DNA of 30,844 nucleotides from a virus (lineage: Duplodnaviria; Caudoviricetes): positions 1 through 30,844 of IMG/VR virus record IMGVR_UViG_3300022930_000025; one strand, given 5' to 3'. Below the pieces are notes generated by a model. It was not told the origin of the DNA, ran no database searches, and saw nothing but the letters and a program-made list of their open reading frames with translations. Shown here in pieces: positions 1 through 30,844 of the stretch (the stretch's first letter is position 1; the number at the start of each line of letters is the position of its first letter). The translations under genes were made by a program, and so were the position numbers.

Positions 1-227
1 TCTTCAGTAAGTCTCAAACATTGTTTTGACTTGCTTTCGTACATGCTTTTGTACTGTCCTTTTGAATGGTTGGCAGAATTGAGCTTTTGTTTTAATCGCT
101 CAATTTCTGCCTTTTGACTTTGGACCAACTCCAATGTTTTGCTAACATCTAAAAATTGGCGTTTGCCTTTTAATTGTGTAACTGCATGATCAATTTCTGC
201 AAGCAGTTGGTTTACGGTCCTATTCAT
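1..227 (-). CDS. Hypothetical coiled-coil protein, truncated at the window edge
   Basis: Not in ORF track; manual translation from ATG at 227 gives MNRTVNQLLAEIDHAVTQLKGKRQFLDVSKTLELVQSQKAEIERLKQKLNS..., open to base 1; begins 21 nt after the upstream stop. Confidence 0.8.
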   Translation of the reverse strand, partial: MNRTVNQLLAEIDHAVTQLKGKRQFLDVSKTLELVQSQKAEIERLKQKLNSANHSKGQYKSMYESKSKQCLRLTE

Positions 228-248
228 TATTAAATGGATTTAATAAGT

Positions 249-758
249 TTATCTTTTTGCGTTACGTTTGGTTTTTAGAGGCGATCTGTTAACGAATTTA
301 GGCCCCTTGTTCTGCAGCTCTTTGATAGCTTGGGCGTACTCTTCATTTTTTTTGTTTGCCTCTTCCAGATCCTTATAAATTGATTGGATGCGAAAATCTT
401 TTGAAGTTATTGTTTCGTTAAGATCAGATATTTTTGTTTTAAGGGTTTCGCATGATTTTTGCAGCTTTGTGATATCCCTTTTTGCTGCTGCCTCGAATGT
501 TTCGCTTGCTTTTTTCTCTTTTTCAAGTTCACCAGCTATACCTATAAATTTAAAGTTCTCTTTTATATAGTTGTCACACTCTTTAGATGCAGCTATAAAT
601 TTATCGGCTAATTTTGCATGACGGTCCGCAATAATAGATTTTTGAACTGTTAAACTCTCTATATCCACCATCTGTGAGATACATTGACTTTTAACAAGTT
701 CTAATTCTTTTCTCAATGCTTCGTAAGCATCGGCTTTTACAATTTTTAGATTGAACAT
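249..758 (-). CDS. Hypothetical coiled-coil protein
   Basis: 169 aa, heptad-rich K/E/L composition, tightly packed in the leftward operon. Confidence 0.8.
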   Translation of the reverse strand: MFNLKIVKADAYEALRKELELVKSQCISQMVDIESLTVQKSIIADRHAKLADKFIAASKECDNYIKENFKFIGIAGELEKEKKASETFEAAAKRDITKLQKSCETLKTKISDLNETITSKDFRIQSIYKDLEEANKKNEEYAQAIKELQNKGPKFVNRSPLKTKRNAKR

Positions 759-768
759 ATATTTATTT

Positions 769-1257
769 TTAAATTATTGTTTGTTTTAACACGTCCCAAA
801 CGTATATTATTTTTCTATTCCACATAAACTTAGATTTAACGAATGTAATTTTATAAGCTTGAATAATACCTCTTTCTGGTGCTATTTGATCAAAAGATAT
901 TATTTTAGGTTCAATCTCTTTTGGAATAAGCATATCGTAATAATTGCCTTTATAATTGTTTGCATCAGGTAAACGTTTTCGTGCAAAAATTATCATTTTG
1001 GCTGTTTCTTTATCTTCAGCAATACGGTGTATTCTGTTAATTCTTTTTGAAAGATAAAGTATTGGTTTAATGCCAGAATCGGCAGACAACTGCATTATAG
1101 CTTTAAAATTAGGGTAAATATCCCCTTTCTCTATTTTAGAGAGCTTATAAGAGTTTAAAAAATAGTTGTAAAGCACTAAAATCTCTTGAAAATCACACCA
1201 ATGATTTTTTTGCCAGTTAAAAACTTCTGATTCGTGTTCTTTTAAAATATCAATCAT
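769..1257 (-). CDS. Hypothetical protein
   Basis: 162-aa ORF whose start overlaps the stop of the upstream gene. Confidence 0.7.
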   Translation of the reverse strand: MIDILKEHESEVFNWQKNHWCDFQEILVLYNYFLNSYKLSKIEKGDIYPNFKAIMQLSADSGIKPILYLSKRINRIHRIAEDKETAKMIIFARKRLPDANNYKGNYYDMLIPKEIEPKIISFDQIAPERGIIQAYKITFVKSKFMWNRKIIYVWDVLKQTII

Positions 1258-1531
1258 TTTTACTTTTTTCTACACGGTTCATGGCCTCCATTATTACAAC
1301 ATATAAATGTGGAAAATCTCTTTTAAAAGCATGGTAATCTCTTTCGGTCCTCTTAACCATAAGAAACATAAAAGCGTCTTTAAGTATATCTTCGTGTGTT
1401 TTTTTCTGCATAGCCTTTTTAATAAAATTAACTCTTTCTTGTACATGTTTCCCAAAAACAGCATTGTTTAACAGGGCCGAATGTTCGGCCCTGTTAAACA
1501 ATTTTTCTATCTCTTCGCCGCTACTACTCAT
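1250..1531 (-). CDS. Hypothetical protein (start probably ATG 1531, MSSSGEE..., rather than 1579)
   Basis: ATG at 1531 overlaps the end of the upstream gene (ATGAGTAG), typical of translational coupling. Confidence 0.7.
   Translation of the reverse strand: MSSSGEEIEKLFNRAEHSALLNNAVFGKHVQERVNFIKKAMQKKTHEDILKDAFMFLMVKRTERDYHAFKRDFPHLYVVIMEAMNRVEKSKND
1463..1502. repeat. Perfect 19-bp inverted repeat with a 2-nt spacer inside a CDS
   Basis: ATTGTTTAACAGGGCCGAA-TG-TTCGGCCCTGTTAAACAAT, checked base by base. Confidence 0.95.
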
Positions 1532-1781
1532 TTGATAAATCTGTATAACCCGATACAAACTCTTTATAATCAGCTTCATTTAATTCTTGAACGCTGGTAA
1601 TAGTTAAATTTGTTACCGGCACACCGTCTCTTTTGTAGCGAAATAACGCCTCTTCTTTAAACCTGGTCTGATTAACATACTCACCTTTAGCGCTCTGGTA
1701 GGTGCCTACAGCGTGAGCGTGGCTTAAAGTGGTTTCACCATCAATAATTACCACGTAATAAACAATAAAAAATCTTTTCAT
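1524..1781 (-). CDS. Hypothetical protein, first gene of the leftward operon
   Basis: 85-aa ORF directly downstream of a consensus promoter; TAAAGCATT precedes the ATG. Confidence 0.75.
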   Translation of the reverse strand: MKRFFIVYYVVIIDGETTLSHAHAVGTYQSAKGEYVNQTRFKEEALFRYKRDGVPVTNLTITSVQELNEADYKEFVSGYTDLSNE

Positions 1782-1806
1782 AATGCTTTATATTTTTTGA
1801 ACTACA

Positions 1807-1837
1807 CAAAGCTAAACACTTATTTGATAAATGCAAA
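1807..1837 (-). promoter_or_regulatory. Bacteroidota primary-sigma promoter, leftward
   Basis: On the minus strand TTTG (1837-1834), 19-nt spacer, TAGCTTTG (1814-1807); matches the -33/-7 consensus. Confidence 0.85.
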
Positions 1838-1880
1838 TAATTTAATCAAAATATTTTATTTAAAATAATTGATATTATAA

Positions 1881-1911
1881 TTTGCATTAATCAATTTTAT
1901 TATTACATTTG
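1881..1911 (+). promoter_or_regulatory. Bacteroidota primary-sigma promoter, rightward (divergent partner)
   Basis: TTTG 1881-1884, 19-nt spacer, TACATTTG 1904-1911. Confidence 0.85.
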
Positions 1912-1946
1912 TATAGTTCAAACGATAATAATTAAATATTAAAGCA

Positions 1947-2357
1947 ATGAAATTAGAAATGACAGTTAAAGAGTTGAGTTTAGAAGAGGTTTTAAACCAC
2001 TCGAAAAAAGAATATAACTCATACGAATGGGTTAGAACAGTTAAAGGCTACCTTAAATATGGTGATGTTAAATTTTACGAGAGAGTTAACGGCCCTCATT
2101 CTTATGATGAAATATTTGTAGTTTATACCCTAGATGAAGGCCTTAGATTAATGAATAGTGTAAGTTATAGCTCTTGTTTAAGTAACGCCGGCTTTGTAAA
2201 GGTTTATTTTGGTCCAAAGGGTGAAGTAATGTCTTCAATGTTTGAAATAATGACCGAAAAAAAGCCTTTTAGGGCCGCTAAAACAAATCAGAACAGAAAA
2301 GCCCTTGTAAAGCTTTCAAATGATGTGGGCGGCCTTATTTATAGTGATTTATTTTAA
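1947..2357 (+). CDS. Hypothetical protein
   Basis: 136-aa ORF, first gene after the promoter, TAAAGCA directly before the ATG. Confidence 0.8.
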   Translation: MKLEMTVKELSLEEVLNHSKKEYNSYEWVRTVKGYLKYGDVKFYERVNGPHSYDEIFVVYTLDEGLRLMNSVSYSSCLSNAGFVKVYFGPKGEVMSSMFEIMTEKKPFRAAKTNQNRKALVKLSNDVGGLIYSDLF

Positions 2358-2364
2358 TTAACCC

Positions 2365-2387
2365 AGCCCCGGCCAATAACCGGGGCT
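2365..2387 (+). terminator. GC-rich stem-loop (weak terminator or RNA stability element)
   Basis: AGCCCCGG-CCAATAA-CCGGGGCT just after a stop codon; no immediate U-tract. Confidence 0.5.
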
Positions 2388-2404
2388 TAAATATATTTTA
2401 AAAA

Positions 2405-2758
2405 ATGCAAAAAGAAACATATATCGCAATTATTGAACGACACCAAAATCGTATTAATCGGGCAAAAAAAGCAATTGAAAAATTAACAAAGGTTTATATT
2501 GAAGCTAATACCACATTCGGTAAAGGTGATAAGATAGTTATTACCACACCAAAACATAAAGCCTGGCAGATATTTAGAGGTAAAGATGATCAGGTTTTTT
2601 ATATAGAAGAGAGTAAAAGGTTTGCTTTTATTGATTCTGCTGAATTGAGTTACAACAATGAAGTAAGATATATAATTTATAAATGCAAAAAAGACGGCAC
2701 ACAAAGCCAACAAAAAGACTATTATTCTGATAGTGATATTTTAACCTTAGCTGATTAA
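2405..2758 (+). CDS. Hypothetical phage protein
   Basis: 117 aa; N-terminal helix, beta-rich C-terminal half with a KKDGTQS motif; A-rich start context. Confidence 0.8.
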   Translation: MQKETYIAIIERHQNRINRAKKAIEKLTKVYIEANTTFGKGDKIVITTPKHKAWQIFRGKDDQVFYIEESKRFAFIDSAELSYNNEVRYIIYKCKKDGTQSQQKDYYSDSDILTLAD

Positions 2759-2760
2759 CC

Positions 2761-2970
2761 ATGCAAAAATTAAAAGTAACCTTAGTCATAATTGCTTTTT
2801 GGCAATTATTTGTTATCATTTTATCTATTTTACCGACCGCGTACGGCGAAGATTTTTTTTATTCTTATAAGATAACTTTAATATTTGTTACCCTTGGTGC
2901 AGTTCTTATAGGTGGTTTACTTTGGTGTTTTAGATATATAGTTAGGTATTTTGATGCAAGAAAACCATAA
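2761..2970 (+). CDS. Small two-TM membrane protein
   Basis: Two hydrophobic segments (VTLVIIAFWQLFVIILSIL; ITLIFVTLGAVLIGGLLWCF) and a basic C-terminal tail. Confidence 0.7.
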   Translation: MQKLKVTLVIIAFWQLFVIILSILPTAYGEDFFYSYKITLIFVTLGAVLIGGLLWCFRYIVRYFDARKP

Positions 2971-3229
2971 ACATTTAGAATGGTCAAAAGGTGGTTTAAA
3001 ACTATTGGACACCATTAATAAATACATTGAAGATAACGGCGGTAAAGATGCTTTATTAGATGTTTTATTGGTTGAAAATGGTTTTAAATCAAAAGAACTT
3101 ATACAGATTAAAAATCTGGTATATGATAACGTAAGTGATAGAATCGGGGCAAATATTACAGGGTTTAGCCTTGCGACTTATCAAAGAAAAAAATATTTTT
3201 ATAGAGAGCTACAACATGCGAGAACATAA
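2954..3229 (+). CDS. Hypothetical protein
   Basis: ORF overlapping both neighbours; ATG at 2954 preferred over TTG at 2951. Confidence 0.65.
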   Translation: MQENHKHLEWSKGGLKLLDTINKYIEDNGGKDALLDVLLVENGFKSKELIQIKNLVYDNVSDRIGANITGFSLATYQRKKYFYRELQHART

Positions 3230-3821
3230 AAACTTAGCTATATCAATGCTAGGTGCAGGTAAAAAATCAGATAGAAGAGAATTAGATTTTTATCCAACAC
3301 CACCAGACTGCACACATTCATTTATGGCTTTTATGAGAGAGCAGGGTTATTTTTTAAATCCAATTACAATACTAGAGCCTTGCGCCGGCGATGGTGCAAT
3401 GAGTAAGGTTTTAGAAAGTTGTGGCCATAACGTTACGAGTACTGATCTTAGAACAGAGGATATATATGGTAAGGGTGGTGTAGATTTTCTGCAAATGGCA
3501 CCTGATTTTTTTAATCAGTACGGAGCTGTAATAACAAATCCACCTTTTAATATTTCAGAAAAGATCATAAAACATGCCTTTCGTTTTGCTCCAATTGTTG
3601 CAATGGTTCTAAAATCACAGTATTGGCATGCAAAATCAAGATATCATTTTTTTATGAAAAATCCACCTGCTTATGTTCTGCCATTAACTTTTAGACCGGA
3701 CTTCTTTGTTAACGGTAAAAGCGGAACAATGGAATTTATTTGGACCGTTTGGATTGATGGTGTAAGCCAAACCAGGTATATACCTATTAAGAAAACTAAA
3801 ACAAACATGGTTTTATTTTAA
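3216..3821 (+). CDS. Orphan amino-DNA methyltransferase (probably N6-adenine)
   Basis: DFYPTP (motif X), ILEPCAGDG (SAM-binding motif I), VDFL, ITNPPF (catalytic motif IV); ATG 3216 preferred over GTG 3135; no cognate endonuclease nearby. Confidence 0.88.
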   Translation: MREHKNLAISMLGAGKKSDRRELDFYPTPPDCTHSFMAFMREQGYFLNPITILEPCAGDGAMSKVLESCGHNVTSTDLRTEDIYGKGGVDFLQMAPDFFNQYGAVITNPPFNISEKIIKHAFRFAPIVAMVLKSQYWHAKSRYHFFMKNPPAYVLPLTFRPDFFVNGKSGTMEFIWTVWIDGVSQTRYIPIKKTKTNMVLF

Positions 3822-4100
3822 TTTTGCTATAAGCAAAACATCAAGCAAAACCTAAGCAAAAAATCAAAATTTTCAAATTTTGCTTAAGTTTTGCTTAATC
3901 GTATTTTTTGATTTTGCTTAATATTTATGTGATTTAATAAAAAAAGCCGCAATCCTCTTTTTTTTGCTCTAAAATTGAATATGCCTTTAATTAACTTTAA
4001 AGGCATTTTTTGTTTTTTTGCTTATAGCAAAACCTTAAGCAAAACTTAAGCAAAAGTCCAAGCAAAACGCAAGCAAACTCTGAATATGAATATGAATATT
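3822..4100. repeat. Iteron array (AGCAAAA/TTTTGCT) with TGAATA x3; candidate replication origin
   Basis: AGCAAAA at 3832, 3844, 3855, 4026, 4038, 4049, 4061 and AGCAAAC at 4072 (11-12-bp period); TTTTGCT at 3822, 3878, 3889, 3912, 3962, 4016; TGAATA x3 at 4081-4098. The repeats are certain; the origin function is inferred. Confidence 0.8.
3981..4011 (+). terminator. Probable intrinsic terminator inside the iteron region
   Basis: ATGCCTTTAA-TTAACT-TTAAAGGCAT followed by a T-run. Confidence 0.65.
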
Positions 4101-4157
4101 ATATGCTACTATACAATTAATAAAAAGGTATAGATTTTTTTTCAAAAAATAATTTTA

Positions 4158-4186
4158 TTTGCATCAACAAAAAATTATTATGTTAG
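4158..4186 (+). promoter_or_regulatory. Possible non-consensus promoter of the structural operon
   Basis: TTTG 4158-4161, 17-nt spacer, TATGTTAG 4179-4186 (one mismatch to TAnnTTTG), 25 nt before the scaffold ATG. Confidence 0.4.
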
Positions 4187-4211
4187 CGGAATTAGATAAC
4201 ATAAATTTTTT

Positions 4212-4853
4212 ATGAGAGAAAAGATAATCGCAGAACTATTGAAGATTTTCGTAGGGCTGTCAAACAAACAAGCAGAGGGTATCGCCGATAAACTCTTGCC
4301 AAAGATTACCGAAGAGGCTCAAATAGAGGGCGCAGTTAGCGAACTCAAAAACGGATTAATCAGTCCATTGGATTTAGTAACAGAAGGTGACCGTAGAGCT
4401 ACCGATGCAGTTAACAAATACAAAACTGAAAACCCAAACCCTAATACACCACCTAACCCAACTAATCCAACAATTCCAATTGTACCAGCAGGAGAAACAC
4501 CAGCTGAAAAAAAATTGAGAGAGTTGGAGGAGAAATTCGCGGCATTGGAAAAAAAGGACCAAGAAACATCTTTAAGAAATCAACTTTTAGCTAAAATGAA
4601 GGATAAAAAAATTCCTGAAAGATTTGCGAAGGGGGTTACCTTGGATGAAACAACCGATTTGGATGCGTTGACAACAACATTAGAAGCAGAATTTAAAACG
4701 TTTAGACAGGAAATCATTACTGAAGGCCTTAAAAACAATGAATTTGTGCCGGGAAATGGGGGACAGTCTACAGATTCTACAGCGGTTTCCGCTGACATTA
4801 CTGCTTGGGCTAAGGCAAATGAGCCTACACCACCAGCAGCAGCAGCAAAATAA
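4212..4853 (+). CDS. Capsid scaffolding protein
   Basis: Position before decoration/capsid genes; EGDRRATDAV motif, Pro/Asn-rich linker, coiled coil. Confidence 0.8.
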   Translation: MREKIIAELLKIFVGLSNKQAEGIADKLLPKITEEAQIEGAVSELKNGLISPLDLVTEGDRRATDAVNKYKTENPNPNTPPNPTNPTIPIVPAGETPAEKKLRELEEKFAALEKKDQETSLRNQLLAKMKDKKIPERFAKGVTLDETTDLDALTTTLEAEFKTFRQEIITEGLKNNEFVPGNGGQSTDSTAVSADITAWAKANEPTPPAAAAK

Positions 4854-4884
4854 TTAATTAAATTTTTTAACAAATTATTTTCTC

Positions 4885-5478
4885 ATGAAAATTACTAGAA
4901 CTCAACCAACGGATGAAATTCCAGTTTGGAGGCCGGTTGTAGAAACATTGCCAGGAGGCTTAAAACTTGATATTACAGGTTTGGCTATTGGTAGTGTTTT
5001 ACCAGCAGCATCTATTATCAGCTATGATGAAATTACCCGTGTTGGAAAAGTTGTTAAATCCACAAACGCTACAGCAATTGTAAACGCAGGTGTTTTAACC
5101 ATTCCAGTAAAAAAAGGTCATACCTTTAAAGTTGGTGATATCATAGCAAAAATTGTAGGTGGTAAAGCTTCGGCAATTACCGCTATCGATACCTCAAATG
5201 CTTTAATCGACACCATTACAATTGGTGCTGCATTAGAAGCTTTAGCAGCAGGTGACTCGCTTTTTCAAGCGGCAGCAGCCTCTACCACAACAACTTCGGC
5301 ATACATCTATCCTTTGGTAAAGGGTAAATGTGGTTTGTCTTTCAGAAGTGTTTTAGTTGAAGATATCAATACGATTGATGTTGTTTTAAAAGGCTCTGTT
5401 TACGCTAGACGTATTCCATCGGTTGCACAAGCAATTCAAGACCTAATGCCAGGTACAATTTTCCTTAATTCAAAATAA
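4885..5478 (+). CDS. Head decoration/auxiliary capsid protein
   Basis: Lies between scaffold and major capsid; Ala/Thr/Gly-rich beta protein with LPGG, KKGHTFKVGD and GSVYARRIP motifs. Confidence 0.75.
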   Translation: MKITRTQPTDEIPVWRPVVETLPGGLKLDITGLAIGSVLPAASIISYDEITRVGKVVKSTNATAIVNAGVLTIPVKKGHTFKVGDIIAKIVGGKASAITAIDTSNALIDTITIGAALEALAAGDSLFQAAAASTTTTSAYIYPLVKGKCGLSFRSVLVEDINTIDVVLKGSVYARRIPSVAQAIQDLMPGTIFLNSK

Positions 5479-5484
5479 GCTTAG

Positions 5485-6582
5485 ATGAACTTTTTAAAAT
5501 CACAATTTGGCCTATATGCAGAAGCTGCAAATATGCAAGCGATTATTGATCAGTCTAACGCCCGTTTTAACATCCCTTTTTGGGGCCGATTTTTCCGTGC
5601 CGGCGTTCCTTCGCAATCACTAACCTATGTTACAGCTATCGGTAAAAGCCGTTTAGATGCAGCAGCTACGTTGGTTTCCCGTGATGGTGCAACCCCGTTA
5701 CGTTCGAGAAGTACAATTGCCAAACTTTATGGTGATGTACCGGCAATTAAGGTAATGAAAAAATTGGGTGAAGATGATTATAGATCATTCTTAACATTCC
5801 AAGCTCTTCAAATTGGAGACGCCCAAAAGAAACAACAATTGCTAAATTTGATGTTTGGCGATATTGCTTCAGTAGTTAACTCTGTAAACCGTAGAATTGA
5901 CTACATGGTTTTAGAGGGTATTTCTACAGGTAAAATTACTGTAACGGCAACAAACAACCCTGATGGTATCGTGCAGGATGATGTGGATTTGTTAATGCCA
6001 GCAGAAAATTATTTAACAGTTGCAAAAGTTTGGAGCGATCCAACTTCTACACCTATTACGGATATCCGTAATGCTGTTAAAAAAATCAAAACATTGAATA
6101 AAACAGGTATTACTACCATGTTGATTGATGATGTTACTTATCTACAGGTAGAGGCAAATGCAGAGGTTGCCAGCTTAATGAAAGGTTACTATAACCCAGG
6201 TAGCAACGCTAAATACGTTGTAACATTGGAAAGTATCAACATTTTCATGAGAGCTAACAGGTTGCCTGTATTCGAGATTATCGATGAGGTTGTGCCTATT
6301 GAGGTTGATGGTGTAAACACTAACACGCGCCCATTCAAGAAAGAAAACGTTGTTTTCATTCCAGATGGAATGTTAGGTGAGATCAAAAACTCATTGGCAA
6401 TTGAAGAGTTGCAACCGGTAACGCAGGTTAACTATTCAAAACAAGGAAATGTTTTGGTTTCTAAATGGTTTTCTAACGAGCCTTTCGGTGAGTTTACTAA
6501 AGCAGAATGGAACGCATTCCCTTCGTTCGATCAAATCGATACAATGTTTATCATGCAAACTGATGTTGCAACCGTAGTTTAA
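5485..6582 (+). CDS. Major capsid protein (lambda gpE-like HK97 fold)
   Basis: 365 aa; GDVPAIK, RIDYMVLEGISTGKI, WSDP..PITDI and terminal AFPS motifs of capsid-E-type proteins; synteny. Confidence 0.9.
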   Translation: MNFLKSQFGLYAEAANMQAIIDQSNARFNIPFWGRFFRAGVPSQSLTYVTAIGKSRLDAAATLVSRDGATPLRSRSTIAKLYGDVPAIKVMKKLGEDDYRSFLTFQALQIGDAQKKQQLLNLMFGDIASVVNSVNRRIDYMVLEGISTGKITVTATNNPDGIVQDDVDLLMPAENYLTVAKVWSDPTSTPITDIRNAVKKIKTLNKTGITTMLIDDVTYLQVEANAEVASLMKGYYNPGSNAKYVVTLESINIFMRANRLPVFEIIDEVVPIEVDGVNTNTRPFKKENVVFIPDGMLGEIKNSLAIEELQPVTQVNYSKQGNVLVSKWFSNEPFGEFTKAEWNAFPSFDQIDTMFIMQTDVATVV

Positions 6583-6616
6583 GGTTGTGACATTATTTTG
6601 TTGTTAAAATAGAAAA

Positions 6617-6946
6617 ATGAAAAACTCGCAAGCGATCAAATCTGCAATGCAAATTTCTATCGGTGTTTCAGATACCGATTTGAAAAAGTACGGAATAGAT
6701 TACGGATTGGATATAAACCTTGAATATTCAAGGATTTACCATGACAAGGTTAACGCCGTTGCTGCAGCTGTACTTTCAGCAGCTTTGTTATTTACTAGTT
6801 TGAGCGAAGGCGGTTTTTCAATTTCCATTAACAATGAAGAGGTTAAGGCACGTTTAAGGTATTTGGCAGCTAATTGCGGCGGTCTTTTTGTTTTACCGGC
6901 AGAATTTGGCGAAAAAAGACGTGTTAGAGCGCGTAGGGTATGGTAA
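6617..6946 (+). CDS. Head-tail adaptor (DUF6706-like)
   Basis: Directly after the capsid gene; SLSEGGFSIS motif, terminal W. Confidence 0.7.
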   Translation: MKNSQAIKSAMQISIGVSDTDLKKYGIDYGLDINLEYSRIYHDKVNAVAAAVLSAALLFTSLSEGGFSISINNEEVKARLRYLAANCGGLFVLPAEFGEKRRVRARRVW

Positions 6947-7278
6947 CAGATGATCTACATATCATAAAAGCCACTTCCGAAAACGTTCAAACAGAGCCTT
7001 ATCAGGACGAAAACGGCGATTGGGTTTTACCGGTGCCAGGGCAGAAATGCCAGATTGAGCAGCAGGGAAGGGCAGAGGTAAACAACGGTCCAACAAAAGT
7101 TACAGGTGTTGACGGAATAAAAGTTGATTTTGCCTATATGATTTATCTACCTATCGATTCCTATGAGTTCTATTATCAACAGGAAGTCGAAATTTTTAAC
7201 CTTGAAGGAAAAAAAATTGGCGGTGGTACCGTTAAGAACTTTCATAAGGGTTTGATAGGTTGTAAATTATGGGTTTAA
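6940..7278 (+). CDS. Head closure/stopper protein
   Basis: Synteny; YQDENGDWV and terminal KLWV motifs; overlaps both neighbours. Confidence 0.65.
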   Translation: MVTDDLHIIKATSENVQTEPYQDENGDWVLPVPGQKCQIEQQGRAEVNNGPTKVTGVDGIKVDFAYMIYLPIDSYEFYYQQEVEIFNLEGKKIGGGTVKNFHKGLIGCKLWV

Positions 7279-7724
7279 AACCTTTATTCAGCAAAAATGA
7301 TATTAGAAAATATCTAAAGGCATCAACAGAACTGATAAACGAAGCAATAATATTGCGTTTATCATACATTGGTGAGCAGTTTATTATCAATGCCAGAAAC
7401 AATGCAACTTTTATGGACCAGTCGGGAAACCTTCGCGGTTCTATAGGTTTTGCAGTTCTTAAAGATGGTAAAAGAGTTCTTGTTTCTGATTTTTCAGCTG
7501 TTAAAGCCGGTAAAGATGGACCAAAAACAGGAAAAGCGCTAATAAGACAGTTAACAGCAGAATTTAATACAGGTTTTGCTTTGATCGTTGTTGCAGGTAT
7601 GGATTATGCAGCTTATGTTGAAGCAATGAATAAAGATGTTTTGACCGCAAGCAGTATAATCGCTAAAAATGAATTAAAAAAGGCAATGGTTACCATTGCA
7701 GAAAAAGTAGCTGGTAGAAGATGA
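7269..7724 (+). CDS. Neck/tail completion protein (HK97 gp10-like)
   Basis: DQSGNLRGSI and VAGMDYAAYVE motifs. Confidence 0.8.
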   Translation: MGLKPLFSKNDIRKYLKASTELINEAIILRLSYIGEQFIINARNNATFMDQSGNLRGSIGFAVLKDGKRVLVSDFSAVKAGKDGPKTGKALIRQLTAEFNTGFALIVVAGMDYAAYVEAMNKDVLTASSIIAKNELKKAMVTIAEKVAGRR

Positions 7725-8152
7725 AAAAAACGCCTTCAGAAGTCGAATACGCTTTACGCAGTTTTTTACAGAACAGCATGCTTTTTACTGATCCAAAAAA
7801 ACCAAACGGTCTGCTTGGGTTTAATCGTCTTGATAATTCAATTTTAGAAGATACGATAATATCAGCGCTTACATTGGATGCCAAACAGATACAGGAAGGG
7901 TTAATAAATGTAAATATTTATGTACCAAACCTGGTTTTGAAGTTTGAGAACAATATTATTGATAAGTCACAGAAAAACGCTAAAAGAATTGCCGAAATAA
8001 ACAGGCTTGCAATGGATACCTTTTCTGATGATGAAATTTTTATTGATAACTATAATTTCTATTACCAGCAGTCAAGAACATACCAGAACACCGAAAACCT
8101 TAACGAACATTTAATAAACATTAGAATAGAGTTTACAGCAGTTAATTTATAA
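7721..8152 (+). CDS. Tail terminator protein
   Basis: Directly before the major tail gene; GLINVNIYVP motif; ATGA overlap with the upstream stop. Confidence 0.7.
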   Translation: MKKTPSEVEYALRSFLQNSMLFTDPKKPNGLLGFNRLDNSILEDTIISALTLDAKQIQEGLINVNIYVPNLVLKFENNIIDKSQKNAKRIAEINRLAMDTFSDDEIFIDNYNFYYQQSRTYQNTENLNEHLINIRIEFTAVNL

Positions 8153-8171
8153 ACCTTTAAAAAATATTATC

Positions 8172-8681
8172 ATGCCAAAAGCAGTATACGGTATTTCAGA
8201 ATCCAAAATGGGTGCAGCAGGAGCCAACGGCGCAATGGGTACCACTTTGGTAAATATCACACAGATCGTTGAAGATTCTGTACAGGTTACCTTTCCTGAA
8301 TCGGAGGTTACCAATATTACACCTGAAGAAATGGACAGCCCTTTTGTTTCTTTAGAAACCAAGGGTATTAAAACAATTGTACTCCAAACCCTTAACATGG
8401 AAATTGCGGCATTGCCTCGTTTCTTTGGTGGTGCGGTTGCAACAGGTACATTTACACCAGGTATAAACTTTACTATTCCTGATCAATCTTTCCAGTTTAC
8501 AACCCGTTTATTGATGGGCGTTAAACAAACTTGGAAATTTCCACGTGTAGCTTGCCAGGTGTCAATCGACGCTAACCCGTCGAAAAAAGATGTAATTAAA
8601 CTTACCCTAACATTTACGGTTTTACAGCCAGTAGATGCAGGAGGCGCGGCTTTACCAGACTTCACGGTTACAGAAGCATAG
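8172..8681 (+). CDS. Major tail tube protein
   Basis: 169-aa beta-rich protein between tail terminator and chaperone genes, followed by a terminator. Confidence 0.8.
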   Translation: MPKAVYGISESKMGAAGANGAMGTTLVNITQIVEDSVQVTFPESEVTNITPEEMDSPFVSLETKGIKTIVLQTLNMEIAALPRFFGGAVATGTFTPGINFTIPDQSFQFTTRLLMGVKQTWKFPRVACQVSIDANPSKKDVIKLTLTFTVLQPVDAGGAALPDFTVTEA

Positions 8682-8700
8682 TCTATTTTTTTACAAGCTT

Positions 8701-8734
8701 AAAAGCCATGCTAATATATTGGCATGGCTTTTTT
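8701..8734 (+). terminator. Intrinsic terminator after the major tail gene
   Basis: AAAAGCCATGC-N10-GCATGGCTTTT plus T-run; the ORF-track start at 8724 lies inside this stem. Confidence 0.85.
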
Positions 8735-8747
8735 ATTTAAAAACCAA

Positions 8748-9341
8748 ATGATCGAACAGGAATTAACACAAAATGAGATATTGAGCAAAAAAGCCAAACT
8801 CATTAATGATAAACCGCTATTTATAACGGTAAATATAGAGCCACAGAATTTTAAGGAAAAAGTAAAGCAGTTTTTTTTCCTGATGAGAAAAAGCAAAAGG
8901 TTTACCGTAAAGGGAATTAATCTAGGTACCCTTATCAATATATCTGATCTTCTTTTAAAGATAGATTATGAAGAGAAACCACCAAAAGACGAAAACCAAT
9001 TAGCATGGGCATATGATGTGATCAGAAAAAACGGGCTTATTTCTGTACAGGTTATCTGTATGGCTGTACACAACCTAGAGAGCGACTATCCAAAAGAATA
9101 TGAGCGGCTTTTTCTTAACAACTTAGAAGCAGAAGATATAGCGAATATCGCATTTAATATTTTAGATAAAATGAATGTATTCGCTTTTACAAATACTATC
9201 ACCTCAATAAGAAACTTTCAGATTCTGAAATCGGAGGTAGAGCCGGTACAATCGGTGGAGACAATAGCCCCGAACAAAGTAATCTCTTTAGAACAATTGG
9301 AACAGCTGCCAGCCATTTTCAGTGGAGCGAATCCCATATAA
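8748..9341 (+). CDS. Tail assembly chaperone (gpG-like)
   Basis: Between major tail and tape measure genes; start moved to ATG 8748 (MIEQELTQ), downstream of the terminator. Confidence 0.75.
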   Translation: MIEQELTQNEILSKKAKLINDKPLFITVNIEPQNFKEKVKQFFFLMRKSKRFTVKGINLGTLINISDLLLKIDYEEKPPKDENQLAWAYDVIRKNGLISVQVICMAVHNLESDYPKEYERLFLNNLEAEDIANIAFNILDKMNVFAFTNTITSIRNFQILKSEVEPVQSVETIAPNKVISLEQLEQLPAIFSGANPI

Positions 9342-9487
9342 TGTGGGGCATGAGCTACGCTAAATTTATGATGTACGTAGCCAGTATTCCTGATTATTCT
9401 AAAGATGACAGTGAAGATAAAAACGGTAAAAAAGATAAGGAAGAGGTTATCGACAATTTGAATTGGGGTAAATATGTTTCAAAATAA
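9170..9487 (+). CDS. Tail assembly chaperone T segment (-1 frame extension of G, or a 48-aa ORF from ATG 9341)
   Basis: Not in ORF track; -1 frame open 9170-9487 reading ...GGDNSPEQSNLFRTIGTAASHFQWSESHIMWGMSYAKFMMYVASIPDYSKDD...; fills the gap before the TMP gene. Confidence 0.7.
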   Translation, partial: NECIRFYKYYHLNKKLSDSEIGGRAGTIGGDNSPEQSNLFRTIGTAASHFQWSESHIMWGMSYAKFMMYVASIPDYSKDDSEDKNGKKDKEEVIDNLNWGKYVSK

Positions 9488-9496
9488 TTTTAAAAT

Positions 9497-12400
9497 ATGA
9501 GTGTTGACGTTTCGGGTGGTGCTTTACGCTTTGGCGCAAGTATCGATATGGGTACTTTCGAGGCTGATCTTGCCAGGTTACAGCGTGGTATGGACAAATT
9601 TAACGACAGCCAAAGAAAACAATCTGAAGGTATAGAGGCTTTTGCCAAAAAAGCAGCAAAAGCGGCCGCAGGTTTTCTGTCTTTACAGGCTGCAGAAGGA
9701 TTTATATCTAAAATGGTACAGGTAAGGGGTGAATTTCAACAGATCGAAATCGCCTTTACCACAATGCTAAAAAGCAAGGATAAGGCCGATAAATTAATGG
9801 CAGAAGCCGTTCGTTTGGCTGCTATCACACCTTTTACATTAAAAGAGGTTGCGAGTGGCGCTAAACAACTATTAGCCTACGGTGTTGAGGCTAGTGCTGT
9901 TACTCGTAACCTTGAAATGTTGGGTAATGTTGCCGCCGGTGTTGGCTCTCAATTAAATGAGGTGGTTTATCTTTATGGTACCCTAAAATCTTCTGGCCGA
10001 GTTACACAAATGGATATTAACCAATTTGCGGGCCGTGGTATACCTATTTACGAAGAATTGGTAAATGTTCTTAATCAGACCGGTAAAGGCGCTAAGAAAA
10101 CCACTGAAGATATTCGGGGTATGGTTACCGCCGGTCAAATCGGGTTTCCTCAAATCGAAAAGGCATTTCAGAACATGACAGGTCCGGCCGGTAAGTTCTT
10201 TAATTTGATGCAGGAACAAAGTAAATCTTTGACCGGTCAACTTTCAAATTTAGAAGATGCAATCGACCGCGCGTTTAATGATCTTGGAAAAAACAACCAG
10301 GGGCTTTTGTCCGGTGCAATAGAGGCGGCTATCGATCTGGTTGATAACTACCAAAAGATTATCGATATAATCCAAATATTGATCATTACTTATGGTGCAT
10401 ATCGTGCCGCTCTTATCATTACCAGTTTAACCACAACCGGCGCTACATTAGCAGAAACCCTGCATTATGGCGCTTTGGTTGCTAAGGATGCTATCTTAAA
10501 GCTTGTTACCGCATCAACAGCTACAGCAGCGGCAACAACAGCTTTATATACAGCTGTAATAGGTGCTTTGGCAGCTGTAATTTACGCTTTGGTACAACAA
10601 CAAAGTGAAGAGGAGATCGTGCAGAATGCCGTTAACCAGGCCAGAAAAGACGGCGCAAAGTCAGCAGAAATAGAGCAGGAAAAAATTAACGCTCTTATTT
10701 CTACCATGAAAAGCAGTATATCTACTAAACAGGACCAGATTAATGCTTATAACGAACTTAAAGCAGCCACAAACGGAGCTATAGACAATTTCTCTTTAGA
10801 AGAGGTTGCCAGCGGCAAAGCAGATGATGCTTTGGGTAAATATGTGGGTACCATAAGAAACGCTACAATTGCAGAAAGTGAATATGCAGCCTACAAAGGT
10901 TTAGAGCAAAAATTAGATGATTTGGCAAAAAAGGGAATTGACGCAATTTCTATGTGGGATAAACTCGCACAATCTATAAAAAACACTTTTGGTTTTGGTG
11001 AGCTTTCAGGTAAGGAGTGGTGGGAAGGTTTATTCGATTCGGATAAGGCAGAATCAACCATAACAAAACAGATAGAAAAAACCTATAAAAACGCCCAAAA
11101 CCAAATTGTAAAACAAAATTCAGCAGTTGCCAAAAAAGTAGCTGATGCAGCAAGGGAACGCAATAGGTTAGATACCGAAAAAAGAAAAGAAAAAAGCTTT
11201 AATGATCTTTTGGGCGAAGGCAATGTAATAGGCAACTTTGATAAGTTGTTGAAAATGGCACCCAATAAACCATCTTTAGATAAATTAAAGGAAACGGTTA
11301 ACGGATTAATGGATGCTTTGTCCCCAGGTGATAAAGCTATATCTGATTATCAAAAAAAGATAGCCCGTGTAGATAAGGTTTTAGAGCAATATTCTGGCAC
11401 AAAAACCACAAAGGCAGCTACAAAAGCTACCAATGACCGAATTAGGTTTTTAGATGATCTTAGTAAGGTTGAGGCTGCAGCTATTGCGGCGGCTTTAAAC
11501 CAGAATGAAGAGGCTGTAAAGCAGATAGAGGCTAAATATACAGATTTAAGGAATAAGGCCAATAAGTTGAAATTAGGCGCAAATGTTCTATCCAAAATTG
11601 ATAGTATCGAGACAAAAGAAAAGGGTACCACTAAATATAAACAGGAAACCACAGCCCTACAGACCGAACTTGAAAAACAAAAACAGCTTTATGCAGATTT
11701 TGAGACCGTAAAAAATGAGTTGGGACTTGATACTGCCAAATCTAGATATGAAAAGTTGATCAACTTAGATAAAACCTATGTTAAGGTTTTGCAAGATGAG
11801 CAGCAAAAACTTGCTTCTTTACCGGTTGATAGTCTTACAGGCGCACAACAGGAGCGTCTTTTGTTGTTGAACAAATTTTTGTTAGAAGAAAAACGCCTTG
11901 TACAACAGACTGAAGATAGTAAGCTATCCGATGCCCTAAAAGCGTCCGATACATTAAAAACAAAAAGAATTAAGATTTTAGATGATTATCTTAAACAAAA
12001 ATCAATCATTGAAAAAGATGATACCATAAAAGAAAAAGATGAACGCTTAAAGCAGCTTAAAGAGGCTACAGATATGCAATTGGACGCTTTAACAGATGAA
12101 GGCAACGCTAGGACTGATCTTTTTAAAAGACTTTCTAGAGAAACCCTTTTATTGACGCGTCAACAGATTGTAGAACAGGTAGCACAGCTAAATAAATTAT
12201 TAAGTGATATAAAACTTCCACCAGAAGTAAAAAAAGGTATTGAAGATCAGTTAAAAGTATTGAGTGACCGTCTTAATATTGGTGCTGATCAGTCAAATTT
12301 AGATGCTCTAAATTCTAGGAGGACCGATGTAATTGCGGCTATTGCCCTTGAAATGAAAAAGGCAAAACCAGAAGTTGAGGCTTTAAATAATGAGCTTAGA

Positions 12401-14797
12401 CAACTTAACGGCGAAATTGCAAAACTTGATTCCAATGGTGATGGAGCTACTAATTTTGCCGATAAACTTGCTGCAAAATTCGAATACCTATCAGGATCCA
12501 CCGAACAGTTTGCCGCTGGTCTTTCTGGTGATCTTGGACAGGTTGCAGGTGTTTTTTCTGATCTATCGGCCGCGGTCGGTGGTGTAGATACAGAAACCGG
12601 ATATCTTTTAGATACAATTGGTTCTTTGGTTGGTGTCGCTTCAGATGCCGCCGGCGCGGTTGCCTCTTTTGCTAGTGGTGATATAATCGGTGGTATAGCG
12701 AAAACCGTTAAGGCTTTAGCCGGTCTTTTGTCAATAGGCAAAAAGGTTAAGGAAATGAACGCCGCGGCCCGTAAGGTTATACAAGATTATTACGATGCAG
12801 CTATAGAAGGTGAAAGGGTTTACCAGGAAAAACTAAAAGAGCGCGAACTTCAGAACATCAGAAACAATAAAACCGCTATTCAGGGCATAAAAGATGAAAT
12901 TGCCCTTAGAAAAAAGCAAACCGAAGATTACGGAAAAGAAATGTCTGATATAATGGCCAAACTGCAAAAAGAGCAGTACGTGGCAGATTATAAATATACC
13001 CATGGTACATGGTTCAGAAAAGCCAAAACAGATCGTGTTATGGGTGATCTTTCGGGCAAAAGTTTTGATGAAATTTCTAAGCTGTTCTATCAGGGAAAAT
13101 TTGACGACGAAAAAAGCAAAGGTGTTAAAGATTTGGTTGCCCGTTTGATAGAATTGGAACAAAAAGGTTATGACGCTTCTGCAGCACTTGCAGAACTTGC
13201 AAAACAAACAGCTGCAATTTTCACGGGTACCAATGTTGATAATTTAACCGATAGCCTAACTAACCTGTTTAAAGAAGGTAAAACCTCTGTTAAGGATTTT
13301 ACGGAGTTTTTCGAGCAAACAATGGAAGATGCGGCATTAAGTATCTTTAAGAATAGAATTTTAGCCGACCTGATGACTAAATTCTATGATGATTTTGCAA
13401 GTAAGGCACAAAGCGGCGAACAGCTTACGCAATCAGAAATAGAGGCTTTGAGGGTTGAGTTTTTCAACATGACAGAAGAGGCTAAAAAGAAATTTGAAGA
13501 GCTTAAAGCGATAACAGGTGTAGATTTTACCGTTAAGGTTGACGCTAATACACAAGCTTTAAACGATAAGATTTCAGAGCTTTTCAGGACCGGTATAAAT
13601 GATGCTAAAAAATTTGGTGACGCTTTCCAGGAAATATTAACCGATAGCGTTTTCAATTCATTTAAGGCAGAGGTTTTCGAAGAGGGATTGAAAGGTTTCT
13701 ACCAAAAACTAACAGAGTTTCAAAAATCTGATGGGGTTCTTACAAAAGAAGAGATATCACAGCTTCAAGTCGAATATAACGCGTTTATAGAAGATGCAAA
13801 ATCAAAGTTCAAGATTTTAGAAGAGGCTTCCGGTCTTAACTTTTCTTTTGATGGTGCTAAGATTGACGATAATTTTACAGCTCTTCAGGATAAAATAAAA
13901 ACACTTTTCGACAACGGTACGGTTGATGCTAAAGACTTTGGTAATACGTTTACAGAAATTATAAATGAGGCTGTACTTAACGGCTTTAAATCAACTGTTT
14001 TTGCTGATGGTCTAAAAGACTTTTATAAAAAACTTACCGATGCACAGCAAAAGGGCATTCTTGATAAAACAACTATTTCGGAACTTAAAACAGAGTACGA
14101 AAAATTTGTAGAAGAGGCAAAAATAAAATTAAAAGAACTTGAAGAGGCTACAGGTTTAACCCTTTCTGGTTCAATAACAGAAATTGACAGCAGCTTAACA
14201 TCTTTAGAGGATAGTTTGGTAGCTATATTTCAATCTGGCAATTATGCTGCAGAAGATTTTACAGAGAACTTCTCTAATCTGATGAAAAAATCAATAATGG
14301 AAACATTTAAAGCAACTGCTTTACGTGATCAATTGACAAATTTCTATAATCAGTTTAAAGAGCTTTCAACTTCTGGCGGTAGCCTTACAAAAAATGAGAT
14401 TGAAACCTTAAAACTGCAATATGATCAGATAATAAGAGATAGCCAACAAAAATTCGAAGATTTACAAAAGGTAACCGGTGTTAGTTTCGATGCGCCACAA
14501 AACCAGAGCGCATTAGCAAACGGTATTAGCAGAAGTATTACAGAAGAAACGGGAAGTGAGCTTGCCGGACTTTGGAGGGGTATGTATGACGAATACAAAA
14601 AACAGGGTGTAAGTGCCAAAAGAATGTTGGATATTGCGTTTGAACAGATCGAACTTATTAGAAAGATCGAGCAGAACACAAGGGCAACCGCCGAAAACAC
14701 AAACGGAGTTATTGCCCTTTTAACCAACATTTCAAATAATACAAGAACTGGTTCAGCAAGAACTAACAGGGACTTAGGAATAACCCCAATACAATAA
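9497..14797 (+). CDS. Tail tape measure protein
   Basis: 1766 aa; N-terminal tape-measure domain (TPFTLKEV..GAKQLLAYG, QFAGRGIPI), hydrophobic segments, long helical region. Confidence 0.95.
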   Translation: MSVDVSGGALRFGASIDMGTFEADLARLQRGMDKFNDSQRKQSEGIEAFAKKAAKAAAGFLSLQAAEGFISKMVQVRGEFQQIEIAFTTMLKSKDKADKLMAEAVRLAAITPFTLKEVASGAKQLLAYGVEASAVTRNLEMLGNVAAGVGSQLNEVVYLYGTLKSSGRVTQMDINQFAGRGIPIYEELVNVLNQTGKGAKKTTEDIRGMVTAGQIGFPQIEKAFQNMTGPAGKFFNLMQEQSKSLTGQLSNLEDAIDRAFNDLGKNNQGLLSGAIEAAIDLVDNYQKIIDIIQILIITYGAYRAALIITSLTTTGATLAETLHYGALVAKDAILKLVTASTATAAATTALYTAVIGALAAVIYALVQQQSEEEIVQNAVNQARKDGAKSAEIEQEKINALISTMKSSISTKQDQINAYNELKAATNGAIDNFSLEEVASGKADDALGKYVGTIRNATIAESEYAAYKGLEQKLDDLAKKGIDAISMWDKLAQSIKNTFGFGELSGKEWWEGLFDSDKAESTITKQIEKTYKNAQNQIVKQNSAVAKKVADAARERNRLDTEKRKEKSFNDLLGEGNVIGNFDKLLKMAPNKPSLDKLKETVNGLMDALSPGDKAISDYQKKIARVDKVLEQYSGTKTTKAATKATNDRIRFLDDLSKVEAAAIAAALNQNEEAVKQIEAKYTDLRNKANKLKLGANVLSKIDSIETKEKGTTKYKQETTALQTELEKQKQLYADFETVKNELGLDTAKSRYEKLINLDKTYVKVLQDEQQKLASLPVDSLTGAQQERLLLLNKFLLEEKRLVQQTEDSKLSDALKASDTLKTKRIKILDDYLKQKSIIEKDDTIKEKDERLKQLKEATDMQLDALTDEGNARTDLFKRLSRETLLLTRQQIVEQVAQLNKLLSDIKLPPEVKKGIEDQLKVLSDRLNIGADQSNLDALNSRRTDVIAAIALEMKKAKPEVEALNNELRQLNGEIAKLDSNGDGATNFADKLAAKFEYLSGSTEQFAAGLSGDLGQVAGVFSDLSAAVGGVDTETGYLLDTIGSLVGVASDAAGAVASFASGDIIGGIAKTVKALAGLLSIGKKVKEMNAAARKVIQDYYDAAIEGERVYQEKLKERELQNIRNNKTAIQGIKDEIALRKKQTEDYGKEMSDIMAKLQKEQYVADYKYTHGTWFRKAKTDRVMGDLSGKSFDEISKLFYQGKFDDEKSKGVKDLVARLIELEQKGYDASAALAELAKQTAAIFTGTNVDNLTDSLTNLFKEGKTSVKDFTEFFEQTMEDAALSIFKNRILADLMTKFYDDFASKAQSGEQLTQSEIEALRVEFFNMTEEAKKKFEELKAITGVDFTVKVDANTQALNDKISELFRTGINDAKKFGDAFQEILTDSVFNSFKAEVFEEGLKGFYQKLTEFQKSDGVLTKEEISQLQVEYNAFIEDAKSKFKILEEASGLNFSFDGAKIDDNFTALQDKIKTLFDNGTVDAKDFGNTFTEIINEAVLNGFKSTVFADGLKDFYKKLTDAQQKGILDKTTISELKTEYEKFVEEAKIKLKELEEATGLTLSGSITEIDSSLTSLEDSLVAIFQSGNYAAEDFTENFSNLMKKSIMETFKATALRDQLTNFYNQFKELSTSGGSLTKNEIETLKLQYDQIIRDSQQKFEDLQKVTGVSFDAPQNQSALANGISRSITEETGSELAGLWRGMYDEYKKQGVSAKRMLDIAFEQIELIRKIEQNTRATAENTNGVIALLTNISNNTRTGSARTNRDLGITPIQ
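13244..14488 (+). repeat. Four tandem ~105-108-aa repeats in the TMP C-terminal region
   Basis: Units start at 13244, 13559, 13883, 14204; shared pattern L.D.(I/L)..(L/I)F..G.....F...F......FK......L..FY......L....I..L...(Y/F)........L....G. Confidence 0.9.
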
Positions 14798-14800
14798 AAT

Positions 14801-17482
14801 ATGATTTTAGATATTTTTAGAGACAGTAGTTTGTTTGCAAGCGTTGTAATTGGTGATGATACCATTTACAGCGCCTCTGTTATGGGTGAAGATAAGATTT
14901 CTGCAAAGTTTTCTACAGATACACCAATAGCATTAGCACAACTGGACTACATTAATTTTAACGGCGAAAAATACCAGATAAACGAATTTTCGGAAATTAA
15001 GATTAACCATAAGTATAACTATAGCGTTATTTTTGAGGCCACGCAATACAGCCTTTTAAACAAAAGTTTAACAAACGGCGCTATTGTAGTTACCCAATTA
15101 GGTAAACCTTCTGATTTTTTGGCTATGATAGTGGCCAGAATGAACACCCTGGAATCTGGTTGGACCGTTGGAAGTGTTGATGATCTCGACGGTAAAATGT
15201 TGGAGATTAAATTTTTTGGAGATAATTGTAAAACAGCGCTTACCCTTGTTTGTGAAAAATTCGGTTTAGAGTTTCGTTTAGTAGGTAAACAGATTTCTCT
15301 AGTTAAGAGATATGCAGATGATAACGGACTTTTAACCCTTCAATATGGAATGGGTAAAGGCCTTTATGAAATAACCAGAAAGGTTAAAGGTACATTCTTT
15401 ACCCGTGTTATTGCTGAAGGTAGCACAAACAATATTCCTGCTGGTTACAGGGGTGGTAAAGACAGGTTAAGTTTTGACCCTGGTTATATTGATATCCCAG
15501 ACGCCGAACAATACGGAACGCCTGTTGAAATTGGCGTAACTTTCGAAGATATTTTTCCTCAAAGAACTGGTGTTATAAGTTCTGCAACTCTTGTAAATCT
15601 TGCCGATACTTCTATAAACTTTAATCTTGCTGATAACTTCATTACTGGCCAAACGCCATATATTGTAATGACTAGCGGCGATCTTATGGGCGAACAGTTT
15701 GAAATTATAAAAACAAGCTATAACCATACAGATAAAAGTTTTCAGATAAAACCAAATTATGAGGGTGCATATTCATTTCCCAATAGTACGGTAAATATTA
15801 AATCTGGTGATAATTACGTTTTTATTGGCATAAACCTTCCGCAAACATATATTGATGCTGCTGAAGCAGATTTAATAACGGCGGCAACAAACTACGCTGT
15901 TGAAAATTCTACATTAGATGTTACTTACGGACTTGATCTTGATGAAAAGTTTGTAAATGATAATAATCTGTATGGTGTTCTTAAATTGGGTAGTTTAATT
16001 AATATTGTTAATACTCCAACTGGAATAAACTCTAATATTCGTATCGTTTCTATAACTTACCCTTTAGCTAGACCGGCACTTATTAGTTGTGATATTTCAG
16101 ATAAGATACAGTACAGCGAAGAGGAAAGCATAAGACGTGTTGTTGTTTCTAATCAAAGAGAAATTGCAATAGCAAAAGATCAGATAAAAGTAGTTGCAAA
16201 ATATAGCGATTTACGTTTATCAGAGACTTTGGAAATGATTTTTGACCCTTCAGGTAATTATTTCGACCCCATTCACATTAAGCCATTAAGCATTGAAACG
16301 GCAATGATAGCAGTAGGTACAAGACCTCAAACGTTTTCATTGAATGTTGTTTTTAGGCCAAACACAATAAGTTCAACAATTTTCGAATGGTATGCAGGCC
16401 AGTTAGTTCATTATACGGTAAGCCCAGGAACAACCTACACATGGAACATACCGTATGGACTTGTTACCGGTTTAAACCCAGGAACCGCATATTACATTTA
16501 CGCAAGGTGTAATAGAGGCAACAATAACGCTATAATAGTTATTGATACTGCTAAAAGATTGGTTGAGAGTGATAGTACTTATTACTATTTTCTTATAGGT
16601 ACGCTTCATAGTGTTATGGGCGGTGTTAGATGGATTGATCTTAGTTATGGTACAACAGAGATAAACGGAGCTTTTATTCGTACAGGCTCACTTATTTCAC
16701 AGGACGGAATGACTGTTCTTAACCTTGACACCGGTATTTATCAAGGTAGGATCGAATTTTTAACCTCTGACGGGCTTGCCTATAAGAGTATTAACGTTTT
16801 AAATGACGAAGCCCTAAGCGCAAAAGCAAAAACCGATATTCTAAAAGATATGGCTTTTGAAGATGTTGTGCAGCTTGCTAAATTAGGTAATACCATTATT
16901 GTTGGTGGTTATATTAAAACATCACTTTTAGATGTTGATTATATCAGGGCAAACTATATCAATGCTACCTACATCAAAGGTTTGGAGGTTGATTTTGTTA
17001 GAGGTACCATTGGGGGCAACGAAATAGCTAGTAACGGTATATTAGGTGAAAAATTCAGTATAATAGATGGCGCATTTGAGGCGATAGATGCTACGCTTAC
17101 AAATATTACCGCTATTGGTGGGACATTTGAAAACATTACCGTTGATGGATTTACCGCTGTTAACGCAACGGTTACGGGTAGTTTTCAAACGGCAACTTCT
17201 GGTGAACGTGCGGAAATGAATAGTTCAGGAATTAGGTTTATTGATTCTGGTGGTAATTATGTTGCAATGTCAACTGTTTACGGAAGGTTTGGATTGACGG
17301 TTGATGATGGTAGTAATTATACTGTATTATCTACTGGTGGCCTTCAAACTACAGGAGATATAACCGTTACCAATGCAGGGGACTTTAAAATCGGTATGAC
17401 TTACGATTTACAGTATAAAGATTGGTCAGGCATTAATAGAACAGCAAGATATTGGAGAGGTGTGTTAGTTCAGATTTTTTAA
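14801..17482 (+). CDS. Tail tip hub/central fibre protein (Tal-like)
   Basis: 893 aa directly after TMP; LQYGMGKGLYEI, TRVIAEGSTNNIP, FEDIFPQRTG motifs; C-terminal beta-helix-like repeats. Confidence 0.85.
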   Translation: MILDIFRDSSLFASVVIGDDTIYSASVMGEDKISAKFSTDTPIALAQLDYINFNGEKYQINEFSEIKINHKYNYSVIFEATQYSLLNKSLTNGAIVVTQLGKPSDFLAMIVARMNTLESGWTVGSVDDLDGKMLEIKFFGDNCKTALTLVCEKFGLEFRLVGKQISLVKRYADDNGLLTLQYGMGKGLYEITRKVKGTFFTRVIAEGSTNNIPAGYRGGKDRLSFDPGYIDIPDAEQYGTPVEIGVTFEDIFPQRTGVISSATLVNLADTSINFNLADNFITGQTPYIVMTSGDLMGEQFEIIKTSYNHTDKSFQIKPNYEGAYSFPNSTVNIKSGDNYVFIGINLPQTYIDAAEADLITAATNYAVENSTLDVTYGLDLDEKFVNDNNLYGVLKLGSLINIVNTPTGINSNIRIVSITYPLARPALISCDISDKIQYSEEESIRRVVVSNQREIAIAKDQIKVVAKYSDLRLSETLEMIFDPSGNYFDPIHIKPLSIETAMIAVGTRPQTFSLNVVFRPNTISSTIFEWYAGQLVHYTVSPGTTYTWNIPYGLVTGLNPGTAYYIYARCNRGNNNAIIVIDTAKRLVESDSTYYYFLIGTLHSVMGGVRWIDLSYGTTEINGAFIRTGSLISQDGMTVLNLDTGIYQGRIEFLTSDGLAYKSINVLNDEALSAKAKTDILKDMAFEDVVQLAKLGNTIIVGGYIKTSLLDVDYIRANYINATYIKGLEVDFVRGTIGGNEIASNGILGEKFSIIDGAFEAIDATLTNITAIGGTFENITVDGFTAVNATVTGSFQTATSGERAEMNSSGIRFIDSGGNYVAMSTVYGRFGLTVDDGSNYTVLSTGGLQTTGDITVTNAGDFKIGMTYDLQYKDWSGINRTARYWRGVLVQIF

Positions 17483-17761
17483 TTCGAAAAATTTATATTC
17501 AGAAATATAGCCAGAATGTTTTTTAGAGTTTACTGTTAAAACAAAAGGTTTTAATTCTGGGCTGGTGGTTGTTATTTTGATGTATTCTTTTGTTGTTGTT
17601 GTTATGGTTTTGTGATCACGAAGCGTATAAAACCTGTCATTTATCTGTATGGTGCAGCTTTCGCATTCTACTTTATAAGTATATTTTTCAGGCTCTATAG
17701 CCTCTTTTTTACAGCTTAACAAACCTAGTGCTAAAACTGATAATAATAATGTTTTTTTCAT
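17465..17761 (-). CDS. Lipoprotein, candidate superinfection exclusion protein
   Basis: Signal peptide II MKKTLLLSVLALGLLS-C followed by KKE; opposite strand to the tail operon; has its own promoter. Confidence 0.8.
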   Translation of the reverse strand: MKKTLLLSVLALGLLSCKKEAIEPEKYTYKVECESCTIQINDRFYTLRDHKTITTTTKEYIKITTTSPELKPFVLTVNSKKHSGYISEYKFFELKNLN

Positions 17762-17765
17762 ATAA

Positions 17766-17796
17766 CAAATATAGTAATTATTTTGATTAATGCAAA
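17766..17796 (-). promoter_or_regulatory. Consensus promoter of the lipoprotein gene
   Basis: On the minus strand TTTG (17796-17793), 19-nt spacer, TATATTTG (17773-17766); only 4 nt separate it from the ATG. Confidence 0.8.
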
Positions 17797-17845
17797 TGCT
17801 TTTATCAATTATTTATTTTCAACATGAATTAATTACATTTACAAT

Positions 17846-18145
17846 ATGAAAAAAGAAAAAACGATTGCAATTAACCTTAGTGATATTAAGGTGGTTGATT
17901 TGAACGATAACCCGTTACAGGTTGTTGATTTGGCTAAAAACGTGGGTAATAATCTTTTTGTGGCTTCGCCAACAATAGAGATAAGCGATATCGCACGGCT
18001 TTTACATAAAGGTAAAACAGCAACAGTAAATGAAGATCAGATAAACATCATTATTGCTATTATAAAAGGCAAACAGGCGTTTCAACCGATTATACAAATA
18101 CCAATTATTGAGTACTTAGAAAGTAAGTTAAACGCAATTAAATAA
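17846..18145 (+). CDS. Hypothetical tail-module protein
   Basis: 99 aa; TAATG coupling to the next gene. Confidence 0.75.
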   Translation: MKKEKTIAINLSDIKVVDLNDNPLQVVDLAKNVGNNLFVASPTIEISDIARLLHKGKTATVNEDQINIIIAIIKGKQAFQPIIQIPIIEYLESKLNAIK

Positions 18146-19218
18146 TGACGGGTTTTTTCTCGATTAATGATTTAGATATTTTCACTGCTTATGGGTTAAT
18201 GGCTCAAAAAGGTTTCTATGCGGAACTTTTAAAGATGCCAACCCGTAAAGCTGGTTATACAAGAAATTGGCCGGACCAGAACGGTACCGAGCGCGATCTT
18301 AATTATATCGAGTATGAAAACAGATCCTTAGAGCTTAAATTTGGGCTTTACGCGCAAAGCGAGCAGGAATTTTACAGCAAATACAAAGCCTTAAAGACTT
18401 TTTTTCTTACAACATTAGAATTTAATCTTAAGGCGCTGCAGATGAACAGGCTTTTTAAGCTGCGTTATAAATCGATGCCTACTTTCGATAAGTTGACGAT
18501 TATACGCGAAAACAATAAAATTTTTGCTGATATAACCATTGAGCTTCAGGACAATTACCCAAAGAATTTTTGGCGTTTGAACGGTACAGAAATAGCTTTA
18601 ACGTTTCCATTGCCAACACCTGATGCACCATTGGTATTTGCTGATTTTGATTTTGAGATAAGGGGTTATTATTTGTTTATGAGCAACGAATCGCAAGATA
18701 CGGGTGCTTTTTCATATCGTTTAGATGGAAATGATGTTTTCAATAATTATGGCCTTGTAGCCGATAAGGGCATGTATAATGAGCTTTTGAAATTTGCAGA
18801 TGTAAAATCTGAAATGCCATTAAAATTTCAGAGTAGAACTTTAGAACTTCCATTTTTTCTTATTGCCGATAACGAAATAGATTTTTATGCTAAATATTAT
18901 GCTTTGGCCGGTTTTCTATTTGACAGCAAGTATTTTAAGTTTGATGTTCCTGGTATGAACAGAAGGTTTTTTCTTTGCTACTCTTCAATGAGTTCAATCG
19001 AAAAACTTACAGTAATTAGAAACTCAAACAAAATAGTTGCATCGATTAAAATTACTACTTTTGATGATAGCCCAACCATAGATTCTGGACTTAACATGTA
19101 TGATGGTAGTTTTGATATAAATGATGTTGGAGAGCTTATTTTAACACAATCACCAGAATTTGACAGCGATATAGATTTTTATATTGTAGGTATTAATTTA
19201 ATTAAGAATTTATTATGA
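18145..19218 (+). CDS. Distal tail (Dit-like) protein with two tandem homologous domains
   Basis: INDLDIFTAYGLMAQKGFYAELLK...RSLELKF aligns with LDGNDVFNNYGLVADKGMYNELLK...RTLELPF; NWPDQNG motif. Confidence 0.7.
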   Translation: MTGFFSINDLDIFTAYGLMAQKGFYAELLKMPTRKAGYTRNWPDQNGTERDLNYIEYENRSLELKFGLYAQSEQEFYSKYKALKTFFLTTLEFNLKALQMNRLFKLRYKSMPTFDKLTIIRENNKIFADITIELQDNYPKNFWRLNGTEIALTFPLPTPDAPLVFADFDFEIRGYYLFMSNESQDTGAFSYRLDGNDVFNNYGLVADKGMYNELLKFADVKSEMPLKFQSRTLELPFFLIADNEIDFYAKYYALAGFLFDSKYFKFDVPGMNRRFFLCYSSMSSIEKLTVIRNSNKIVASIKITTFDDSPTIDSGLNMYDGSFDINDVGELILTQSPEFDSDIDFYIVGINLIKNLL

Positions 19219-19544
19219 GTTGCGATAATTGCGAAAAATGTAAAAATATATTCATACAAAATATATGTACAACAATAGGTTTTCAGGTGGATGCACAGGT
19301 TTTAAATTTTGACGTTGACATAACCCAAAAAGATTTTATATACGAATGTAGGGACGTATTTGTAGGAAATGAATTTTCACAAAAAACAATTGGCAACGGC
19401 ATGTACATAAATGCGCCTGGTCAACTTGTTATAGAGGGTTTTTTAGAAAACAGAAGCCCTGGCGAAAAATACGCCTTTTTGGTTTGTATAGATCAGGACG
19501 GGCCAAGAAAAATATTTGAATGGAAAATAGAAGTTCAACAATAA
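19215..19544 (+). CDS. Hypothetical tail/baseplate adaptor protein
   Basis: 109-aa beta-rich protein, ATGA overlap, N-terminal CxxCxxC. Confidence 0.6.
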   Translation: MSCDNCEKCKNIFIQNICTTIGFQVDAQVLNFDVDITQKDFIYECRDVFVGNEFSQKTIGNGMYINAPGQLVIEGFLENRSPGEKYAFLVCIDQDGPRKIFEWKIEVQQ

Positions 19545-19554
19545 TTTTAGTACA

Positions 19555-19764
19555 ATGGAAATAGCAAACGTAGTAGTAGAAGAGGTTAACCACATCTACA
19601 ATATAACAACTTCGCCGGCTGTTGTTGGTGTTGATGGTAAAAGCGCCCTTCAGGTTTGGCAGCAAGAAAACCCCGGCGGTACATACGACGATTGGATAAT
19701 AGCATTAACCCCAAAGCTTTCATTTAGAATAGAGGGCGGCGATTTAATAGTAACAACATTATAA
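19555..19764 (+). CDS. Small tail-fibre-associated protein
   Basis: GKSALQVW...GGTYDDW motif of the kind that accompanies collagen-like phage fibres. Confidence 0.65.
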   Translation: MEIANVVVEEVNHIYNITTSPAVVGVDGKSALQVWQQENPGGTYDDWIIALTPKLSFRIEGGDLIVTTL

Positions 19765-19771
19765 AAATAAT

Positions 19772-21538
19772 ATGGCAGAGCAAAATTTAGGGCGTGTATT
19801 CGGTTGGAAGGGTTGGACACCGCTATATGCAGAAGTTAGAGACGGTCTAGGTGATGATTATAGAATGGTTTGGAAGTTGGTAGATTTCGTTGATGGTGAA
19901 GGACCAAAACCGACTTTACATTTAAATGAGTATTTAACCGAAACAGGAGGCTTTACGCCTAATATTGCTTTGGGTGCAAATTCTAGAGGTCAAAAAGGGC
20001 AAACAGGAGATAAGGGTGCTACGGGTGCTACTGGGGTGACTGCTACAACTGTAGAAAACAATAGATTATTGGGAAATACTGCTGGTGTTACAGGTAGTCC
20101 ACATGCTATTGATGCTGTAGGTTTTACCTTGAAAAATGGTAAACTTATTAACGGACACGGCAATGAATCTACAACAAACGCTAATAGAAACATTATTAGT
20201 AACCCCTTGGGTGGTCTATACCTTTCTAATGTTGCAACAACTGGTGCTTTGTTTATTAAGTTGCCTAATTTTTTTGCTTCAAGTGCTGGTTTTGATATAA
20301 AAGGTAGCGTATCGATGTTGCAAGATACTGGGCTTATAGGTAATTTTTTGTTTCATATAACCGCCTCTAACTACAGCTCTTCAAGGGGTATGAGCGCCAC
20401 TATAATTGGCGCAAACGCAGTTAAACACACTGTTAGATGGTATGCTGATGTTGATGCTTTTTACGTTTATATAGGAGAGTTAACTACGGTTTGGCCAGTA
20501 TATACAACATTTTCTTTATTTAGTGTTACATCTACTTTTTTAAATAACCAAATAGAAAGTGTTATTTCTGGCTGGTCTACTGGAATTGAACAAGTAGCTT
20601 TTAAAGGCACTCAATCTAAAATTCAATTAGAGCCTAGACCTCAATTTAACCCTAATCAAATACTTGGAGATTATCAACAAGGTAGTGAAAGCGACACAAG
20701 GCTAACAAATGCAATGTCTTTAAATACGGCATTTCAAAATTTACAAGGTCAATTAACATACCAAAGAGATAGTATAGAAGTTAAAAGTTTGAGAAGTACA
20801 TTCGCGAATGGATGTATCATTAGAACAAGTATTAATTTTGCAACTGTTTCTTTCGAAATTGGTATAAACATTTATGGCGATTCACGCAGTGTTGATGATG
20901 GAAGAATTATTATTAATGGGGCTTTAACAGCAACACCAGATTTTTCAAACGTAAGAGCTATTACAACAGGTTTTACGCCATTAATTTCACTTATTAGAGA
21001 AAGCAATGGTTTATTATCTATATGGTTTTCTATTCCAGTGACGGCTAGTAGAAGTGTTTCTGCGTATGCTTATCTATATACTGATACTAACGCCAAAAAT
21101 CTTGTTACAGGTATTGGAAATGTAGTAAAGCCTGTTGATTTAACCTTAGAGGCTACGACAACACCAAGCAGAACATTATCAAACAATGGGTTAGCAACCA
21201 ATTTAATTCTAGGAAATGGAGCTTATAAACCAATAACAGATTTTTTCACAAAAAATAGTGTTACCAATGTTGCGGCTAGTAAAACTTTAGCTTTAACTGA
21301 TCAAAATTCAACGCAAGATGTTACGGCTACAGCTACGATAACCGTACCAACAAACGCTACACAGGCCTTTTCTGTTGGTGAGCAAATAAGTGGAATTGTA
21401 AGGGCTGGTGTGACTTTGACTATAGCCCCTGTTGGAGGTGTTACAATCCTAAATAAAGGATCTTTAATTATCAATGGTTATTCAACCTTTACACTAGAAA
21501 AAATTGGCGGTAATGTTTGGGCGTTAACAGTAATTTAA
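19772..21538 (+). CDS. Tail fibre/receptor-binding protein
   Basis: 588 aa; GWTP..DG..GEGPKP N-terminal domain, short collagen-like GQKGQTGDKGATGATG, Ser/Thr-rich beta domains, TITVP..F.VG C-terminal domain. Confidence 0.75.
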   Translation: MAEQNLGRVFGWKGWTPLYAEVRDGLGDDYRMVWKLVDFVDGEGPKPTLHLNEYLTETGGFTPNIALGANSRGQKGQTGDKGATGATGVTATTVENNRLLGNTAGVTGSPHAIDAVGFTLKNGKLINGHGNESTTNANRNIISNPLGGLYLSNVATTGALFIKLPNFFASSAGFDIKGSVSMLQDTGLIGNFLFHITASNYSSSRGMSATIIGANAVKHTVRWYADVDAFYVYIGELTTVWPVYTTFSLFSVTSTFLNNQIESVISGWSTGIEQVAFKGTQSKIQLEPRPQFNPNQILGDYQQGSESDTRLTNAMSLNTAFQNLQGQLTYQRDSIEVKSLRSTFANGCIIRTSINFATVSFEIGINIYGDSRSVDDGRIIINGALTATPDFSNVRAITTGFTPLISLIRESNGLLSIWFSIPVTASRSVSAYAYLYTDTNAKNLVTGIGNVVKPVDLTLEATTTPSRTLSNNGLATNLILGNGAYKPITDFFTKNSVTNVAASKTLALTDQNSTQDVTATATITVPTNATQAFSVGEQISGIVRAGVTLTIAPVGGVTILNKGSLIINGYSTFTLEKIGGNVWALTVI

Positions 21539-21545
21539 AAATATT

Positions 21546-21953
21546 ATGAACACTAAATTTATTTTAGAAAAAGAGATCAGCAACGACAAAACTTTTACTG
21601 ATGTAGAAAGATTTGTGCAGGTATTCATGTTTATTCCAAACGCACTGGAAGAAACATTTGAAATCAGGTACATGATCAGATATATGCTTAATGGTGAAAA
21701 CGTAAGCGATAGGTTTAGTCAGGTGATGCCTACTTGGGTAATTTCAAATAATGACAGGATGATGAAAAGATCATTGCCAGATTTTGAGCCAATACCTAAC
21801 CCAGATTTTAACCCTGAAGATGAGTTTCCAAATGAAGAGTTTTTAACAGAGCCAGCATTTGATTATTTAAAGGAATTAGCGGAAATAGTTCCTACACCTG
21901 CATTGTTAAGAAATTATATAGCAGAAGAGGACAGGGACGGGAGGTTTGACTAA
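21546..21953 (+). CDS. Acidic hypothetical protein (possible fibre chaperone)
   Basis: 135 aa immediately after the fibre gene; function inferred from position only. Confidence 0.65.
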   Translation: MNTKFILEKEISNDKTFTDVERFVQVFMFIPNALEETFEIRYMIRYMLNGENVSDRFSQVMPTWVISNNDRMMKRSLPDFEPIPNPDFNPEDEFPNEEFLTEPAFDYLKELAEIVPTPALLRNYIAEEDRDGRFD

Positions 21954-22334
21954 ATGCGTATTATTACAGATTTATTTCACTTTCTACTTTTCGTTGTATG
22001 TTTGTTTCTCATCTTTTTATTAACTATCGTAAATTATTTTTATGTTCGTTTCAAATCTAAAGACAAGGGCAAAGGCTATTTTAGAAGTACAGCTGTCAGT
22101 TTGGATAAATGGGGTAATGTTGAATTTAGGACACTTTGGAACGAAACACTAATTATTGAGGGCGGCTATAAATTTGGTCATGGCTCTGAAACAATAAGCG
22201 GTGTATTAGGTAAAAACCAAAGATCAGGCATGTTAAGCAAAAAAGGTAAGGCTTTGGCTTGGGTGTTAGATAAATGCGAAAAACAGCATTGCTTCAAATC
22301 TATTGATGATCTTGTAGGATGGGATTTTGTTTAA
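21954..22334 (+). CDS. Membrane-anchored phage protein at the start of the lysis cassette
   Basis: N-terminal TM segment; LDKWGN..FG..ETISGVLGK..HC motif. Confidence 0.7.
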   Translation: MRIITDLFHFLLFVVCLFLIFLLTIVNYFYVRFKSKDKGKGYFRSTAVSLDKWGNVEFRTLWNETLIIEGGYKFGHGSETISGVLGKNQRSGMLSKKGKALAWVLDKCEKQHCFKSIDDLVGWDFV

Positions 22335-22352
22335 ACTATTAAAATATTTATT

Positions 22353-22895
22353 ATGTTACCATTTCAGTACAGATTTTTATACGAGATTGGCTTGTTACCC
22401 AGAACGGTAACGGCTTTTTTGTCAATTTACGGGACTAAGGAAGTGCCAGGAACAGGCAACAGCTCTATTATTATGAATTGGGCGAAAGTCCTTAAGATAA
22501 AAGCTTTTGTTGCCGATTCAATAGCATGGTGCGGCTTGGCAATGGCTTGGATTTTATTACAGGCCGGTTATGGTGAAGCTTTAAAATCGGTAACAAATTA
22601 CCTTTGGGCCAGAGACTTTCTTAAATTTGGATTAAAAGTTGATATCCCTATGTTAGGTGATGTTCTTGTTTTTGAGAGAGCCGGAGGTTTTGGCCATGTT
22701 GGTGTTTATATTGCAGAAGATGATTTATGTTACCATGTTGGTGGTGGAAATCAGTCTGATAACGTAAATATTATCAGAATAGAGAAAAAAAGGCTTTTGG
22801 GGGCCAGAAGATACCCGTTTAAAAATGCTTTGGCAGCTTCAGTAAAAAGATATTTTGTTGATGCCAAAGGTGTAATTTCTACAAACGAAGCTTAA
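22353..22895 (+). CDS. Endolysin candidate, TIGR02594 family (NlpC/P60/CHAP-like)
   Basis: GTKEVPG, DSIAWCG (putative catalytic Cys), ARDF, GDVLVF, GHVG, GGNQSD motifs. Confidence 0.85.
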   Translation: MLPFQYRFLYEIGLLPRTVTAFLSIYGTKEVPGTGNSSIIMNWAKVLKIKAFVADSIAWCGLAMAWILLQAGYGEALKSVTNYLWARDFLKFGLKVDIPMLGDVLVFERAGGFGHVGVYIAEDDLCYHVGGGNQSDNVNIIRIEKKRLLGARRYPFKNALAASVKRYFVDAKGVISTNEA

Positions 22896-22900
22896 AATAT

Positions 22901-23257
22901 ATGTCTGAAAATTTAGAGAGTAAAGGTAATTTTGTAGAAAAAGGAGTAAAATCTTTTGGTGAGTTGGTGGGTTTGTTCGACAGTAAGCCCAGGGCCTTTG
23001 CTACGGTTGGCATGATCATTATTATATTATATCTTTGGGTAGCGAACGATAACAAAAATGATCGTCTTTTAGAGCAGGAAGAGAGGCACAAAAACGAAAT
23101 GATAGCAGAAGTTAGAAAACAGATCAAACCTTTAAGGGATGATTTAACTAAAAAATCTGATAGTACAAAAGCGGTTGTAGATAGTACCAGATCAGAGCTT
23201 GCACCTGTTATAAAATCAATTAAGGAGACTGTGAAAAAAATTAACGGAAAAAATTAA
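22901..23257 (+). CDS. Single-TM protein with a coiled-coil tail (holin candidate)
   Basis: TM segment AFATVGMIIIILYLWVA followed by a helical charged domain; adjacent to the endolysin. Confidence 0.55.
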   Translation: MSENLESKGNFVEKGVKSFGELVGLFDSKPRAFATVGMIIIILYLWVANDNKNDRLLEQEERHKNEMIAEVRKQIKPLRDDLTKKSDSTKAVVDSTRSELAPVIKSIKETVKKINGKN

Positions 23258-23258
23258 A

Positions 23259-23444
23259 ATGAGAAAATTATTTATCATACCGGCTGTATTATTGGTTGTT
23301 ACAGCGTTTCAGCCAATGAAAAGTAAAACTTTCGAGATTTACACAAAAAAACCCAATGTTATTTCTAAACATGACACCATTAATATTGTTAATGATGTAA
23401 AGGATTTAGACAGCGCACTAACGGATTTAAACAGGCAGTTATGA
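23259..23444 (+). CDS. Small exported protein in the lysis cassette
   Basis: Signal-like MRKLFIIPAVLLVVTA with no lipobox Cys; packed between neighbours with an ATAG/ATGA-type overlap. Confidence 0.6.
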   Translation: MRKLFIIPAVLLVVTAFQPMKSKTFEIYTKKPNVISKHDTINIVNDVKDLDSALTDLNRQL

Positions 23445-24022
23445 GAAAATTAATACTATTACTTTTAATATCGGTCACGTTAAGTAGTTGTGGGCTTTTT
23501 AAGCGTGTTTTTAGCTCTACAGAACGAGTTAAAAGATCAGAAACAACCAAAGTAACCGAAAAAACAGATAGCTCTTCTGTAAAGACTGATAACACTGTTA
23601 TTGTTGAGACTGAAAAAGCGGACACTTCCAGAGAAACCCCAAAAACAGATATTACAACAACAAAAAAAACTGATCTTAAAGATTTGGTTAATGGTTTAAC
23701 TGTAATAGATACCGGTTTGGTCACTATAAAGCAAAAATATGACACCCTTTCGAAAACCTTAAAAACAGAAATTACCATCAAGCCGCAAAAGCTAGATTTT
23801 AAGGTAGATAAGACCAAAACAACCTACACCAATAAAAAGGAAGAGACAAACAAAAAAACACAGCAAGAAAAAAAGGCTGTTATCATTGATGACAAAAAAA
23901 TAAAGACAAAAGAAAAAGAACCTGCAAAAATGGGAATTTGGTTTTTGGCATTAGTATTTATTGTTGTGGTCATTGCCGCTTCTGCATATTTCTGGTTTAG
24001 AAAATCTAAGAGGCCGCTTTAA
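23441..24022 (+). CDS. Probable unimolecular spanin
   Basis: N-terminal lipobox (LSS-C), T/K-rich extended middle, C-terminal TM segment (GIWFLALVFIVVVIAASAYFWF) and basic tail; last gene of the lysis cassette. Confidence 0.75.
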   Translation: MRKLILLLLISVTLSSCGLFKRVFSSTERVKRSETTKVTEKTDSSSVKTDNTVIVETEKADTSRETPKTDITTTKKTDLKDLVNGLTVIDTGLVTIKQKYDTLSKTLKTEITIKPQKLDFKVDKTKTTYTNKKEETNKKTQQEKKAVIIDDKKIKTKEKEPAKMGIWFLALVFIVVVIAASAYFWFRKSKRPL

Positions 24023-24374
24023 AGCTTATGCCGTTAATCTTGCAATGGCACTTCATGAAGTAATCTATATTTATATCGTTCTGTATAAAATTTTCAGGGT
24101 TTTTATAAACCTTTTCAGCATACTCTGTAAAAGCAATCTTAAACCTATCGTTTAGGATTTTTTCGTTACTATCTATATAGGTACACGCCAAATAAAGCAT
24201 TTCGCTTAAGGATCCACAATTCTTTTTATATAAATTTCTATGTGTAAGCACAAAATATTTGCCCTGCACATATTTTTTTATCTTGTATTCTGGAAGTCCA
24301 AAAAGCCCAAACCTTAAACTTATTATAAAATTTTTGTACTGATGGTGATCGTAACCCTTCATATATGAAACCAT
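24006..24374 (-). CDS. Hypothetical orphan protein (moron-like); start probably ATG 24374
   Basis: Reverse-oriented ORF; the TTG start at 24425 lies within promoter/operator sequence. Confidence 0.6.
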   Translation of the reverse strand: MVSYMKGYDHHQYKNFIISLRFGLFGLPEYKIKKYVQGKYFVLTHRNLYKKNCGSLSEMLYLACTYIDSNEKILNDRFKIAFTEYAEKVYKNPENFIQNDINIDYFMKCHCKINGISFKAAS

Positions 24375-24470
24375 AATTTTAAAATTTGAAAGCGTAAATG
24401 TATTTACAATTATTGATATATGCAAATGTATTATTCAATATAAATAATTTTGAACATTTTGATTTATATA

Positions 24471-24501
24471 TTTGCATAAACTAAATTTATATTTAGCTTT
24501 G
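24471..24501 (+). promoter_or_regulatory. Consensus promoter of the recombination operon
   Basis: TTTG 24471-24474, 19-nt spacer, TAGCTTTG 24494-24501. Confidence 0.85.
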
Positions 24502-24528
24502 TGGAGTTCAATTTAAACATAAAGCAGT

Positions 24529-26496
24529 ATGAATACAAAAGAATTAACAGTTGTAAAACTGGTTGATCTGGAAATCAACAACTTTAAAGGTATAAAGCAT
24601 TTCGAGCTTAAAAACCTAAATCCCGATGTTACCGATATATTCGGTGCAAACGAAAGCGGAAAGACTACTATTTTTGATGCGTGGGCCTGGTTGCTAACTG
24701 GCAAAAACTCTTCTGATAAAGAAGATTTTAACATTAAAAACACGGTTGATATTTCATTAAATAGGTTGCCTCATGATGTTGCCGCAACTATAACCGTTAA
24801 CGATTCGCCGGTAAAACTCCGTAAATTTCTGGTTGAAAATTGGGTAAGGCCAAGAGGCCAAACGGAAGATGTTTACAAAGGTAACATTACCAATTATGAG
24901 GTTAACGGCGTTGCTGTACAGGCAAACTATTACGTAAAGTATATTTCTGATTTTTTGGGTGAGGGTTATATTAAAATGTTGACAAACCCACATTATTTTA
25001 ATAAACTTAAATGGAGTGATCAAAGAAATGTTCTTTTCGAAATGGCCGGTAATATTTCTGATAAGGATATAGCAGCTATAAACCCTAATTTCACAAGCCT
25101 TTACAATTCTTTGGAAAACAGAAGTATTGAGGTATACAAAAAGGAGATAGCGGCCAAAAAGAAACCTATTAAAGAAAACCTCGAAAAAATACCAACACGT
25201 ATCGAAGAGGTAAAACTTAATATGCCTGAAGAGGTGGATTACACAGCTTTTGAAAAACAGATTGAAGAGAAAGACCTTAAAATAAAGGATCTTGAAAATG
25301 AGATCAGGGAAAAATCTTCTGCATTCAATACCGAAAACACAAAAGCCAACGAACGCCAAAAAAAGGTTAACAATATAACCAGCGAAATTTCTACAATTCA
25401 GTTTGATATCAGGACGGAACACACCTCAAAGGTTAACGCTTATCAAACTTCTTTAAACGTGCTTAAAAACAATGTTATTAAGATTGAAAGTGATATTTCT
25501 AGTAAAAAGAACCTTATATCTTCAAAAGAGCAGGTTATAGAAAACCTTAACACATATAAGAAACAAACTTTAGATAATTGGCACAAAATTAATGGTGATC
25601 ATTTAATTATAGACAACGATGAGTTTGTTTGCCCTTCATGTAAAAGAGAGTTTGAAACCGACGATATCGAGGCGAAAAAAACCGAACTTTCAACTAATTT
25701 CAACAATTCTAAGATTAAAAAACTAAATGACCTTAGTAATACCGGTAAAAAATATGTTTCTGATATCAATGCCGAAACTTTGTTATTGGATAACATTAAA
25801 AAAGCACTTGAAACTTTAAATAAAGAGCTGTTAGCAGCTAGAAAAGAATTAGAAGAGGCTTTGTCTAAACCAAAAACAGAAAAGTCTTTAGATGAGCTTT
25901 ATTCTGAAAGTGGAAACCTACAGGCTAAATTAACAGAACTTGAATCGGCAAAAGCAGAAATAGTAGCTATTGAAAAATTAGATGTTTCTGAATTAAACTC
26001 ACAAATATCTGCATTAAGAACAGAAATTAATGAGCTTAACAAAAAAACAGCCCTAAAAGGTGAAAGAGAAAAAGCATTAAAACGTGTTCAGGAGTTGGAA
26101 GCCCAGCAGAAAACTTTAAGCCAAGAGATTGCTGATCTTGAAAAGATAGAGTTTACAATCGATGCTTTTAATAAATCTAAAGTTGAAGAGACCGAAAAAC
26201 GTATCAACGGCATGTTTAAAAGTGTAACTTTCAAAATGTACGATTATACAGTAGATGGAAGCCCTATTGAAACTTGCCAAACACTTTATAAGGGCGTTCC
26301 GTACAGTGACCTTAATACAGCTGCCAAAATTTGGGCCGGCATCGATATTATTAACGCGCTTAGTGATTTTTACGGTGTTAAGGCTCCTATCTTTTTGGAT
26401 AATAGAGAAAGTACAACAGAAATACCAGATACCGAATCGCAGATCATAAACCTTATTGTTTCACCTTCTGATTACAAAGGATTAAGGGTTGTTTAG
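24529..26496 (+). CDS. SbcC/Rad50-like ABC ATPase with long coiled coil
   Basis: NFKGIK, Walker A GANESGKTT, central CPSC hook motif, degenerate signature LNTAA, Walker B IFLDNRES. Confidence 0.9.
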   Translation: MNTKELTVVKLVDLEINNFKGIKHFELKNLNPDVTDIFGANESGKTTIFDAWAWLLTGKNSSDKEDFNIKNTVDISLNRLPHDVAATITVNDSPVKLRKFLVENWVRPRGQTEDVYKGNITNYEVNGVAVQANYYVKYISDFLGEGYIKMLTNPHYFNKLKWSDQRNVLFEMAGNISDKDIAAINPNFTSLYNSLENRSIEVYKKEIAAKKKPIKENLEKIPTRIEEVKLNMPEEVDYTAFEKQIEEKDLKIKDLENEIREKSSAFNTENTKANERQKKVNNITSEISTIQFDIRTEHTSKVNAYQTSLNVLKNNVIKIESDISSKKNLISSKEQVIENLNTYKKQTLDNWHKINGDHLIIDNDEFVCPSCKREFETDDIEAKKTELSTNFNNSKIKKLNDLSNTGKKYVSDINAETLLLDNIKKALETLNKELLAARKELEEALSKPKTEKSLDELYSESGNLQAKLTELESAKAEIVAIEKLDVSELNSQISALRTEINELNKKTALKGEREKALKRVQELEAQQKTLSQEIADLEKIEFTIDAFNKSKVEETEKRINGMFKSVTFKMYDYTVDGSPIETCQTLYKGVPYSDLNTAAKIWAGIDIINALSDFYGVKAPIFLDNRESTTEIPDTESQIINLIVSPSDYKGLRVV

Positions 26497-26511
26497 TTAT
26501 TGATAATAATA

Positions 26512-26542
26512 ATTGCAATATTCAATTTTTAGTTTAAATTTG
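26512..26542 (+). promoter_or_regulatory. Internal promoter upstream of recT
   Basis: ATTG 26512-26515, 19-nt spacer, TAAATTTG 26535-26542. Confidence 0.75.
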
Positions 26543-26563
26543 TAAGTATAATAAATATTTAAT

Positions 26564-27481
26564 ATGTCAACAGAAAATCAGGCCGCACAAACGCCGGCAG
26601 TTAAAAAATTCCAAGAAAATACAGTTGATCAGGTTCTAAGAAAAGTTACTGCATTCGTAACTACAGGCGATCTGGTTCTGCCTCCAAACTACATCGCAGA
26701 AAACGCGGTACGCTCTGCATGGCTTGTTTTGCAAGAAACGGTAGATGCAAATAAGAAACCTGCTTTAGATGTTTGTACTATGGAAAGTGTCGCTAATGCG
26801 CTTTTAGAAATGGTTACCAAAGGTTTGAGCGTCGTTAAAAACCAATGCTATTTTGTTGTTTATGGAAATAAGCTTGTTTTAGAAGATGGTTATTTGGGTA
26901 AGATCACCCAGGCAAAAAGGGATGCAGGTGTAAAAGAGGTTAACCCCGTTACAATTTATGCAGATGATGTATTTGAATACGAGGTTGATGTAGAAACGGG
27001 CCGTAAAAAAGTTATTAAGCATGAGCAAAAGCTACAAAACATACAGCCAGATAAAATAGTAGGTGCGTACGCTATTGTTAATTATGTAGACGGCTCTAAA
27101 GATGTCGAGATTATGACAATGCAGCAGATACGCCAATCGTGGCAACAGGGCGGCTCTAAAGGCAACTCTCCTGCACACAGAAACTTTCCTGATCAAATGG
27201 CCGAAAAAACGGTTATCAATCGCTCATTAAAAATTGAGGTTGGAAGTTCTGATGATAGTGCAACAATTCCAAACCAGATTGAAAAAACAATACAGGAAAA
27301 CGCCAACACAACACCTTTGGGTTTTTCTAACCCACCATCAACACCGGCCAAAGAACCTATTGAAGAGGCGCAGATAGTAAAAGAAGATCCTATTTCAGAA
27401 CCTCAAAAATCAGCACTTCAGCCAAACGAGCTTTTTGATAAAAACGCCGCTCCAACTTTGGACGGACCAGGATTCGCTTAA
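26564..27481 (+). CDS. recT: RecT-family single-strand annealing recombinase
   Basis: SVANALL..GL..QCYFVVYG, GYLG, IVGAYA, MT..QI..W, DQMAEKTVINR motifs; acidic/Pro-rich tail ending in F. Confidence 0.9.
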   Translation: MSTENQAAQTPAVKKFQENTVDQVLRKVTAFVTTGDLVLPPNYIAENAVRSAWLVLQETVDANKKPALDVCTMESVANALLEMVTKGLSVVKNQCYFVVYGNKLVLEDGYLGKITQAKRDAGVKEVNPVTIYADDVFEYEVDVETGRKKVIKHEQKLQNIQPDKIVGAYAIVNYVDGSKDVEIMTMQQIRQSWQQGGSKGNSPAHRNFPDQMAEKTVINRSLKIEVGSSDDSATIPNQIEKTIQENANTTPLGFSNPPSTPAKEPIEEAQIVKEDPISEPQKSALQPNELFDKNAAPTLDGPGFA

Positions 27482-27482
27482 C

Positions 27483-28247
27483 TTGCTGTTAACGGTATTG
27501 GATAGCGGAAGCCAGGGCAACTGCTATCTATTTGAGGCAAAAGAAGAAACCTTAATCATTGAGTTGGGTATAAATTTTAAGAACACCCTAAAAGGGCTTA
27601 ATTTTGATCTAACAAAAGTCGTTGGCGCTCTGGTATCTCACGAACACCAGGACCATTGCAAAGGCGTTAAGGATGCTTTGAAAATGGGTGTCGATGTTTA
27701 TATGAGCAAAGGCACCCATAAAGGTTTGAATAATTACGAAACCAGAAACAACAGAAGAGAGATAGAAAGTAATTTGATCAAATATATTTCGCATGGCAAA
27801 GAGTTTAGTTTGGGTAAATTTCGAATTATGCCTTTTAACGTAAAACATGATGTAATAGAACCTTTGGGGTTTTTGATCAACCATCCCGATTCTGGTACAA
27901 CTATGTTTATTACAGATAGCTACTATTGTGAGTATAAATTTGAAAACCTTGATAATATAATTATTGAGGCAAATTATTCTGATGAAATAATAGAGCAGCA
28001 TGTTTTTAACGGAAAACTGCCAAGTTACAGGTATGATAGAACTATTACCTCTCACATGAGCTTAAAAACATGTAAAATGTTTCTTGCCGCAAACGATCTT
28101 AAGCGCTGCAGAAATATTTTATTAATACATTTGAGCGATTCAAATAGCAACGCTGTACAGTTTCAAAAAGAAGTGGCAGAATGTACGGGCAAAAACGTTG
28201 TTATAGCATCAAAAGGAATATCAGTAAGTTTTGGACACCCTTTTTAA
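27483..28247 (+). CDS. MBL-fold metallohydrolase (YycJ/WalJ-like, putative 5'-3' exonuclease)
   Basis: SGSQGNCY, HEHQDH (HxHxDH), HD, TD, IEANY, HMS, HLS motifs; likely TTG start at 27483 right after the recT stop. Confidence 0.85.
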   Translation: MLLTVLDSGSQGNCYLFEAKEETLIIELGINFKNTLKGLNFDLTKVVGALVSHEHQDHCKGVKDALKMGVDVYMSKGTHKGLNNYETRNNRREIESNLIKYISHGKEFSLGKFRIMPFNVKHDVIEPLGFLINHPDSGTTMFITDSYYCEYKFENLDNIIIEANYSDEIIEQHVFNGKLPSYRYDRTITSHMSLKTCKMFLAANDLKRCRNILLIHLSDSNSNAVQFQKEVAECTGKNVVIASKGISVSFGHPF

Positions 28248-28257
28248 ATTCAATACA

Positions 28258-28713
28258 ATGACAAAGAAAACAATTAACGGTATAGTTTATATCATACCAG
28301 AAAACCTATCTACTTTTGATATAAAAATTAGAGAATCATCAAATGTGGCATTTTTTGGCTTCAATGAAGCTAAACAGCTTTTTGTACAGTTCAAGAGCAA
28401 AGCAAGCTATATTTATGAAGATTTAACAGATGATCATATAGCTATGGTAAATGATGAAAACGAAAGTATAGGTAAATTCGTTGCCAACATTCTAACTAAA
28501 AATTACCATGGCAGAAGAGTGTTAGATTTTATTACCATGGGTAACCCTACTGTTTTGGTTAAAGATGATTTTTACGGACCAAAGAAAAACCTATTAGCTA
28601 AAAAACATCAAGAATTAGAAGTAGTTGGAAGATCAGGCGAAAATCTTATAGTAGTTGATAAGTCTGGTAATACTTTCGGTATTGCAGAAAACCAGACAAT
28701 GAAGCGCAAGTAA
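28258..28713 (+). CDS. KTSC-domain protein with an extra C-terminal domain
   Basis: SSNVAFFGF..LFVQFK..SYIY..SIGKFV pattern of KTSC domains; ATG at 28258. Confidence 0.7.
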   Translation: MTKKTINGIVYIIPENLSTFDIKIRESSNVAFFGFNEAKQLFVQFKSKASYIYEDLTDDHIAMVNDENESIGKFVANILTKNYHGRRVLDFITMGNPTVLVKDDFYGPKKNLLAKKHQELEVVGRSGENLIVVDKSGNTFGIAENQTMKRK

Positions 28714-28742
28714 TTAATTTTTTAAACAATAATTATAGTAAA

Positions 28743-29273
28743 ATGAAACAATTTATCGGAACGGGTCGAGAAACCCCTAAAGAAATTTTAGAAATTCTGC
28801 AAGCCAATGCTGATGATACCGGCGAAGAGAATTTTGTAAGGCCTTATGCTGATGACCAGATGAAAAAGGTTGAGCAGGAATTTTTATCAGGTCAAAAGGA
28901 GTTTAAAAAGCTTCAGAACAAAATAAACAAGCTCAAAAAAGAGTATTCAGGTAGAATGAAACCCTTGAAGGAAAATAACGATCAGTTATTGACCAATATT
29001 GAGCTTAAAGGCGAAATGGTATTGGAAGAGGTTTTTTATTTTACTGATTTTGCAGAAGGAAAAGTGGGTACCTATGATAATAGGGGCAATCTTATTTCTG
29101 AACGTGCTGCTTTACCATCGGAGCTTAAAAAAAGTGCTAACATTTTCCAGATGTCACCACCAGCAGAAGAGAAGTTTTTCAACCCTAATAAGTTTATCGA
29201 AAGTGCAGCAAATGGTACGGAAGATACCGAAAGCTTTAGGGTTATCGATAACGACGACGAACAGCCAATTTAA
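28743..29273 (+). CDS. Conserved hypothetical phage protein (coiled coil plus beta hairpin)
   Basis: 176 aa; MKPLK, GTYDNRGNLISER motifs; intact ORF in the operon. Confidence 0.75.
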   Translation: MKQFIGTGRETPKEILEILQANADDTGEENFVRPYADDQMKKVEQEFLSGQKEFKKLQNKINKLKKEYSGRMKPLKENNDQLLTNIELKGEMVLEEVFYFTDFAEGKVGTYDNRGNLISERAALPSELKKSANIFQMSPPAEEKFFNPNKFIESAANGTEDTESFRVIDNDDEQPI

Positions 29274-29298
29274 TTTTTAACTTTACAATTTTATAACA

Positions 29299-30090
29299 AT
29301 GGAAAAAGACCAAGAAAAAGAAATCGCAGAAACTAAGATTTTAAAAGAAGTTTCAAAAGGTATAGCTAGAGAGTTTTTTGATCCAGAAAACCAAGCTAAA
29401 GAACATGTTTTGGTTATTAGGCATGACCAGCCAAAGCAGGAATTGGAGCTTAGAGAGCGAAAGCACTTTACCGCAACAGGTGTAATAGATACGGTTACAC
29501 GTTATCTTGAAAAAAGAGCGCATTTAATCGATCATTTCAATACTACTGTTTTTGTAGATAGAGATAAAATGACCATTGGAATGCAATCTAACGAAACCGA
29601 TCATTGGGGCGATAAAATAACAGGTTCGCTAGAAGTTCACCCAGATTTTAGAAAGTTTAAAATTAATACAGGTGTCCAAATGAGTACTTTGGCGTGGGGT
29701 GATTTTTTCAGGATGCACCGTGCATTTTTTGTTTCTGCAGAAGTTAACATGAGTTTGGTTGCTATTCTAAAGAAATTCGAGGGTAAGATAGATACAACCG
29801 TAGCAGAACAGCAGGAGAATAACGGTAACCGTAAAAACCTTAGAGAACTCGTTGTTTCACATAATATACCAGCTGCTTTTCAATTGAAAATAGGCTTGTT
29901 CAAAGGTTTGGAACCAAAGCTTGTTGAGGTTGAGACAAAAATAGTTGTTGGTCCAAGTGGTGAAATTCTTTGTTCATTGGAAAGTCCAGAGGCACAAGAG
30001 ATCATAGAGCGTTACAAAAACGATATATTTGATCAAGAGATAGGATTAATTAATAAATTAGCGCCAAACATTTTAATTATTGAGCAATAA
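29299..30090 (+). CDS. Conserved hypothetical phage protein (tentatively DUF2303/YfdQ-like)
   Basis: 263 aa; LEVHPDF and IPAAFQLKIGLFKG motifs; family call is from recall and tentative. Confidence 0.6.
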   Translation: MEKDQEKEIAETKILKEVSKGIAREFFDPENQAKEHVLVIRHDQPKQELELRERKHFTATGVIDTVTRYLEKRAHLIDHFNTTVFVDRDKMTIGMQSNETDHWGDKITGSLEVHPDFRKFKINTGVQMSTLAWGDFFRMHRAFFVSAEVNMSLVAILKKFEGKIDTTVAEQQENNGNRKNLRELVVSHNIPAAFQLKIGLFKGLEPKLVEVETKIVVGPSGEILCSLESPEAQEIIERYKNDIFDQEIGLINKLAPNILIIEQ

Positions 30091-30118
30091 TTAGCTAAAT
30101 TCGAGCAATAAACACTAG

Positions 30119-30143
30119 AAAGGGGTGTAAAAGCCCCTTTTTT
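30119..30143 (+). terminator. Intrinsic terminator immediately before the initiator gene
   Basis: AAAGGGG-TGTAAAAG-CCCCTTT plus T-run. Confidence 0.75.
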
Positions 30144-30158
30144 ATTTATAAAGCAAAC

Positions 30159-30844
30159 ATGGCATTAAGAAACCAACCCTATCTACCTTTATTTGTACAG
30201 GACTTTCTTACAGATGAAAAACTAATGGAATGCTCCGCATCTTCAGTTGGTGTCTACATAAAATTATTGTGCATTCTGCACAAACAAAACGATTACGGCG
30301 CGATGTCCCTTAAGGACCGAGACAGAAAGTCTGAAAACATTCTTAACGATTTTGCAGTTAAAATTGCCAAGTTTTTACCATGGAATGATGATGTTGTTTT
30401 TATAGCACTTGATGAGCTTGTAGCTGAAAATGTACTTACTATTGATGGTGATAGGTTGCTGCAAAAAAGAATGCACAAAGACGGCGCTATTAGCGATGCC
30501 AGGAGTAAAGCAGGTAAAAAAGGTGGTGATATGTCCAAGCTAAAAAAAGAATGCCTAGACGGCGAAGATTTACCAGAAGATAAAGAGGTTGTAACTGATG
30601 CAGATCAGGATGAATATGTTAATGCGCTTGTAGAACATTATGGTTTTAGTGAAATGAAATACATAAACCAACAAAGATCAATTTTCAATTTTGTAAAACT
30701 TCTTAGATTTAACGGTCAACTTTCACATTTTGCCGATCAGTTCAAAAACTACCATTTATACAAAGAAGCTTCAAAAGAGCAAAAACACAGCTTTAAGTCA
30801 TTTATTGGCACTTCAGCAGAAAAGTTTCAGGATGGTCTTTGGAA
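30159..30844 (+). CDS. Phage replication initiator/replisome organizer (DUF1376/YdaU-like N-terminus), truncated at the window edge
   Basis: Not in ORF track; MALRNQPYLPLFVQDFLTDEKLMECSASSVGVYIKLLCILHK...QKRMHKD...RSKAGKKGG, open to the window end. Confidence 0.8.
   Translation, partial: MALRNQPYLPLFVQDFLTDEKLMECSASSVGVYIKLLCILHKQNDYGAMSLKDRDRKSENILNDFAVKIAKFLPWNDDVVFIALDELVAENVLTIDGDRLLQKRMHKDGAISDARSKAGKKGGDMSKLKKECLDGEDLPEDKEVVTDADQDEYVNALVEHYGFSEMKYINQQRSIFNFVKLLRFNGQLSHFADQFKNYHLYKEASKEQKHSFKSFIGTSAEKFQDGLW

Follow-up and report, generated by a model that had tools for sequence, protein, structure and literature searches.

The window considered here is a whole virus record of 30,844 nt, in which a set of tailed-phage genes (scaffold, major capsid, tape-measure, lysis, SbcC-like, RecT and hydrolase) was recognised; judged by its relatives, the phage appears to be of Bacteroidota type. 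An array of short repeats lies in non-coding DNA between the methyltransferase and scaffold genes, 26 kb from the gene of a likely replication initiator starting at position 30159 (Table 1). The record could be extended by contig L190, which shares an exact 127-nt overlap with the window end and adds about 7.3 kb holding neither an array nor a second initiator. The ORFs scanned over these ~38 kb, which are all but some small ones, yielded no recognisable terminase, portal, integrase, repressor or ParB. The genome is therefore considered incomplete, and its unseen part could harbour another initiator together with a separate origin. The interval between the lysis and recombination genes contains a single reverse ORF (24006-24425) which, together with the lack of a recognised terminase, portal, integrase or repressor, suggests that the phage is lytic or that its genome is rearranged. 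An element of 98 nt occurs at two intergenic places (window 1880-1973 and L190 4860-4956) with about 72% likeness, and is possibly a repeated early promoter. The region 2837-4851 of L190 carries a DnaJ-domain-like gene and then a DUF4942 methyltransferase-like gene of 507 aa, and methyltransferase-like genes in the phage number two.

Table 1. Features of the array region and the distant initiator gene (window coordinates).
Feature	Position	Strand	Remarks
DNA methyltransferase gene	3135..3821	+	phrog_799, E 2e-45; stop abuts array
Cluster 1	3822..3918	+	inverted pair (10-nt offset), 2 more direct boxes, 3 reverse boxes
Lone reverse box, spacer	3962..3968	-	
Terminator-like hairpin between clusters	3981..4016	.	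scores on both strands, T-tract on +
Cluster 2	4016..4078	+	inverted pair (10-nt offset), direct boxes at 12, 11, 12, 11, the last being the AGCAAAC variant
TGAA-NN hexamer run, reads EYEYE	4081..4099	+	candidate unwinding or single-strand binding element
AT-rich stretch (0.82-0.90)	4100..4180	.	extends into likely scaffold-gene promoter region
Head scaffolding gene	4212..4853	+	phrog_172, E 5e-10; opens late operon downstream of array
Likely replication initiator gene, MALRNQPY family	30159..30844	+	269 aa complete; 3' end from L190

Composition of the array

Thirteen exact AGCAAAA/TTTTGCT boxes at 3822-4067 and one AGCAAAC variant at 4072, as counted in the initial annotation, are packed into 250 nt of intergenic DNA. 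This density is far above that of shuffled sequences: in 5,000 dinucleotide shuffles of 3822-4120 the AGCAAAA box occurred 0.98 times on average and 5 times at most, while the top 7-mer of any kind reached no more than 7 copies across 2,000 shuffles. The rest of the window holds at most 2 boxes per 250-nt stretch. Reads of one sequencing run, possibly from the same DNA source, cover the array without differences. A low-depth contig with short matches (21 nt on one side) might stem from a relative in which a similar hairpin and cluster exist, a signal too weak to count.

Written as strand signs separated by spacings, the boxes follow the order - 10 + 12 + 11 + 23 - 11 - 23 - 50 - 54 - 10 + 12 + 11 + 12 + 11 +. 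A phasing of 11-12 bp had been annotated; it holds for part of the spacings, but others are 10, 23, 50 and 54. Seven phased pairs were counted in the array, against none in the 30159 gene. Both clusters are alike (80% identity over 50 nt) and have in common an inverted pair with a 10-nt offset, which occurs in 0 of 105 in-gene pairs, so that a local duplication or a concerted change is possible. Two terminator-like hairpins were found against a shuffle mean of 0.3, and the AT content is 0.80-0.90 at 4080-4180, within an intergenic region most of which is already at 0.7-0.8. GC skew, which had been proposed as a check on the origin, tracks gene direction and is uninformative on this point.

A probable origin nested in the initiator genes of the family

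At E <=0.001, 528 homologues of the 30159 protein were retrieved. A regular-expression search of the best 120 of these found both peptide motifs in 100, one in 15 and neither in 5, the last including one variant-word gene and one fragment. After dereplication at 95%, 75 initiator genes remained, all of which contain at least one phased box pair (median 3), compared with 0 in the 30159 gene; the AGCAAA word is used by 65 of them. The expectation that homologues carry AGCAAA boxes and an EYEYE-type run within the gene was thus borne out. Strict boxes are present in both clusters of 48 out of 60 genes, and the 3 genes without any use variant words. The usual layout consists of two in-gene clusters followed by a TGAA run repeated every 6 nt, with an invariant 9-nt offset of the inverted pair. 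The two clusters of the array had been reported to lie 194 nt apart, which is correct, but the in-gene counterpart is not ~225 nt: the distance ranges from 226 to 301 nt with a median of 250 (47 of the 75 genes, those having both inverted pairs).

Codon choice indicates that the boxes and the TGAA run are selected as DNA and not just as peptide. In the (X-E)n run of 59 genes, every Glu codon is GAA (248/248, vs 890/1214 or 73% elsewhere) and the alternate codons end in T in 245/248 cases (vs 4196/8858 or 47% elsewhere), while KQ in cluster 1 is encoded by AAGCAA in 130/149 cases against 34/110 elsewhere. In three initiators (L172, L176 and L225), an extra domain is inserted after the N-terminal domain, and cluster 2 and the run of L172 are shifted to about residue 220.

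Phased short repeats are typical of pac sites and partition centromeres, and the array adjoins head genes, as a site bound by the small terminase or a ParB-type protein might. Such a role is nevertheless very improbable, given that the same word and layout were found within initiator genes at about 100 loci. The array pattern is nearly specific to these genes: among 32 carrier genomes, 18 of 19 matches fall in the initiator ORF and the 19th directly follows a truncated initiator ORF. When 401+401+401 sampled genomes were searched, two new matches were obtained, one in an initiator ORF and one by chance. Moreover, no ParB or terminase was recognised among the scanned ORFs of the incomplete genome.

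Gene-nested origins are a textbook case of dual-use DNA. The lambda origin lies in the central part of gene O (PMC7466680) and the Rep boxes of pSK41 in the linker of its RepA_N gene (PMC5703833). Iterons and an AT-rich tract inside the initiator gene, as in ori-lambda (PMC7466680), are the state of nearly all family members, and in having repeated boxes (13+1) the array agrees with the lambda O and SPP1 oriL origins. Unlike in ori-lambda, the 6-7-nt boxes of the family form two clusters separated by about 250 nt, with a TGAA hexamer run in addition, and the array of this phage lies outside the initiator gene.

The initiator gene and protein of this phage

In the 30159 gene, the box-coding codons and the TGAA run are gone, whereas the winged-helix-like N-terminal domain is intact. 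Its description as box-free stands in that no phased pair is left, but an isolated exact box at 30778 and a one-mismatch relic at ~30350 persist. Iterons in the then unseen 3' end of the gene had been named as a possible refutation; the end completed from L190 has no array. An alternative consistent repeat was looked for in the gene and none was found. All residues that are invariant among the 65 AGCAAA-type genes are retained in the protein; 6 of its 13 departures at well-conserved columns fall within the box-coded stretch 50-64 (positions 50, 53, 54, 56, 57 and 64). The DRKS peptides resulting from box loss are similar between this phage and the clade of the relative G030 (L307, L312), by either convergence or shared ancestry. 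As judged by eye, the segment following the long helix varies with the repeat word (GGGNP with AACAAA, R119 with TACAAA), and the 30159 protein has the AGCAAA-type form, including the KKGG segment. Residues 115-125 of the family alignment appear to covary with the repeat word (AGCAAA, AACAAA, TACAAA and CGCAAA types) and represent a candidate specificity determinant.

The 30159 protein is likely a replication initiator. It has itself no Pfam, PHROG or NCBIfam family match, including to the RepA_N and DnaD-like Pfam profiles (E 0.05) and to the DUF1376, Lin1244_N and Phage_rep_org_N profiles, and no match to its family was found among 50,697 GenBank phages. Among the PHROG families matched by its homologues are replisome-organizer, DnaD-like and replication-initiation ones, and the initiator gene of G030 is followed by that of a DnaC/IstB-type ATPase. 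Its neighbours in Atlas features (0.92-0.94), taken as a lead only, are initiators of the DUF1376, Lin1244_N and Phage_rep_org_N type. A structure model (pLDDT 75.5, pTM 0.43, 11 sequences) gave RepA_N, DnaB and DnaD-NTD proteins as top three neighbours with middling Z of 6.4-6.8 (4pta, Z 6.8, rmsd 4.1 over 87; 5wtn, Z 6.6; 2vn2, Z 6.4), tied with generic winged-helix proteins, and Foldseek E values above 0.1; Z values below 8 may reflect just the common winged-helix fold. A DnaD-like winged-helix N-terminal domain, predicted with 4pta as best neighbour, would be a likeness to RepA_N replicons, from which the protein differs in lacking a profile match.

Outside copies and the probable function of the array

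Searching the window with the nucleotide profile of the family (nhmmer) gave exactly two significant matches besides the gene, one on cluster 1 (3820-3889, profile 144-203, E 3e-4) and one on cluster 2 and the run (4045-4099, profile 398-453, E 1e-8). The array is collinear with both in-gene clusters, the box order of cluster 1 being that of the first in-gene cluster of homologues, and its descent from the in-gene origin by common descent would be the simplest reading. In the initial annotation, the array had been read as a fossil linker of the initiator. Both cluster translations (4028-4117 and 3831-3884) and the upstream in-frame TAG were verified, but the reading found no support in this form: the translation follows the DNA motif itself, EYEYE being the TGAA 6-nt repeat, and it can be regarded as a by-product since the non-coding copies of the relatives G023, G030 and G031 also read linker-like. 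At E up to 1000, no match of the spacer to the central part of the gene was obtained in this phage, G030 or G031, while gene controls score 69-94 bits. Were the array a functionless leftover from the duplication and decay of an initiator gene, this would agree with both clusters translating like family linker segments in gene order. However, 14 near-perfect boxes stand against a spacer devoid of gene similarity, and the protein profile of the family finds nothing at 3822-4120. Neutral decay would not spare the boxes alone; this possibility is largely refuted and has very little probability left. The comparison argues that the array is a retained cis element and not a readable pseudogene. The proposed split of the roles of an ancestral initiator gene therefore stands in part: the gene has lost its boxes, the array is collinear, and the situation recurs in G030 and partly in G031, but no trace of a decayed ORF was seen. 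Because the spacer has no gene similarity, duplication and decay of a whole gene is indistinguishable from copying of the origin modules alone.

Twenty-four virus records carrying the initiator gene were scanned in full. In-gene arrays are present in 20, one of which (G023) also has an outside copy, a non-coding single cluster with a TGAA run after the lysin gene. The other four (G030, G031, G028 and G029) have genes without cluster 1 and TGAA run. In G030, which is 100% complete, the gene is devoid of both phased pairs (0) and a TGAA run; 10.7 kb away, beside the recombinase, lies a non-coding copy with two clusters and a run (word GGCAAA). The G031 gene has kept the cluster-2 boxes but lost cluster 1 and the run; its outside copy, two clusters and a run after the lysin gene, is 85% identical to its own residual in-gene boxes over 39 nt. 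In both phages the outside word follows that of the local clade (GGCAAA, or mixed). No outside copy was detected in the iteron-poor G028 and G029, which are syntenic with G030 and end before its site, nor in G025, a complete genome whose gene lacks cluster 1 and which counters a simple rule. G022 and G024, which share the head module with this phage, have in-gene arrays and no outside array (G022, G024 and G036 are near-copies of each other). An outside copy occurs in 3 of 5 iteron-poor records against 1 of 20 with in-gene arrays (Fisher p 0.016, descriptive only as "iteron-poor" was defined after viewing the data).

The split recurs in only two other phages, fully in G030 and partly in G031, of one Bacillota-type clade. 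Further iteron-poor proteins of the family are P0018, P0026 and P0045. In trees built without the box-coded segment, the 30159 protein is placed among box-rich relatives (SH-aLRT 82-93), apart from the G030 clade and from P0018 and P0026; a single shared origin of the loss is not rejected by an AU test on 106 columns, which has little power (p 0.34). No close relative with an array before the scaffold gene was found, the scaffold query giving 0 loci, and five capsid relatives are devoid of both this initiator family and any array. A blastn search of the array region against phages and plasmids returned only short AT-rich chance matches, and a generic three-box pattern scan (120 loci) mostly unrelated repeats. 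An 11-nt spacing was rejected as a mark of non-coding copies, since Bacillota-type genes use this spacing in frame.

The oriR segment of SPP1 presumably lies just before the scaffold gene. In SPP1 (PMC6316719), gp38 binds both oriL, located in gene 38, and oriR, which belongs to a moron segment of the late region and is proposed to stall forks. The position of the array just before the scaffold gene parallels oriR. Direct repeats in non-coding DNA, for oriR within a moron that breaks into the late head region, and a RecT-type recombinase in the same genome are common to both phages, and the AT-rich element of oriR may have a counterpart beside the array (PMC6316719). The array could thus bind the initiator as an oriR-like fork block or restart site, or as a late-promoter regulator, with replication starting by recombination or from an unseen origin. 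The RecT/SbcC-like/hydrolase module and the splitting of the array by a terminator-like hairpin would fit. We nonetheless regard such a function as unlikely, because a block requires an origin elsewhere while the in-gene one is gone, and the TGAA run is kept in all four non-coding copies (this phage, G023, G030 and G031). These copies lie at three kinds of site (before the scaffold, after the lysin and after the recombinase genes), which argues against any tie to the late promoter. A decoy or parasitic origin for the initiators of co-infecting phages of the same family, poorly bound by the resident protein, would be consistent with the 10-nt offset unique to this array and with the use of the AGCAAA word in 65 of the 75 genes, which makes cross-recognition plausible. 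It appears still less probable, as the resident protein keeps all invariant residues and the AGCAAA-type KKGG segment, the outside word of G030 and G031 tracks that of the local clade, and a site for others would be expected to retain the 9-nt geometry.

Hence, the array at 3822-4100 is probably the sole working replication origin of the phage, moved from the initiator gene. A copy of the in-gene origin would first have been placed in non-coding DNA, with the boxes lost from the initiator gene thereafter; outside the reading frame, the inverted pair may then have shifted from the invariant 9-nt to a 10-nt offset, although a 10-nt pair, given 0 of 105 in-gene, might be unsuited to the protein. 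The proposed history runs from an in-gene origin through a second non-coding copy (as in G023) and partial in-gene loss (G031) to full loss (G030 and this phage), and G023, G031 and G030 possibly form a stepwise series. By analogy with lambda, SPP1 and RepA_N systems, from which all steps are taken, the 30159 protein would act as dimers that bind the inverted pairs as well as the boxes spaced by about one helical turn. Clusters 1 and 2 may become linked, opening would occur at the TGAA run and the AT-rich flank, and the helicase would be loaded through the C-terminal domain of the initiator and the product of the next gene. The hairpin would halt methyltransferase transcription ahead of cluster 2.

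In-gene origins and oriR-type duplicates are already known; the difference here is that the in-gene boxes are lost and the outside copy alone retained. In SPP1, unlike in this phage, oriL stays in gene 38 with oriR as a second site (PMC6316719), and the protein family and repeat word are others. With the in-gene copy erased, no copy besides the outside one would be seen; an in-gene origin with the same repeats coexists in G023 and not in this phage. The origin of the Vibrio PLE is non-coding and away from repA (PMC7145576). The array resembles oriR and the PLE origin in type, but without a coexisting in-gene origin. Moreover, pSK41 and PLE are separate elements of fixed layout, whereas in-gene, duplicated and relocated states are seen here within one phage family. 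No report of this initiator family or of the loss of an in-gene phage origin was found in a literature search with limited coverage of subscription journals and older phage papers.

A broader reading, which we hold tentatively although it is quite possible, is that the origin repeatedly left the initiator gene stepwise and that the TGAA run is a dedicated DNA-opening or single-strand binding element. If so, the route (in-gene, duplicated, partly erased, fully erased) would still be visible in living genomes, exit from the gene would free the protein and the origin geometry from a shared reading frame, and EYEYE or ENENE "low-complexity linkers" would mark origins across many phage initiator genes. 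The family offers a natural experiment in separating both jobs of such DNA: what an origin requires can be seen from the outside copies (boxes, two clusters, TGAA run), and what the protein requires from the residues kept in freed genes. It would also provide a compact origin-initiator pair for a family without a profile and a candidate replicon for Bacteroidota. Caution is also warranted with the acidic low-complexity linkers of such proteins, as these can represent signals at the DNA level.

Two further loci were observed. In a mobile island of Maribellus mangrovi (L173, 10001-10560), the initiator is truncated at 136 aa; its stop is immediately followed by cluster 2 with the TGAA run, here as non-coding DNA. 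In L141 of G027, the non-coding DNA just upstream of a short DUF1376-like gene (122 aa) holds, at 6811-6838, iteron-like boxes and then a TCTTCA-type run, which corresponds to a reversed TGAA run; this is possibly a parallel case in a sister family.
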